A stretch of 64,000 bases of DNA from Dehalococcoidia bacterium (GTDB lineage Bacteria > Chloroflexota > Dehalococcoidia > Bin125). Shown here piece by piece: positions 1 to 64,000 of the stretch. The position numbers and the translations under genes are program-made. Where the stretch lies: contig CAXXNO010000006.1 of assembly GCA_963663235.2 (NCBI GenBank), forward strand, positions 32,001 through 96,000, in the 5' to 3' direction. Within the stretch, counting starts at the first letter, position 1, and each line of letters begins with the position of its first letter. Under the pieces are notes generated by a model. The model was not told where the DNA came from and made no database searches. It saw only the letters and a program-made list of their open reading frames with translations.

Positions 1-978
1 ATCGCGGCCGCCGTACACGCCGACGCGGACGAAATCGCGCTGACGCGGAACACGACCGAGGGCATGAACATCGTGTTTAATGGCGTCTCCTGGCAGCCGG
101 GAGACGTGGTGGTCAGCACCACCGTGGAACATAGCTCCGGGTTGGTGCCGTGTTACTTCTTGCGGGACCGCCATGGCGTGGAATTGCGCTTCGTGAAAAC
201 GGACGCCTCCGATGCGCAGGCGGACATGATTGCCAAGTTCGAGGCCGCTGTCACTCCCGGCACACGCTTGGTGGTCCTGAGTCATATCTCGTACGCAACC
301 GGCCAGATCTTCCCCTTGGCTGAGATTCAGCGCCTTGTGCATCGAGCCGGGGCGCGCGTACTTGTGGATGGCGCTCAAGGCTTGGGTCACCTGCCCCTGA
401 ACTTTCATGCCGATGATGTGGACTACTACGCGATGGCGGGGCACAAATGGCTCCTGGGGCCGAGCGGCCAGGGGGCTCTGTTCGTGCGCCGTGATCTAAT
501 CACCGAGCTTGAGCCGATGGCGGTCGCCTACGGGGCGGCGCAGTCCATCGACTATCGTGGCGGCGGCTTTTCACCCAGGCGTGATGCCATCGCTAAATTC
601 GAGCTCACGTCGTCGAGTGCGGCGCTGCAAGCCGGCATGGCGGCCGCTCTCCACTTGTACCAGACAGCCGGTCCGGAGGCAGTGTGGCAGCGAATCCGCG
701 CCTTGGCAGGCTACGCGGCGCGGCAGGTGACCGCCAGCGAGGGTCTCACCCTGGCGAGTCCTGCCGATCCGGCGGAGCAGAGCGGCCTGGTGACCTTCAC
801 CGCCAAGGGCCTGCCAGCGGACCACGTGAGCGAATATCTGGAAACGGCGGCTGGGGTGGTGGCGCGCTCGGTTAGCGAAGTTGATGCCGTCCGTCTTTCG
901 ACTCACTACTTCAACACGGAAGCCGAGATTGACCACGCTGTCGCGGCCGCCGCGCGCGTGGTCAAGGGCGCCGTCTAG
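1..978 (+). CDS. PLP-dependent aminotransferase class V (cysteine desulfurase/EgtE/isopenicillin-N-epimerase-like), 5' truncated by window
   Basis: Frame is open from base 1 (EIALTRNTTEGMN). Motifs: EHSS, LVDGAQ, GHKWLLGPSG (PLP Lys), RLSTHYFNTEAEID. No RxGHHC catalytic-Cys motif. Confidence 0.85.
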   Translation: MAAAVHADADEIALTRNTTEGMNIVFNGVSWQPGDVVVSTTVEHSSGLVPCYFLRDRHGVELRFVKTDASDAQADMIAKFEAAVTPGTRLVVLSHISYATGQIFPLAEIQRLVHRAGARVLVDGAQGLGHLPLNFHADDVDYYAMAGHKWLLGPSGQGALFVRRDLITELEPMAVAYGAAQSIDYRGGGFSPRRDAIAKFELTSSSAALQAGMAAALHLYQTAGPEAVWQRIRALAGYAARQVTASEGLTLASPADPAEQSGLVTFTAKGLPADHVSEYLETAAGVVARSVSEVDAVRLSTHYFNTEAEIDHAVAAAARVVKGAV

Positions 979-1089
979 GCATCCGTTTAGCCTGCGATGA
1001 GCGGTCCAGGCGCTTGGCCGCCTGTGGGAATGGTGTGATACGATTGCTGCCGATTGTCAGAGGGCGTATGGAGCGTTGGTCGTGTTTGA

Positions 1090-2451
1090 ATGGTGGCGGC
1101 TCCTCTGGGAGCGGATCGCTTGGTGACTGAGCCGAACCCCCAAGAGCTGTCCATGGAGCAACTCCTCGCCGCCGAGGAGTCCACCATCGCCCAGCTAAGC
1201 CGGGGCGATGTCGTGGATGGTGCGGTGGTCGGGATCAATCCGGACGCGCTGATCGTTGATGTCGGGGCGAAATCCGAGGGTGTGGTGCCGGCGAACGAAA
1301 TGCAGTCGCTCACCACCGATCAGCGCGCTGCCTTGAGCGTTGGTGATTCGCTGCTGGTGTACGTGCTGCAGCCGGAAGCGGAAGACGGCCAGGTGATGCT
1401 GTCAGTCGACCGTGCCCGGGGTGAGCAAGGTTGGCGTGTTCTCCATGGGCGCTACGAGGCCGGCGACATTTTCGAGGCCACCGTCAGCGGTTTTAACAAG
1501 GGCGGTTTGCTGGTGAACGTGGAGGGTGTGAATGCCTTCGTGCCGATGAGCCAGGTGGTGGGCGCCACACCGGACCGCGGCCAGGAGGGCGGCGGCCTGG
1601 CGGATTACGTTGGTCGCACCCTGCGTCTCAAAGTGATCGAGATGAATCGCCGCCGCAACCGGGTCATCCTGTCAGAGCGAGCAGCCTTGCAGGAATGGCG
1701 AGCGGAGCAGAAGGACCGTCTGCTAGAGGAGTTGCGTGAAGGAGAGATCCGACAAGGCACCATTACGAGCATTCGAAATTTTGGTGTCTTCGTGGATCTG
1801 GGCGGCGCCGACGGGCTCGTGCACCTCTCCGAGCTCTCCTGGGATCGGGACGTCAACCCCGAGGAACTCTTCAAGGTCGGCGATAGCGTTAGCGTGTACG
1901 TCATGAAGATCGACCAGGAGAGCAAGAAGATCGGTCTTTCCATGCGGCGCGCCCGGCCGGAGGAGTGGGATGGCGTGGTGGCTGAGTACGAGGTTGGGCA
2001 GGTTGTGCCCGCCGAAATCACCAAGCTTGTGACGTTCGGCGCGTTCGCGCGGCTGGAAGGGCCGGTTGAGGGGCTGATCCACGTCTCGGAGCTCGTAGAA
2101 CGACGCATCGCTCACCCGAAAGAAGTCGTCGCGGAGGGGGACATCGTGCCGGTCAAGATCGTGCGAATCGAGCGCGACAGGCACCGGCTCGGCCTCAGCC
2201 TCCATCAAGCGCGGCCCGACGCGGAGCGCGCGGGCTGGGTGTTCGACGACAACGGTGGGATCCGAGCGCTCGCTGCGGATGTCGCCGAGAAATATGGCAT
2301 CGAGCAACCGACTATCGAGGCGCCAAGTGCGCCCGCGCCCGGTGTCGAGGCGCCCCCCGCCCCGGAGCCGGAACCCGCCACGGCGATGGAAGCGGCGCTG
2401 CAGCGCGCGGGACTTTCCGAAGATGATCTCCGCTCCAGCGACGAGAGCTAA
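1090..2451 (+). CDS. rpsA: 30S ribosomal protein S1 (four S1 domains, Pro/Ala/Glu-rich tail)
   Basis: VDVGAKSEGVVP, FNKGGLLV, FGVFVDLGGADGLVHLSELSW, FGAFARLEGPVEGLIHVSEL. Exact start uncertain. Confidence 0.93.
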   Translation: MVAAPLGADRLVTEPNPQELSMEQLLAAEESTIAQLSRGDVVDGAVVGINPDALIVDVGAKSEGVVPANEMQSLTTDQRAALSVGDSLLVYVLQPEAEDGQVMLSVDRARGEQGWRVLHGRYEAGDIFEATVSGFNKGGLLVNVEGVNAFVPMSQVVGATPDRGQEGGGLADYVGRTLRLKVIEMNRRRNRVILSERAALQEWRAEQKDRLLEELREGEIRQGTITSIRNFGVFVDLGGADGLVHLSELSWDRDVNPEELFKVGDSVSVYVMKIDQESKKIGLSMRRARPEEWDGVVAEYEVGQVVPAEITKLVTFGAFARLEGPVEGLIHVSELVERRIAHPKEVVAEGDIVPVKIVRIERDRHRLGLSLHQARPDAERAGWVFDDNGGIRALAADVAEKYGIEQPTIEAPSAPAPGVEAPPAPEPEPATAMEAALQRAGLSEDDLRSSDES

Positions 2452-2640
2452 GCGCAAAACCCACCGGTTGCATACGAATCTCCCCGGCCACCGCGGGTCG
2501 TTAACGTAATTAGAAGGGCCGGGAAGATTAGGGGCCTGACGGGCCACCTGTGGGACCTCTCCGGGGGTCGGGCAGGTTGGTTCTTCCTGGACGCTCTTTC
2601 CAAACGCGTGATACCCTTGATCTGAGGCTGAATAGCTGAC

Positions 2641-5166
<2,526 letters not shown>

Positions 5167-5189
5167 CCCTTCGGGAGATCATTCCCGGC

Positions 5190-5226
5190 AGCAAGAAAGC
5201 GCGCTCCGTCGAGCGCGCTTTCTTGC
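5190..5226. terminator. Bidirectional intrinsic terminator between convergent clpC and rodA
   Basis: Perfect inverted repeat GCAAGAAAGCGCGCTC-cgtc-GAGCGCGCTTTCTTGC. Confidence 0.85.
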
Positions 5227-5251
5227 ATCTCGCTTCGGTCTCGGGTCCGCC

Positions 5252-6355
5252 CTAACGCTCGTTCTGGCGCAGCAACACACTCTGGACGATCCCCAGCGCG
5301 ACGAACAAAACGAAGAGCGACGAATTGCCCACGCTGAGAAATGGCAGCGGCAGGCCGGTGACGGGCAATAAGCGGATATTCACTGCCACCGCGATGAAGA
5401 CCTGGAACGCGATCATGCCAGTGATCCCCGCTACCATCAGCTGGCCCAAGGTGTCCGGTGCGCGCAGGATCGCGCGCAAGCCCCGCATCACCAGGAGTAA
5501 GACGAGCGCGAACAGGGCGATCGCGCCGACGAACCCGAACTCCTCGCCGAGAACGCTGAAGATGAAGTCCGTCTGCTGCGTCTGCAGGAAATCGAGTTGC
5601 GTCTGCGCTCCCTCCGTCAGGCCCTTCCCGAGCAAGCCGCCGGAACCGACCGATGTCTCCGCCTGCAGCACGTTGAACGCCACGCCGAGCGGGTCGTCAC
5701 TAGGGTCGATGAATATCTTGATCCGGTCGCGCTGATAGTCGCTGAAACCGGCCACCATCCCGAATGGAATGAGCGCTGCCAGTACGGCGCCGAGGATCAC
5801 GAAATTGCGCAGGCGGGCGCCCCCGAGCGCCGCCATCACCACCCAGATCAGCAAGAACATGATGGCGCCACCCAGGTCGGGCTCAATCAGGACGAGCGCC
5901 GCCGGCGCAGCGGCCAAGCCGAGCGATGCGACGAACGTCCGAGCCTCGTGCATGCGGTTCCGGTGGTCGGCCATGAACTTCGCGAGGCCGATGATCGTCA
6001 GCAACTTCGCGATTTCCGAAGCCTGCACGACCATGAAGCCGAGATCGAACCAGCGACTCGCGGCGAAGCGGTCGGATCCAAGAAAGAGGACGGCCGCCAG
6101 CAGCAGGATCCCGACGATGTAGGCCACCCCCCCGAAGGTGTCCAGCACCCGGTAGTTGGTCCGGGCCACGAGCAGCATGGCCAACGTGCCGACGCCCGCG
6201 ACTGCGATATGCCGGATGACGGGCTCAGTAACTACAATACCGATGGCGCCGCGCGGAAGAGCAGCGCTGTAGATCAGCAGTGCCCCGTACCCAGTAAGCG
6301 CTAAGACAACGACCAAGAGTACGGGATCAAAGTGACGCCAGCTGTAGGCGTTCAT
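5252..6355 (-). CDS. rodA: Rod shape-determining protein RodA (SEDS glycosyltransferase)
   Basis: ASRWFDLG, QASEIAK, EPDLGGA, GSGGLLGKG, TDFIFSVLGEEFG, PVTGLPLPFLS. ATG at 6355 overlaps the mrdA stop (ATGA). Confidence 0.93.
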   Translation of the reverse strand: MNAYSWRHFDPVLLVVVLALTGYGALLIYSAALPRGAIGIVVTEPVIRHIAVAGVGTLAMLLVARTNYRVLDTFGGVAYIVGILLLAAVLFLGSDRFAASRWFDLGFMVVQASEIAKLLTIIGLAKFMADHRNRMHEARTFVASLGLAAAPAALVLIEPDLGGAIMFLLIWVVMAALGGARLRNFVILGAVLAALIPFGMVAGFSDYQRDRIKIFIDPSDDPLGVAFNVLQAETSVGSGGLLGKGLTEGAQTQLDFLQTQQTDFIFSVLGEEFGFVGAIALFALVLLLVMRGLRAILRAPDTLGQLMVAGITGMIAFQVFIAVAVNIRLLPVTGLPLPFLSVGNSSLFVLFVALGIVQSVLLRQNER

Positions 6356-8403
6356 GGCCCGCTGTCCGCATCGAGGTCCACGAAGCGGTCGCCCTCCAGT
6401 GCGGCCCGCTGTGGCGGTGCGGGGTGGTCGGGATCGATCGAGCCGCTGAGTTCCGCCCACGCCTTCAGGATCAGCCCGCCCGTCTCCGCGCTCAGAAAGC
6501 CGGCACCCAACTGGTGAAATACCACGACCGCCACCTGCGGCTTTTCGTACGGTGCAAAACCAAGGAACCAGCCGTGAGTGGGGAACAGGTCGCGGAACGT
6601 GGGCTCTTTGCCGAACTCCGCCGTTCCTGTCTTGCCGGCAATCTGCATTTCGGAAAAGTAGGCGTTGCCGGAGGTTCCGGCCAGCACGGATCGAGCCATC
6701 CCTTCCCGGACCAGCGCCAGGTTCTCGGGCTCGACATCAAGCTGCCGGCGGACCCGAGGGCCGATCGTTCGGAGCACGTTGCCGTCCGTATCCAGCACTG
6801 CCCGGACGACGTGAGGCTGCAGCAGATTGCCGCCATTGGCGATTGCCGCGGTCGCCATCACCATCTGGAGCGGCGTGACCGCCACGAATCCCTGTCCGAT
6901 GCCCAGGTTGTAGGAATCGCCTTGCCCCCAGCCTTCACCGAATGTCCTGACCTTCCAATCGGCATCAGGGATAAAACCGCTCGCCTCGCCGACCAAGTCG
7001 ATCTGGCTCAATTCATTCAGGCCGAAGAGGTTCCCCCACTTGGAGAGTCCCTCGATCCCAAGGCCCTCGAAGTCCTGCTGCCCGCCGATGACCCCCGCGC
7101 GAGTGAGCTTCTCCTGCTCTTCCTGCTGCTCGGGCGTCAGCAGTTCGTCGGCCACGGGCCGGCGGAAAGGGGAACCGCCGGCGAGGTACCAGAAATAGAC
7201 GTTGCTTGATTCGGCCAGGCCCGTGACGAAGTCGAAGTCCCCGGCCGTGGTGTCGCGGAACACGTAGGTGATGCGCGGATCGAGGACGTTTTGCACTCCG
7301 ATGGCGCCGAGAGAGCGGATGCGCTGGTCGGGGTCGATGATTTCGTCTTGGAGAGCACCGGTGCCAGTGATCACCTTGAAAATGGATCCGGGCGGAAATT
7401 GATCGGCGATGGCGTGGTTGACGAGCGGGCGGGCTTCATTTTCGAAGATGGCGGAAAGCTGCGCCTCGTCGACGCGCTGAGAGAAGATGTTGTTGTCGTA
7501 GTTGGGTAGGGAGACCATGGCCAGAATCTCTCCGGTGTGGACATCCACCACCACGGCGGCCGCGAAGAGCGAGCCGCCCATGCCTTCTCGTAATAGGATC
7601 TCCACCTCGGTTTGCAGCTGCGGATCGATGGTCAGCACCAATCCTTGGCCCGGCGTTGGAGGTTCTGCAGCCAGCGTCCGCACGGCGCGCCCGCTGGCGT
7701 TCACCTCTACCTCCTCTCTCCCGGGAACGCCGCGCAACACATCCTCGTAGGCAGCTTCGACGCCCGTCTGTCCGATCCGATCGGCGAGGCGGTACCGGTC
7801 CGCGCGCAACTCCTCGAACTCTTCCACGGTGATGGGGCCGATGTGGCCCAGTACCTGGGAGAAGAGCGGACCGAGCAGGTAGTGGCGCTTGGATATCGAT
7901 TCCACCCGCATTCCGGGCACAGAACCCTGGAGGGTGCCGATCTCAAAGACCAAGTCGGCATCGATGTCCGCTGCCAGCACGATGGGCTGGAAGGGGTCGA
8001 TGCTGCGATGCCTCTCAAGGATCTGCGTCTCGATCTCGAAGGCGGGGATGTCCAGTAGCGGCGATAGTGCTTCGGCTACCTCGTGGACGCGATCCGGCGG
8101 AACGTCTGCCGCCACCACCGTGACGGCGAACCCCGGTACGTTTTCGGCGAGGAGCGTGCCATCTCTCGCGTAGATCAGCCCCCGTTCTGCGGGCGTGTCG
8201 ATCAAGCGCAACCGGTTGGTGGCGGCGCGAATCTCGAACTCTTCGTGCCGGAAGATCTGGAGCCGCATCAACTGAATCGTGAGGATGCCGAACAGCACCA
8301 GGATTACCGTGCCCAGCAGCAAGACCTTGAGCCCAAGCCTCTCCTCGTCCCCAGCCGGCGAGGTCATGATGACGGGACGCTGCCTATCGCCCAGGAGGCG
8401 CAT
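6352..8403 (-). CDS. mrdA: Penicillin-binding protein 2
   Basis: N-terminal TM, PAERGLIYARDG, SxxK (PPGSIFK), SxN (ESSNVYF), KTG (AGKTGTAE). Confidence 0.94.
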   Translation of the reverse strand: MRLLGDRQRPVIMTSPAGDEERLGLKVLLLGTVILVLFGILTIQLMRLQIFRHEEFEIRAATNRLRLIDTPAERGLIYARDGTLLAENVPGFAVTVVAADVPPDRVHEVAEALSPLLDIPAFEIETQILERHRSIDPFQPIVLAADIDADLVFEIGTLQGSVPGMRVESISKRHYLLGPLFSQVLGHIGPITVEEFEELRADRYRLADRIGQTGVEAAYEDVLRGVPGREEVEVNASGRAVRTLAAEPPTPGQGLVLTIDPQLQTEVEILLREGMGGSLFAAAVVVDVHTGEILAMVSLPNYDNNIFSQRVDEAQLSAIFENEARPLVNHAIADQFPPGSIFKVITGTGALQDEIIDPDQRIRSLGAIGVQNVLDPRITYVFRDTTAGDFDFVTGLAESSNVYFWYLAGGSPFRRPVADELLTPEQQEEQEKLTRAGVIGGQQDFEGLGIEGLSKWGNLFGLNELSQIDLVGEASGFIPDADWKVRTFGEGWGQGDSYNLGIGQGFVAVTPLQMVMATAAIANGGNLLQPHVVRAVLDTDGNVLRTIGPRVRRQLDVEPENLALVREGMARSVLAGTSGNAYFSEMQIAGKTGTAEFGKEPTFRDLFPTHGWFLGFAPYEKPQVAVVVFHQLGAGFLSAETGGLILKAWAELSGSIDPDHPAPPQRAALEGDRFVDLDADSGP

Positions 8404-8900
8404 CAGACGCTTACCGCCGGTTTCGCCCGCGGCGTCGGCAGGCGGATCAAGAGGTACACCGGGACCGCCACGACCAGGTTGACCAGCACGGTTGGCAGCA
8501 GCACGTCGGTGGTCACCGCGAACCAGTCGATCGCGCTGCCCCCAATCTCAAGCACAAGGGCGATCACCACGAAGTGCGCCACTGTCGCCGCAACCACGAG
8601 AGCGAGCGCCCCGCCGAACTCGCTCTGAACGCCCAGGGGGCGCCGCAGGGTAGCCAGCATGATCACTGGCAGGAAAGCCGCGACGGAGGTCGCGAGCCCC
8701 TGGAACGAGAGCAGCCCCATCCAGATACCGGCCAGCGGAACCAGCCCAAACCCCTCGTCCTGGCCACGGACGACGACCCAGCAGCAAAGCACGATAAGGA
8801 TCAGGTTTGTCCCTACACCCAACAACTGGAATGCTGGTACGGCCGATGTCTGCAGTAACGTGAGCGCCAGTAAGCCGATCGCGTATACGATCCACCTCAT
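8403..8900 (-). CDS. mreD: Rod shape-determining protein MreD
   Basis: Hydrophobic 165-aa multi-TM protein between mreC and mrdA. Confidence 0.8.
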   Translation of the reverse strand: MRWIVYAIGLLALTLLQTSAVPAFQLLGVGTNLILIVLCCWVVVRGQDEGFGLVPLAGIWMGLLSFQGLATSVAAFLPVIMLATLRRPLGVQSEFGGALALVVAATVAHFVVIALVLEIGGSAIDWFAVTTDVLLPTVLVNLVVAVPVYLLIRLPTPRAKPAVSV

Positions 8901-9781
8901 GGTGCCCCGTCCTCCGACTGCGCCGGTTCCTCTTCATCATTCGGACGACCGGGCTCAGGGATCGGTTCCGCGGTAAACGTAACCTGCACCAAGACGGACT
9001 CCAGTCGGTCCAGGGGTGCAAGGGGTCGGAGGCGGACCCGCTTAAAGACTTCTTGTGCGGATCCCTCGGCCGCCGCGACCGTCCCGACCGGGATCCCCTT
9101 TGGAAGGAGCCCTCCCAGGCCAGAGGTGAGGAACGCCTGGCCCGGCTGGACATCCAGGGCTTGTGGGATGAACTCCACCCGCAGATTGCCCCGGGTGTCA
9201 CCCGTGATGATCCCCTCGGTCCGGCTGAGCTGATGCAGCCCGCGGATACTGCTGTCGGGGTCCGTGATGAGCCGGACGAAGGCCAGATTCGCCCGTGCTT
9301 CAATCACCACTCCCACGAGACTGCCGCCGACGGCGAGTACCGGCATCCCCTCCTCGACGCCGTCACTGACGCCTCGGTCGATCCCGATGATGTCTCGCAG
9401 CCCCGTCAGGTCCCGCGTGATGATCTCCGCCTCCACGAAGATCTCGCCTTGCTGCGCGCGCTGCACGTCCAGCAGCGCCTCTCGACCGCGCACCTGGATC
9501 TGCTCTTCGCGCAGCCGTGTCACCTCAGCCTCCAATTGCTCGACGCGGTTCCGCAGCGCCCGGTTCTCGTCGTCCACGGCGTCAAAATCGTCGATGTTGC
9601 CAATGAGATTGGCGACCGGTTCGGCGGCGTGGCGCAATGCGCGCTGCACGGGGCTGAAGACGGTGAGCGCCGCATCCTCCAGCGGCGCGGCCGCGCCGGT
9701 GACGGCCAAGGCTGTCAGGATGCCGATGAGGAGGATCATCCCCATCAACCATTGGCCTAACCTGGAGTTCAGCGCGGCCAT
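8897..9781 (-). CDS. mreC: Rod shape-determining protein MreC
   Basis: TM, coiled coil (ENRALRNRV), IDRGVSDGVEEGMPV, TSGLGGLLPKGIPVG. Confidence 0.93.
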   Translation of the reverse strand: MAALNSRLGQWLMGMILLIGILTALAVTGAAAPLEDAALTVFSPVQRALRHAAEPVANLIGNIDDFDAVDDENRALRNRVEQLEAEVTRLREEQIQVRGREALLDVQRAQQGEIFVEAEIITRDLTGLRDIIGIDRGVSDGVEEGMPVLAVGGSLVGVVIEARANLAFVRLITDPDSSIRGLHQLSRTEGIITGDTRGNLRVEFIPQALDVQPGQAFLTSGLGGLLPKGIPVGTVAAAEGSAQEVFKRVRLRPLAPLDRLESVLVQVTFTAEPIPEPGRPNDEEEPAQSEDGAP

Positions 9782-9790
9782 GGAGCTTGC

Positions 9791-10851
9791 TTACCGGCGC
9801 TCCCGCACCGACGCGGTCTCGGCGCGCACCTTCGAGAGTATGGTCGCCTCTTCCAACACCTCGGCACATCCGCGCACCACACAGGTCGTCGGGTCGTCCA
9901 CCAGGTAGACTGGGAACTTCGTCTCCTGCGAGATGCGGCGGTCCAAGCCGGCCAAGAGGGCGCCACCTCCGGCTAGCCCGATCCCCTGGTTCATCAGATC
10001 CGCGACCAACTCCGGTGGCGTCGTCTCAATCGTTTGCCGCACCGCATCCACGATCGCGCGCACGGAGCCGCTGAGCGCATCGCGTAGCTCGACGGTGCTG
10101 ATCTCGACACTTTTCGGTAGCCCGCTGGCCAGATCCCGCCCCGCAGCACGACCGGCCGCTCCCGCTCCAGCGGGAACGCTGAACCGGCCTCGATCTTCGT
10201 CTGCTCAGCCGTTTGGGATCCGATGGCCATATTGTGTACGTGCCGCGCGTAAGCAATCAGATCCTCGTCAATCTCGTCTCCGGCGACTCGAATGGACGTG
10301 CTTACTACGATACCGCCCAGGGCAAATACGGCCACCTCAGTCGTCCCGCCGCCGATGTCTACGATCATCGATCCGGTCGCGCCTCCGATCGGCAGGCCTG
10401 CGCCAATCGCGGCGGCTACTGGCTCTTCGATCAGCAGCGCCTCGCGGGCGCCGCTGCTAATCGTAGCGTCGTAGATGGCGCGCTTCTCGACTTCGGTGAC
10501 GCCGCTGGGCATGCCTACGACGACCCGGGGGCGTGGCACCCCGATGCTGTGATGCTCGTGCACCGCCCGAATGAAGTACTGGAGCATCCGTTCTGTGACG
10601 TCGAAGTCACTGATAACCCCGTCCTTTAAAGGGCGTACGGCGACCACATTGGCTGGGGTACGGCCGACCATCCGCTTGGCATCCAGGCCGATGGCCAGGA
10701 TCGTGCGGGTATTCCGATCGATCGCGACCACGGACGGTTCCGCCAGGAGGATGCCTCGTCCGCGCACCGCGACGAGGGTATTCGCGGTACCCAGGTCGAT
10801 CGCGATGTCGTGCGAGAACTGCCCGAAAAGCCAATTCAGAGGGTTCAGCAT
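9791..10851 (-). CDS. mreB: Actin-like MreB with a one-base frameshift near 10139-10142 (sequencing error or pseudogene)
   Basis: IDLGTANT, EEPVAAAIG, DIGGGTTE lie in ORF 9994-10851. The C-terminal part (RDLASGLPK...TPPELVAD...LAGGGALL) is in another frame ending at 9791. Adding one base at the G-run joins the two. Confidence 0.93.
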
Positions 10852-10930
10852 GATCCCTCAGGGGACGAAACGGCCCGGAGCGGAAGGCCGCGACCGGGCC
10901 GGTCTCTGACCGCAGATTTTGCCTGTGCCA

Positions 10931-13084
<2,154 letters not shown>

Positions 13085-13128
13085 CTACGAAACCGATGCC
13101 GCGGATCGCGTGTTACGCTGACCATTCG

Positions 13129-13803
13129 ATGGGCATCTCCGATCCGCGATCAGTCATCGTGCTGGACTATGGGGCGGGCAACCTGCGCTCGGTCGTGCGC
13201 GCTGTGGAGCGCGTTGGCTTCCGCGCAGAAGTCACCAGCAGCCCCGGCCGGCTGGCTGCTGCTCGCGTCGTAGTTCTTCCCGGCGTCGGTGCGGCTGCCG
13301 ATACGATGCGCAACCTCAAGCGCTGCGGGCTTGTCGAACCGCTGAAGGAGTACCTGGCGGCGAACCACCCCTTCCTTGGCGTCTGTATGGGCCTCGAGGC
13401 GCTGATGACGGTCTCGCAGGAGGGGGGCGAGCACCGCTGTTTGGATGCGTTGCCCGGCCAGGTCGTGCGCCTGCCGGCTGGGCAGAAGGTCCCACACATG
13501 GGCTGGAACGCGGTCCGATTCAGCCAGCCCAGCGTGGCGCTGGACGGAATTCCGCAGGGTGCCTACTTCTACTTCGTCCACTCCTACTACTGCGTCGTCG
13601 AAGAAGCCCAGTGTGTGGTCGCGACCACCGACTACGGAGTGACCATTCCCGCGGTGGTTGAGCGGGGCAACCTCGTGGCCACGCAGTTCCACCCGGAGAA
13701 GAGTGGGGTTTACGGCCTGCGGCTCTATCGCAACGTCCTGACGCGAGCGTTCTTGGTCGGATCGGCTTCAGAGAGCGGCGGGGGAGATGCGCGATGCAAG
13801 TAA
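13129..13803 (+). CDS. hisH: Imidazole glycerol phosphate synthase glutaminase subunit
   Basis: DYGAGNLRSV, LPGVG, GVCMG, PHMGWN, YFVHSY, QFHPEKS. Start uncertain. Confidence 0.95.
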   Translation: MGISDPRSVIVLDYGAGNLRSVVRAVERVGFRAEVTSSPGRLAAARVVVLPGVGAAADTMRNLKRCGLVEPLKEYLAANHPFLGVCMGLEALMTVSQEGGEHRCLDALPGQVVRLPAGQKVPHMGWNAVRFSQPSVALDGIPQGAYFYFVHSYYCVVEEAQCVVATTDYGVTIPAVVERGNLVATQFHPEKSGVYGLRLYRNVLTRAFLVGSASESGGGDARCK

Positions 13804-14510
13804 TCCCCGCCGTCGATATCCGCGGTGGCCGCGTCGTGCGGCTCCGACAGGGCGACTACGGGACTGAAACCGTCTTCGATGTGGATCCGGTCGCCGCTGC
13901 CCGGCGCTGGCTTGCGGCCGGCGCGGAGCGTCTCCACGTGGTGGACTTGGACGGCGCGCGCGGCGGCACGCCCGCGAACTTCGCCGCCGTGACAGAAATC
14001 GCGGCACTCGGCACATCAACGCAGGTCGGAGGTGGGATCCGATCGGCGGAGACAGCGGCGCGGTACCTGGACGCGGGTTTGGACCGGATCGTGCTCGGCA
14101 CGGCCGCCGTGCGTGACATTGCCTTGGTGAAGGTGCTCTGCCGCGATCACGGTGAAGCCATCGTGCTATCGATCGACGCTCGCGCTGGTCTGGTGGCGAC
14201 CGATGGCTGGACTAAGACGTCGACTATTCCGGCCGAGGAACTCGCCGGCATGCTGGTGGATTCAGGTGCGCGACGGTTCGTCTATACGGATATCGCGCGT
14301 GACGGCACACTTACAGAGCCGAACTACGACGCCCTGCGGCGCTTCGTGGCGGCGGTGGACCGGCCCGTGATCGCTTCGGGTGGCGTAGCCACCGTTGAGC
14401 AGATCCCGCTGCTGGCGCTGACTGACGTGGAGGGGGTCATCGTAGGACGCGCGCTGTACGACGGACGGATCGACCTGATGGCTGCGATGATGGTGGCCGT
14501 TCAATGTTGA
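13794..14510 (+). CDS. hisA: ProFAR isomerase
   Basis: [45 protein letters not shown]. Confidence 0.95.
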
Positions 14511-15631
14511 CCAAACGGGTCATCGCCTGCTTCGATGTGGACCGCGGCCGCGTGGTCAAGGGGATCTCGTTCGTTGACCTCCGCGACGCCGGCGATCCTG
14601 TCGAGATGGCGGAAGTTTACGACCGAGAGGGAGTAGACGAGCTGATCTTTCTCGACATCACCGCCTCGTACGAAGAGCGCGAGACGGTGGTCGAGATGGT
14701 CAGGCGCACGGCGGACCGGATCTTTATCCCGTTCACAGTCGGCGGCGGGATCCGCAGCACCGATGATATGCGGCGTATGTTAGAAGCCGGGGCTGATAAG
14801 ATCGCCATCAACTCGGCCGCCGCAGCGGACCCAAGCTTGGTGAGCGCAGGCGCGGCGCGATTCGGCAGCCAGTGCATCGTGGTCGCCGTCGATGCTAAAA
14901 GGCGGCCGGACGGGAGCTTTGAAGTCTACACGCACGGTGGCCGGCGACCGACCGGTCGGGACGTCGTGGCCTGGGCCGTGGAGGTGGCGGATCGTGGCGC
15001 GGGCGAGATCCTCCTCACCTCGATGGATACCGACGGCCATCAGTCGGGCTACGATCTGCCGATGTTGCGAGCCGTCGTCCAGGCAGTCTCGATTCCGGTT
15101 ATTGCAAGCGGCGGCGCTGGTACGGCACGACATATGATCGACGCGATCGTTCAAGGTCAGGCGGACGCCGTTCTGGCCGCGAGCATCTTCCACTTTGGCA
15201 CTTGTCGTGTCAGCGATGTTAAGCAGGAGATGGCGGCTGCCGGTCTCCCCATGCGATTGGAGCGCCCGACGTACGACGATCTTGAACCGCCTGCGCAGGA
15301 CCTGACATCGGCGCTGCCTCCGCTGAAGTACGACGCGAACGGCCTGATTGCGGCGATCGTACAAAACGACACCACCGATGAGATTTTGATGCTCGGCTAT
15401 ATGGACGAAGAGGCATTGCGCCGCACGCTGGCTACTCGCCTCGTGACGTTCTGGAGCCGCAGCAGGGAAGAGTACTGGACGAAAGGGGAGAGCAGCGGCA
15501 ACGTACTGCGTCTCAAATCGATTCGAAAGGATTGCGACGCCGACGCCCTGCTCGTTCGCTCCGAGCCCGCCGGCCCGACTTGCCACACCGGCGAGATCTC
15601 CTGCTTTCACCGCGGGCTGGCCGACGACTAG
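14504..15631 (+). CDS. hisF: HisF cyclase fused to a C-terminal HisI (phosphoribosyl-AMP cyclohydrolase) domain
   Basis: [12 protein letters not shown]...VKG...DAGDP...LAASIFH, then a linker, then [13 protein letters not shown]...WSRSR...KGESSGN...DCDADALL...CHTGEISCF. Confidence 0.93.
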
Positions 15632-15638
15632 GCGGCCG

Positions 15639-16580
15639 TCAGCCGCTGGCCGCCACCTCTGGCTCGACGGTTCCTACTTCGGGCGCCGCCTCTGCGGCGA
15701 GCGCCTGCTCCATGGCGCTCACGGCGATGGCGATCTGCGCGTCGTCGGGCTCGCGTGTCGTCAGCGACTGCAGCCACAGGTTGGGTGCAAAGATCCAGCC
15801 GACGGCCCGCTTGTGCCGATAGAAGCCGCCAAGCCGGATCACTTCGTATGCGATCGCCGCAATGACCGGAACCAAGACGATACGGCTTGTGATGCGCCAC
15901 CACATGGGTGGCGTGCCGACCGCCGTGAAGACAAGAATCGCGACAACGGCGACGACGAGCAGGAACGATGTGCCGCAGCGGGGGTGCGCCCGGCTGAAGG
16001 GCCGGATGTTTTCGATGGACAGTTCGCGACCGGCTTCCCAGGCGGCGATCGTTTTGTGCTCCGCGCCGTGATACGCGAAGATCCGCCGCATCTCTGCCAT
16101 CCGGCCAATGAGCCAGAGGTAGCCCAGCAGCAGCGCGAGGCGCAGCACACCTTCCAGGACGACCGCTAGAATGTCCGGCTCGATGCGGCTCTCCAGCCAG
16201 CGGGCCAGGAACACCGGACCGAGAAAGAACACCCCGATGGCCATGGCGAAGGCGATGAAGATTATTAGGCCGCCGAGGAAGCCGGCCCCCGCCTCTTCAT
16301 CCGCCTCGTCCTCCGCGAGCGCCACGTTGTTCGAAAACAGAATGGCCCAAGTGCCCAGGTGGAGCGTCTCCGCGAGCGCGATCACGCCACGGATCAACGG
16401 CAGGCGGGGTGCGCGGCCGGTGTAGCCAGCGTTGAGGGTCTTGCTGCGTGTGGCCAAGCTACCGTCCGGTCGCCGGCAGACGACGGTCGCGTGCCGGGGA
16501 CCGCGGATCATGACTCCTTCGAGTACAGCTTGGCCACCGTAGCCGTGTCGTCGAGGCTTAGCCTGTTGCCGCAGACTCAT
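15639..16580 (-). CDS. DUF1385 family membrane protein (putative metal-dependent)
   Basis: YGGQAVLEGVMIRG, YHGAEHK, HPRCGTSF, LQSLTTREPD. Usual neighbour of rpmE. Confidence 0.9.
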   Translation of the reverse strand: MSLRQQAKPRRHGYGGQAVLEGVMIRGPRHATVVCRRPDGSLATRSKTLNAGYTGRAPRLPLIRGVIALAETLHLGTWAILFSNNVALAEDEADEEAGAGFLGGLIIFIAFAMAIGVFFLGPVFLARWLESRIEPDILAVVLEGVLRLALLLGYLWLIGRMAEMRRIFAYHGAEHKTIAAWEAGRELSIENIRPFSRAHPRCGTSFLLVVAVVAILVFTAVGTPPMWWRITSRIVLVPVIAAIAYEVIRLGGFYRHKRAVGWIFAPNLWLQSLTTREPDDAQIAIAVSAMEQALAAEAAPEVGTVEPEVAASG

Positions 16581-16638
16581 GCACTCAGCATAGGGCGAGG
16601 GACGGGCGTCGGGGAGAGATGGGCGAGGAGGGGCCCGG

Positions 16639-16857
16639 CTATTCGCTCTGTTCGCTCTCCTCGATGCCGTAGCGCCGCCTAAATCGCTCTACACGGCCGG
16701 CGGTGTCCACGATGCGCTGCTCGCCCGTGAAGAACGGGTGACAGACGCTGCAGATCTCGATGCGCATTTCGGGCTTTGTCGCGCGCGTCTCCCAGCGATT
16801 TCCACAGCCGCAGATGATGACGGCGGGTCCGTATTCTGGGTGCGTATCGGCTTTCAT
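16639..16857 (-). CDS. rpmE: 50S ribosomal protein L31 (Zn-binding type)
   Basis: MKADTHPEY, CGCGN, CSVCHPFFTG, GRVERFRRRY. Confidence 0.96.
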   Translation of the reverse strand: MKADTHPEYGPAVIICGCGNRWETRATKPEMRIEICSVCHPFFTGEQRIVDTAGRVERFRRRYGIEESEQSE

Positions 16858-16876
16858 CGCGATCCTGTTCCGCCGC

Positions 16877-17146
16877 CTATACCTTGACCGGTTCGGGGTT
16901 AACGCTGACCTGCTTGCGCCGCCCCTTGGCGTATGGGTCGAATTTCACATAACCATCGGCGAGTGCGTAGAGAGTGTGGTCGCGTCCGACGGCCACGTTC
17001 CGGCCGGCATGAATGCGGGTGCCTCGCTGCCGCACGATGATTCCGCCTGTGCGCACGCGTTGGCCGTCGTAGAGTTTGACCCCCAGCCGCTTGGATTGGC
17101 TGTCGCGTCCGTTCTTGCTCGAGCCAACGCCTTTCTTGTGGGCCAT
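16877..17146 (-). CDS. rpmA: 50S ribosomal protein L27
   Basis: [30 protein letters not shown]. Confidence 0.98.
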
Positions 17147-17148
17147 CG

Positions 17149-17853
17149 TTAGTCCTCCGTCGATTTCTTCGCGGCCCGTCGGCGGGTCGCGGGAGCTCGT
17201 CGGGATCCGTCCGCCGGCGTTGCTTTTTTCGCGGACGTCGACTTCTTGCGGGCCGAGGTCCCACTCCGCTTCTTCGCCGCGGCTTTCGTCGCCGGCGTCG
17301 ACTTCGGCTTGCTCGATCGTGGCGCGGCGGCCTTAGTGGCCGCTTTCCGTGCCCGACGCGGCTTGGGCGTCTCCTCAACGGCCTCAGGCACCTCTACTGC
17401 CTCCGGCCGCTCGGGTGGTGCCTCCTCCGTAACCCTCTCGGGCGCTGCGGCCGTTTCTGTCGTCGCGCTGGCGCTCTCGACATCCGTCTGCGTGGGCTCC
17501 GCTTTCTCACGCTCCCGTCTGCGGCGACGCTTGGCGATGCCCGGCCCCATAATCTCCTTGATAGCGAGAACGGTGCGCAGCTGCCGGTGCCCCCGCAGGC
17601 GGCGATAGCGGATCTTGGACTTGTATTTGAACACTCGGATCTTGCGGTCGCGTTCTTGGCCGGCGATCTCCGCGACTACTGTCGCCTTGGCAACGCCGGG
17701 CGTTCCGACTGTGACGCCCGCGTCGCCGGCCAGTAACAGGACGTCGGTCAACTCGACGGTGTCGCCGACAGCGCCTGGCAGTCGCTCGACGCGGAGTTGC
17801 TGGCCTGGCTCGACACGATATTGCTTACCGCCGGTGCGGATCACCGCGTACAT
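17149..17853 (-). CDS. rplU: 50S ribosomal protein L21 with ~130-aa low-complexity C-terminal extension
   Basis: [14 protein letters not shown]...GHRQ core, followed by an acidic then Lys/Arg/Ala-rich tail. Confidence 0.95.
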
Positions 17854-17966
17854 GCTGACTCCCGAGCGCCGGATGGGTGCGCTTCTTGCTCACCGTATGG
17901 CTGTGGCTTGCGGCCGGTCAAGCAAGACGGCGACCAACGGCATCGCCCGCCGCAGGGCGCAGCCGG

Positions 17967-19967
<2,001 letters not shown>

Positions 19968-20230
19968 GGCCTGTTCCCTTCTCTCGCAAAGCGGTATGGA
20001 GCGAGCAGCGCCTTGGCTGCTTCAGCCCTCTAACGATGCTCGCACCCCGTACCGGATCCAATATACCAGCCGGGCGTCCCGCTGAGAGGGTCGGTCGCCC
20101 CCCGCTTGGGAGGCGATGTCCAGGCGGCCTCCCTGACAGAGTCCAGCCCCGCGGCTACAGTGTCCGACAGGACGAAAGGGCGCGTCCGAGGCAGACTGGC
20201 CCCGCCGCGCTGGGCGGAGGATGCGGAGCG

Positions 20231-20896
20231 TTGACCGGCCTCAAGCCCAGCCGACGGATGGAGGCGGCGCTGTGGCGCGCCGGTTTCAGGGCCGTCGCCG
20301 GTGTCGATGAGGTCGGCCGTGGCGCACTCGCTGGTCCTCTGGTGGCTGGCGCCGTGATCCTGGGGCCGGGGGGTCTGACTGCCGGCCTCACCGGTCTGCG
20401 CGACAGCAAACAACTGACGCCAGCGCAACGCTCCGCACTCGTCCCGGCGATCACGTCAGGCGCACTGGCCTGGGGCCTTGGCTTGGCCGCTGCTACCGAG
20501 GTCGACTCGTTGGGGGTCGCGTACGCCACCCGCCTGGCTATGCGGCGCGCGCTTGCGGCCTGCGCCATCGAACCCGATTTTGCGCTAGTGGACGGTAACG
20601 ACCGCCAGCCGTTTCCCTGTCCCCATCGATCGATCATCGGCGGGGACGGCCGCGTGACCAGCATTGCCGCGGCGTCCGTGCTTGCCAAGGTGTTCCGGGA
20701 TGATTGGATGCTGTCCCTGGACGAGGAGTTCTCAGTGTACGGCTTTGCATCCAACAAGGGCTATGGCACGCCGGTGCACCTGGGCGCACTCGGGCGCTGC
20801 GGCCCCTGTCCGCAGCATCGCTACTCGTTCGCGCCCGTGCGCGCCGCGGGCGGTGGCGGCCCGACCCGCCAGGTGGCGGCTTCCCGCGTGCGGTGA
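20231..20896 (+). CDS. rnhB: Ribonuclease HII
   Basis: AGVDEVGRGALAGP, RDSKQL, LVDG, SIAAASVLAKV, NKGYGT. TTG start after GGAG assumed. Confidence 0.93.
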   Translation: MTGLKPSRRMEAALWRAGFRAVAGVDEVGRGALAGPLVAGAVILGPGGLTAGLTGLRDSKQLTPAQRSALVPAITSGALAWGLGLAAATEVDSLGVAYATRLAMRRALAACAIEPDFALVDGNDRQPFPCPHRSIIGGDGRVTSIAAASVLAKVFRDDWMLSLDEEFSVYGFASNKGYGTPVHLGALGRCGPCPQHRYSFAPVRAAGGGGPTRQVAASRVR

Positions 20897-21264
20897 GCGA
20901 CCGACGTCGCGCGCTGGGGGCGATCGGTGAGCAGGTGGCGGCTCAACATCTCGAATCCAAGGGTTACACGATTGTTGACCGCAACGTGCGCGGGGGCCAC
21001 GGGGAGATCGATATCGTGGCCCGCTCGCCGGACGGCGTGTTGGCCTTTGTGGAGGTGCGAACCCGGTCCGTGCCGGGCGGTCTCGCCGCCGCGGCGGAAT
21101 CGCTGACGCCGTCCAAGCGGCGACGGATGGCCGAACTTGCCGCAGCCTACCTGGCGGAACGGGCGCCCGATGCCTCTGCGCGCATCGACGTGGTGACCAT
21201 TGCGGTGGCTGGAGATGGCCGGATCGTCGCCATCGAGCACATCGAGAATGCGGTCGAGAATTGA
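20893..21264 (+). CDS. YraN/UPF0102 family putative endonuclease
   Basis: GAIGEQVAAQHL, GEIDIVA, FVEVRTR, RIDVV. GTG overlaps the rnhB stop. Confidence 0.9.
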   Translation: MSDRRRALGAIGEQVAAQHLESKGYTIVDRNVRGGHGEIDIVARSPDGVLAFVEVRTRSVPGGLAAAAESLTPSKRRRMAELAAAYLAERAPDASARIDVVTIAVAGDGRIVAIEHIENAVEN

Positions 21265-21335
21265 CCAGTCCTGCACGTTGAGCGTGGTTCGCTCGGCGCG
21301 AATTCGTACTCGGCGCAGCCTTCCACCATCGTGCT

Positions 21336-21812
21336 GTGCCCGTCTACGAATATCGCTGTTCTACATGAACCAGGCTGCTGGTGATCTTCGAATGCCGCCG
21401 ATTGGCGGATCTGCAGGAGTCGCCGCCATGTCCGGCGTGCGATTCGCGCCGGATCCAGCCACTGATTTCATGGTTCGCCTTTGCGAGAGGCGCAGAGCCA
21501 GACGAGGCTGACGCCTTCGCGGATATTGATTCCGACGATCCCGAAGGGCTGCAGGGGTACGCTAAACGCCTGACCGCTGCGACTGGACACCGGTATCGGC
21601 CGTGCTTCCATAAGGTCCTCGGAGACGACGGGTTGGACGAGGCGGACGATGGTTACAATTCTAGTACGGAACTCAGTCAGGACCTCGATTTGGTCGGCAG
21701 TGAGTTTCAGCGGGGTAGGCATGCCGGTTTACGAATATCGCTGCACCGACTGTCGCGAGATCACGAGCGTGTTCCGGCGATCGATCGCTGCGACCGAGAC
21801 GGTTGCTTGTGA
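21336..21812 (+). CDS. FmdB-family zinc-ribbon protein with in-frame TGA at the second Cys (candidate selenoprotein or pseudogene)
   Basis: GTG-start MPVYEYRCST[TGA 21366-21368]TRLL...CPACDSRRIQPLIS...DSDDP, colinear with the neighbouring paralog MPVYEYRCTDC. Confidence 0.7.
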
Positions 21813-22065
21813 ACATTGCGGCGGCACCCGAACGGAGCGCGCCATCTCGCGCTTCGCGACGCCGAAGACGGAGCAGCAGGCGCTGGAACAGTACGGCACG
21901 CCACAGCTCGGGGCCGGCCCGGACGCCTATCGCGATCCCCGGCAGATCGGCCGTTGGGTGGAACAGCGCTTCGATGAGATGGGGGTTGAGATGCCGGCGC
22001 AGACGCGCACGATGATCGATGCCGCTCGTGAGGGCGATCTCCCCGATCCCGTCCGGAATCTCTGA
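21721..22065 (+). CDS. FmdB-family zinc-ribbon protein
   Basis: MPVYEYRCTDC...CEHCGG...ISRF...DPRQIGRWVEQRF. Confidence 0.88.
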   Translation: MPVYEYRCTDCREITSVFRRSIAATETVACEHCGGTRTERAISRFATPKTEQQALEQYGTPQLGAGPDAYRDPRQIGRWVEQRFDEMGVEMPAQTRTMIDAAREGDLPDPVRNL

Positions 22066-22076
22066 CGGCGCCGGCG

Positions 22077-22745
22077 ATGGCGGGGCAGGACACCGGCAAT
22101 ATCTCTCTTGATGAGATCCTGGCGACCATCCGCGAGGACTTGGAGACGAAACACCGAGCTCGTGAGGCGGCGCTGGCGACGTGCCGCGAGGTAATCCGGC
22201 AGGCCTCGCTCTGCATCCGGGCCGTCCACCGACACGAGTTCGATCGCGCGGCAGCGATGCTGGAAGAGACGCACCAACGGACGCGCGCGGCGCAAGAGTT
22301 GCTCGTCGATCACCCTGAGATCTACCATGCTGGATTTCTCCACGACGCCGTTAAGGAGTACGCCGAAGCCGCCCTCACCCTTGCGTTGGTGACCGGGAGG
22401 CCACTGCCTACACCGGCCGAGCTTGATGTCTCGAGCGCGGCGTACCTGCACGGACTTGCCGAAGCCGCGGGCGAACTGCGCCGGTACGTTCTGGACTCCT
22501 TGCGCGATGCCGATCGCACTCGACCAGAGGAGTTGCTGGTCGCAATGGACGAAATCTACGCAGCGCTGGTCACGGTCGACTTCCCTGAGGCGATCACGCA
22601 CGGTCTGCGCCGGAGCACGGACATGGTTCGTGGCGTCACGGAGCGGACCCGCGGCGATCTCACCGTGGCAGCGCTGCAGCGGCAGCTCCACAGAGAGATC
22701 GTCGAGTTGCGCGCACGCCTGGAGCAGCACGGGTCAGGGACGTAA
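22077..22745 (+). CDS. Translin/TRAX-like helical protein
   Basis: REAALATCREVIR, KEYAEA, YLHGLAEAAGELRRY, LRRSTDMVRG. Confidence 0.82.
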   Translation: MAGQDTGNISLDEILATIREDLETKHRAREAALATCREVIRQASLCIRAVHRHEFDRAAAMLEETHQRTRAAQELLVDHPEIYHAGFLHDAVKEYAEAALTLALVTGRPLPTPAELDVSSAAYLHGLAEAAGELRRYVLDSLRDADRTRPEELLVAMDEIYAALVTVDFPEAITHGLRRSTDMVRGVTERTRGDLTVAALQRQLHREIVELRARLEQHGSGT

Positions 22746-22765
22746 CGCGGCCAACGCTTGGCCGG

Positions 22766-22794
22766 TTGATCGTGGCGATCCGCTCTCGTAGATT
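22766..22794 (+). promoter_or_regulatory. Sigma70-type promoter of hppA
   Basis: TTGATC-17 nt-TAGATT. Confidence 0.55.
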
Positions 22795-22872
22795 AGCGGC
22801 CGTGCTGCTGCGGGGACTCTTGGCGGCGGGTGCGAGTCCGTCGTCTGCGTATCTGTCTCCGATGGAGGCCCG

Positions 22873-24960
<2,088 letters not shown>

Positions 24961-25077
24961 GCGGCGTCCCAGATTCGGGTCGCTCCGCCTATGCGATCTC
25001 CCTCCGGCTGTCGATAACTGAGTTGTGGGTGCCGCTGCGATCGGCTCGATCCGTCGGCCCCACGAAAGGATCGGCGA

Positions 25078-26400
25078 GTGATGACGCTCCCTGATGTGGC
25101 GCCGCCCGTCGAGCGGGCCGTTGAACCGCTGCGGGCGGGCCTGCCCGAGCTCGTGTGCGCCCTCTCGCACGCCCTGGACGCCGCTGAAGGCCGCGAACCG
25201 GGCCATGCGCTGCGCGTGGCCTACGTCTGCCAGCAGCTGACGAGCGAGCTCGGCCTCGATCGCGGGCACCGGCGGGCGGCGCTGTTCGCTGGGCTGCTGC
25301 ACGATATCGGCGTGCCCGCGGTTACGCCTTCCCTAGTCGATGTCCCGCATCTGGACGAGGAGTCCCTCTTCGCCTTCGCTCCGACGAATGGCGTGGAGCT
25401 AGCAGACGTGGCGCCCGCTCATCGAGGCATCGCCGCGCAGGCGTTACGAGCACATCCGACGGCCTCCGCGGACTTTCTCGGCCGCTCTTGGTTTCCGGAA
25501 GCCACGATGCCCGCCGTGCGCGGTCATCACGAAAACTGGGATGGCAGTGGCTACCCGGATGGGTTGGCCGGCGATGCGATCCCTATCCTGGCTCGTGTTC
25601 TCCGCGCCGCTGACCTCTTCGAGAGCGTGGTGGCGAGCGAGGGCAACCCGCTGAGTGCCCGCGCAGGGGTCACCGCTGCGGCGCGGGCTTGGTCGGGCCG
25701 AGAGATCCAGCCGGAGATCGGCGCTGCGTTGGCATGCATCGCGCGCGATGACCACTTCTGGTTGGCTTTCCACGACGAACGCATCGACGCGGCGCTGACA
25801 GCGATGGCGCCAACGAACGGGCTGCGGCCGAGCGGCAAGTTGCTGGCCGGGTTCAGTGAGGCGGTCGCGACGCTCGTCGACGCCAGAGCCAGACATGAGC
25901 CGGGCCGGGCGATGCAAGTGGCCACCCTGGTGCGTGCGATGGCGGAGGCGGTGGAGATATCACCCCAGGAGGTCGCTCGACTCGGATTGGCGACTCTCTG
26001 GGCGGACATTGGGGTGATGGCCGTGCCCAGCCGCATCCTTGGCAAGCCGGACCTGCTCACCGTTGACGAGATGCAACGGATGCGTGCTCACCCTGGCGTC
26101 TCCGGCGAGATCGTCGCCCGGATTCCTGCACTGGCGGAGGCTGCGCCGTGGCTGGCAGCGCACCACGAACGACCAGACGGCAGGGGCTACCCGCGGATGT
26201 TGAGTGATCCGGAGATCCCGTCGGAAGCCCGTATCCTCGCCTTGGCGGATGCGTACGGCGCCATGACCACCCGCCGCCCCTACCGCGAGGCGTTGACCAG
26301 CCCGGATGCTCTCGCGGTGCTCCGGGCTGGCGCCGGGACCCAGTGGGATCCGTTCCTGGCGCGGGTCCTGGCGAACGTGCTGGAGGCGCAAGCCAGCTAG
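25078..26400 (+). CDS. Tandem HD-GYP phosphodiesterase
   Basis: Domain 1: LLHDIG...[14 protein letters not shown]. Domain 2: LWADIG (HD degenerate)...[11 protein letters not shown]...RRPYR. Confidence 0.9.
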
Positions 26401-26722
26401 ACCTGCTCGGCGCGATCGACCGATTGCACCCGAGGGTTGCCCGCCCCGCCGTACCTCGAATGGCTCCCGCGTGATCCCCACGGAGCTGAGGAGCGGGAGC
26501 GCAGGGACGGGGACGATATCTGTGTGAGCCTCGGTCTTGGCGCGGACGACCGCGACTACTTCATCTACGCGCTCGTCCTCTCCGCCGGACAACAGCGTGG
26601 CGTTCTGGCGGCGGAGGAATCCCCCGAGCTGCCCCGATCGTCACGGAGATTGCCGCCTGAACGCGCGCGTCCACCAGTCGCTCGGAGTCAGCGCCGTCGC
26701 TGACCATCACGATCAGCTTCAC
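26397..26722 (-). pseudogene. darA: Frameshifted PII-like cyclic-di-AMP receptor (DarA/PstA family)
   Basis: Segments in different frames: MKLIVMVSDGADSERLVDA.../GGFLRRQNATLLSGGEDERVDEVVAVV...[22 protein letters not shown]. These match the DarA pattern GGFL..GN.T..G.E....EV.VGGAT. Confidence 0.75.
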
Positions 26723-26856
26723 GGCTCGTTAGGATTTGGGGGCTCGTTGCGCCGCTGGAGCCGTACTCGCAACGAAGCGTCGGTATCCGCTGCGGCCAAG
26801 CCCGCGATCGTCGAGCTCAGGATCACCCCGAGCAGAAAGCCGATGAGGAAGCGCAC
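26719..26856 (-). CDS. Small 45-aa single-TM protein (not in ORF track)
   Basis: GTG start after GGAG: MRFLIGFLLGVILSSTIAGLAAADTDASLRVRLQRRNEPPNPNEP*. Its stop overlaps the darA start (GTGA). Confidence 0.65.
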   Translation of the reverse strand: MRFLIGFLLGVILSSTIAGLAAADTDASLRVRLQRRNEPPNPNEP

Positions 26857-26882
26857 GCCAGGCTCCGTCCGCCTTTCCTCGC

Positions 26883-26911
26883 ACCGTACTCAGGCGATTC
26901 AAAGGGGTCAA
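26883..26911 (-). promoter_or_regulatory. Sigma70 promoter for the small protein-darA unit
   Basis: Minus strand TTGACC-17 nt-TACGGT. Confidence 0.55.
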
Positions 26912-26953
26912 TCGAGTTGCGCTGAACGATGCGGCCAAGCGTTCGGAGCCTGA

Positions 26954-26982
26954 TTGCCCGCCCCTCCGGCCGCTGATAGCGT
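26954..26982 (+). promoter_or_regulatory. Sigma70 promoter of glyQS
   Basis: TTGCCC-17 nt-TAGCGT with extended TGn. Confidence 0.5.
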
Positions 26983-27026
26983 GACGGCACTCCGACCTTT
27001 GTCAGCGGATGGCGGGAGGGCACGAG

Positions 27027-28346
27027 GTGACTGCAGAGACCGCGGTGACCATGGAGACGATCGTCTCACTGGCCAAGCGCCGTGGCTTCATCTTCCCGAG
27101 CAGTGAGATCTACGGTGGCTTCGCTTCCACGTGGGACTACGGGCCGACGGGCGTCGAGTTGAAGCGCAACATTCGCGATGAGTGGTGGCGCAGCATGGTC
27201 CGCGAGCGTGACGACATGGTCGGCCTCGACTCGGCGATCCTCATGGCCCCGCGCATCTGGGAGACGAGCGGCCATGTGGCGAGTTTCAGCGACCCACTGG
27301 TCGATTGTCGCGCTTGCAACCAGCGCTTTCGCGCCGATGATCTTGAGGGTGATGTCTGCCCAAACTGCGGCGCTACAGGAGGTTTCACCGAAGCGCGCCA
27401 GTTCAACCTCATGTTCAGCACGCACGTTGGCCCGGTCGAGGATGAAACCACGCTTGCGTATCTGCGCCCCGAGACGGCTCAGGGGATCTTCGTGAATTTC
27501 GAGAACGTGCTCACATCCACGCGTCGGCGGCTGCCGTTCGGGATCGCACAGCAAGGGAAGGCGTTTCGCAATGAGGTCACGCCGGGGAACTTCATCTTTC
27601 GCACGCGCGAGTTTGAGCAAATGGAGATCGAGTACTTCGTGCTGCCGAAGGATGCGGATGAGTGGTACCGGCGCTGGATCGATATTCGCGAGCGCTGGTA
27701 CGTTGATCTAGGCATCGATCCCGAGAGTCTGCGCCGCCATGTCCACCCGCCGGAGGATCTCTCGCACTATTCCGCGGGGACGACGGATCTCCAGTACCGT
27801 TTCCCCTTCGGCTGGGCGGAGTTGGAGGGCATCGCGAACCGCACGGACTTCGACCTCAAGGCGCACGCCGCGGCGTCTGGACAGCGGCTCGCCTACTTCG
27901 ATCCAGAGAGCGAGCAGCAGGTCGTGCCGTATGTGATCGAACCGTCCGCAGGAGTGGATCGGGCGCTGCTGGCATTCCTTGCCGACGCCTACACCGTCGA
28001 GCCCGACGAAAAGGGGGACGCGCGGGTTGTTCTCAAGCTTCACACGCGCCTGGCGCCGGTGAAAGTCGCCGTGCTCCCCCTCAGCCGCAAGGAGCCTCTG
28101 GCTCAAATGGCCCGTGAGGTCTGGGCCTTGGTGCGTTCGGACTGGAGCAGCCAGTACGACGATGCGCAAAGTATCGGACGCCGCTACCGGCGGCAGGACG
28201 AGATCGGCACGCCGTTCTGCGTGACGATCGATTTCGACTCCCTGGAGGACCACGCTGTGACCATCCGCGAGCGCGACACGCAAGCCCAAGTGCGAGTACC
28301 GACGCAGGAATTGGTCGCGGCGCTCCGGGAGCGGATCGACGGCTGA
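27027..28346 (+). CDS. glyQS: Glycine--tRNA ligase, alpha2 (dimeric) type
   Basis: KRRGFIFPSSEIYGG, YLRPETAQGIF, FRNEVTPGNFIFRTREFEQMEIE, IGRRYRRQDEIGTP. Confidence 0.96.
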   Translation: MTAETAVTMETIVSLAKRRGFIFPSSEIYGGFASTWDYGPTGVELKRNIRDEWWRSMVRERDDMVGLDSAILMAPRIWETSGHVASFSDPLVDCRACNQRFRADDLEGDVCPNCGATGGFTEARQFNLMFSTHVGPVEDETTLAYLRPETAQGIFVNFENVLTSTRRRLPFGIAQQGKAFRNEVTPGNFIFRTREFEQMEIEYFVLPKDADEWYRRWIDIRERWYVDLGIDPESLRRHVHPPEDLSHYSAGTTDLQYRFPFGWAELEGIANRTDFDLKAHAAASGQRLAYFDPESEQQVVPYVIEPSAGVDRALLAFLADAYTVEPDEKGDARVVLKLHTRLAPVKVAVLPLSRKEPLAQMAREVWALVRSDWSSQYDDAQSIGRRYRRQDEIGTPFCVTIDFDSLEDHAVTIRERDTQAQVRVPTQELVAALRERIDG

Positions 28347-28363
28347 CGGCAGGCATCGAGGCT

Positions 28364-29167
28364 TTGATGGCGCGATCGTTGCGGTTGGTGCATACCTCCG
28401 ACATCCACCTGGATGCGTACCGCGGCAGCGGGGAGTCGGTCTGGGAGGAACGGCGCATCCTCATTCGGGAGTCGTTCCAACGGGTCATTGCACTCACGCG
28501 GACGGTGGGCGCCGACGCGTTGCTCGTTGTCGGCGATGTGTTCGACTCCAACCGCGTAGACCACGAGACGGCGGAATGGTTCCTGGATCAGTGCGCAACG
28601 CTCGCGCCGACGCCGGTCATCGCCATCAATGGCAACCACGACGCGCTCGGCGACGGCTCCGTCTATGACCGGCACGACGTACGTCGGGTCGAGAATCTGT
28701 ACTTCCTGCTTGAGCCGGCCGGCTCGCTGTTGGTTCTCGAAGAGTTGGACCTGGTCTGCTGGGGTCGTGGCTATCACGACACCGATTGGGAGTATCGGCC
28801 GCTGGCTGGCTTGCCGGAGCGGATGGATGGGCGCTGGCACGTGGCGCTGGCACACGGGCACCTGTTCTCCGGCCCCAGCGATGCGCACCGCTCAATGCTC
28901 ATCGAACCAGAGGAGATTGCGGCCAGCGGCTGGGACTACATCGCACTGGGCCATTGGGAGCGGCACTATGCCGTCAGCCAGGCACCGGTGGCGGCGGCCT
29001 ACTCGGGCGCGCCTATGCCCCTATCGCTGCGCAGCGAAAGCGGTGGAGGCGTGCTGGTCGTGGATTGCGAGTCGGGGCGGGGAGTGCGCTGGCGACGCAT
29101 ATCGATCGACGGGCGGCCGCAGCCGGCTGAGGGCCCGTCAGATGGTCTGAGCGAAGAGCGGCGCTAG
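28364..29167 (+). CDS. Mre11/SbcD-like metallophosphoesterase
   Basis: VHTSDIHL, VGDVFD, NGNHD, LAHG, YIALGHWE, YSG. Confidence 0.88.
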   Translation: MMARSLRLVHTSDIHLDAYRGSGESVWEERRILIRESFQRVIALTRTVGADALLVVGDVFDSNRVDHETAEWFLDQCATLAPTPVIAINGNHDALGDGSVYDRHDVRRVENLYFLLEPAGSLLVLEELDLVCWGRGYHDTDWEYRPLAGLPERMDGRWHVALAHGHLFSGPSDAHRSMLIEPEEIAASGWDYIALGHWERHYAVSQAPVAAAYSGAPMPLSLRSESGGGVLVVDCESGRGVRWRRISIDGRPQPAEGPSDGLSEERR

Positions 29168-29448
29168 GGCGCGATCTCAGCCACCTTGGCTCGCTGGGCG
29201 GCCTTGTCCTCATACCAGAGGGCGTTGATCTCGGTATATGCGGCCCACTCGTCGGGCACGTCATCCTCCGCGAAGATGGCGGTTACGGGACAGGCCGGCT
29301 CGCAGGCACCACAGTCGATGCATTCGTCCGGGTGAATATAGAGAATCCGGTCGTCGTCGCCGTCGAAGTGGATGCAGTCCACCGGGCACACCTCGACGCA
29401 GGACTGGTCCTTGACGTCAATGCAGGGCTCAGTGATGACGTAGGTCAT
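29164..29448 (-). CDS. fdxA: 7Fe ([3Fe-4S]/[4Fe-4S]) ferredoxin
   Basis: MTYVITEPCIDVKDQSCVEVCPVDCIH...CIDCGACEPACP. Confidence 0.95.
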   Translation of the reverse strand: MTYVITEPCIDVKDQSCVEVCPVDCIHFDGDDDRILYIHPDECIDCGACEPACPVTAIFAEDDVPDEWAAYTEINALWYEDKAAQRAKVAEIAP

Positions 29449-29524
29449 TGCCGCGCCTTCCTCCCTCGCTCCCCGTCCGTCCCAGCAGGACCCGGGCGGG
29501 CTTGAGCAGCGTACTCCGTCCCCT

Positions 29525-29553
29525 CTTATATCGTCTGTCCTGTGCCAAGGCAA
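29525..29553 (-). promoter_or_regulatory. Sigma70 promoter of the ferredoxin gene
   Basis: Minus strand TTGCCT-17 nt-TATAAG. Confidence 0.55.
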
Positions 29554-29818
29554 CCACTGACAGTCGTCCGTGACAGCAGTTATCGGTGAGTGGTGTTTTC
29601 GACCTCGCCCTCTCGTTATCGGATCCAGGCGCGTGAGGCTGGCTGGCGTCGAAGAAGGCCCGGAAACGCCCCCCAGCGCTCTGGGACAGGCTTATACAGG
29701 GCGGCCTGCCCCATGCTCGCGATGCGGTGCTTGAGGCTGGTGCGTAGTCCCTCGCAGCGGCCTGGTGAAGTCTGGACGGCTCGGGCATCTTGACGTACGC
29801 GGGTGTGCGCCGCGCCGG

Positions 29819-32818
29819 CTAGCGTGCGGCCACCCGGCGCGCCGTGGCGCCGCGCCGGCCTTTCTCGCCGTGCCGCCCGTCGCCGCCGGCCGCGCCTCGG
29901 CGTTTGGCCCGCCGGCGGCCGTTGCCCGCGATCGGATCCGGAGGTGTGCCGTGTTCAGCGATCTTGGCGCGCAGGAAGCGACCTGTGTGGCCCTCCGTTT
30001 GAGCCGCGATCTCCTCCGGCGTTCCGGTTGCGACAAGCCGGCCGCCGTGGTCTCCGCCCCCTGGGCCGAGATCGATGATGTAGTCGGCGTTCTTGATCAC
30101 GTCCAGGTGGTGCTCGATCACGACAACCGTGTTGCCGCCGTCGACCAGCGCTTGCAGCACTCTCAGCAGCGCAGCGATGTCGTGGAAGGAGAGGCCCGTA
30201 GTGGGCTCGTCGAGGAGGTAGAGCGTCCGGCCCGTGCTCCGCTTGGAGAGCTCGGTGCTGAGCTTCACGCGCTGGGCCTCGCCGCCGGACAGGGTTGTGG
30301 CCGGCTGTCCCAGCTTGATGTAGCCGAGCCCCACCGCCTGGATGGTGTTCATCTTGCGACGCACGGACGGGATGGCGGCGAAGAACTCCGCCGCCTCGTC
30401 CACCGTCATGTCCAGGACATCGGCGATGGTTTTGCCCTTGTAGTGGATCTCGAGCGCTTCGCGGTTGTAGCGTTTTCCCCGGCAGACCTCACAGGGGACC
30501 GTCACGTCGGGGAGGAACTGCATCTCGATCGTGTTGTAGCCGTCGCCTTGACACGCCTCGCAGCGTCCTCCCTTCACATTGAACGAGAAGCGCCCGGGCT
30601 TGTAGCCGCGCATCCGCGCCTCCGGAACCGACGCGAACAACTCGCGGATGGGTGTGAACGTGCCCGTGTAGGTGGCTGGGTTGGATCGCGGCGTGCGGCC
30701 GATGGGCGACTGGTCGATGTCGATGATTTTATCGATGTGCTCTAAGCCTTCGATCTTGCGCACTTTCCCGGGCCGAACCTTCGCTTGGTGCAAGTATTGC
30801 GCCGTCTTGCGGTACAGGATCTCCTCTACCAGCGTGCTTTTGCCCGAGCCGCTGACGCCGGTGACGCAGATGAACGTAGCCAGGGGAAAGGCGACGTCGA
30901 TGTTGCGCAGGTTGTGCTGTTCAGCGCCGCGCACCCAGATGTTTTGACCGTTGCCGGGCCGACGTGAGGCGGGCAAATCGATCTCTTTGCGCCGGGCGAG
31001 GTATGCGCCTGTGAGCGAAGTGGGGTGAGCGATGATCTCGGTGGGGGTCCCCTCCGCGACCACCTCTCCCCCGTGCTCGCCGGCGCCGGGCCCCATGTCG
31101 ATGAGGTGATCGGCGGCGCGCATCGTCGCTTCGTCGTGCTCGACAATCAGCATCGTGTTGCCGAGGTCGCGCAGTCGCTTGAGCGTGCTGATCAGGCGTG
31201 CGTCGTCCAAGGGGTGGAGGCCGATCGAGGGCTCGTCACAGACGTAGAGCACGCCCATGAGCGATGAGCCAATCTGCGTGGCCAGACGGATCCGCTGCGC
31301 CTCGCCGCCGCTGAGCGATCCGGCCGCGCGATCAAGCGTCAGGTATTCGAGTCCTACGTCGACGAGGAAGGTCACGCGAACGTGGATCTCCTTGAGAATC
31401 TGCTGCGCGATGGTTTGCTCCCGCTCCGTGAGAGGGGCATCGGGCCCGGCCATGCGCTCCGACCAGCGGTGCGCCTCCGCCACCGACTTGCGGGTCACGT
31501 CCACGATGCTCAAGTCGTCTACTCGGACGGCCAGCGACTCCGGCCGCAGGCGTGCGCCCTGGCAATCGGGGCAGGGCACGGCCGCCATGTATCGCTCGAT
31601 CTCGCCGCGTACCCAGTCCGAGTCGGTTTCCTGGTGGCGACGCGTGAGGTTCGCGACCACGCCCTCGTAGGTGGTTTCGTAACGATGGGAGCGCCCGGAC
31701 TGGCTTCGGTAGCGCACCACGATCGGCTCCTCGCTGCCGAAGAGCACCACCTGGAGCGCTTTCTTGGACAACTCTTCGATGGGTGTCCCGGTGTCGAAGC
31801 CGTAGACCTCGCCCACGGCTTCGAGAAGGCGCGCGTACCAAGCGGTGGTGGTGGACGCTCGCGCCCACGGCTCGATGGCCCCGTCGACGATGGACAGCAC
31901 GGGGTTGGGGATGACCAGGCGCGGATCCACCTCCATTTTCACGCCCAGGCCGGTGCACGTCGTGCAGGCACCGTGCGGGCTATTGAAGGAGAAATTCCGG
32001 GGCGCGAGTTCCCCGATCGAGTAGCCGTCATCCGGGCAGGCGAGCGCCTCGGCGTAGATCCGGTCCCTATCTTCGCCGGTCACGGCCACGTGCATCGTGC
32101 CGCCGCCGAGCTTGAGCGCCTGCTCTACGCTGTCGGCCAGCCGCCCCGCGAGGGCGGCGCGCTCTTCGGGCTCGTCCTCCGCTGAGATCGCGACCCGATC
32201 CACCACGACATCAATGCTGTGGCGGCGGCTCTTGGCCATCTTGATGGGCTCGTCGAGAGAACGCACCTCTCCGTCGACGCGCACGCGCACGAAGCCGCCC
32301 TTGCGGGCGTCCTCCAAGACCTGCGCATGCTCGCCCTTGCGGTCCTTGACCACCGGCGCCAGGATTATCAATCGACTGTCGGCTGGGATCTCCAGGATGG
32401 CGTCCACGATCTGCTGGACGGTCTGCTGCGTAACGGGCTTGCCGCAAACGGGACAATGCGGGCGTCCGGCGCGAGCGAACAGCAGGCGCAGGTAGTCGTA
32501 GATCTCGGTCACTGTCCCCACAGTCGAGCGGGGGTTGTGGCTGCGCGACTTCTGATCGATCGAGATGGCCGGAGAGAGGCCTTCGATGTAGTCGACATCG
32601 GGCTTTTCCATCTGCCCCAGGAATTGGCGCGCGTAGGCCGAGAGTGACTCGACATAGCGACGCTGCCCCTCGGCGTAGATGGTATCGAAGGCCAGCGACG
32701 ACTTCCCGGAGCCGGAGATGCCCGTGATCACCACGAGCTTGTCTCGTGGGAGAGTGACGTCGATGTTCTTGAGGTTGTGCTCTCTCGCTCCGCGGACGAC
32801 GATGCGGTCTAGCGGCAC
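29819..32818 (-). CDS. uvrA: Excinuclease ABC subunit A
   Basis: [33 protein letters not shown], two LSGGEAQR motifs, Zn fingers. GTG start after GAGGAG. Confidence 0.98.
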
Positions 32819-32935
32819 GGACCTCGGGCTCCTCGGGTGTGGCGCGGGCGGCTTGGGGCGCTCTCTCCTGGGTCGAGTGTAGCATCGGGCGTCCGCATCA
32901 GCCGTTTTCCAGGCTTGCCGGCGCGAAGCGGCCGG

Positions 32936-33565
32936 ATGGCGGGGCAAGACGAGGTGGCGATTATCTCCGTCCGGACGTTCGCGGCGCTCGCCGCGGTGCT
33001 CGCCCTGGCGATGGCGACGCCCGTAGAGTCGTCGGAGCCGGCCGGAGCGGGGGAGCCGGGGGCGGCGCTGCTCTCCCTGCTCAATCCCGGCGGCTCGACC
33101 CGCGTCGCCACCGTGCGCTCCGGCGGTGAACCGGGCGGCGGGGATCTCGTGGATACGCTCGCCGTCCCTGCGCTCGACACCGTCACGCTGGAGGTGCTGG
33201 TCCCCGCCGAGCCCACCGAGTTCAACGTCACCTGCTCAGGCTGCCACAGCGTGGTGTTCGCAGTCGCCGCGGGACAGCGGATCATCGTCATCCTGGCCGG
33301 CGACGGCGATCCGCCGCCCTTCCGCAGCGACCTGGTGGTCGCGAACGAGAGCGCGGTTCGCCATGTGGGAGCGCTGCGCACGGGCGCACGGTCGGGCACG
33401 GGGCGTGCGCTGTTGCGCTTCGATTTGGCTCCGGGCGAGGCAGTGTCGGTGGGGCTGCGCCTGCCCGCGGATCGCCTGCTGGACCTCAATCTGGCCTGCC
33501 CGGCGTGCGCGCCACAGGCCGCTCGCATCGGCAACGGCGTCGACCTCGAGATGGTCATCCGATAA
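32936..33565 (+). CDS. Hypothetical secreted protein
   Basis: Signal-peptide-like [18 protein letters not shown]. Contains CSGCH and CPAC. Fills the gap between uvrA and polA. Confidence 0.6.
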
Positions 33566-33588
33566 GCCCCCAGCCGTATACTCGCGGC

Positions 33589-36348
33589 GTGAGCCGGCCT
33601 GCTGCGAAGGAACCGTCGACGGACAAGAAGCTCGTCATTCTGGACGGGCATGGCATCATCTACCGCGCCTATTTCGCCGTGCGGGAGCCGCTCATCGTGC
33701 AGCGGAGCGGCGAGACGGTGACAGCGGTTTACGGTTTCACGAACACGCTGCTGCGGGTGATCGACGAGCTCAAGCCCACGCATGTGGCGGTGGCAATGGA
33801 CACCCCCGGCCCCACGTTCCGCCACGAGCGCGATGCGACGTACAAGGCGCATCGCGCTGAAGCCCCTGAGGATCTGGGTCCTCAGATCGAGCGCACGCGC
33901 GACGTCATCGAGGCGTTCAGTATCCCCATCTATGAGGCTCCCGGCTTTGAGGCGGACGATGTGCTGGCGACGCTGGCCGACCAAGGCACGGAAGCCGGCG
34001 TCGAGACATGGATCGCCACGCTGGATAGCGACCTGCTGCAGCTGGTGCGCCCCGGCGTCAGCGTGTTCATGTATCGCCCCTACCAGCGTGACACTGTTCT
34101 CTACGACAGCGCCGAGCGCGTTCGCGATCGCTACGGTGTCGATCCGCTGCAACTGATCGACCTCAAAGGCTTGAAAGGGGATGCGTCCGACAATATCTCT
34201 GGCGTGCGTGGCATTGGCGAGAAGACCGCCGTGAAGTTGATTAAGGCGTTCGGTTCGGTCGAGCAGGTCTACGAGCGCCTGGATGAAGTCGCGCCGGAGC
34301 GGGTGCGGAAGGCGTTGGTGGAGGGTCGAGAGGCGGCGTTCCACTCCAAGGAGATGGTGACGATCCGCCACGACGCGCCGGTCACCCTGGACGTGGACGG
34401 TTGCGCCATCCATGCGTACGACCGAGATCGCTTGCTGAAGCTCTTCCTGGAGCTGGAGTTTCGCAGCCTCATCGATCGCTTGCCGGAGTCCGCCATGGAA
34501 CCGGCGGTCGGCGCACGCCAGGAACCAGAGGAGACCGACTACGCGGTGCTGCGCTCGTCCGAGGCGCTCAAGGCGTGGCTGGAAAATGCACGGAAGGCGC
34601 CGCTTCTGGCCGTGGACCTGGAGACATCCAGCCAGGACACCCTGCGCGCGCGCATAGCGGGCTACTCGCTCTCCGTTGCTCCCGCGCAAGCCGTCTACGT
34701 GCCGGTGGAGCACGCCGACGACGGCGAACCGCAGCTCGACCCCGAGGAGGCGCGGATGATCCTGCAGCCCGTGCTGGAGGACCCGTCGATCCCCAAGGTG
34801 CTGCACAACGCCAAGTTCGACATGAAAGTGCTTGCTCGCCACGGCGTGAAGCTGGGCGGCCTCCAAGACGACACGATGATCGCCGCCTATCTCTTGGGCG
34901 AAGCGGCGCTGGGACTGAAGACGCTGGCATTGGAGCGCTTGGGCGTCGAGATGACGCCGATCACCGATCTGATCGGCACCGGCAAAGATCAGCGCACGAT
35001 GTGCGATGTGCCCGCCCGCGATGCGGCCGCGTATGCCTGCGCCGACGCCGACATGACGCTGCGGCTGCAGGCCTACTACGCGGAGCGCTTCATGCAGGAG
35101 CCGCAACTGCATCAACTCTACCGCTCGCTGGAGATACCGCTGGTCCAGGTACTGGTCGAGATGGAACTGCGCGGCGTCGCGCTGGACGCGGACGCTCTGC
35201 GCGATATGGCCGTCGACCTGGAGAGCGCTATCGGGCGCAGCGAGCAGTCGATCTACGAATCGATTGGGCATGAGTTCAACATCGCTTCGCCCAAGCAACT
35301 GGGCAGCGTGCTGTATGAGGAGCTGCAATTGCCCAAGGGCCGTAAAGTGGCTCATGGGTACAGCACCGACGCTCGCACGCTGGAGCGGCTGGCCGGCGTC
35401 CATCCGGTGGTTGAGCAGATCCTCCAGTACCGTGAGCTGACCAAGCTCAAGTCGACCTACGTCGCCACGCTGCCCTGTCTGGTCAACTCGGAGACCGGCC
35501 GGATTCACACAGATTACAAGCAGACCGTGGCAGCCACGGGCCGCCTTTCCTCGGAAAATCCCAACCTGCAGAACATCCCGGTGCGGACGGAGCTGGGGCG
35601 TGAAATCCGTCGCGCCTTCGTGGCGCGCGACGGCGAGGCGATGCGTTTTCTCAGCGCCGATTACTCCCAGATCGAGCTGCGCGTGCTGGCTCATCTTTCC
35701 GGCGATCCGGGATTGATCGAGGCCTTTCGCCGCAACGAGGATATCCACGCCGCCACCGCTGCCGGAGCGTACGGCGTCGAGCCCGGCGACGTAGACGACG
35801 AGATGCGCCGCGTGGCCAAGATGATGAACTTCGGCGTGATCTACGGATTGACGGACTTCGGCCTGGCTCAGCGATCGGGCATGGAGCGCAAGCAGGCGCA
35901 GGAGTTCATCGATGGCTACTTCGCTCGCTTCGCTAAGGTGCGCGACTGGATCGAGGCGATCAAGGCGTCGACGCGTGAGCGCGGCTATGCCGAGACGCTG
36001 CTGGGCCGTCGGCGCAATATCCCGGAGATCCGGTCACCGAACTTCCAGGCGCGTGCGGCCGCGGAGCGCGTGGCAGTGAATATGCCGGTTCAGGGCACCG
36101 CCGCCGACGTCATCAAGAGCGCCATGCTGCAAGTCAACGAAGCCTTGAACGAGCGCGAGATCGAGTGCCGCATGCTTCTCCAGGTGCACGACGAGCTGAT
36201 CTTCGAATTACCCGAGCGTGAGGCGCCGGAAGTAGCGGCGCTGCTGGAGGCCGTGATGCCGAGCGCGATCGAGATGGTGGCGCCGCTGCAGATCGATCTC
36301 AAGCTCGGCCCTAACTGGGGAGACATGACGCGCTACATTCCCGCGTGA
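33589..36348 (+). CDS. polA: DNA polymerase I
   Basis: LDGHGIIYRAYF, EADDVLATL, GDASDN, TGRLSSENPNLQNIP, ADYSQIELR, LQVHDEL. Confidence 0.98.
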   Translation: MSRPAAKEPSTDKKLVILDGHGIIYRAYFAVREPLIVQRSGETVTAVYGFTNTLLRVIDELKPTHVAVAMDTPGPTFRHERDATYKAHRAEAPEDLGPQIERTRDVIEAFSIPIYEAPGFEADDVLATLADQGTEAGVETWIATLDSDLLQLVRPGVSVFMYRPYQRDTVLYDSAERVRDRYGVDPLQLIDLKGLKGDASDNISGVRGIGEKTAVKLIKAFGSVEQVYERLDEVAPERVRKALVEGREAAFHSKEMVTIRHDAPVTLDVDGCAIHAYDRDRLLKLFLELEFRSLIDRLPESAMEPAVGARQEPEETDYAVLRSSEALKAWLENARKAPLLAVDLETSSQDTLRARIAGYSLSVAPAQAVYVPVEHADDGEPQLDPEEARMILQPVLEDPSIPKVLHNAKFDMKVLARHGVKLGGLQDDTMIAAYLLGEAALGLKTLALERLGVEMTPITDLIGTGKDQRTMCDVPARDAAAYACADADMTLRLQAYYAERFMQEPQLHQLYRSLEIPLVQVLVEMELRGVALDADALRDMAVDLESAIGRSEQSIYESIGHEFNIASPKQLGSVLYEELQLPKGRKVAHGYSTDARTLERLAGVHPVVEQILQYRELTKLKSTYVATLPCLVNSETGRIHTDYKQTVAATGRLSSENPNLQNIPVRTELGREIRRAFVARDGEAMRFLSADYSQIELRVLAHLSGDPGLIEAFRRNEDIHAATAAGAYGVEPGDVDDEMRRVAKMMNFGVIYGLTDFGLAQRSGMERKQAQEFIDGYFARFAKVRDWIEAIKASTRERGYAETLLGRRRNIPEIRSPNFQARAAAERVAVNMPVQGTAADVIKSAMLQVNEALNEREIECRMLLQVHDELIFELPEREAPEVAALLEAVMPSAIEMVAPLQIDLKLGPNWGDMTRYIPA

Positions 36349-36390
36349 GCGTTCGGCCTCAGAGTCCACCCGTGGTAGTGTGAGCCGGCC

Positions 36391-37245
36391 ATGTTCAGAA
36401 GTTTTGGCAACACCTGGAAACTCATCAAGATCTCCTGGCAGGTCCTGCGAAAGGACAAAGAGCTGATCTTGTTCCCGATCATGTCCGGGATCGGATTGGC
36501 GATCGTCGCTGGAGTGACCGTGGCGATCTTCGCCGCCAACGGAGCGCTCGACCGCATCGACGCGGAAGAGGGCGAATCGGGGCTCACGGGCGTCGACGCG
36601 GCAATCGGGGTCATCGGCCTGTTCGTCGGGTTCTTCATCATCAACTACTTCAACGCGGCGCTGATCGGCGCCGCCCGGGTCCGCCTCAAGGGCGGCGACC
36701 CCAACATCTGGACCGGATTCGCCGCGGTCAACAAACACATCCCGGCGGTGGCCGGCTGGGCCGTGATCTCGGTCATCGTGTTCCTCGTCCTGCAGTACCT
36801 CCGCAGTCGGCGCGGCGGGTTCATCTACAACATCGTGATCGGCTTGGTCGGGGCCGTCTGGGCGTATATGACGTTCTTTGTGATCCCGGTGCTGATCGTG
36901 GAGGGCGTCGGGCCGATCGAGGCGATCAAGCGTTCCTCCGCCTTATTCAAGCGGACCTGGGGCGAGCAATTGGTGGGCAACTTCGGCTTCGGGATTCTCT
37001 ATATCGTGGTCGGTCTGATCGTGGCGATCCCGATCGGCATCGCGTTCGCCATCTCGCCCATTGTCGGGTTCATCGTCGCGGTGCCTCTGGCCGGATTGGC
37101 CATCGCCGCCATTCAGACGATGGAGGGCATCTTCAAGGCGGCCCTGTACGACTACGTGGCTGAGGGGGTGACACCGGAGCTCTTCCCGGAGGACACCCTG
37201 CGCGACGCCTACGCCCCCGGGCCCACCGCCTACCGCGGCATGTAG
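36391..37245 (+). CDS. Conserved membrane protein (DUF6159-like)
   Basis: SWQVLRKDKELILFP, YFNAAL, TFFVIPVLIVE, AIKRSSALFKRTWGE. Confidence 0.75.
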   Translation: MFRSFGNTWKLIKISWQVLRKDKELILFPIMSGIGLAIVAGVTVAIFAANGALDRIDAEEGESGLTGVDAAIGVIGLFVGFFIINYFNAALIGAARVRLKGGDPNIWTGFAAVNKHIPAVAGWAVISVIVFLVLQYLRSRRGGFIYNIVIGLVGAVWAYMTFFVIPVLIVEGVGPIEAIKRSSALFKRTWGEQLVGNFGFGILYIVVGLIVAIPIGIAFAISPIVGFIVAVPLAGLAIAAIQTMEGIFKAALYDYVAEGVTPELFPEDTLRDAYAPGPTAYRGM

Positions 37246-37271
37246 GCCCATCACCGTCTAGGGAAGCCCAG

Positions 37272-37294
37272 GCCGCCCCATCGGGCGGCTTTTT
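37272..37294 (+). terminator. Intrinsic terminator
   Basis: GCCGCCC-catc-GGGCGGC-TTTTT. Confidence 0.85.
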
Positions 37295-37389
37295 GTCCCC
37301 CCGGGGGAAATTCGATCTCGGGCCATTTCGCCCCCTGCTCCAGATAGAGCGGTGGCCGATTTGGGTGTGGGGTGACAGAAACCGGCAGG

Positions 37390-37430
37390 GTTCCGCCACG
37401 TTTCCGCCAGGTTCCGCCAGGTTCTTGCAC
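37390..37430. repeat. Four ~10-bp direct repeats in helical phase
   Basis: GTTCCGCCAC-g-TTTCCGCCAG-GTTCCGCCAG-GTTCTTGCAC. Confidence 0.75.
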
Positions 37431-37550
37431 GGTGGCGGCAGGTTCTCGCCTCAGCGTCGTTGGGCGGCCGTGCGGCGGCGGAAAGGTCGCGGCGGGGCAC
37501 GATAGAGGGGGATGTCGAGGAGAGGCTGTGGAAGATTCCCTCATGAGCGT

Positions 37551-37579
37551 ATTATAGTACGCGATACGCGGAGTCACAA
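37551..37579 (-). promoter_or_regulatory. Near-consensus sigma70 promoter
   Basis: Minus strand TTGTGA-17 nt-TATAAT, 6 nt before an ATG at 37544. Confidence 0.65.
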
Positions 37580-37849
37580 TGAGCCTGTGAGGCAGTCGGA
37601 GGAAGATGATTTACATAAGGAATGGCTCAGGCTGGCCGGGGAAAGGGAAAGGGAGTCGGAGGCAGCACGGGTGTGGGGCGGTCCGCGCACGGGGAGCGGT
37701 GGCGGTTCTGGACGCGATGCCAGTGGGCTGCACTGGACCCGGGGGCGCTGGAGGAGCAGCGCGGGAGGGGTGCGGAGAGCGCGTAGAGCCGTAACCCTCA
37801 ACAGGAGGCTCGGTGGGTGGCGTCCGTCGCGGCGACGGCGAGGCGAGGC

Positions 37850-37867
37850 GGTAGTTGGTCAGGGTGA
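37850..37867 (+). repeat. Putative recombination-site copy A
   Basis: GGTAGTTGGTCAGGGTGA, 14/18 identical to copy C. Lies 20 nt past the stop of ORF 37888-38541. Confidence 0.55.
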
Positions 37868-37887
37868 AGGCGGGAGGCGGCGTGATG

Positions 37888-38541
37888 CTAGGCCGCTGGC
37901 CAGTACATGAACCCCGTCTGCACGACGGTGCGGTCAAAGACGTCGAAAGAACTCGCTTCCCAGTAAATGTCGAAGCCCGAAGCGCCGTCCCCCTCGATCT
38001 CGCCACCCGAGTACAACCATGGAATGGGGCGGTGCTCGTCAGCTGGGCCAAGAGCGTCCCAAGTTCCTGCAATGAACGGCGAGCCAAGACCCGCAGAGGT
38101 GGGGAGAGGCGGCGCCGGCGGGATGCCGGGTGCGCGATCGCGCACCGGGGCTATCCATACTCGAATCTTTATCGACCGCGCAGGCCCCGGGCCGACGTTC
38201 CGAAGAGCCGCCCGAACCCGGTACAGGCCGGCGAAGGAGAAGTCTTCCTCCGTGCGCTGTTGCGCTGGCTGGAGATCGAGCCGAACGACAGGCATGAGGC
38301 TGTCCAGCCGCGTCCGCCGCTGCTCGCGCACGCTCAGCCAGGCAAACCACCCCGCCAGCCCAGCAAGGAGAGCGAGGGCGTAGGCGGACCAGGCGCTGAG
38401 GGCATCGAGGGAACGATCGCTGATCCCTGCCGGATCTTCCCAGAAGGACAGCAGACTCAAGACCAGCAGTGTCACGCCAGTGCCCACGCCGATAGGCGCG
38501 ATAACGATGAACAAGCGGTGATTGACGAGTCGGCCCAACAC
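37888..38541 (-). CDS. Hypothetical membrane protein (2 TM plus soluble beta domain with N-x-G-x-G-P-A motif)
   Basis: TM segments, EQRRTRLDSLMPVV, LRNVGPGPARSI. May be 5' truncated at the adjacent site. Confidence 0.7.
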   Translation of the reverse strand: MLGRLVNHRLFIVIAPIGVGTGVTLLVLSLLSFWEDPAGISDRSLDALSAWSAYALALLAGLAGWFAWLSVREQRRTRLDSLMPVVRLDLQPAQQRTEEDFSFAGLYRVRAALRNVGPGPARSIKIRVWIAPVRDRAPGIPPAPPLPTSAGLGSPFIAGTWDALGPADEHRPIPWLYSGGEIEGDGASGFDIYWEASSFDVFDRTVVQTGFMYWPAA

Positions 38542-38543
38542 GA

Positions 38544-38561
38544 GCGAAGTGTACGACTACT
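38544..38561 (-). repeat. Putative recombination-site copy B (inverted, degenerate)
   Basis: GCGAAGTGTACGACTACT matches 10/18 to the reverse complement of copy C, with AA.TG and ACTAC kept. Confidence 0.4.
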
Positions 38562-38650
38562 CCGCCGATGGATCCGTCGTAGGGATCGAGTTCATCAACG
38601 TCAGCGGCGTTGGTGACCTCGCGACTTCCGTCGTCCGCGCCGCCGTTTAG
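38552..38650 (+). pseudogene. C-terminal remnant of a DUF2283-like protein
   Basis: YDYSADGSVVGIEFINVSG resembles the DUF2283 D...G..VGIE motif. The N-terminus is missing, with the break at site B. Confidence 0.55.
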
Positions 38651-39404
38651 GCGAAGGCGGCTGAAGTGGAGCGCGCTCATCAAAGAAGCCAGAGAAGAGT
38701 GGGATTACTTCATCACGGACGAAATGATGCATTGTGAGCAGACCACTGGGGCTGATGACCTCGTTCTCGACCGCGATACCAACGAGGGCCCCGATGCTTA
38801 CTGTGTATTCCTCATCCGCTGGGGCGAGATCGAGCCTAAGTATATCGCCGTCTTTGACGTACCCCGCGAGCCAGACTTCACTCCCGGTGCTGCTCCGAAT
38901 GTGGACACGACCGGCGACATAGTTGAATGTCCGGTGCTTGTCTCGATTGGCGAGTTGATTGATCAGCCAGAGATAGTAGAGCTCAGACCAGTCCGTGCGG
39001 TGGTACGGCTGAAGGCACTCGATCAGATCCCATGCCTCGACTGGGACGCTCTGCAACGCATCCGGCGCTCGCTCGGGGTAACGCTTCTCATTGAGGACGA
39101 TAGGAAACGCGGTCCGAATGCTGATCCGATCTTCGCCGCAGACGAGCAGCGCCAACTGATAGGCCAAGTGGTCGAGGCTAGCCCTGATATTAGTGACAGC
39201 GTCGCCGAACACTGATCCGACGTGGTCGGGCGCGGGGCGCACCTGAAACCGGAGGAGGAAGTAGCCCGGTCTCTGTGGGTCGCGTTCTTGCGAGGCGCCA
39301 TATGGCTCAGTCCCCTTCCAGGCGTCGTACTCCCGTTCGAAGTCACGGATATGTTCCTCAGCCCGCTGGAGTTTGAGGAGTGGGCCGTCCAGTGGATGAG
39401 GCAT
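38601..39404 (-). CDS. Hypothetical protein, putative HEPN-like nuclease
   Basis: LKLQRAEEHI, GDAVTNIRASLDHL, FPI, LQPY, LANRDKHR. Sequence visibly more AT-rich than flanks. Confidence 0.65.
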   Translation of the reverse strand: MPHPLDGPLLKLQRAEEHIRDFEREYDAWKGTEPYGASQERDPQRPGYFLLRFQVRPAPDHVGSVFGDAVTNIRASLDHLAYQLALLVCGEDRISIRTAFPIVLNEKRYPERAPDALQSVPVEAWDLIECLQPYHRTDWSELYYLWLINQLANRDKHRTFNYVAGRVHIRSSTGSEVWLAGYVKDGDILRLDLAPADEEYTVSIGALVGIAVENEVISPSGLLTMHHFVRDEVIPLFSGFFDERAPLQPPSPKRRRGRRKSRGHQRR

Positions 39405-39499
39405 GAGGTATCCTCACTCGTGAGGGACGCCTTGGCTGCGAGGCTTGTGGGGAGAGGGACGATCGGGCAACTCGACCTCCATGCACAGCGACTCCTGCG

Positions 39500-39642
39500 T
39501 TACGATCTGGAGGAACGCACGCCACGCTTGCGCTTCCCGCGCGCCCGGCCGGCGGCCTGGCGGACCTTCTGCACCTTCCACGTCTTGACGCTGTTGGCGC
39601 TCAGCAGGAGCGGCGACCCGGCCCCGTTCGTCGCCGCTAGCA
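39500..39642 (-). pseudogene. 3' gene remnant truncated at site C
   Basis: High-GC coding-like frame LLAATNGAGSPLLLSANSVKTWKVQKVRQAAGRARGKRKRGVRSSRS* with no own start; it begins at the motif. Confidence 0.4.
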
Positions 39643-39660
39643 GGTAGTGCGTCAGTTTGA
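39643..39660 (+). repeat. Putative recombination-site copy C
   Basis: GGTAGTGCGTCAGTTTGA directly abuts the stop codon of ORF 39661-39867. Confidence 0.6.
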
Positions 39661-39867
39661 CTAGAGAGAGTTCATATACGTCTGAAAAGCCGCCCACGAA
39701 ATCGTCTTACCATTTCCACGTTTCGTCCGGCCCTTGCACCATATGAGCTGCGTCTTGGTAACGACCAGATCACCAAGAAACTCGCCTTGGGGATTCCTGA
39801 TCTCCAACTCGATACCACGGTTCTTGAGTTCCATATCGACGTTGAGGCTCTTGATCGTCACCTGCAT
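39661..39867 (-). CDS. Small hypothetical protein (68 aa)
   Basis: MQVTIKSLNVDMELKNRGIELEIRNPQGEFLGDLVVTKTQLIWCKGRT...SWAAF. GGAG RBS upstream; low-GC codon usage. Confidence 0.75.
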   Translation of the reverse strand: MQVTIKSLNVDMELKNRGIELEIRNPQGEFLGDLVVTKTQLIWCKGRTKRGNGKTISWAAFQTYMNSL

Positions 39868-39968
39868 CAGACAACTCCGATCCAGCGGTGGGGCTTGGCA
39901 CGATCCCTCTGTATTCTGACGGGCAGTCTACTCGTCTTCGGAGCGTGTCGTTGCCTGGACTTAGAAAA

Positions 39969-41174
39969 CTACTCCTCGCCGAAGAAGCGCCGCCGTGCCG
40001 TCTCGTCGAGCGTCGCATCCGGGCCACTGACGAGAACATCGAGCCGGCGGGTGCGGTCTTTCGCCTGCAGCGGAAGGGCTCTCGCGCGGCGGGCCGCCGC
40101 TTCCGGGCCGGTCCGCAGAAATAGGTCCGTGAACCAGCCCTCGTACGTGTGAAGGACCCCGTAGTAACGGTCGTGCGCCGCCGCGTAGGCGTGCCCGGCC
40201 GCCTCCCAGTCCGGGCTGCTCAGCAACTGATCCCGCAGGACGCGGACGTCGCGGAGCGCCAGCGACAAGCCCTGGCCGTGCGACGGATCGCTGGCCGCGG
40301 CAGCGTCACCGATCACGGCGACGCCATCTCGGTACGGATGGTCGACCCAGAAAGGGGCGCCTTCAAAGGTCGCGAGAGGACCGAGCACTTCGAGCCCGGC
40401 GTAGAACTCCGCTGGCATCCCCGCCTCGATCGAACGGGCGATAAAGGCCGGCATGTCGCTCGGTCCGCTCAAGCGATGTTCCCACTGGGTGGTGCTGACG
40501 AAGTAGGCGCGGACGCGGCCGTGACCCTGCGGGAAGAGGATCGCGATGTGGCCAGCGTCGGGGTTGACGGCCAAGTGCACGGCGTCGTCGGGCGCAGGAC
40601 AGTTTCCCACCAAGACGCCGGCGATCAGCGTCGCGTCCGGGTCCCGATGCACCACGAATCCGGCCTGCGTCCGCGAGGCGGAACGCCGCCCGTCGGCGAT
40701 GACGACGAGGCGGGCCGCCAGCGCGTCGATACGGCCATCTTGCTCAACATCGAGTGTCGGACGCAGCCCCGGCCGGACGCTCAGCACCCGCGCGCCGCGG
40801 CGGACCTCCGCACCCGCCTCTCGCGCCGCCGCCAGGACGGTTTCCTGCATCGCCGGGTGGAAGAAGCCAAGCCCCGGCGTGTGCTTCGGAGTCGTCGCGA
40901 TGAGGTCGCGATGGCCGGCGCGGTCCCCGCTTCGATAGGTGTCGAACCAACGGTGCTCGTGTCCGCACCTCGCCAGAAGCGGCGCCAGGAGGCCGAGGTC
41001 GCCCGCTTCGGCGGCGCCCCAAGGCATCAGCCCTTCCCCGCGCACCCGATCCTTGAACTCCGTCTCGCGCTCCAGCACCAGCACTCGGACGCCGTTCTCC
41101 GCCATCGTTTTGGCGAGGGCTGCGCCGCCCAGACCGCCGCCGACGGTGATGATGTCGTAGTCCGGCAGTGCCAA
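39969..41174 (-). CDS. FAD-dependent monooxygenase/oxidoreductase
   Basis: VGGGLGG, LERE, IADGRRS, IGDAAAASDPSHGQGLS. Confidence 0.9.
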   Translation of the reverse strand: MALPDYDIITVGGGLGGAALAKTMAENGVRVLVLERETEFKDRVRGEGLMPWGAAEAGDLGLLAPLLARCGHEHRWFDTYRSGDRAGHRDLIATTPKHTPGLGFFHPAMQETVLAAAREAGAEVRRGARVLSVRPGLRPTLDVEQDGRIDALAARLVVIADGRRSASRTQAGFVVHRDPDATLIAGVLVGNCPAPDDAVHLAVNPDAGHIAILFPQGHGRVRAYFVSTTQWEHRLSGPSDMPAFIARSIEAGMPAEFYAGLEVLGPLATFEGAPFWVDHPYRDGVAVIGDAAAASDPSHGQGLSLALRDVRVLRDQLLSSPDWEAAGHAYAAAHDRYYGVLHTYEGWFTDLFLRTGPEAAARRARALPLQAKDRTRRLDVLVSGPDATLDETARRRFFGEE

Positions 41175-41259
41175 CGCGACCCTCCTTGCGCCGGCTCAAC
41201 CGCTCGGCAGCCAAGGGCGCGAGGATCATACTGGGGCTCTGGACCGATAGGATCGCCGC

Positions 41260-42180
41260 ATGCCCGAGCTCCCCGAAGTCGAAACGATCCGCCGCGATCT
41301 AGCGCCGCGAGTCGCCGGTCGCACGATCACCTCGCTCACGGTCATGCCGGGCGCCAAACGGATGCTGGTCGGCGTGCCGACGAGGCGGGTGCGAGCCCGC
41401 CTCGTCGATCGACGGATCGAAGGCATCGAGCGCCGGGGCAAGTACCTGCTCTTCCAGCTGGATTCGGGATCGGTTTGGGTGATGCATCTGCGGATGACCG
41501 GCACGCTGCGCCATCGGTCGACCGGTGGCGAGCCGGATCCCTTCCAGCGGATCGTCGTGACCCTGGATGACGGCTCCGAGTTGCGCTTCACCGACGTCCG
41601 CAAGTTCGGCACCTTCGAGGTACTGGAGAGCGCAGAGGAAGTGACGTGCAAGTTAGGCATCGAGCCGCTCACGCAGGCGTTCACCGAGGAAGCGCTCTGG
41701 TCCGCGCTGCACGGACGAAAGGCGCCGCTGAAATCGACGCTGCTGGATCAGCGCCGGATCGCCGGCCTGGGCAATATCTACGTCGATGAGGCGCTCTTCC
41801 TGGCTCGGCTCCACCCCGCCGTGCCCGCCGGATCGCTCCGACCGGCCGAGCGCAGGGCCCTGCATGCCGCCATCGAGGAAGTGATTCGAGAGGGAATCGC
41901 GCACCGCGGCGCCTCCTTCCGCGACTACACCGACGCCGAAGGGAAGGACGGCAGGCAGCAGTTCTTCGTTCGTGTCTTCCGTCGCACGGACGAACCGTGT
42001 GACGTCTGCGGCACGCCGATCCGACGCACGGTCATCGGAGGGCGCGCGTCGCACTGGTGCCCGCGCTGTCAACCGGCGCGCCAGACATCGCGCCGCGTCC
42101 CGCGCAAGCGGGCGAGAAGGAGCGCGTCCATCGACGGGACCGATGGCGTAGATTGCAGGCGTAAGGAGCGTCGCCGATGA
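41260..42180 (+). CDS. mutM: Formamidopyrimidine-DNA glycosylase
   Basis: MPELPEVET, RRGKYL, HLRMTG, GLGNIYVDEALF, C4 Zn finger. Confidence 0.97.
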   Translation: MPELPEVETIRRDLAPRVAGRTITSLTVMPGAKRMLVGVPTRRVRARLVDRRIEGIERRGKYLLFQLDSGSVWVMHLRMTGTLRHRSTGGEPDPFQRIVVTLDDGSELRFTDVRKFGTFEVLESAEEVTCKLGIEPLTQAFTEEALWSALHGRKAPLKSTLLDQRRIAGLGNIYVDEALFLARLHPAVPAGSLRPAERRALHAAIEEVIREGIAHRGASFRDYTDAEGKDGRQQFFVRVFRRTDEPCDVCGTPIRRTVIGGRASHWCPRCQPARQTSRRVPRKRARRSASIDGTDGVDCRRKERRR

Positions 42181-42956
42181 CCTCGGATGCCGCCAAGGCT
42201 CGCTCGGTCGCGGACGGTGGGGCCGACGATCGCCATCCCCAGGCGGCCTTTGCGAATTACTTGACGACGCTGGAGCCTGCGTTCCTGGAGAATTATTCGC
42301 GCTTCGGCGCTCGATCGCAGCGCGTGGTGGCGGAGGCGCTGCTGCGCGAGTTGGTCCTGGCCCCGCCCGACGACCGGAAGATTCTGGGCATGCGCATCGT
42401 CGAGGAGTACCTGGACGCCGTCGGCGGGATCATGGCGCTCCACGCGGCGTTCCTCCGGCGTGACCGGGCACCGCTCCTGGCGACGTTCCTGGCCCACCGG
42501 CTCAACGTCGGTTCCATTGCCGCCTTCAGCGCGCAGGTGGCCGAGCGTCTCCCTGAGCACATCCTGCGCGACCTGGGACTCCCTACCGGCGACGACGTGG
42601 AAGCGTTGCGTCCCGAGGTCTCGAAAACGGAATACCGGCAGTTGCGGGCAGCCGTTGAATCCGTTCCGCAAGGGTTGACCCGCGCCGCCCGTGCCGAACA
42701 GAGCGTGTTGCTGCAATTGGCGGAAGGGTTGCGCAAGTCGAGCACCCTCACGAATACGCTCGACTGGCTGCCGGACCGATCGATGGCCCCCGACCAAGTC
42801 GCGTTAATGGTCCTGGAGGAGAAGCGCTACCGACTGGCGACCCATTCCCTGACGATCAACGAACAACAGTTGGAGCAATTCGTCCTGGCGATCGGCACTA
42901 TCAGCCAAGCCGAGCGTGACATGTGCTGGCTCTCCCTTCGCGCCCACGACTCCTGA
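42177..42956 (+). CDS. Hypothetical protein
   Basis: 259-aa ORF coupled to mutM (ATGA overlap), with AAGGAG RBS. Confidence 0.7.
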   Translation: MTSDAAKARSVADGGADDRHPQAAFANYLTTLEPAFLENYSRFGARSQRVVAEALLRELVLAPPDDRKILGMRIVEEYLDAVGGIMALHAAFLRRDRAPLLATFLAHRLNVGSIAAFSAQVAERLPEHILRDLGLPTGDDVEALRPEVSKTEYRQLRAAVESVPQGLTRAARAEQSVLLQLAEGLRKSSTLTNTLDWLPDRSMAPDQVALMVLEEKRYRLATHSLTINEQQLEQFVLAIGTISQAERDMCWLSLRAHDS

Positions 42957-43020
42957 CCCTTGTCTGACCCGACCGTTGCCTCCACACTGCGCGCCATGCG
43001 GAAGTGGGCCGGAGGCGCCC

Positions 43021-43278
43021 AAAGCGCCGATCCGGGTGAACTGCGTGGCGCCCGGCTGGGTTGCGAGCGAGCTCACCAGCGAGCCCCCGCGCTGGTACGT
43101 TGAGCGCTCCGAGCAGCACGCCGCCATGCGACGCTTTGCGCAGCCGGAGGAGGTGGCAGGAGCCGTGGTCTCTCTTCTCTCAGACGCGGCCGGTTACGCG
43201 ACGGGCTCGGTCATCGACGTGAGGGGCGGGTACGGGATGTGGTCGCTGAATGCATCGCCGCCGGAACAGGGCGGTTGA
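43021..43278 (+). pseudogene. C-terminal remnant of a short-chain dehydrogenase (SDR)
   Basis: IRVNCVAPGWV...RRFAQPEEVAGAVVSLLSDAAGYATGSVIDVRGG. The Rossmann N-terminus and YxxxK motif are missing. Confidence 0.75.
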
Positions 43279-43281
43279 CGC

Positions 43282-44283
43282 GTGCCGGACGCGATCACCG
43301 CCGTCCCGGGGATCAAGGTGGGGCACTGGAGCGACCGGGGCGGCGCGACCGGCTGCACCGTTGTGCTCTGCGAAGATGGGGCCGTGGCCGGCTACTCCTC
43401 GCGGGGCGGTGCACCCGGCACCATCGAGACGGACCTGCTCCGGCCCGAGAACGCGATCGCCAAGGTGCATGCCGTCCTCCTCACAGGTGGGAGCGCCTTC
43501 GGCCTGGCCGCAGCGGCGGGCGTGCGCGAGGCGCTGGCTGAGCGCGGGGCCGGGCTGCGCCTAGCTTTGGACTTGCCGCCCATCCCCATCGTCACCGGAG
43601 CCGTACTGTTCGACCTCCGCATCGGTTCATCGACGGCGCGTCCGACGGCAGAATCCGGCCGGCTGGCGGCGGAGCGGGCGAAGAGCGGCGCGGTGGCGCA
43701 GGGCAGCGTGGGTGCGGGGACGGGGTGCACCGTCGCGAAATTGGCGGGGGCGGAGTTCGCGCTCAAGGGCGGGATCGGGACCGCCGCACTGGCCCATCGC
43801 TCTGGCTTGGTCGTCGGGGCTCTGACGGCCGTCAACTGCATCGGTGACGTGCACGACCCCGATAGCGGCGCACTCATCGCCGGGCCGCGCGGTCAGCGTC
43901 GAGGAGAGTTGCGCTCGGGCGCAGACGTACTGGCGGCGCAGGCGTTCCCGCCGCAGGCAGCCGAGGCCGTCACGAATACCACGATCGCCGTCGTCGCGAC
44001 GAACGCCCGCCTCGATAAGGCTCAAGCCACGCGACTGGCGCTGATGGCGGAGGACGGCTTCGCGCGGGCGATCCGTCCCGCGCACACGCCCCTCGACGGC
44101 GATTGCGTCTTCGCGCTCGCGACGGGCACGCTTGGGGTCAACTTGAACCTGGAACGTCTGACGCTGCTCGGCAGCATGGCGGCTACGGCGCTGGCGGACG
44201 CGGTCGTGCGTGGGGTGACGGAATCCACGCGGCTGGCCGGCGTACCGGCCATCCGGAACTGGCGAGCCCCGGCCGGCCACTAG
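43282..44283 (+). CDS. P1/DmpA-family peptidase (S58)
   Basis: ITAVPGIKVGH, TGCTV, RGGAPGT, GGSAFGL, GSVGAGTG, NTTI, HTPLDGD. Confidence 0.92.
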   Translation: MPDAITAVPGIKVGHWSDRGGATGCTVVLCEDGAVAGYSSRGGAPGTIETDLLRPENAIAKVHAVLLTGGSAFGLAAAAGVREALAERGAGLRLALDLPPIPIVTGAVLFDLRIGSSTARPTAESGRLAAERAKSGAVAQGSVGAGTGCTVAKLAGAEFALKGGIGTAALAHRSGLVVGALTAVNCIGDVHDPDSGALIAGPRGQRRGELRSGADVLAAQAFPPQAAEAVTNTTIAVVATNARLDKAQATRLALMAEDGFARAIRPAHTPLDGDCVFALATGTLGVNLNLERLTLLGSMAATALADAVVRGVTESTRLAGVPAIRNWRAPAGH

Positions 44284-44286
44284 GCG

Positions 44287-44334
44287 GTCGCTCATCGTGG
44301 CGCTCATAGCGGCGCGCACAGCGGCGCTCATAAC
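44287..44334. repeat. Four tandem 12-bp repeats directly upstream of the panB promoter
   Basis: GTCGCTCATCGT-GGCGCTCATAGC-GGCGCGCACAGC-GGCGCTCATAAC. Confidence 0.75.
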
Positions 44335-44340
44335 GGGTCG

Positions 44341-44370
44341 TTGACAGCCGATCGTCGGGCTGGTTACATT
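44341..44370 (+). promoter_or_regulatory. Sigma70 promoter of panBC
   Basis: TTGACA-18 nt-TACATT. Confidence 0.7.
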
Positions 44371-44375
44371 GCCCG

Positions 44376-44498
44376 CGCAGCCGACCGCGAGCACGGCGGT
44401 GAGCAATGCGCGCTATCTCTCGAGGCCGCCGTGATGGCGACCAGTGGCTCCAGGCGTCGCCAGCTCACGCCCGCTCGTATCGCTCGCGGGCGTTTTTT
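44376..44498 (+). ncRNA. Structured panB leader (attenuator/riboswitch candidate)
   Basis: P1 44392-44400/44425-44433; P2 44435-44441/44456-44462; terminator 44467-44474/44486-44493 plus T-tract; competing antiterminator 44395-44404/44463-44471. Confidence 0.65.
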
Positions 44499-44591
44499 GT
44501 GCGCGCCGCCGCGCTGTGAGCAGGCGGCCGGGAGCGTGTCCGAGCCGGGGCGGCGAGTTGCCCCTCGGAGGCGGATGGAAGGAGAGCCCGC

Positions 44592-45470
44592 ATGTCCCGA
44601 CGTTCCATCCACTCCCTCAAAGCGATGAAGCGCCGCGGCGAGCGCTTTGCGATGGTCACCTGCTACGACTATCCCACCGCCCGCCTTGCCGAAGAGGCGG
44701 GGATTCCCGCGCTGTTAGTGGGCGACTCGCTGGGTACGACCGTGCTGGGCTACGAGACGACCGTTCCCGTGACGCTGGACGAGATCCTGCACCACACGAG
44801 ACCCGTGGTGCGCGCGACCAGCCGGGCAGTCGTGGTGGCGGATCTCCCGTTCGGCACGTACCAGACCGGCCCCGAGGACGCCATCCGCAGCGCCACGCGC
44901 CTGCTGCAGGAGGGCGGGGCGACGGCGGTGAAGCTGGAGGGCGGCAGCCACATTGCGCCCACGGTTGAGCGACTGGTCAAAGTGGGCATCCCGGTGATGG
45001 GCCATATCGGCTTGACGCCGCAATCGGTCAACCAGCTCGGTGGCCACAAGGTGCAGGGCAAGACCGCCGCGCAGGCCGTCAAGCTTCTGAACGACGCCCT
45101 GGCGCTGGAGGCGGCCGGATGTTTCGCGGTTGTTCTGGAGGCGATCCCGGCGCCGGTCGCGGAGATCATCAGCAAGCGGCTGGAGATGCCGACCATCGGC
45201 ATCGGGGCGGGCCCGCATTGCGACGGCGAGATCCAGGTCCTGCACGACATCCTTGGCTTGCTGGAGGACTTCCGCCCGCGGCACGCGAAGCGCTATGCCG
45301 AATTGGGCTTGCGAATTCGTGAAGCGCTCACAGCCTATCGTGACGAGGTCGCCGCCGGCGTGTTTCCCACCATGAGCCACGCCAGTGCCGTCGATGACGA
45401 GGCCATGGCCGAGATCGCGAGCCTCGCACGGACGAAGGAGCCGACCACTCCGACCGCCTTCGACTGGTAA
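44592..45470 (+). CDS. panB: 3-methyl-2-oxobutanoate hydroxymethyltransferase
   Basis: TCYDY, LVGDSLG, VADLPF, VKLEGG, GHIGLTPQ, TIGIGAG. Confidence 0.97.
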   Translation: MSRRSIHSLKAMKRRGERFAMVTCYDYPTARLAEEAGIPALLVGDSLGTTVLGYETTVPVTLDEILHHTRPVVRATSRAVVVADLPFGTYQTGPEDAIRSATRLLQEGGATAVKLEGGSHIAPTVERLVKVGIPVMGHIGLTPQSVNQLGGHKVQGKTAAQAVKLLNDALALEAAGCFAVVLEAIPAPVAEIISKRLEMPTIGIGAGPHCDGEIQVLHDILGLLEDFRPRHAKRYAELGLRIREALTAYRDEVAAGVFPTMSHASAVDDEAMAEIASLARTKEPTTPTAFDW

Positions 45471-45483
45471 CGGTGACGCGAGC

Positions 45484-46347
45484 ATGGAAACGTTGGGTAC
45501 CGTTGCGGCCGTCCGCGCGTGGCACAGAGCGGTACAGGGCGACGTAGGATTTGTCCCCACGATGGGGGCGCTGCACGATGGGCACCTGGCCCTGGTGCAT
45601 CGCGCGCGGCGCGAAAACGACCAGGTGATCGCCTCCATCTTCGTCAATCCGTTGCAATTCGGCCCCAGCGAAGACGTCGATCGCTATCCGCGCGCTATCG
45701 AAGACGACAGCCGTCTGTTACGCGAGAACGGCGTGGACGCACTGTTCCTTCCCCAGGTCCAGGAGATATACCCCGATGGGTTCCGCACCTCGGTGGAGGT
45801 CACCGGGCCGCTCACGGCCGTCCTGGAAGGCGCGGCCCGGGCGGGACATTTCGCCGGCGTGACGACCGTCGTCAGCAAACTGCTCTTCATCACACAGCCG
45901 ACGCGTGCATATTTTGGGATGAAAGACGCCCAGCAGCTCCTCGTCATCGCGAAGTTCGTCCATGACTTGGACATCGCTGTCGAGATCGTTCCCGTTCCAA
46001 CGGTCCGGGAACGAGACGGCCTGGCGATGAGCAGCCGCAATCGCTACCTGTCGGCTGAAGAGCGCAAGGCGGCGGCTGCCATCTCCCGCGCGCTCGAGGC
46101 GGGGCGGGCGCTCTTTGACCAAGGAGAGCGCGACGCGGCCGCGTTGCAGAGCGCAGTACACGAAGTGCTGAACGCCGAACCGTTGCTGCAGACGGAGTAC
46201 GTGTCCTGCGCCCACCTGCCGACGCTGCGCGAACTCGATCAGATCGACGAGCGGGCGCTGCTATCGCTGGCGGTGCAGTGCGGAGCGGCTCGCCTGATCG
46301 ATAATCGCTGGCTCGGGGTCCGCGGAGATGCCGTTCCTCTGCATTAG
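45484..46347 (+). CDS. panC: Pantoate--beta-alanine ligase
   Basis: FVPTMGALHDGH, SIFVNPLQF, HFAGV, KDAQQ, GLAMSSRN, RLIDN. Confidence 0.97.
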   Translation: METLGTVAAVRAWHRAVQGDVGFVPTMGALHDGHLALVHRARRENDQVIASIFVNPLQFGPSEDVDRYPRAIEDDSRLLRENGVDALFLPQVQEIYPDGFRTSVEVTGPLTAVLEGAARAGHFAGVTTVVSKLLFITQPTRAYFGMKDAQQLLVIAKFVHDLDIAVEIVPVPTVRERDGLAMSSRNRYLSAEERKAAAAISRALEAGRALFDQGERDAAALQSAVHEVLNAEPLLQTEYVSCAHLPTLRELDQIDERALLSLAVQCGAARLIDNRWLGVRGDAVPLH

Positions 46348-46392
46348 GACGGCGGTCTTGGCACGCCCGGCCGCTTGGCCGATGATGAGAAT

Positions 46393-47154
46393 GTGACCGA
46401 TCGGCCCCTGATTCTCGTCAGTAACGATGACGGCATCGACGCCGATGGCCTGTGGGCGCTGGCCGAGGCCATGCAGAGCGTGGGCGAGGTATGCGTGGTG
46501 GCGCCGGCCTTCGAGCAGTCGGGAATGGGCACGGCCTTCACGCTTCACCGCGAGCTCCAGTCGCAGGAGGCACGGAGCCGCCTGCCCGGCGTAGAGGCCT
46601 GGCAAGTGGACGGAACGCCGACGGACGCGGTGATCATCGGCCTGCGCCGGCACGTTCCCCGTCGCGTCAGTCTGGTGGTGTCGGGCGTCAATCCGGGCCC
46701 CAACCTGGGCGCGGACGTGATCCACTCGGGAACGGTCGGCGCGGCCATGCAGGGGCACCACCGCGACTTACCGGCCGTGGCCGTATCGTCACTGGGCCGA
46801 TCCCCGGCGCGGCTCCGGGCGGCCGCGTCGGTTGGCGCAGGGATAGCGGCTTCACTGCTGGCGTCGGGCGAGCGGCTGTTTCTGAACGTCAACGTGCCCG
46901 ACCGTCCCTCCCCGGAGCTCGGCCAGGCCGTGGTGACGGAACTGGCGCCACGCGGCGTCGCACGCCTAATCGAAGCGGAAACAGCGGAAGGGTTGATCCG
47001 GCCTCGACGGGAGTACCAGATGGAGGGAGTCGAAGCGGCCAGTGGGTCGGACGTGTGGGCCATCCTGCAAGGGAAGATCTCGGTCAGCCCGCTGGAGACC
47101 GATCTCAGGGCGCGTCCGGAGACCGCCGAGAAGGCACGAACGATCCTGAGCTAG
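46393..47154 (+). CDS. surE: 5'/3'-nucleotidase SurE
   Basis: ILVSNDDG, VVAP..EQSG, DGTPTD, SGVNPGPNLG, SGTVGAA. Confidence 0.94.
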   Translation: MTDRPLILVSNDDGIDADGLWALAEAMQSVGEVCVVAPAFEQSGMGTAFTLHRELQSQEARSRLPGVEAWQVDGTPTDAVIIGLRRHVPRRVSLVVSGVNPGPNLGADVIHSGTVGAAMQGHHRDLPAVAVSSLGRSPARLRAAASVGAGIAASLLASGERLFLNVNVPDRPSPELGQAVVTELAPRGVARLIEAETAEGLIRPRREYQMEGVEAASGSDVWAILQGKISVSPLETDLRARPETAEKARTILS

Positions 47155-47206
47155 CCGGATCGGCTCGGCGCCGCCCGGGCAGTCCAATGGCAGCGTGATA
47201 CCATTC

Positions 47207-47220
47207 CGAACGTCCGTGCG
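47207..47220 (+). promoter_or_regulatory. LexA (SOS) box, one mismatch, upstream of yebC-ruvC-ruvA
   Basis: CGAAC-GTCC-GTGCG, just downstream of the extended -10 TGATACCAT (47196-47204). Confidence 0.55.
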
Positions 47221-47248
47221 ACTGCGGACGGCACCCGAGGAGTAGCGG

Positions 47249-48007
47249 ATGTCTGGTCATTCCAAGTGGTCTCAGATCAAACGCCAGAAAGGCGTGACCG
47301 ACTCGCGCCGAGGCAAGCTGTTCACGAAGATCGGGCGCGAGATCGAGGCCGCCACGCGCGGCGGCGGCCCACAGGCCAGTGAGAACCCGGTGCTTCGACT
47401 GGCCCTCTCCAAGGCCCGACAGGCGAATATGCCCAAGGAGACCATCGAGCGGGCGATCAAACGCGTCACGGCCGGTGGAGGCGGCGCGAGCTGGGAAGAG
47501 ATCCGCTACGAGGCCTACGGACCCGGCGGTGCGGCCCTGCTCATCGACACGCTTACCAACAACCGCAAACGGACCGTTGCCGAGGTGCGCGCCATCCTCT
47601 CGAAGGGGAACGCCAGCATGGGCGAGAACGGTAGCGTGGCTTGGGTCTTCGAGCCCCAGGGCGTGATCGCCATCGACGTGCAAGACGGCGTTGATCCGGA
47701 CGCGATCGCGCTCCAGGCGATCGACGCCGGCGCGGACGATGTGTCGGTCGACAAGACCCTGATCGAGGTGCTCATGGCCCCGCCTGATCTGGAGGCGGTG
47801 CGTGAACGGCTGGAAGCGGAGGGCGTCCCGCTGGCCTCTGCGGAGGTCACGATGCGGCCCACGACTACGGTCCCCCTGGACGGGGAGCAAGCACGATCGC
47901 TGCTGCGGCTCCTGGACAGCCTGGAAGAGCTGGACGACGTTCAGCGCGTCCACAGCAACGCGGACGTCCCCGAAGCCGTGATGGTCGAGTCCGAGTCGGC
48001 GGCCTGA
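47249..48007 (+). CDS. yebC: YebC/PmpR family protein
   Basis: MSGHSKWSQIKRQK, NMPKETIERAI, YEAYGPGG, TNNRKRT, LEELDDVQ. Confidence 0.95.
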   Translation: MSGHSKWSQIKRQKGVTDSRRGKLFTKIGREIEAATRGGGPQASENPVLRLALSKARQANMPKETIERAIKRVTAGGGGASWEEIRYEAYGPGGAALLIDTLTNNRKRTVAEVRAILSKGNASMGENGSVAWVFEPQGVIAIDVQDGVDPDAIALQAIDAGADDVSVDKTLIEVLMAPPDLEAVRERLEAEGVPLASAEVTMRPTTTVPLDGEQARSLLRLLDSLEELDDVQRVHSNADVPEAVMVESESAA

Positions 48008-48516
48008 TGCCCACGCCCGCTGGTTGTGTTCTCGGTGTCGATCCCGGACTCCGGGTGACCGGCTGGGCGCTGCTGGACGCGCGCGAGAGCGCTCCGCGCA
48101 TCGAGTATGGGGTCATCCGGCCGCCGCGCGGCGCCGCCACCGCCGTGCGGCTGCGCGCGATCACCAACGGCCTGCTGGAGGCTATCGACGCCCACGGCCC
48201 GAGCGCCGTGGCGGTGGAGCGACCCTTCGTCAAGGAAAATATGCGAACGGCGCTGGCGTTGGGACAAGCGCAGGCCGCGGCGTTGCTTGCCGCCGCCTGG
48301 CGCGAGCTCGAGGTTTTTGAATATGCGCCGCGCGAGATCAAGCAGACCGCCGCGGGGGACGGAGGGGCGACGAAGGAAGCGGTCGCCGAGGCGCTTCGCC
48401 GCCAGCTGCGCCTGGAGGCGGGCCCACGCCCTCTCGACGCCTCGGACGCGCTGGCAGTGGCCTACTGCCACCTGCTGGCATCGTCCGGCCGTCGCCGCCT
48501 CCTGCCGCAGCGATGA
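48007..48516 (+). CDS. ruvC: Holliday junction resolvase RuvC
   Basis: LGVDPG..VTGW, AVERPF, LGQA, EYAP, DASDALAVA. Confidence 0.94.
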   Translation: MPTPAGCVLGVDPGLRVTGWALLDARESAPRIEYGVIRPPRGAATAVRLRAITNGLLEAIDAHGPSAVAVERPFVKENMRTALALGQAQAAALLAAAWRELEVFEYAPREIKQTAAGDGGATKEAVAEALRRQLRLEAGPRPLDASDALAVAYCHLLASSGRRRLLPQR

Positions 48517-49142
48517 TCTCCCGGATCCGCGGCCCCGCGCGTCAGTGGAATCCCGCCAGCCAAAGCGTGGAGGTGGAAGTCGGCGGTCTCTGGTACGAAG
48601 TGCACCTGCCCGCGTACGGCTGGCGGGCGCTGGAGCATCGACCGGCCGAAGTGGACCTGTTCATCTACTACCACGTTCCGGATCGCAACCCTTCCCCCGT
48701 GCTCATCGGCTTCCTGCGACGCACAGAGCGCGAATTCTTCAAAAAGTTCATGCACGTGCGTGGGATGGGCTCGACAAGCGCGCGGCGAGCGTTGGCGACA
48801 TCGATCTCAACGATCGCGCACTGGATCGAGGCGGAGGATAAACGCGCCCTCTGCCAGTTGCCCGGCGTCGGCACGCGGCAGGCCGATCAGATCATCGCGG
48901 AGCTCAAAGGCAAGGTCGTGGAGGAGGCGCTGCTGGTGGACGAGCACTACGCCGCGCTGGCGACGGAACCGCAGCGAGAACGCGGCCGGGCGCTATCCGA
49001 AGCGGTTGAGGCGCTGGTCGGGCTCGGCTACCAGCGCAGCGAGGCGAGAGATTGGGTGAACCGCGTGGCCGATGAGACGGTCGAGCCGGAGACGGAGGCC
49101 GTACTGCGGGCCGTCTTCCGGGGCATGGCTGAGCGGGACTAG
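48513..49142 (+). CDS. ruvA: Holliday junction branch migration protein RuvA
   Basis: MISRIRG, VEVGGLWYEV, LIGF...ERE, LPGVG, ELKGK, EALVGLGY. Confidence 0.88.
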   Translation: MISRIRGPARQWNPASQSVEVEVGGLWYEVHLPAYGWRALEHRPAEVDLFIYYHVPDRNPSPVLIGFLRRTEREFFKKFMHVRGMGSTSARRALATSISTIAHWIEAEDKRALCQLPGVGTRQADQIIAELKGKVVEEALLVDEHYAALATEPQRERGRALSEAVEALVGLGYQRSEARDWVNRVADETVEPETEAVLRAVFRGMAERD

Positions 49143-49219
49143 ACGCGGATTCCCGGATGGGGATGTGTAGGGTTCGCCAGCCCCTGCTGCGGGCGCCCCC
49201 CGACGTATCAGGCCCTGCC

Positions 49220-50062
49220 GTGACGGATAATCGCCGTGTGGATCTCCCCTGGATCCGACGGGCGATTTTGCGCCACGCTCTCCAGGCTCTGGCCCTGGCG
49301 GCGGTCGGGATCGCAGCGGCGCTGGCGGCGCTCCTGGACCTGGGCGTGTGGCTGGCCGCCCGATCAGGCGTCGCCCCGGCCGTGGTCGCCGGAGGGGTGG
49401 TGCCGCTGGCCGTCGCGATGGTGCTGCTGGGGGTGGATTCCCTGCGAGAACGGCGGCTCCAGCATCGCTCTCAGCGGAACCTGATTCAGACGAATCGCCG
49501 CCTGCGGCAGAGCGCCGCCGATCTGGCACGTTTCGCGACCTTCGATTCTCTCACCGGGCTGTACAACCGGCGGGCTTGGCTGGAGGCGCTGGAACAGGAA
49601 TGGCGGTGGTCGGAGCGGTACGGAACGGCGCCGGCCGTTGTGATGATCGATCTGGACCGATTCAAGGAAGTCAACGACCGAGGCGGGCACGCCGCCGGTG
49701 ACGCGGTGCTGCGGGCGTTCGCCGAGTCGCTGGGCGAAACGCTGCGATCATCCGACATCATGGGCCGGCTGGGTGGCGACGAGTTTGCGGTGCTCTTGCC
49801 CGAAGCCGACAGCGAGGATGCGCGCGTGGTCGCGGAGAAAATCCGTGCCTGTTTCAGCGCGCGCCGATTGGACTTCGCAGCCGGACCCATTGCGCTGACG
49901 CTCTCCGCCGGTATCGCCTGCGGGCGCAGCGAGCAGGTGCGCGAGGCGCAGGATCTTGTCCGGATCGCCGACGAGGCCTTGTATGATGCTAAGGCGGCCG
50001 GTCGAAACCGCGTGGTCGTGGCGGCGGATGAGCGTACCGCGCCCCTGCAGATCAGCGCCTGA
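49220..50062 (+). CDS. Membrane-anchored diguanylate cyclase
   Basis: Two TMs, [29 protein letters not shown]-site, RLGGDEF. Start uncertain. Confidence 0.92.
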
Positions 50063-50087
50063 GTGGACCGGCCGCCCTCGTGGGGCC

Positions 50088-52184
50088 GTGACCGAAACCT
50101 TTCAGACCAGCAGCGAATTCAAGCCGACGGGGGACCAGCCCGCGGCGATCGCCGCGTTGGTCCAGGGAGTCGAGCGGGGAGATCGCGCCCAAACGCTTCT
50201 GGGAGTCACCGGCTCCGGGAAGACGTTCACGATGGCGAACGTCATCGCCGCCACGAACCGGCCCGCCCTGGTGCTGGCGCCCAACAAGACGCTGGCTGCG
50301 CAGCTGGCCACCGAGTTCAAGGAATTCTTCCCGAACAACTCGGTGGAATACTTTGTCTCCTACTACGACTACTACCAACCGGAGGCGTACATTCCCCGGA
50401 GCGACACCTATATCGCCAAGGACGCCGCGATCAACGAAGAGATCGACAAACTCCGCCACTCCGCGACGCGGGCGCTCTTCGAGCGGCGGGACGTAGTCAT
50501 CGTGGCCTCCGTCTCCTGCATCTATGGCTTGGGCGAGCCGGGAGAGTATCAATCGCTCGTGCTCACGCTGAAGGTCGGCGAGCGAGTGGAGCGGTCGCGT
50601 ATTCTGCGTCATCTGGTTGACGTGCAGTACCAACGCGATGAGATGACGGTGACCCGCAACAAGTTCCGCATCCGAGGCGACTCACTCACGATCCAGCCCT
50701 CGTACGAGGAGTTGGCCGTGCGAGTGGATTTTTGGGATGAGCAAGTGGAGCGGATCGTGGAACTCGATCCGCTCACCGGCGAACTCCTGGCCGAGCGGGA
50801 CCGGGTGGACATCTATCCGGCCAAGCACTTCGTCACCTCATCGGACCGTCTGGAGGCGTCGCTCGGGGAGATCGAGGCGGAACTGGGCCAGCGCTTGGAA
50901 GTGCTGCGGGCCGAACAACGAATCCTGGAAGCGGCCCGGCTGGAGGAGCGTACGCGCTACGACCTGGAGACGCTGCGGGAGACCGGATATTGCGCGGGGA
51001 TCGAGAACTATTCGCGTCACTTGGCGCGGCGGGCCGCGGGGAGTCCGCCCTGGACGCTGCTGGACTACTTTCCCGATCGCTGGCTCTTGTTCGTCGATGA
51101 GAGCCACATGGCGATCCCCCAGGTGCGGGGGATGTATTTCGGCGACGTCAGCCGCAAGCAAACCCTGGTGGACTACGGCTTCCGCCTCCCGTCCGCCATG
51201 GACAACCGGCCCCTCAACTTCGACGAGTTCAACGCGCACATCGACCAAGTGATCTTTGTGTCCGCCACTCCCGGCGATTACGAGCGCGACGTCTCGACGC
51301 AGGTCGTGGAGCAGGTGATCCGGCCAACGGGGCTCGTGGATCCGATGGTTGAGGTGCGCCCGACCGACGGCCAGATCGACGATTTGGTGGGGGAGGTGCG
51401 GAGCCGAGTGGAGCGGGGCGAGCGCGCACTGATCACCACGCTGACCAAGAAGATGGCCGAGGATCTGGCCGACTACATCCGCGAGGTGGGCATCAAGACC
51501 CACCACCTGCACAGCGAGCAGGACACCTTCCAGCGCGTGGAAATCCTGCGCGACCTCCGCCTTGGAGTCTTTGACTGCGTTGTCGGGATCAACCTGCTGC
51601 GTGAGGGTCTGGACCTGCCGGAAGTCAGCCTGGTCGTCATACTGGACGCCGACAAGGAAGGGTACCTGCGCAACACGAGCTCGTTGGTCCAGACCATCGG
51701 CCGGGCAGCCCGCCACGTGAACGGACACGTGATCATGTACGCGGACACGGTAACGGCGTCGATGCGCCGTGCCATCGACGAGACGGATCGTCGCCGCGTC
51801 ATCCAGACTACCTACAATGAGGCACACGACATCTCTCCGACCAGCATCCACAAAGCGATCCGCGACATTACCGACCAGATACGCGAGGTACGTCAGGTCG
51901 CAGAGGCGTCCGCCTCCTATGAGGCCGGCGGCGATGTGAGCCGGGTACCCAAGAGTGAGATCGCTCGTCTGGTGAAAGAGCTGGAGAAGCAGATGAAGCA
52001 GGCCGCGAAGGCGTTGGAGTTCGAACGGGCGGCGCTGCTACGCGATCAGATCGTCGAGCTACGCCGCGAGCTGGTGGGCGACGCCGACGCCTTGGCAGAA
52101 TGGGTCAACACATCGTACGGACGCCGCGGCCGACGGCCGATCACGGGGGGCGAGCCGGCGGTTGGGTCGCAGCGGCCCACTTGA
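50088..52184 (+). CDS. uvrB: Excinuclease ABC subunit B
   Basis: [41 protein letters not shown]-terminal UVR. Confidence 0.98.
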
Positions 52185-52299
52185 CAGACTCCCCAAACGG
52201 CCTGAACGTTCTTCCGAGCCGAATGATGGCGGGGGTGACGGTGTTGTGCAGGGACGGCCAAGCGGGTCTGCGCCCGCCGCCGTATGGGTACAGGGTGTC

Positions 52300-53058
52300 G
52301 TGACGGAGCCGGACGGCCCGCAGAAGAGTGCGCCGCCGCGGGTGCCGGAGTGGCTGGCGCCGCAGGCAACGGCGCGAGCCGAGGCGCGGCGAAACGTCTG
52401 CGCGTTCTGCGGAGAGGAAGCGCCGCCCGATTCGGCTTTCTGCCCCCGCGACGGACGGGCGCTGAGCGCGGCGCTGGTGCCGGGCGGTGGACGGTCGCTC
52501 ACCGTCCTGTTCACGGATATCGAAGACTCTGTCCGGCTCAACGAGCGGTTGGGCGATTTGAAATGGGCCGACATCGTGGATGAGCACAACCTGCTCGTGA
52601 GGGCTGCGGTCGATCGTTTCGCCGGCTTTGAGGTCAAAATCACGGGTGACGGCTTTCTGGTGGCGTTCGCCGAGCCGGCCAACGCGGCCCACTGTGCTAT
52701 CACGATCCAGCAGCGGATCACCAGGCACGCCTCCGGCAGAGTGGATTGGCCCGTGCGAGTACGGATCGGGATCCACATGGGCGAGGTGATCGTGCGGCGG
52801 GGTGGGGACATCCTGGGGCGGACGGTGAACCTTGCCGAGCGCATCCTGGGGAAGGGCGCCGGCGGTGAGATTTGGGTCTCCGAGCGGGTCTACGCGGACG
52901 TGCGAGGTCTCATCGCAGCCGAGCACTGGATCGACCGCGGGATGCGGCGCCTCAGGGGTGTATCGGGCCGGCAACACCTCTATCAGCTGGAGTGGGGAGA
53001 GGACGTGCAGCCACCGAGACCTGCCAGCGCCGACGCTGCACGCTCGGTGGTGGCCTAG
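52300..53058 (+). CDS. Class III adenylate/guanylate cyclase with N-terminal zinc ribbon
   Basis: CAFCG...FCPRDG, TVLFTDIEDS, VKITGDG, RIGIHMGE, DILGRTVNLAER. Confidence 0.88.
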   Translation: MTEPDGPQKSAPPRVPEWLAPQATARAEARRNVCAFCGEEAPPDSAFCPRDGRALSAALVPGGGRSLTVLFTDIEDSVRLNERLGDLKWADIVDEHNLLVRAAVDRFAGFEVKITGDGFLVAFAEPANAAHCAITIQQRITRHASGRVDWPVRVRIGIHMGEVIVRRGGDILGRTVNLAERILGKGAGGEIWVSERVYADVRGLIAAEHWIDRGMRRLRGVSGRQHLYQLEWGEDVQPPRPASADAARSVVA

Positions 53059-54908
53059 TCGACGGGGATGCTATGCGCATCGTCGTCGGGCTCCGGCGCT
53101 GGGGAAGAGCGAAACAGCCGCAGCACCTTCTCTCGCATGCGCCGCCGCACAGAGCGGCGAAAGTCGCGGATGTTGCGGCTGAGGCTGACTCGGAAGAAGT
53201 TCTGGTAGATCCCCATGTCGCGGTACTTGCGGTAGCGATCGCGGAGGAGCTTGGACGTCGGTGTGCCATGCAGGTCATCCAGTTCCTGCCGGATGGCCGC
53301 CTGCAAGAACGCCGCTGCGGCGTCGTGATCGCGGTGGGCGCCCCCCTCGGGCTCGCGGACGATCCGATCCATCACGCCGAGATCGAGCGCATCCGCGGCC
53401 GTCAAGCGGAGCGCCTCGGCGAGGAGATCGGCGCGGGTGGGGTCGCGGTAGAGCATCGCCGCGGCCCGCTCCGGCGAGGCGACGGAGAAGATGGCGTGCT
53501 CCAGCATCAGGATCCGGTCGGCCACGGCGAAGGCCAGAGCCCCTTCGCCGCCCCCCTCGCCGATAATCACGGCCACCACAGGCGTGCGCAGGCGCATCAT
53601 CGCCGCGAGGTTTTCGGCAATCGCATGCCCAATACCGTGCTCTTCGGCTTCACGACTCGGGCGAGCGCCACGATTATCGATGAGGGTGACCACGGGGATT
53701 TTGAATTTCTGCGCCAGCCGCATCGCGCGCAGCGCCTTGCGAAAGCCCGCCGGGTCGATCCAAGGCGGCCCTTGCTCACCCTCCGTGACGCGCTGCTGGC
53801 CAATGAGCATCACGGGCTCCCCGTGGATGTCGGCGAAGCCCGTCACGATCCCGGGGGCATCCCCCTGGGCGCGGTCGCCGTGCAAGTCCACGAAGGTCGT
53901 GGCTATCCGTCCGATGTAGTCGAGCGCGGAGGGCCGTCGTTCGTGACGCGCCAACTGGACCTCTTGCCAGGGGCTGATCGTGCGAGACGGCCGCCAGGTG
54001 AACGGTTGCAGCCCTTTTTTAATCTGGAGGCGCTGGGCGGGCGTGGTGAGATCGATGAGCGAAGCGAGGAGATCCGGCTGCCGCTCCCTGGTCACCACCT
54101 GATCGATCAGGCCGTGTTGCAGGTGGGATTCGGCCGTATGGGTGTCGGGTGGCAAGGTTCCGCCCTCGGTCTGTTCGAGGTCGCGCAGAGTGACGAAGCC
54201 CATCAATGCGGCGGGCTCGCCCACAATCACGTCGGCGAGGTTTGCGAAGGAAGCGAACACGCCGCCCGTGGAGGGGTTGGCCAGGATCGTGAAGTGGGCC
54301 AGTCCCCGTCTACTGTGTTGTTCGGCGGCGGCGGCCGTCTTGCCCATCTGCATCAAGGCCAGCACGCCCTCGCGGACTCGCGTGCCGCTGCTCGTAATCA
54401 CCGACACCACCGGCAGTTGGTGTCGCGCGGCGTATTCGAAGGCCAGCGTGACGCGCTCGCCAACCACGACCCCCATGCTGCCGCCCAGGAAGCCGAACTC
54501 CATGATGATGATGACCGCGGGCCGGCTGCGAATCTCGCAGACGCCCGTGATCAGGGCCTCGCGCAAGCGTGTGCGGCGGAAGGCTTCCCGCAGCCGGTCG
54601 CGGTAGTCCCCACCCTCGGGAAAGGACAGTGGATCGATCGAGGTAGTGGATGCATGGATCTCGCGGAAGGTCCCGACGTCCGTGAGGGTCTTGATCCGTT
54701 TCCAGGCCGAGATCGCGTGGTGGTAGCCGCAGACCGTGCAGACGCCGAGCGTCGCGTAGCTCTCCATGTCCGCGGTGGCGGCACCGCAGAGCACGCAGGA
54801 CTCGCGCTCCGCCTCGATCTCCGGCTCTAAGGGTTTGGGGGCGCGCCAGGCGGCAACGAGGTCGGCGAGTGCGCGCATGGCGCCAATCCGCTCGGAGGCT
54901 GTTTGCAC
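53055..54908 (-). CDS. accDA: Acetyl-CoA carboxylase carboxyltransferase, fused beta (AccD) and alpha (AccA)
   Basis: C4 Zn finger, FLGGSMG, ALMQMGK, TGGV.ASF; then PWQEVQLARH, LHGDR, FRKALR, GEGG, SVASPE. Confidence 0.9.
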   Translation of the reverse strand: MQTASERIGAMRALADLVAAWRAPKPLEPEIEAERESCVLCGAATADMESYATLGVCTVCGYHHAISAWKRIKTLTDVGTFREIHASTTSIDPLSFPEGGDYRDRLREAFRRTRLREALITGVCEIRSRPAVIIIMEFGFLGGSMGVVVGERVTLAFEYAARHQLPVVSVITSSGTRVREGVLALMQMGKTAAAAEQHSRRGLAHFTILANPSTGGVFASFANLADVIVGEPAALMGFVTLRDLEQTEGGTLPPDTHTAESHLQHGLIDQVVTRERQPDLLASLIDLTTPAQRLQIKKGLQPFTWRPSRTISPWQEVQLARHERRPSALDYIGRIATTFVDLHGDRAQGDAPGIVTGFADIHGEPVMLIGQQRVTEGEQGPPWIDPAGFRKALRAMRLAQKFKIPVVTLIDNRGARPSREAEEHGIGHAIAENLAAMMRLRTPVVAVIIGEGGGEGALAFAVADRILMLEHAIFSVASPERAAAMLYRDPTRADLLAEALRLTAADALDLGVMDRIVREPEGGAHRDHDAAAAFLQAAIRQELDDLHGTPTSKLLRDRYRKYRDMGIYQNFFRVSLSRNIRDFRRSVRRRMREKVLRLFRSSPAPEPDDDAHSIPVD

Positions 54909-55008
54909 GGCGTTTTGGGAACCAAGCGCCGCGCCTCTTTCCTCACCATCTTAGGTCAAACGTCGCGGTTGCACGACCCGCGCGGGGTCCGGCCGGAGCC
55001 CGCGCGCG

Positions 55009-57390
55009 CTAGGAGGGCTCGCGTTCGTCCACGCCGGCCAGCACACGGCGGGATTGCCCGCCCTCTGCCGCCCCGATCACGCCCGCCGACTCAAGATCAT
55101 CAATCAGGCGCGCCGCTCGCGGGTAGCCGATGCGGAGGCGCCGCTGTAGCAGTGACGCGGAGACGCGGGTGTGATCCAAGGCCAAGGTATGCGCGTCGTC
55201 GTAGAGGGCGTCGCGGCCGGCGCCATCGCCGTCTCGGGCGCGGCGGGAGCCATCGGAATGCGCGGCTCCGCTCTGCGCCGTCCGCACGGCTTCCTCCAGT
55301 TGATGGTCAAGCGTTGGGCGGGGGATCTGTGTGAAGCGGTCTTGGGTCCAGAAGTCGATGACTTGGCGAATCTCGTCGTCGGAGACGTAGCAGCCCTGAA
55401 CCCGTCGCGGTTGCAGCGAGTCCGTCGCCAGAAAGAGCATGTCGCCGCGGCCGAGGAGCTTCTCGGCGCCGGCGCGGTCCAGGATGACGCGGGAATCGGT
55501 CTGCGACGAGGTGGCGTAGGCGATGCGGGTTGGGAAGTTGGCCTTGATCAGGCCGGTCACGACGTCGACCGATGGGCGCTGCGTGGCGATCACGAGGAAG
55601 ATCCCGGTCGCCCGCGCCAGTTGCGCCAGCCGGACGAGTTGTTGCTCCACCTCCACCGGCGCGGTCATCATCAGGTCGGCCAACTCGTCGATGACCACCA
55701 CCCAGTAGGGCAGATTCCCTTCCGGGCGATCTTTCTCGTTGTAGACGGTAATGTTGCGGACTTGCTCGCTCTCGAAGCGCCGGTAGCGGCGCTCCATCTC
55801 CGTCACGACGACCCCCAGAACACCGACCAATTCGTCCGGTTCCGTGATCACCCGCGAAAAGACAAGATGGGGCACGTCGCCGTAGCCGGTAAGCTCCACG
55901 CGCTTGGGGTCCACCAGCACCAACCGCAGTTGTTCTGGAGAGAAATGCATCAGCAAGCTCACGATAAAGGTGTTGATGCCCACGCTTTTTCCGGAGCCGG
56001 TTGCGCCGGCGATCAGCAGATGGGGCATCTGCGCGAGGTCCGCGACGACGGGAGCGCCTGTGACGGCGCGACCGAGCGCGATCGCGACGGCGGCGCTACC
56101 GGCCACCTTCCTGTACTGCGGCGACTCCAGAACGCCTCGTAGCGAGACCAAGCGAGTCTCTCGGTTCGGCACTTCGATCCCAATCACCGGCTTGCCCGGC
56201 ACGGGCGCCTCCATGCGGATCGATGGGGCCGCCAGCGCGAGAGCGAGATCGTTGGACAGGCGCGTGATCTTGCTGACGCGAACACGCGTGCGGGAAACTT
56301 CCTCTTCGCGCGTCTGGGGTTGGCCGTTGCCATCCATGAGGGGACGGCCGGATTCGTCGCGGAGGGTGACTTTCCGCATCCTGACCTCCCAGCCCGGCTC
56401 GATGCCGAAGCGGGTCACGGACGGTCCCTCGTTGATATCCGCTATGCGTGCATCGACGCCGAACGAGGCCAGCGTGTCGACGATGAGTTGCGCCTGGAGG
56501 CCGGCCTGGGCGTTTCGACGGGCAGGAGCGTCAGGGCGGAGGAGGTCCAAGGATGGCAACTGCCATCCGTCGGCGCTGCGCCGCCGTTTCCCTGATCGCG
56601 CAGAGGCTCGTTTTTCCGTTGTCGATTGCTGCTCTGCTTCATCTGATGCCGGAGCCGCGTCGGTCGCGGCCTGAGGGGGATCCGCCGCCGCCGGTTTGTG
56701 GGTGAGCGAAGCGGGCGATGTGGAGCCGGTCGGCTGGTCGGTGTCCGCTGCGATCGCCGGGCGATGCGTCGCCCTGCGATAGCGCTCAGCGATGATGCGC
56801 CACAGCCGGCGGAGCGGCGGACGGAGCATCTGGGCGAGGAGCGTCGCAACGGCGAACTGGAAGCGGATGGTGGCCCGCGGCGCGATCAGCATCGACGCCA
56901 GGGTCGCGAGGCCGAGCATGACGAAAGCGCCGATCGGCGAAGTGAGTGCATCGCCGAGCTCGCCTCCGACCGTCACACGCCCGAGATCGACGCCGCCGAG
57001 GTCCCAATGGGGACGGAAGAGCCCCGCGATCCCGACGGCGAACAGCCCGAGCAGCAAACCGGCCGCCAAACGACGAAGCGCGAGGCTTCCGAGCCGCCAG
57101 CGCGCGCCGGCGGCGATCCAGAGGCCGAGGAAGAGCACCAAGCCGATGATCAGGAAGACCCCAACCCCCAACGCTTCGACGAAGGCCTCACGGACCGACG
57201 TCACCACGCCGAGCGGCGCGATCACCCAGTTCACGAGTGCGGCGGCGCCGACCACGCAGGCCGCGCCGGCAAGCGGCAGCAGGGGAGGGCGCCAGGACAG
57301 TTGGAGGGACCAGGGGGGACGGTACAGCCGCAGCCCCGAGAAGCGGCGGGAGCGGCGTCGAGATGAGCGGCGAACCGCAGCGCGAGGCAT
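55009..57390 (-). CDS. ftsK: DNA translocase FtsK/SpoIIIE
   Basis: N-terminal TMs, GIEVPN, PHLLIAGATGSGKS, IDELADLM, ATQRPSVDV, gamma domain LQRRLRIGYPRAARLID. Confidence 0.96.
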   Translation of the reverse strand: MPRAAVRRSSRRRSRRFSGLRLYRPPWSLQLSWRPPLLPLAGAACVVGAAALVNWVIAPLGVVTSVREAFVEALGVGVFLIIGLVLFLGLWIAAGARWRLGSLALRRLAAGLLLGLFAVGIAGLFRPHWDLGGVDLGRVTVGGELGDALTSPIGAFVMLGLATLASMLIAPRATIRFQFAVATLLAQMLRPPLRRLWRIIAERYRRATHRPAIAADTDQPTGSTSPASLTHKPAAADPPQAATDAAPASDEAEQQSTTEKRASARSGKRRRSADGWQLPSLDLLRPDAPARRNAQAGLQAQLIVDTLASFGVDARIADINEGPSVTRFGIEPGWEVRMRKVTLRDESGRPLMDGNGQPQTREEEVSRTRVRVSKITRLSNDLALALAAPSIRMEAPVPGKPVIGIEVPNRETRLVSLRGVLESPQYRKVAGSAAVAIALGRAVTGAPVVADLAQMPHLLIAGATGSGKSVGINTFIVSLLMHFSPEQLRLVLVDPKRVELTGYGDVPHLVFSRVITEPDELVGVLGVVVTEMERRYRRFESEQVRNITVYNEKDRPEGNLPYWVVVIDELADLMMTAPVEVEQQLVRLAQLARATGIFLVIATQRPSVDVVTGLIKANFPTRIAYATSSQTDSRVILDRAGAEKLLGRGDMLFLATDSLQPRRVQGCYVSDDEIRQVIDFWTQDRFTQIPRPTLDHQLEEAVRTAQSGAAHSDGSRRARDGDGAGRDALYDDAHTLALDHTRVSASLLQRRLRIGYPRAARLIDDLESAGVIGAAEGGQSRRVLAGVDEREPS

Positions 57391-57434
57391 GGCGTCGTCA
57401 CCCCCTATATGGAGCGCCGCTCACCCCGCCATCG

Positions 57435-59102
57435 TCAAACCTCTACAGCCACCGGCAATACCATAGGGCGTTGTCGCGTTTCGCGGTACAGGAAGGCGGA
57501 GATGCTCTTCTTGAGGGAGTCTTGGAGGACGCTCCACTCCACCGGGTGGTCTTCCCCTGACAGCGTGTTGCGCACCCGTTCGACCGTGCGGTCACGGAGC
57601 TCGGAATCCTCTTCGACGCCGGCGAAACCGCGGAAGACGACGTCGATTTGGCCCATCACTTTGCCGGTGCGGTGGTCAATGGGCACGACGATGACCACCA
57701 TTCCCTCCGTCGCGAGGTGGAGCCGGTCGCGGAGGACGGTGTGGTCGACGCCGCCGACCGTCAGGCCGTCGACGTAGACGTACGAGGCCGGCGCGCGGCC
57801 GAGCACCTCACTGTCATCGGGCGTCAATTGCAGGATGTCGCCATCCAGCAGGAGGTGACAGTTATCCGGCGGTACGCCCATGGTGACGGCAAGCCGCACG
57901 TGCTGAGCCAAGTGTCGATATTCACCATGTACCGGCACGAAGTGTTGGGGCCGCGTGAGGCTCAGCACGGTCTTGAGCTCTTCTTGGGCGGCGTGTCCCC
58001 GGACGTGTACGTTCTCGTCGCCGCCGCCCACGTAGCGCACATCGGCGTCCAACTGGAAGAGGTTATTGATCGTGCGGTTGACGGCGGCCTCGTTGCCCGG
58101 GATGGGGCTGGAGGAAAGCACGACGGTGTCGCCGGGCTTGATGGTCACGTCGCGGTGGTCGCGCGTCGCCATCAGAGAGAGGGCCGACATCGGTTCTCCC
58201 TGGGCGCCCGTGCACACGATCACGACATCGGGATCGTCGAAGCCGCCGAGTTGTCCGATATCGCGGAGCCCTTGTTCGCCGGTGGTGATGTATCCGAACT
58301 CACGGGCCATGCGCGAGTTTTGCACCATCGAGCGGCCGGTGACGAAGACCGTGCGGTCCGCGGCCGCGGCGCCGTCGATGATTTGCTGGAGCCGGGCGAT
58401 CTGAGAAGCGAAGGTGGCGATGATCACGCGTCCCGGGGCGGTGAACATGATCTGCATCAGCGCTTCGCCCACCAATTGCTCCGAGGGCGTGTGGCCGCGA
58501 TGGTCCGCATAGGTGGAGTCGCTGAGAAGGAGGCGGACTCCTTCCTGTCCGTATGCCGCCAAGCGGCCAAGGTCGGTGGGGACGCTCATCACCGGCGTGT
58601 GGTCAATCTTGAAGTCGCCGGTGTGGACGATAAGCCCAGCCGGAGTGCGTAGCGCGAGCCCCAGGGCGTCCGGAATCGAATGGGCCACGGCGAAGTATTC
58701 CACCTGGATGCTGCCGAAATCGCTGACGGAGTCGGGAGTGATCGTGATCAGTTCGGCGTCCCGGATGCGGGCCTCGCGCAACTTGACGCTCATCAACCCC
58801 TGAGCCAGCCGTGAGGCGTAGACGGGCGCTGGGAGGTCGGGCAGGACGTAGGGCAGCGCACCGATGTGGTCTTCGTGCCCGTGGGTAATGACGTAGGCGC
58901 GCAGTTTGTGTCGCCGCTCCTGCAAGTAGGAGACGTCGGGGATGATTAGGTCGACGCCCAGCGCCTCGGCGGGGGGGAACATGATCCCGGCGTCGATCAC
59001 GATGATGTCTGAGGCGCTCTCCACGACCATCATGTTGCGGCCGATGTCCCCCAGGCCGCCCAGTGGGATGAGGCGCAGGCTGTCGGCGGGGGTGTCGGGC
59101 AT
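57435..59102 (-). CDS. rnj: Ribonuclease J
   Basis: PLGGLGDIGRNM, THGHEDHIG, HSIPD, HTGDFK, TGAQGEP, PVHGEYRH. Confidence 0.96.
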   Translation of the reverse strand: MPDTPADSLRLIPLGGLGDIGRNMMVVESASDIIVIDAGIMFPPAEALGVDLIIPDVSYLQERRHKLRAYVITHGHEDHIGALPYVLPDLPAPVYASRLAQGLMSVKLREARIRDAELITITPDSVSDFGSIQVEYFAVAHSIPDALGLALRTPAGLIVHTGDFKIDHTPVMSVPTDLGRLAAYGQEGVRLLLSDSTYADHRGHTPSEQLVGEALMQIMFTAPGRVIIATFASQIARLQQIIDGAAAADRTVFVTGRSMVQNSRMAREFGYITTGEQGLRDIGQLGGFDDPDVVIVCTGAQGEPMSALSLMATRDHRDVTIKPGDTVVLSSSPIPGNEAAVNRTINNLFQLDADVRYVGGGDENVHVRGHAAQEELKTVLSLTRPQHFVPVHGEYRHLAQHVRLAVTMGVPPDNCHLLLDGDILQLTPDDSEVLGRAPASYVYVDGLTVGGVDHTVLRDRLHLATEGMVVIVVPIDHRTGKVMGQIDVVFRGFAGVEEDSELRDRTVERVRNTLSGEDHPVEWSVLQDSLKKSISAFLYRETRQRPMVLPVAVEV

Positions 59103-59117
59103 GGGCGTCCGGACCGT

Positions 59118-59747
59118 CTAGAGGAGTTGCAGTTGGGAAGCGCTGGGTTGATCAGCGGCGGCGGCGGGCGCGCCGCTGGCAGCGGCCGGGCGCTCGGCGG
59201 CGGCGACGATCTCTGGGATGCGGCGGAAATCGTCGCGGAGCACCTGGGCCAGCGACGCCTGGCGGAGCGCAGCCGCTGGGTGATAGACGGGATAGAGGAG
59301 GTAGGGATCTACGCGGGTCGCTTGCCCGTGGGTGCGGGAGATGGAGGCGGTGGGCAGGAAGTAGTTCATGGCGAACCGCCCCAGTGTGACGATGAGCTTC
59401 GGCCGGACGCCGCTGATCTGCTCGCGCAGGAACGGTTCGCAGCTGGCGATCTCGTTGGGCAGAGGGTCGCGATTGCCCGGTGGACGGCACTTGACCACGT
59501 TGGTGACGAAGACGTCGGCGCGAGTGAGCCCGATCCCGTCCAAAAGCTGATCCAGGAGGCGCCCCGCCTGGCCGACAAAAGGGCGGCCCTGCTGGTCCTC
59601 GTGGAAGCCGGGCCCTTCCCCGATGAACATGATCTCCGCGTCCGGGTCGCCGTCGCCGGGGACGGTCTGAGTGCGGTCGCGGTGCAGCCCGCAGGCGGTG
59701 CAGGGGGCGATGCGCGCATTCAGATCGGCAAGGTCAGCAGGATTCAT
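59118..59747 (-). CDS. udg: Uracil-DNA glycosylase family 4 (Fe-S)
   Basis: [39 protein letters not shown]. Alternative start at 59834. Confidence 0.93.
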
Positions 59748-59908
59748 CGGCGCCTTCCGCACTCGGCGGGGTGGTTCCTCGCGCGTCGCCAGCCCGCCGG
59801 TTTCCCGCCGGCTTGCCCAAGGGCGATCGCCCATCTCGGTAAAGACTATCAGGCAACCGCGTCAGCGATGCGCCGCACTATGTCGCCGTTATCCGGGTCA
59901 GGTCGCGG

Positions 59909-60703
59909 TTATGGCTGTTCGACGCCGGCCTTGTGCCGCTCCACGAGCCTGACGAGGACGATGCCCAATGCATACAGACCGATCAGCGGCACTGCCACCG
60001 CGGCTTGCGTGATCGGATCGACCGAAGGGGTGATGAAGGCCGCGAGCACGAATGATCCGATAATCGCCCAGCGCCAGGTCCGAATCAGGCGGCCGGAGGT
60101 GACCAGACCCATGTAGCCGAGTCCCATGAGGACCAACGGCGTTTCAAACACCACGCCGGTCCAGAACATGAACCGCGTGAGTTTGCTGATGTAGTCGTTG
60201 ATCCGGATCTCGGCGCGGGCGACGTCGGTCCCGAAGTTGAGGAGAAACTCCAGGGCCGGCGGCCAGGCCACGTAATAGGCGAAGGAGGCGCCACCGGCGA
60301 AGGCGACGGTGGCCAGCGCGATGATCGGCAGAATCCAGCGGCGCTCTTGCGATGTGAGCGCGGGATTGAGGTACATGACTGCTTGGTAGAGGATCATCGG
60401 CATGGCCCCCGCGATGCCGATGAGCAGCCCGACTTTGATGTACGCCCCGAAGAAGCCCAAGAGCTCGGTGAAGATGGGCTGAAAGTCCGGGTCGGCGTCT
60501 CGAGCGGGACCGGTCAGGTATTCGATCACATCCTGGGCGAAGACCAAGGCGACCACGGTCGTGAGCACCAGCGTCAGGGCGGCGATAGTCAGGCGTTGGC
60601 GGAGCTCCCGGAGGTGCTCGATAACGCTGACGACCTTATCGCCGCGTTGGAGGGCCTCTATCGCCTCGGGGTCGTCGCCGGCCGGGTCGAGTTGTGTCGC
60701 CAT
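59909..60703 (-). CDS. tatC: Twin-arginine translocase TatC
   Basis: EHLRELRQRL, PAL...E, FETP, AAFITP..D. Confidence 0.94.
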   Translation of the reverse strand: MATQLDPAGDDPEAIEALQRGDKVVSVIEHLRELRQRLTIAALTLVLTTVVALVFAQDVIEYLTGPARDADPDFQPIFTELLGFFGAYIKVGLLIGIAGAMPMILYQAVMYLNPALTSQERRWILPIIALATVAFAGGASFAYYVAWPPALEFLLNFGTDVARAEIRINDYISKLTRFMFWTGVVFETPLVLMGLGYMGLVTSGRLIRTWRWAIIGSFVLAAFITPSVDPITQAAVAVPLIGLYALGIVLVRLVERHKAGVEQP

Positions 60704-60709
60704 CGGCGC

Positions 60710-61204
60710 TTATGAGGTCGGCGGCCGGCGGTTGATGGAGATCACGTTGCTCGGTCGAGCAACCGGCGCGTCGGCGCGTCGGCGGGCGCGCCGACGCGCT
60801 GGAGTCGTCCGAGATGGCGTGGAGGGTTCGGCGGTGGAGCTGGGGGCGGTGGTTGAGCCCGTGGTCGCGGCGGTCGCCTCCGCCTTGGCATCGGCCACCG
60901 CCTCATCCGCGTCCGTGCGGGCTTCCTCCACGGCGCTGCGGATGTCCGCGTCCGCTTCCCGCAACTCCTCCTGAAACTCCCGGTTATCTTGTTGCAGCTC
61001 GTGCCGGATCTCCAAGTAGTCTTCCTTGGCTTCTTCGAAGTCGACCAGGTACTCATCGCGGAAGTCGCGGGCGTATTCCCGCAACTCGCGGACGGCGCGG
61101 CCCATCTGGCTGGCGAGTTGGGGCAGGCGGTGGGGGCCGAAGATGATCGCGGCCAAGAGGAAGACCGCCATGATCTCCATGACCCCGATGCCGAAGATCT
61201 CCAT
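60710..61204 (-). CDS. tatB: Twin-arginine translocase TatA/TatB-family subunit
   Basis: MEIFGIGVMEIMAVFLLAAIIFGPHRLP plus amphipathic helix. AAGGAG RBS. Confidence 0.85.
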   Translation of the reverse strand: MEIFGIGVMEIMAVFLLAAIIFGPHRLPQLASQMGRAVRELREYARDFRDEYLVDFEEAKEDYLEIRHELQQDNREFQEELREADADIRSAVEEARTDADEAVADAKAEATAATTGSTTAPSSTAEPSTPSRTTPARRRARRRADAPVARPSNVISINRRPPTS

Positions 61205-61316
61205 GGGCGCAGCGACTCCTTCTGTAACGATACGCCCGCGGCGAGAGGCTCTCAAGGCCTGCGCGAGCGGCCCGGCGGGGAGAAGGCAGTGGCGGGGCGG
61301 TGTGGAGCCGGCGGGT

Positions 61317-61574
61317 CTACTGGTCCGAGACGCCTTTTTGCTTCAGGAAGTTGATGGCGTCGCCCACGGTGGCGAGCCCTTCGGCCTCTTCGTCGGAGAT
61401 CTCCAGCGAGGGAACTTCCTCTTTGAACTCGTCCTCGAGGGCCATGATCAGTTCGACGAGGTCCAGGGAGTCGGCGCCGAGGTCGTCGATGAACGACGCT
61501 TTCGGCGTGATGGCATCGGCGTCGACGCCCAATTGGTTTTCGATGATCGTGCGAACGCGCTCAAGCAAGGCCAC
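61317..61574 (-). CDS. acpP: Acyl carrier protein
   Basis: [18 protein letters not shown]. Confidence 0.97.
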
Positions 61575-62022
61575 GGGGCTCCTCCGTCTCTTGGACTGCC
61601 GCTACGGGCACGGCTACCCGTTCGCGGCTGATTGTTCCGAGGACGCCATTGACGAACCGCCGGCCTCCGTCGCTGCCGTAGGTCTTGGCCAGCTCGACAG
61701 CCTCGTTAATCACGGCGCCGCTGGGAACGGCGGCATTATTGAACAAGAGTTCGTAGAGCGCAATGCGCAGCGCCGTGCGGTCAACCGGGGAGATCTGCGC
61801 TACGGGCCAGGCCGGGGCCGTCTCTTGGATGCAGCGATCAATTTCTTCCCGGTGCGTCTGGGTCTCCGTCACCAGATGCTCCGCGTAGCGCGCCTCTGAG
61901 GAGGACAGGGGCTCGTCGGCCTGGCGCCGGGTGAGCACAGCCATGGCTTCCATGAAACCGAAGTCGGCTTCGAAGAGCGTCTGAAAGGCGCGCAGGCGGC
62001 CCTTGCGGAAGAGGTTCGCCAC
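61561..62022 (-). CDS. nusB: Transcription antitermination factor NusB
   Basis: [40 protein letters not shown]. Confidence 0.95.
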
Positions 62023-62048
62023 GAGATTCCTTTTCGAGACCGCACTGG

Positions 62049-62990
62049 CTAGCGGTCGGATCCGATCGACCGTGCGTCACTCAAGTTCACGAGAATGGGC
62101 TGCACCTGCGGTGCGATCCGTTTGACCAGTCCGGTCAACACCATTCCGGGCCCGAATTCGAGGAAGCGGCGCACCCCATGTTCCACCATGAACTCAACCG
62201 AATGCTGCCAGCGAACTGCCTGAGCGACCTGCCGCTTCAGCTCATCGCGGACCGCCTCGACGGAGCGTAGCGCCTCCGCGGTGACGTTGGCGACCAGAGG
62301 CACGTCCGGCTCGCGGAGATCTAAGCGGTCGAGTTCGGGGATCATGGCCGTGGCGACCGGCCGCATCAAGGACGAATGAAACGCCGCGCTGACGCGCAGG
62401 GGCAGGGCGCGCCGGGCGCCGCGCGCCTTGGCGAGGTCGATGGCGCGGACGACCGCGGAGCGGGATCCACCGATCACGATCTGAGTGGCGGCATTGATGT
62501 TGCAGATCTCGGCGCCGGTTTCCCGACAGACGGCCTCCACTTCCTCTTCGTGCAAGCCCATGATGGCGGCCATGGAGCCCGGGTTGGCCCGGCCCGCTTC
62601 TTGCATCAGGCGGCCCCTCTCCTGGACCAAGCGGATGCCGTCTTCTAGGTCCAAGGACCCGGCGGCGATCAGGGCCGTGTACTCGCCAAGGCTGTGCCCG
62701 GCGACGAAGGCCGGCTCCTGGTGCAGATGGGGATTGACCTGCCTGGCGATGGCCAAGCAGACAATACTGGTAACCAGGATGGCCGGCTGCGCGTTGACGG
62801 TCTGGCGCAGGCTGTCTTCGGGGCCCTCAAAGATGATCTGGGAGAGGGGTCGATCCAGGGCCTTGTCGGCGCGTTCAAAGATGCTGCGCGCCTCTGGGTA
62901 GGCTTCCCACAGGTCGCGTCCCATGCCGACTTGTTGCGCGCCCTGTCCGGGGAACAGCCAGGCGCAGTCCGAGGCGGCGACTGGGCTCAC
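62049..62990 (-). CDS. fabD: Malonyl-CoA:ACP transacylase
   Basis: FPGQGAQQVGMG, AGHSLGEY, VSAAFHS, EFGPG. Confidence 0.96.
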   Translation of the reverse strand: MSPVAASDCAWLFPGQGAQQVGMGRDLWEAYPEARSIFERADKALDRPLSQIIFEGPEDSLRQTVNAQPAILVTSIVCLAIARQVNPHLHQEPAFVAGHSLGEYTALIAAGSLDLEDGIRLVQERGRLMQEAGRANPGSMAAIMGLHEEEVEAVCRETGAEICNINAATQIVIGGSRSAVVRAIDLAKARGARRALPLRVSAAFHSSLMRPVATAMIPELDRLDLREPDVPLVANVTAEALRSVEAVRDELKRQVAQAVRWQHSVEFMVEHGVRRFLEFGPGMVLTGLVKRIAPQVQPILVNLSDARSIGSDR

Positions 62991-63178
62991 TCCCCGGCTT
63001 CCTCGACCTTGAGGACTGCCCGCCCTCGATAATTGCCGCAGACATAGCAGACGTGGTGCGCCACGGTCAGCGATCGGCAGGTGCTACAGGTGACGACCGT
63101 CGCACGGCGCTGACGCAGGTGTTGGCGGCGCAAACGCTGCCGCGTCTTGGCGTATTTCCGTTTCGGCAACGGCGCCAT
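62987..63178 (-). CDS. rpmF: 50S ribosomal protein L32
   Basis: MAPLPKRKYAKTR...CSTC...HHVCYVCGNYRG. AGGAG RBS. Confidence 0.93.
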   Translation of the reverse strand: MAPLPKRKYAKTRQRLRRQHLRQRRATVVTCSTCRSLTVAHHVCYVCGNYRGRAVLKVEEAGE

Positions 63179-63207
63179 TGGTGGGCTCCTCTTCTCCGCG
63201 CGCCCGT

Positions 63208-63708
63208 CTACTCCAAGTCGCCTCGCAGCGCCTTGAGCGCCTGCCAGCGGCGGTCGTCGCCGGCCTCGCGTTCCTCGCCGCGCTGGGGGGCAGCGCTGGC
63301 GACGCCCGGACAGGCCGGACCGCAGAGCGGCCGCATTGGTCGCGTCATCTCGCCATATTGGCGCACAGCTTCCGTGAGGTCGAGGATGCCTCCGACAATC
63401 GGGAAACCTTCGCGCTCCTCGGGCACCAGCACTCGCTCCCGTGTGAGCGGCTGATACTCGGGCCAGAACTCCTCGCTGAAAGCGACCTCCAGGCTCACGG
63501 GAACGGGCCGCAGGCAATCGCTGCAGCGCTCTGTGATGGTGGCTCGAAGCCGGGTGGTGGCGAGGATCGAGCCGTCGGTTCGGAGGAGGTCCACGTCGCC
63601 GCTGAGAGTTGTCGCGTGACCGTAGAAGTCGAAGGGCTCCGCAGCCAGCGCGTAGCGGCGACGGCTCCCAATCGGCTGCTGTAACAGGGTGGAGACGTTG
63701 AAGTGCAT
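63208..63708 (-). CDS. YceD/DUF177 protein
   Basis: CSDCL, LDLTEAVRQ, PMRPLCGPACPG, DRRWQALK. Canonical position upstream of rpmF. Confidence 0.9.
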   Translation of the reverse strand: MHFNVSTLLQQPIGSRRRYALAAEPFDFYGHATTLSGDVDLLRTDGSILATTRLRATITERCSDCLRPVPVSLEVAFSEEFWPEYQPLTRERVLVPEEREGFPIVGGILDLTEAVRQYGEMTRPMRPLCGPACPGVASAAPQRGEEREAGDDRRWQALKALRGDLE

Positions 63709-63782
63709 GCTGCTCCCGCCCGGATTGAGCGCTTGCGGGCGGCGGGTTTCACCGTATCAGAGGGGCACGGAGGGGTCGGATC

Positions 63783-63811
63783 TTGCGCCAACGAACATCG
63801 GTTCGTATGCT
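63783..63811 (+). promoter_or_regulatory. Sigma70 promoter with a perfect LexA box in its spacer
   Basis: TTGCGC-17 nt-TATGCT; CGAAC-ATCG-GTTCG at 63792-63805. Confidence 0.8.
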
Positions 63812-63843
63812 CCAGATACCCTAATCGAAGCGGACAAAACGGC

Positions 63844-64000
63844 GTGATCGACGTCGGTGACCTGTCTTACCTCCAAGAGATCGACCTCCAGCTGGACGTC
63901 GTGCAGGATGCACTTCGCGAAGTGGAGGCGCGCTTGGGCGGGAATTCGCTGCTGCCCGCCCTTGAGGCGGAGGCCCAGGCCCAGGCGCAGTTGTTGGACG
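63844..64000 (+). CDS. Probable coiled-coil/C4 zinc-ribbon (DUF164-like) protein, 3' truncated by window
   Basis: MIDVGDLSYLQEIDLQLDVVQDALREVEARLG has the family's L..LQ.ID start. Frame is open to the window end. Confidence 0.6.
   Translation, partial: MIDVGDLSYLQEIDLQLDVVQDALREVEARLGGNSLLPALEAEAQAQAQLLD

Follow-up and report, generated by a model that had tools for sequence, protein, structure and literature searches.

Results

An accessory island separating the DUF6159 gene from mutM

We analysed a 64,000-nt stretch of contig CAXXNO010000006.1 (the window) from a Dehalococcoidia bacterium with a genome of 2.75 Mb, the assembly of which is 92% complete in 14 contigs. The genes polA, DUF6159 and mutM, together with the gene that follows, are contiguous in all six related genera compared, where the matches to DUF6159 and mutM lie at most 100 nt apart in five genera and 1.1 kb apart in the sixth. 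Here the two genes are separated by a gap of 4.0 kb that contains, among others, a gene for an FAD-dependent monooxygenase (Table 1). Contigs of relatives in which 37151 is joined to 41256 are weakly consistent with these borders, the matching sides being only 28–34 nt long at a likeness threshold of 80; in two of these comparisons most of 37400–41000 is covered sparsely or not at all, a gap that carries no information. The GC content of the island falls to 0.55–0.60 at 38550–39150 and 39600–40050, against 0.65–0.72 around these stretches. A preliminary description of this DNA had pointed to a lower-GC island between housekeeping genes and had treated it as a hotspot. Comparison with the six related genera bears out both points, with an island bigger than first described and an insertion hotspot at a position where six of six relatives are contiguous.

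Table 1. Features of the accessory island and the candidate sites within it (window coordinates; strand in brackets, a point where none applies)
Feature	Position	Strand	Description
Whole accessory island	37246..41259	(.)	4.0 kb between the DUF6159 gene and mutM
Unrelated repeat	37311..37489	(+)	GGTGACAGAAACCGGCA and then short tandem units, each ~10–11 nt; three more genomic copies
Site A, GGTAGTTGGTCAGGGTGA	37850..37867 (feature 37850..37870)	(-)	Possible second, decayed IRR-type end; oriented like C
217-aa predicted membrane protein	37888..38541	(-)	No family; from the ORF list
42-aa ORF	38522..38650	(+)	Probable gene remnant; weak match to the DUF2283 C terminus
Site B, GCGAAGTGTACGACTACT	38544..38561	(.)	Chance match, not an element end
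267-aa hypothetical protein	38601..39404	(-)	In low-GC stretch; closest clusters in the ESM Atlas are hypothetical proteins without names
Site C, GGTAGTGCGTCAGTTTGA	39643..39660	(-)	Probable terminal inverted repeat of an IS1-like element
68-aa orphan gene	39661..39867	(-)	Probable passenger of the relic; reads toward the IRR, stop codon abutting it
Site D, TCTGACGGGCAGTCTACT	39915..39932	(.)	Chance match, not an element end
FAD-dependent monooxygenase	39969..41174	(-)	PF01494, E = 1.3e-24; GC usual for the genome (0.66–0.72)

The monooxygenase gene is missing at the island position in all six relatives and is present in a 94%-identical strain. Searches of Pfam, NCBIfam and PADLOC returned nothing for the 68-, 217- and 267-aa proteins, and the 42-aa ORF matched PF10049 below the cut-off (E = 7e-4; 20.2 bits against 23), with residues 10–28 aligned to positions 31–49 of the 49-position model. 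The three further copies of the repeat at 37311–37489 have unrelated neighbouring genes, and the homology of a divergent strain ends within this repeat, at 37413. In agreement with the preliminary description, family searches of the island ORFs and a scan for element ends detected no transposase, integrase or target duplication in the island, and a general repeat scan of 37200–41300 revealed no hairpin at the gene ends. Rfam models gave no match over 36000–42000 at E ≤ 1.

One of four candidate sites is clearly genuine

The preliminary description had marked four related 18-nt sites and proposed that each of two genes is bracketed by a pair of them, A–B and C–D. The coordinates, sequences and gene positions of these sites read from the window as claimed, and so do the identities, with 14/18 positions shared by A and C and 10/18 shared by each of B and D with the reverse complement of C. 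Site C reads TCAAACTGACGCACTACC on the minus strand, with its outer edge at 39643 and its interior from 39661 onward, and it touches the stop codon of the 68-aa gene. We name this type of end IRR because the transposase genes of the family described below stop there. The 17-mer TCAAACTGACSCRCTAC has three copies in the 2.75-Mb genome where a second-order Markov model predicts 0.0002, a frequency far above chance. All three copies are intergenic, and they are alike within the 18-mer only. When a position weight matrix (PWM) trained solely on ends from other genomes was used to score 5,509,418 genomic positions, site C ranked second with 28.4 bits. Site C is clearly genuine, and it is the only one of the four sites that is clearly real.

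Site A scored 15.0 bits on the same matrix, about tenth in the genome, where just nine positions reach 15 bits or more; by arithmetic from this genome-wide count, the 4-kb island would contain a site of this quality with a probability of ~0.013. The site lies 20 nt past the stop codon of the 217-aa gene, which reads toward it, and carries mutations at three near-invariant positions of the family (7, 14 and 15); the PWM scan found no partner end. We regard site A as borderline, possibly a decayed end of the same kind as C. An alternative arrangement, in which a 1.8-kb element is flanked by A and C in direct repeat, appeared to have a parallel in a weak site 1751 nt from another copy of the motif in this genome (the C11 copy). 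We rejected it, as the parallel site lies within an AurF-like coding region and scores <8 bits on the same matrix.

The pairing of sites could be retained if A–B and C–D were true but badly decayed pairs enclosing two complete single-gene IS1-like cassettes of 712 bp and 290 bp. Their geometry fits the motif family, with an outer GGTAG...CTAC and one inner gene reading toward the IRR-type end, the low-GC stretch at 39600–40050 ends close to D, and the opposite end of another copy in this genome was able to decay to 9.5 bits. On the matrix, however, B scores 0.1 bits and D −10.2 bits, in a genome where scores of at least 0 arise 0.385 times per kb per orientation, and identity to C of at least 10/18 is found at 26,547 genomic sites, or ~1 per 100 bp. 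The best gapped matches to the end consensus in the 100–120 nt upstream of each gene do no better, being equalled by random genome segments in 38% of cases for the B zone and 73% for the D zone (P = 0.38 and 0.73). No 8-bp repeat flanks either pair; for C–D, the flanking sequences CGCTAGCA and CGTCTTCG agree at 3/8 positions. We conclude that B and D are chance similarities and consider two decayed cassettes unlikely. The genome-wide scan put forward in the preliminary description thus upholds C, leaves A borderline and places B and D, already called weak on their own, at chance level; its bracketing of each gene is unsupported, neither gene being demonstrably enclosed and C being the one good end left.

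A family of near-invariant inverted ends in other genomes

When one genome was scanned for each species, TCAAACTGACCCACTACC turned up in other species of many phyla, on at least 119 contigs, and the motif named in the preliminary description, TCAAACTGACxCACTAC, proved to be the true consensus. Among the matches listed, a single variant, TCAAACTGACCCACTAC, accounts for 106/122 instances and the next base is C in 106/121; chance hits would divide evenly over the four allowed variants. The ends form inverted pairs, GGTAGTGGGTCAGTTTGAA...TTCAAACTGACCCACTACC, for which the consensus GGTAGTGGGTCAGTTTGAA was derived from 55 partner ends and 121 seed ends among the matches listed, and the full family end is GGTAGTGGGTCAGTTTGAA(A/T)T. 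A second copy of the motif, mostly inverted and on the TCAAAC side, was found at 68 of 119 loci, and 47 pairs span 32 to 4588 bp (both among the matches listed). Again among the matches listed, 16 of the 47 pairs have identical 8-bp flanks and 24 have flanks that agree at 7/8 or more positions, whereas none of the 47 reached 6/8 in a shifted-flank control, and genes read into the IRR-type end at 33 of 101 ends compared with 3 control positions.

All seven scanned elements of at least 1.5 kb contain matches to PF03400 (IS1 DDE), four of them above the 24.1-bit Pfam cut-off. The best NCBIfam match is NF033558 (IS1; E ~1e-14), which at 52–56 bits lies below its cut-off of 100, and IS6 models matched weakly too; on both grounds we call the family IS1-like, not proven IS1. 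The transposase appears to be a single ORF of ~290–344 aa and has an N-terminal helix-turn-helix, and the copies that bear it measure 1561–4588 bp and carry passenger genes as well. In these autonomous copies the transposase gene reads into the IRR end, often with its stop codon within the repeat. None of six elements of 1.0–1.4 kb gave a transposase match, and the shorter elements hold passenger genes only or nothing, the forms known as mobile insertion cassettes (MICs) and MITEs, respectively. Transposase-less single-gene units within GGTAG...CTACC inverted ends are found at L039/L128, L051, L096, L099 and L179 and in a DUF3800 copy in our own genome. L039 and L128 contain one 1.06-kb element at 95% identity, with different flanks and target duplications, and L179, which comes from the class of the source organism, measures 993 bp and has a duplication that matches at 7/8 positions. 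The island genes and the genes of the other motif copies in this genome were not found among the at least 119 motif loci, the best match being that of the 267-aa protein to L097 (E = 7e-4).

The combination of GGnnnTG inverted ends, 8-bp duplications of unrelated sequence and DDE transposases indicates transposition and not recombination by a tyrosine recombinase. The preliminary description had taken the sites for recombination sites at which a trans-acting site-specific recombinase, possibly a tyrosine recombinase, stacks minimal cassettes, and it was right in kind about cassettes mobilised in trans, as transposase-less single-gene units exist; the mechanism is where it fails, DDE transposition taking the place of site-specific recombination. 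The tyrosine recombinase domain does have 15 matches in this genome, 14 of them above cut-off, and the island is a hotspot, but none of these matches lies within the window, the gene ends show no attC-like hairpin, the long copies of the family encode IS1-like DDE transposases and no recombinases, and inverted ends with 8-bp duplications of unrelated sequence elsewhere are a DDE signature. We therefore hold the recombinase reading to be highly improbable. Nor did tRNA genes offer an attachment site: the window contains none, and the single tRNA found near a motif copy lies 2 kb away from C11.

The intergenic position of all three genomic copies would also suit binding sites of a host regulator, unrelated to mobility. 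This reading is scarcely credible: identical sequence occurs in many phyla, in inverted pairs, with target duplications and transposases, site C is not palindromic, and the genes beside the three copies are mutually unrelated. In the genomes of 60 relatives, the scan envisaged in the preliminary description retrieved no exact motif, and allowing up to two mismatches it returned 22 matches in 18 of the 60 genomes, against 6 for a reversed control. The 17-mers do not occur in the literature text searched, in which a 13-mer appears in one unrelated paper.

A single-gene cassette elsewhere in the genome

Another of the three copies in this genome (C4) is a 1163-bp element carrying a DUF3800 gene. 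Alignments with two related genera break off at the outer edge of its end (L002, 4019/4020) and pick up again near 2827, a distance of ~1.19 kb; the opposite end, with a score of 9.5 bits, is 28 nt from the point of resumption. The cassette interrupts a conserved ORF of 71 aa, which is unbroken in two related genera. This ORF has no Pfam match, and its position upstream of a HicB-like gene suggests that it is HicA-like. For the C11 copy, no partner end of at least 4 bits was found within 6.5 kb, and its insertion is not mappable because only a DUF4389 gene in its surroundings is conserved in eight relatives. Searches with PF03400 and the transposase of a family element as queries (E ≤ 1) detected no IS1-type transposase in the assembly, which is 92% complete in 14 contigs; insertion sequences frequently fail to assemble.

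Strain divergence at site C and the 68-aa gene

Comparison with a ~95%-identical strain, represented by a single contig from a k-mer assembly, showed alignment to 35500–37413 and to 39645–39825 with 683 nt of other sequence between. Because homology resumes at 39645, the two strains diverge within 2 nt of the outer edge of C. Of the insertion points that the preliminary description had hoped to map by alignment, one breakpoint was thus obtained and a second junction was not. Site C is a lone family-matching end (28.4 bits) at a structural boundary, which is how a solo inverted repeat is recognised. On the interior side of C no opposite end of at least 4 bits was found within 6.5 kb, and with no target duplication either, transposition into this exact site is not demonstrated. 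Likewise, a 46-aa reading frame just outside C has no homologues among longer proteins, which is weak evidence, and with no homologue for this sequence an interrupted gene there is not demonstrable.

Homologues of the 68-aa gene comprise 13 proteins, among them copies at 93–97% identity encoded by close strains, and 19 metagenome loci (51–64% identity) with 16 invariant columns. The protein is predicted to fold into four strands and a helix (pLDDT 90), and a Foldseek search of the PDB with this fold gave no match at E ≤ 0.001 (best E = 0.54). The preliminary description had looked to homologues with the same flanks, and a family end was found beside 0 of the 19 metagenome loci. From its position and orientation at site C, we infer that the 68-aa gene arrived as a passenger.

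The 68-aa gene and the monooxygenase gene lie on one strand, both reading toward C, and both are present in a 94–95%-identical strain. These features would be expected if C were the end of a larger element, running from 39643 to ~41259, that imported both genes and lost its far end at the mutM border; the right border of the island is at ~41256, and family members reach up to 4.6 kb with passengers. No end-like site was found near 41175–41259, however, and the GC content of the monooxygenase gene (0.66–0.72), set against 0.55–0.58 in the region of the 68-aa gene, suggests different origins for the two. We consider an element of this size very unlikely.

Discussion

Site C is probably one of the two terminal inverted repeats of a transposon from an IS1-like DDE family, and the unit in the window probably a one-ended relic. 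In derivatives of this family the transposase has given way to a passenger gene, producing a MIC, or to nothing, producing a MITE. They would move only if a cognate transposase supplied from elsewhere bound both ends, cut, and inserted the unit, duplicating 8 bp of target. One end alone appears to have survived in the window, attached to a 68-aa gene that reads into it and that is the presumed passenger; the opposite end would have been lost, or have decayed past recognition, and the unit would in consequence be an immobile relic. We propose that the 4-kb island is the product of several insertions, one of which is marked by site C. Site A, beside the 217-aa gene, is possibly a second and more decayed relic.

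Under this interpretation, what seemed a new cassette system can be recognised as the scar left by an IS1-like transposon, and one boundary of a strain-variable island is explained. The same genome documents a transposase-less single-gene cassette within a conserved small ORF. The 18–21-bp signature can be used to find the insertion sequences, MICs, MITEs and solo ends of this family, which genome annotation normally misses, and the wider family merits a catalogue on account of its near-invariant ends over many phyla and its varied passengers, a TnpB gene among them.

More tentatively, the family may be an undescribed vehicle that crosses phyla, whose transposase-less derivatives act as general shuttles for single genes and of whose traffic the window preserves a fossil; we rate this as possible and rather doubtful. 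If true, ends that are nearly invariant over roughly a dozen phylum-level groups would move orphan genes, DUF3800 genes, methyltransferases and even a TnpB nuclease gene into intergenic hotspots and small conserved ORFs of environmental bacteria. Near-identical ends combined with transposases at ~64–78% nucleotide identity would then mean that the ends are recognised with unusual strictness or that the family has recently spread between phyla.

The island shares with integron cassettes the arrangement of promoter-less single accessory genes, each with a short 3′ site, stacked at one locus, a likeness that gave rise to the cassette proposal. The window differs from them in having neither an attC-type imperfect palindrome nor an integrase, and the sites of the family are inverted at both ends and accompanied by target duplications, whereas integron cassettes have neither property.

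A closer parallel is provided by MICs, of which MIC231 of Bacillus cereus is the prototype. In other genomes and in the DUF3800 copy of this genome, insertion sequence ends surround a passenger or nothing, and with no transposase inside, such units depend for their movement on a cognate transposase acting in trans. Inside the unit in the window there is likewise no transposase, as no island ORF matched such a family. It departs from a MIC in being a solo repeat with an attached gene instead of a unit with two ends, and in having no target duplication, as no second junction is identifiable. A cognate transposase was sought and not detected at E ≤ 1, in an assembly that is 92% complete. In the account given in PMC3129680, MICs, MITEs and solo inverted repeats are all recognised as non-autonomous derivatives of insertion sequences.

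For the IS1 family, the features tabulated in PMC10425158 (Table 8) and described in PMC6807381 include GGnnnTG ends and direct target repeats of 8–9 bp. The ends described here, GGTAGTG, are of the GGnnnTG type, the target duplications are 8 bp long, and the DDE transposase matches Pfam DDE_Tnp_IS1 and has an N-terminal helix-turn-helix, at NCBIfam scores below the IS1 cut-off. Unlike classical IS1, the family appears to have one transposase ORF instead of the insA/insB pair, its autonomous copies measure 1.5–4.6 kb compared with 740–1180 bp, and the window has one end and no transposase. ISfinder includes an ISMhu11-type subgroup of the IS1 family that reaches about 4.6 kb, and the transposase-bearing copies resemble passenger-carrying insertion sequences more than classical IS1. 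The locus in the window is a known kind of element and in itself calls for no new mechanism.

Site C is a transposon end

The preliminary description had proposed that single accessory genes are bracketed by inverted sites A to D, and all four 18-mers are present in the window exactly where it placed them, with the identities it claimed (A to C 14/18; 10/18 for each of B and D against reverse-complemented C), site C touching the stop codon of a 68-aa gene and site A lying 20 nt past the stop of a 217-aa gene. Chance weighs very differently on the four sites: at least 10/18 identity to C is reached at 26,547 genome sites (~1 per 100 bp, both strands) and at least 14/18 at only 21. Two genome sites, on contigs C11 and C4, stand out at 16/18 and 15/18 to C and 17/18 to each other; the pattern TCAAACTGACSCRCTAC, which fits both and C, occurs three times in the genome versus 0.0002 expected, and alignment limits the likeness among the three places to the motif block. 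A weight matrix, built solely from 55 partner ends that lie in other genomes, was run over the whole host genome. Gapped matching left B and D unrescued (P = 0.38 and 0.73), and no opposite end of at least 4 bits was found within 6.5 kb on the interior side of C. Of the four parts of the proposal, one holds up as real. Site C is an IRR, the TCAAAC end, so named because the transposase terminates there in autonomous copies.

Positions of the features discussed (window coordinates unless a contig or locus is named) and weight-matrix scores
Feature	Position	Score	Remark
Site A	37850-37867	15.0 bits	15 reached at only 9 positions
Site B	38544-38561	0.1 bits	scores of at least 0 at 0.385 per kb per orientation
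Site C	39643-39660	28.4 bits	ranks second among 5.5 million positions
Site D	39915-39932	-10.2 bits	below chance level
C11 and C4 motif copies	C11:104779; C4:930207
68-aa protein	39661-39867
Island	37246-41259		between DUF6159 gene and mutM
Second repeat family	37311-37489; C12:82561-82740; C6:339840-340017; C4:900787-900966
Serine recombinase (Resolvase) domain match	C6:96586-96972		genome's only one; 503-aa open frame; ~590 nt past window end
Split 71-aa ORF	L002:2775-4151		C4 region
Nested Mutator-family gene	L085:1928-3235		Acidobacteriota MAG contig
Element with two right ends	L095:1324-4672		Dormiibacterota MAG contig
TnpB-bearing element	L099:2605-3860		Acidimicrobiales MAG contig

The motif defines a family of DDE transposons

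The exact 17-mer was absent from all 60 relatives. A one-genome-per-species scan of bacteria and archaea placed the motif on at least 119 contigs, and the form of it that the preliminary description gave for other environmental bacteria was correct. Among the matches listed, about half of 80 titles tallied were Acidobacteriota, the others including Alpha- and Deltaproteobacteria, Actinomycetota, Chloroflexota, Planctomycetota, Gemmatimonadota, Nitrospirota, Bacteroidota, Vampirovibrionales and Dormiibacterota. Among the same matches, TCAAACTGACCCACTAC, one of four allowed variants, accounted for 106/122 instances, the following base was C in 106/121 and the preceding base T in 79/121, and 68 of the 119 loci held a second copy at 13/17 identity or better, overwhelmingly inverted and on the TCAAAC side, 13 nt to 4.6 kb away. 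This variant bias, the skewed neighbouring bases and the inverted second copies imply that the matches are not chance. Pairs are laid out as GGTAGTGGGTCAGTTTGAA ... TTCAAACTGACCCACTACC, and their 8-bp outer flanks, among the matches listed, were identical in 16/47 pairs and matched at 7/8 or better in 24/47; with the right flank moved 6 nt as a control, 0/47 reached 6/8. When inverted ends are flanked by an 8-bp duplication of arbitrary target sequence, this marks a DDE transposon; the window object is not the proposed new recombinase-driven cassette system. The ends of the wider family are nearly invariant in many phyla, and its single-gene derivatives are numerous. A sequence search found its end sequence in none of the papers searched; ISfinder lay outside the comparison, and we do not claim the family as undescribed.

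Autonomous copies and transposase-less derivatives

Paired elements among the matches listed measured up to 225 bp (22), 392-790 bp (11), 1017-1561 bp (7) or 2879-4588 bp (7). An ORF matched Pfam DDE_Tnp_IS1 in each of the seven scanned elements of at least 1.5 kb (L072, L121, L077, L064, L045, L090 and L085), four matches lying above the cut-off and three just under it; for an eighth, the 3349-bp pairing in L095, the Pfam scan covered the first 1.4 kb. Several of these transposase ORFs have an N-terminal helix-turn-helix. Their best NCBIfam match was the IS1 model (E ~1e-14, 52-56 bits, under its 100-bit cut-off), and NCBIfam IS6 models were matched weakly by the same transposases. Passengers in autonomous copies comprise a STAND/AAA ATPase, HTH_3 regulators, a ClpP-like protease and a nested Mutator-type transposase, the last an IS256-like gene within the 4.6-kb IS1-like element of L085. 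In L095, two same-orientation right ends follow a single left end, 1.4 and 3.3 kb off; their outer flanks are nearly alike (gggatcgg vs gggaccgg), suggesting that two elements lie in tandem or nested there.

None of six elements of 1.0-1.4 kb gave a transposase match at E ≤0.001; they encode TnpB (L099), a ChaN-like protein (L051) or proteins without known family (L039, L128, L066, L095), and a 790-bp element (L096) carries a methyltransferase. L039 and L128 hold one 1.06-kb transposase-less element at 95% identity, and since homology stops at the element limits and the target duplications differ between copies, this cassette inserted independently. L179, from the same class as the host organism, is a 993-bp element; neither of its two ORFs has a family, and its duplication matches at 7/8. 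Gene orientation is regular: ORFs of 100 aa or more read to the TCAAAC end, with stops within -30 to +9 nt, at 33/101 testable ends (3 at control positions), the stop being the TGA within the repeat in 11 cases. Separately, the L099 element (1256 bp, IS1-like ends, perfect 8-bp duplication CCGCACGC) has as its only gene a full TnpB (OrfB_IS605 plus Cas12f-like TNB domain), and thus a TnpB gene travels as passenger between the ends of another transposon family.

A DUF3800 cassette between leuC and leuD

The C4 motif copy sits between leuC and leuD, which abut in four relatives; in relatives G003 and G009 they are separated by a conserved 71-aa ORF and a HicB-like gene. Nucleotide homology to these two runs from leuC to L002 4019/4020, the exact outer IRR edge, and picks up again at ~2827, and the 71-aa ORF is broken after ...MVTMSNG, resuming ...IELPHRLIRRAG with ~11 residues gone. 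At 28 nt from this resumption lies GGTAATGATATAGTCTGACTC, in the correct orientation and at 9.5 bits. The element measures 1163 bp and its sole gene encodes a DUF3800 protein. It has no clean duplication (flanks 4/8), so some sequence was lost later. The proposed arrangement, a lone accessory gene flanked by inverted sites amid housekeeping genes, thus holds here, at a different locus and with transposition as its mechanism. The split 71-aa ORF, upstream of the HicB-like (UPF0150) gene and intact in G003 and G009, has no Pfam match and may be a toxin partner of that gene that has gone unrecognised.

The 68-aa gene, site A and the island

The interior of C faces the 68-aa gene, which reads into C with its stop flush against the end. 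The gene is real: 13 homologous proteins and 19 metagenome loci share 16 invariant columns, and the predicted fold is a small beta-sheet plus helix (pLDDT 90), with no significant match in the PDB. Its product falls in a small orphan family that is well conserved and has GDLxxTKxxLIWCxG as an invariant motif. The expectation that homologues carry the same flanks failed, the repeat lying beside the gene at 0/19 metagenome loci, so the association is specific to the host lineage. A single 3.3-kb contig of a divergent strain (sequencing run X2, ~95% identical) aligns to 35500-37413 and 39645-39825; between these stretches it has 683 nt of other sequence where the window has 2231 nt. The strains therefore share repeat and 68-aa gene and diverge within 2 nt of the outer edge of C. 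This comparison of sequences most directly supports C as a structural boundary. The host assembly (92% complete, 14 contigs) yielded no IS1-type transposase.

Site A is oriented like C, with the 217-aa gene reading toward it. We estimate from the genome-wide matrix scan a chance of ~0.013 for a 15-bit site anywhere in the 4-kb island. Site A is altered at three positions nearly invariant among family ends, no partner end was found for it, and the left breakpoint of the X2 strain falls elsewhere. The odds that site A is a second, older scar are about even.

Across six related genera, the closest available (identity of the DUF6159 protein just 55-63%), polA, the DUF6159 gene, mutM and the gene after it always form a contiguous block, the DUF6159-mutM match spacing being at most 100 nt in five and 1.1 kb in the sixth. 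Since 4.0 kb separates the DUF6159 gene from mutM in the window, the FAD monooxygenase, previously taken for a flanking housekeeping gene, belongs to the island. GC falls to 0.55-0.60 across the 267-aa gene and across the 68-aa gene. Relatives' contigs from three sequencing runs connect position 37151 with 41256, which we count as weak agreement because the matching sides are 28-34 nt. The island is built up by several insertions.

A second, unrelated repeat family has four copies in the genome, all intergenic and beside unrelated genes, each comprising CCAGATGG, ~25 nt, GGTGACAGAAACCGGCA and three or four tandem units of ~10-11 nt (GGTTCCGCCAxG); Rfam gives no match for it. Homology to the divergent X2 strain, ending at 37413, stops within these units.

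Comparison with known insertion sequences

An ISfinder-derived table (PMC10425158) lists GGnnnTG ends and 8-9 bp direct repeats for IS1, and PMC6807381 gives GGnnnTG as common to IS1 and IS6. The family's GGTAGTG ends and 8-bp duplications fit IS1, hence the IS1-like label; classical IS1 is smaller than the autonomous members, which carry passengers. The transposase-less elements match the insertion-sequence derivatives that PMC3129680 recognises as transposase-dependent, namely mobile insertion cassettes, MITEs and solo inverted repeats. The 68-aa gene running into an IRR is the usual layout of the family, and the window object belongs to a known kind, being one lone end of an IS1-like transposon beside a gene that is probably its passenger.

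Follow-up and report, generated by a model that had tools for sequence, protein, structure and literature searches.

On balance, the leader of the panB-panC operon in the source genome (G000) is probably a transcription attenuator derived from the pan RNA motif (RF01749), which would be OFF when a hairpin at the 5' end of the transcript is held closed by an effector that may be a protein or a metabolite. The window, which is the whole 64,000-nt stretch of DNA analysed here, contains a G+C-rich leader of ~125 nt between the panB promoter and an intrinsic terminator. At the start of this leader lies a stem-loop (44377..44404, + strand) that resembles hairpin 1 of the pan RNAs of other Dehalococcoidia, that is conserved in a sister genus, and whose 3' strand is complementary to a segment overlapping the 5' arm of the terminator. 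Judged by these features, the element is best regarded as a divergent form of the pan leader, undetected by Rfam and equipped with a terminator platform, and not as a new class.

Genomic context of the panB leader

The leader precedes panB (44592-45470, + strand; PF02548, 3e-111) and panC (ORF 45385-46347, + strand; PF02569, 6e-100). The longest ORF of panC overlaps the 3' end of panB by 86 nt (45385-45470), and translation of panC probably begins at a later start codon. The conserved upstream neighbour of the leader is an S58 (DmpA-family) peptidase gene (43282..44283, + strand). Just 5' of this gene, an ORF at 42916-43278 resembles the C-terminal part only of a short-chain dehydrogenase, which could reflect gene truncation or a wrongly placed start. 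From the S58 stop to the -35 box of the panB promoter runs a 12-nt tandem repeat, GCGGCGCTCATA (44284..44336, + strand, 4.3 copies), whose four copies stand flush with the -35 box. Sequencing run X14 carries one 12-nt unit fewer upstream of the panB promoter, which indicates that the repeat copy number differs between strains. The repeat could provide protein-binding sites or act as a slippage-prone spacer, and it may lie outside the switch itself. The panB leader has no second copy in the source genome, and it is neither a repeat nor a mobile element.

The panB leader has its own promoter and intrinsic terminator

The sequence-only reading had described a panB leader with a promoter and an intrinsic terminator, and both look real and exceed what is expected by chance at 68% G+C. 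The promoter is of the sigma-70 type, TTGACA-18-TACATT (44341..44370, + strand; -35 box 44341-46, -10 box 44365-70), and it is the only sigma-70-like site in 43800-45000, compared with 0.0 in 50 shuffles. Transcription likely starts at ~44376-44378, ~7 nt past TACATT. The TCGTTGACA of the promoter is kept in genus g5, and TTGACA..TACATT is kept in genera g6 and g10. No promoter-like site was found between the terminator and panB (44499-44591).

The terminator (44467..44498, + strand) consists of an 8-bp G+C-rich stem (44467-74 with 44486-93), an 11-nt loop and a T6 run (44493-98). The source genome (2.75 Mb, 68.4% G+C) has just 57 runs of six or more T, counting both strands, and the terminator hairpin has a predicted energy of -16.9 kcal/mol and is flush with its T6 run, which together suggest that the terminator is real. 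The T6 run is unchanged in the strain variants of four public sequencing runs, whose contigs are ~99.7% identical and differ within the leader solely by an extra letter right after the T run; these variants contribute no covariation in the leader. The panB ATG (44592) lies 93 nt past the T run and is preceded by a Shine-Dalgarno sequence, GGAAGGAGAG (44577..44594 including the start codon, + strand). We rejected a leader peptide encoded by the 37-aa ORF that extends from ATG 44406 to TGA 44519, because this ORF runs through the terminator, has a badly spaced Shine-Dalgarno sequence, does not occur in g5 and is put out of frame by the indel seen among strains. Elsewhere in the genome and outside the window (G000:C12:164153-164277), five G+C-rich units of a hairpin and T5, spaced at 30 nt, form a tandem terminator-like array.

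The 5' end of the leader resembles hairpin 1 of the pan motif

The hairpin at 44377..44404 reads, from 5' to 3', GC, an A.G mismatch plus GCCG, bulged A44384, CC, the loop GCGAGCAC, GG, CGGU(G), bulged A44402 and GC (strands GCAGCCGACC-GCGAGCAC-GGCGGUGAGCA). The CCGACC..GGCGGUGAGCA portion matches hairpin 1 of the Dehalococcoidia pan RNAs, for which we extracted a canonical set of 32 instances (loci L207-L238). Canonical hairpin 1 is UGC CAyCG A CC, a loop, and GG CGGUG A GC (UGCCAyCGACC-loop-GGCGGUGAGC), and the G000 hairpin is identical to it in the strings CCGACC and GGCGGUGAGC(A) and in both bulged A residues. Its defects are an A.G mismatch among the five middle pairs and a missing outermost pair. 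The hairpin also lies where a pan hairpin is expected, given that pan RNAs precede panB, panC or aspartate decarboxylase operons: it is on the sense strand 188 nt 5' of the panB ATG, and it starts 36 nt after the first base of the -35 TTGAC. The canonical motif is likewise located at the 5' end of the transcript, with a -35 TTGAC 33-39 nt 5' of hairpin 1 in 26 of the 32 canonical leaders.

The likeness was assessed with a sequence-blind descriptor of the bulged-A stem-loop (3 bp, 5 bp, A, 2 bp, loop, 2 bp, 5 bp, A, 3 bp), which recovers every one of the 32 canonical pan RNAs and matches 25 of them twice. The descriptor matches the G000 leader once only, at 44376-44405 and with one mismatch. 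One-mismatch matches arise by chance at 0.64/kb (~0.15 expected in the leader) and strict matches at 0.075/kb, such that the bulged-A stem-loop typical of RF01749 is present in the leader and is not significant taken alone. Sequence identity within the stem adds to this likeness, as the pattern CGACC-N3-10-GGCGGTGAGC occurs four times in the source genome (5.5 Mb over both strands), once in the 215-nt leader, and its reversed control occurs 0 times; the pattern was picked post hoc, with the match already seen.

The sequence-only reading had pointed to the pan motif and proposed an Rfam search. The pointer was right, in that the leader resembles pan hairpin 1; the search itself gave no match. 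The Rfam pan model (RF01749, gathering cut-off 36.2 bits) did not match the window at gathering, did not match 44250-44620 or the g5 loci at E<=10, and had 0 matches in a search of the G000 genome. The families that did match the leader at E<=10 (Betaproteobacteria toxic sRNA, AgvB, SgrS and mir-2774) were rejected as driven by the terminator. We also built one covariance model per hairpin, R1 for hairpin 1 and R2 for hairpin 2, using 31 sequences for each. R1 scored 10.0 bits on the leader with eight of ten model pairs standard, a match that ranks 22nd of 32 in the window (E 7.1); in the whole source genome R1 had no match at E<=1. Restricted to the leader, R1 gave an E value of 0.032, with an unrelated match of 10.4 bits adjacent. 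On seven independent high-GC panB leaders, R1 found hairpin 1 in six (20.9-26.4 bits), which indicates that the model works on high-GC sequence and that G000 is truly an outlier.

The tandem arrangement of RF01749 is not recognisable in the G000 leader, where the descriptor has a single match; R2 had no match there or in the g5 leaders. The best R2 match in the genome (23.1 bits, C2:22745-22772) lies within a NuoL-like coding region and was taken as chance. Between the terminator and panB, GCGCUGUGA (44511..44519, + strand) is conserved in the 5' strand of a hairpin-2-like element of g5, and no 3' strand partner for it was found in G000. Given that the scores of the family model and of R1 and R2 are not significant, the element is not a formal member of RF01749. 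Taking all of the evidence together, we nevertheless consider it likely that the leader block 44377-44404 is of pan ancestry.

The hairpin is conserved in a sister genus

Among 41 genomes of the family, panB was detected in 13 (G000 counted). A scan of metagenomes for PanB found a best relative that is 66% identical, which leaves no leaders of the same genus for covariation analysis. Leader sequence is common only to the sister genus g5 (three genomes, PanB 72% identical). An alignment of G000 with the three g5 genomes (A1) shows that they share the -35 box, 44376-44404, GCGCUGUGA and the Shine-Dalgarno region. The block 44377-44404 was found in G000 and these three genomes only, and it holds no informative stem changes. 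A search with the leader DNA among 40 relatives returned, g5 leaders excepted, short chance matches that fell mostly in genes, and the pattern CAGCCGACCGC-N4-9-GCGGTGAGC occurred among 401 genomes of the class in G000, in one g5 genome and in one further genome, G065, where the match lies inside a coding region and was discarded.

The g5 leaders (L032-L034) are ~125 nt long, and all three match the descriptor at hairpin 1 (R1, 12.6-13.3 bits). They are like the G000 leader in the -35 box, in the 28-nt hairpin, A.G mismatch included, in GCGCUG(U/C)GA and in the Shine-Dalgarno region. Unlike G000, they have no T-run terminator, and two of the three contain a complete second bulged-A hairpin. This strict second hairpin, GCG CUGUG A CC .. 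GG CGCAG A CGA, abuts the Shine-Dalgarno sequence and keeps the pairs of canonical hairpin 2 (CCG CUUGG A UC .. GA CCGAG A CGG) despite two-sided changes. Its position next to the Shine-Dalgarno sequence suggests that control in g5 may be translational. In genera g6 and g10, TTGACA..TACATT is followed by a leader of ~65 nt, and the leaders of g2 and g4 are short too; no pan-like hairpin was found in these four genera of family f1 by eye or with R1 and R2. No counterpart of the terminator or of 44405-44510 was found in any other genome searched.

The structures proposed from the sequence alone are not the conserved element

All strings listed in the sequence-only reading were located where it had placed them, to within 1 nt. 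That reading had described two hairpins, P1 and P2, in the leader. P1 (CACGGCGGU/GCCGCCGUG; 44392..44433, + strand) pairs 44392-400 with 44425-33 (9 bp including one G.U) and has an energy of -17.5 kcal/mol in isolation, which makes it the most stable local hairpin. P2 (UGGCGAC/GUCGCCA; 44435..44462, + strand) pairs 44435-41 with 44456-62 (7 bp, -11.6 kcal/mol). The strings of both are present, and as a sensing structure they are not supported, being unconserved in g5 and folding at chance level. The conserved part is a different hairpin, that at 44377-44404, which overlaps the 5' arm of P1. The 3' arm of P1 and P2 have no counterpart in g5 or in any genome searched. P2 could be a decayed second pan hairpin, in that its 5' half agrees with hairpin 2 (UGGCG A CC); in the 3' half, the bulged base is C and the outer positions do not pair.

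Predicted fold energies gave a similar picture. The 124-nt leader from 44377 has a minimum free energy (MFE) of -53.4 kcal/mol with a z-score of -0.01, and 92 of 200 shuffles were as good. The 90-nt segment that precedes the terminator and contains P1 and P2 gave a z-score of +1.41, which is worse than shuffles, and the 224 nt from the start site to panB gave +0.57. The sole segment below shuffles was one of 130 nt that includes six probably untranscribed bases (z -1.95). P1, P2 and the overall fold are therefore no better than chance.

Complementarity between the hairpin 3' strand and the terminator

The alternative pairing of 44395-404 with 44463-71 described in the sequence-only reading is present, as is the complementarity of CCGCGAGC (44385-92) to GCTCGCGG (44482-89). 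The first pairing joins the 3' strand of the hairpin (44395-44404) to its antiterminator partner GCUCACGCC (44463..44471, + strand) through 9 bp with one bulged G, and it overlaps the 5' arm of the terminator. The core duplex has an energy of -16.8 kcal/mol, a value reached by 69 of 9107 natural 13-mer windows, and the duplex between the 5' block and the terminator region has an energy of -35.5 kcal/mol, matched by 45 of 1000 dinucleotide shuffles and by 71 of 3745 natural 34-nt windows. By these counts, the pairing potential of the 5' block with the terminator is modestly unusual. It places the terminator 5' arm opposite a hairpin 3' strand, as in the canonical pan leaders of the class, via hairpin 1 and not hairpin 2. 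The OFF-switch logic put forward in the sequence-only reading is reasonable to this extent, since the 5' part of the leader can pair with the 5' arm of the terminator.

Predicted energies leave the structures of the switch close to one another. The MFE of the full leader, -53.4 kcal/mol, corresponds to the antiterminated form, and folds that contain the terminator lie at -47 to -50 kcal/mol. At the decision point, when the transcript has reached 44475, the form with the hairpin closed (-37.1 kcal/mol), P1 (-36.4 kcal/mol) and the antiterminator (-37.0 kcal/mol) are within ~1 kcal/mol. P1 also rivals the pan-like hairpin for GGCGGU: both sequester it, and P1 is the stronger in isolation (-17.5 versus -10.9 kcal/mol), which makes the folding pathway ambiguous in silico.

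We propose the following model for the panB-panC leader, which would descend from the pan motif (RF01749) and would have drifted beyond the reach of the family model. The first 28 nt of the transcript are predicted to fold as a pan-type hairpin with two bulged A residues, and the intrinsic terminator sits ~60 nt past it. The 3' strand of the hairpin (GGCGGUGAGC) can pair with GCUCACGCC, which spans the 5' arm of the terminator. With the hairpin held closed by the pan effector, the terminator would form and transcription would end short of panB (OFF); an OFF switch is the most economical reading. In the open state, the 3' strand of the hairpin would pair with the terminator 5' arm, with CCGCGAGC/GCUCGCGG lengthening the duplex, and this antiterminator duplex would permit RNA polymerase to read through to panB (ON). 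The promoter, the terminator, the complementarities, the conservation of the 5' hairpin in g5 and its likeness to canonical hairpin 1 are observed; homology to pan, the occurrence and direction of switching, and the effector are inferred.

Canonical pan leaders in Dehalococcoidia are linked to terminators and to S58 genes

The Rfam pan model matched 39 of 151 sampled genomes of the class, 25 of them over the cut-off, and 0 of the 6 genomes sampled from the source family. Among the 32 canonical leaders, 20 carry a downstream hairpin with a run of at least four T behind it, a count in which just 63 nt of downstream sequence was covered for 20 of the 32. The 3' strand of hairpin 2, CCGAGACGGC, can pair with the 5' arm of this downstream hairpin, GCCUUCUCGG, and the resulting duplexes average -13.0 kcal/mol versus -7.7 kcal/mol for an upstream control. 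Read from these sequences, the canonical leaders of the class have the make-up of a classic terminator/antiterminator platform.

An S58 peptidase gene ends <600 nt upstream of panB in 20 of 159 panB loci. Strict pan-type hairpins occur in the S58-panB spacer of six of these 20 (L108, L140, L142, L148, L191 and L195). R1 recovered hairpin 1 in L140, L191 and L195 (20.9-21.8 bits) and had no match in L148 at E<=1. Descriptor matches in L044-L046 and L127-L129 were set aside because they lie inside the panD coding sequence and are not leaders.

In some Dehalococcoidia, an S58 (DmpA/beta-aminopeptidase-family) gene is the first gene after the canonical pan motif, and linkage of S58 and pan was seen in the source window and at L209, L211, L212, L215, L140, L148, L191 and L195. 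PanD (PF02261) was not found in the source genome, which is 91.9% complete. The recurrent link between pan leaders and S58 genes, together with the missing PanD, hints at the origin of beta-alanine, for which the S58 enzyme might be a source. At L207, L208, L210, L213, L214 and L216, the gene after the pan motif encodes a putative Rossmann-type protein that begins ..IGFIGAGTVG.. and may be a ketopantoate-reductase-like enzyme.

Alternative explanations for the leader

We weighed four other explanations of the leader. The reading closest to the structures proposed from sequence alone is a new small-molecule riboswitch unrelated to pan, in which P1 and P2 form an aptamer and a ligand that stabilises P1 frees the terminator. 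P1 is indeed the most stable local hairpin (-17.5 kcal/mol), with a 5' arm that overlaps the antiterminator strand, and a CoA riboswitch would fill a gap recognised in the Breaker 2022 review (PMC9971707). This explanation is nonetheless very unlikely, in that the 3' arm of P1 and P2 fall in the stretch without a counterpart in g5 or elsewhere among the genomes searched, the 90 nt that hold them fold worse than shuffles (z +1.41), and the two are plain hairpins with no conserved pocket, whereas the conserved bases are in 44377-44404. If the block is instead a decayed relic of pan, the terminator would serve as a constitutive, leaky brake or stop read-through from the S58 gene, with no switching. 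The weak covariance model scores, the broken pair, the missing hairpin 2 and the chance-level fold energies would all suit a relic, as would the short leaders with no pan-like element in other genera of the family. We consider a relic unlikely, however, given that the 28-nt block has been kept between genera at 72% PanB identity while the rest of the leader is unalignable, that the hairpin 3' strand fits the terminator 5' arm better than ~98-99% of natural windows, that the T6 run is kept across strains, and that a strong terminator between the sole promoter and an essential vitamin operon requires some means of read-through.

The promoter and terminator bound a unit of ~120 nt, which could also be a free-standing trans-acting sRNA, with panB transcribed separately. 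The weak, sub-threshold resemblances to sRNA families would point the same way but are driven by the terminator only. With no promoter-like site in 44499-44591, with the same promoter directly driving panB in g6, g10 and g5, where the terminator is absent, and with a single-copy element that has no conserved sRNA body, we give the sRNA little credence. The conserved block may equally be viewed as DNA, namely an operator in which the inverted repeat ACCGC..GCGGU (+8 to +24) binds a repressor. An inverted repeat directly after the start site occupies a classic roadblock position, and the 12-nt tandem repeat beside the -35 box hints at more protein binding. Against an operator, the canonical helix is kept with G.U pairs (CAUCG/CGGUG, CAUUG/CGAUG), shows full compensatory swaps (GCGGU/ACCGC), and is asymmetric through its bulged A residues and strand-specific, which argues for RNA rather than a DNA palindrome and makes an operator highly improbable. 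The pan-derived attenuator remains the reading that we favor.

Discussion

The G000 leader shares with the pan RNA motif its place upstream of panB and panC, a stem with two bulged A residues, nearly identical strands (CCGACC / GGCGGUGAGC), a position at the transcript 5' end at an equal distance from the -35 box, the S58-panB neighbourhood, and an intrinsic terminator thereafter whose 5' arm is complementary to the hairpin 3' strand. It differs from pan in being invisible to the family model, with one stem pair broken, and in having one recognisable hairpin, whereas most pan RNAs are tandem. It further differs in the ~60 nt of unrelated sequence (the 3' arm of P1, and P2) before the terminator, in building the antiterminator from hairpin 1 instead of hairpin 2, and in a 93-nt spacer between the terminator and panB that retains a vestige of the 5' strand of hairpin 2.

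Riboswitch platforms of the terminator/antiterminator type contain helices that exclude one another, and the 3' part of the sensor helix can pair with the terminator 5' arm. The G000 leader is like these platforms in having mutually exclusive helices and an OFF state that corresponds to a closed sensor. Unlike them, it is a predicted switch only, and its effector may be a protein. In the paper that introduced pan RNAs, they were interpreted as a motif that likely binds a dimeric protein (Weinberg et al. 2010, PMC2864571), and a metabolite of the pantothenate or CoA pathway is the alternative pan effector. No riboswitch for CoA or pantothenate is known according to the Breaker 2022 review (PMC9971707), which calls this a notable blind spot. 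Our literature search found no report identifying a ligand or a protein for pan RNAs, and a 2024 paper on CoA in B. subtilis makes no mention of a riboswitch, RNA motif, RNA switch, leader, pan RNA or terminator.

Since its description in 2010, pan has remained an orphan motif, a problem that the G000 locus does not solve. As a natural version of pan with one hairpin, the leader could be a minimal test construct. It is quite unlikely that a single bulged-A hairpin is a sufficient sensor that gates the terminator in response to a metabolite of the pantothenate/CoA pathway; if true, the leader would be the smallest natural vitamin B5/CoA riboswitch and a minimal construct for the pan ligand hunt. 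More broadly, leaders that are probably pan-derived and lie beyond the sight of the Rfam model exist in high-GC Dehalococcoidia. The wiring of pan RNAs to terminators may already have been described in the 2010 supplement (PMC2864571). In Dehalococcoidia, the pan motif is wired to terminators via the hairpin 3' strand, which argues that it acts in cis as a transcription attenuator.
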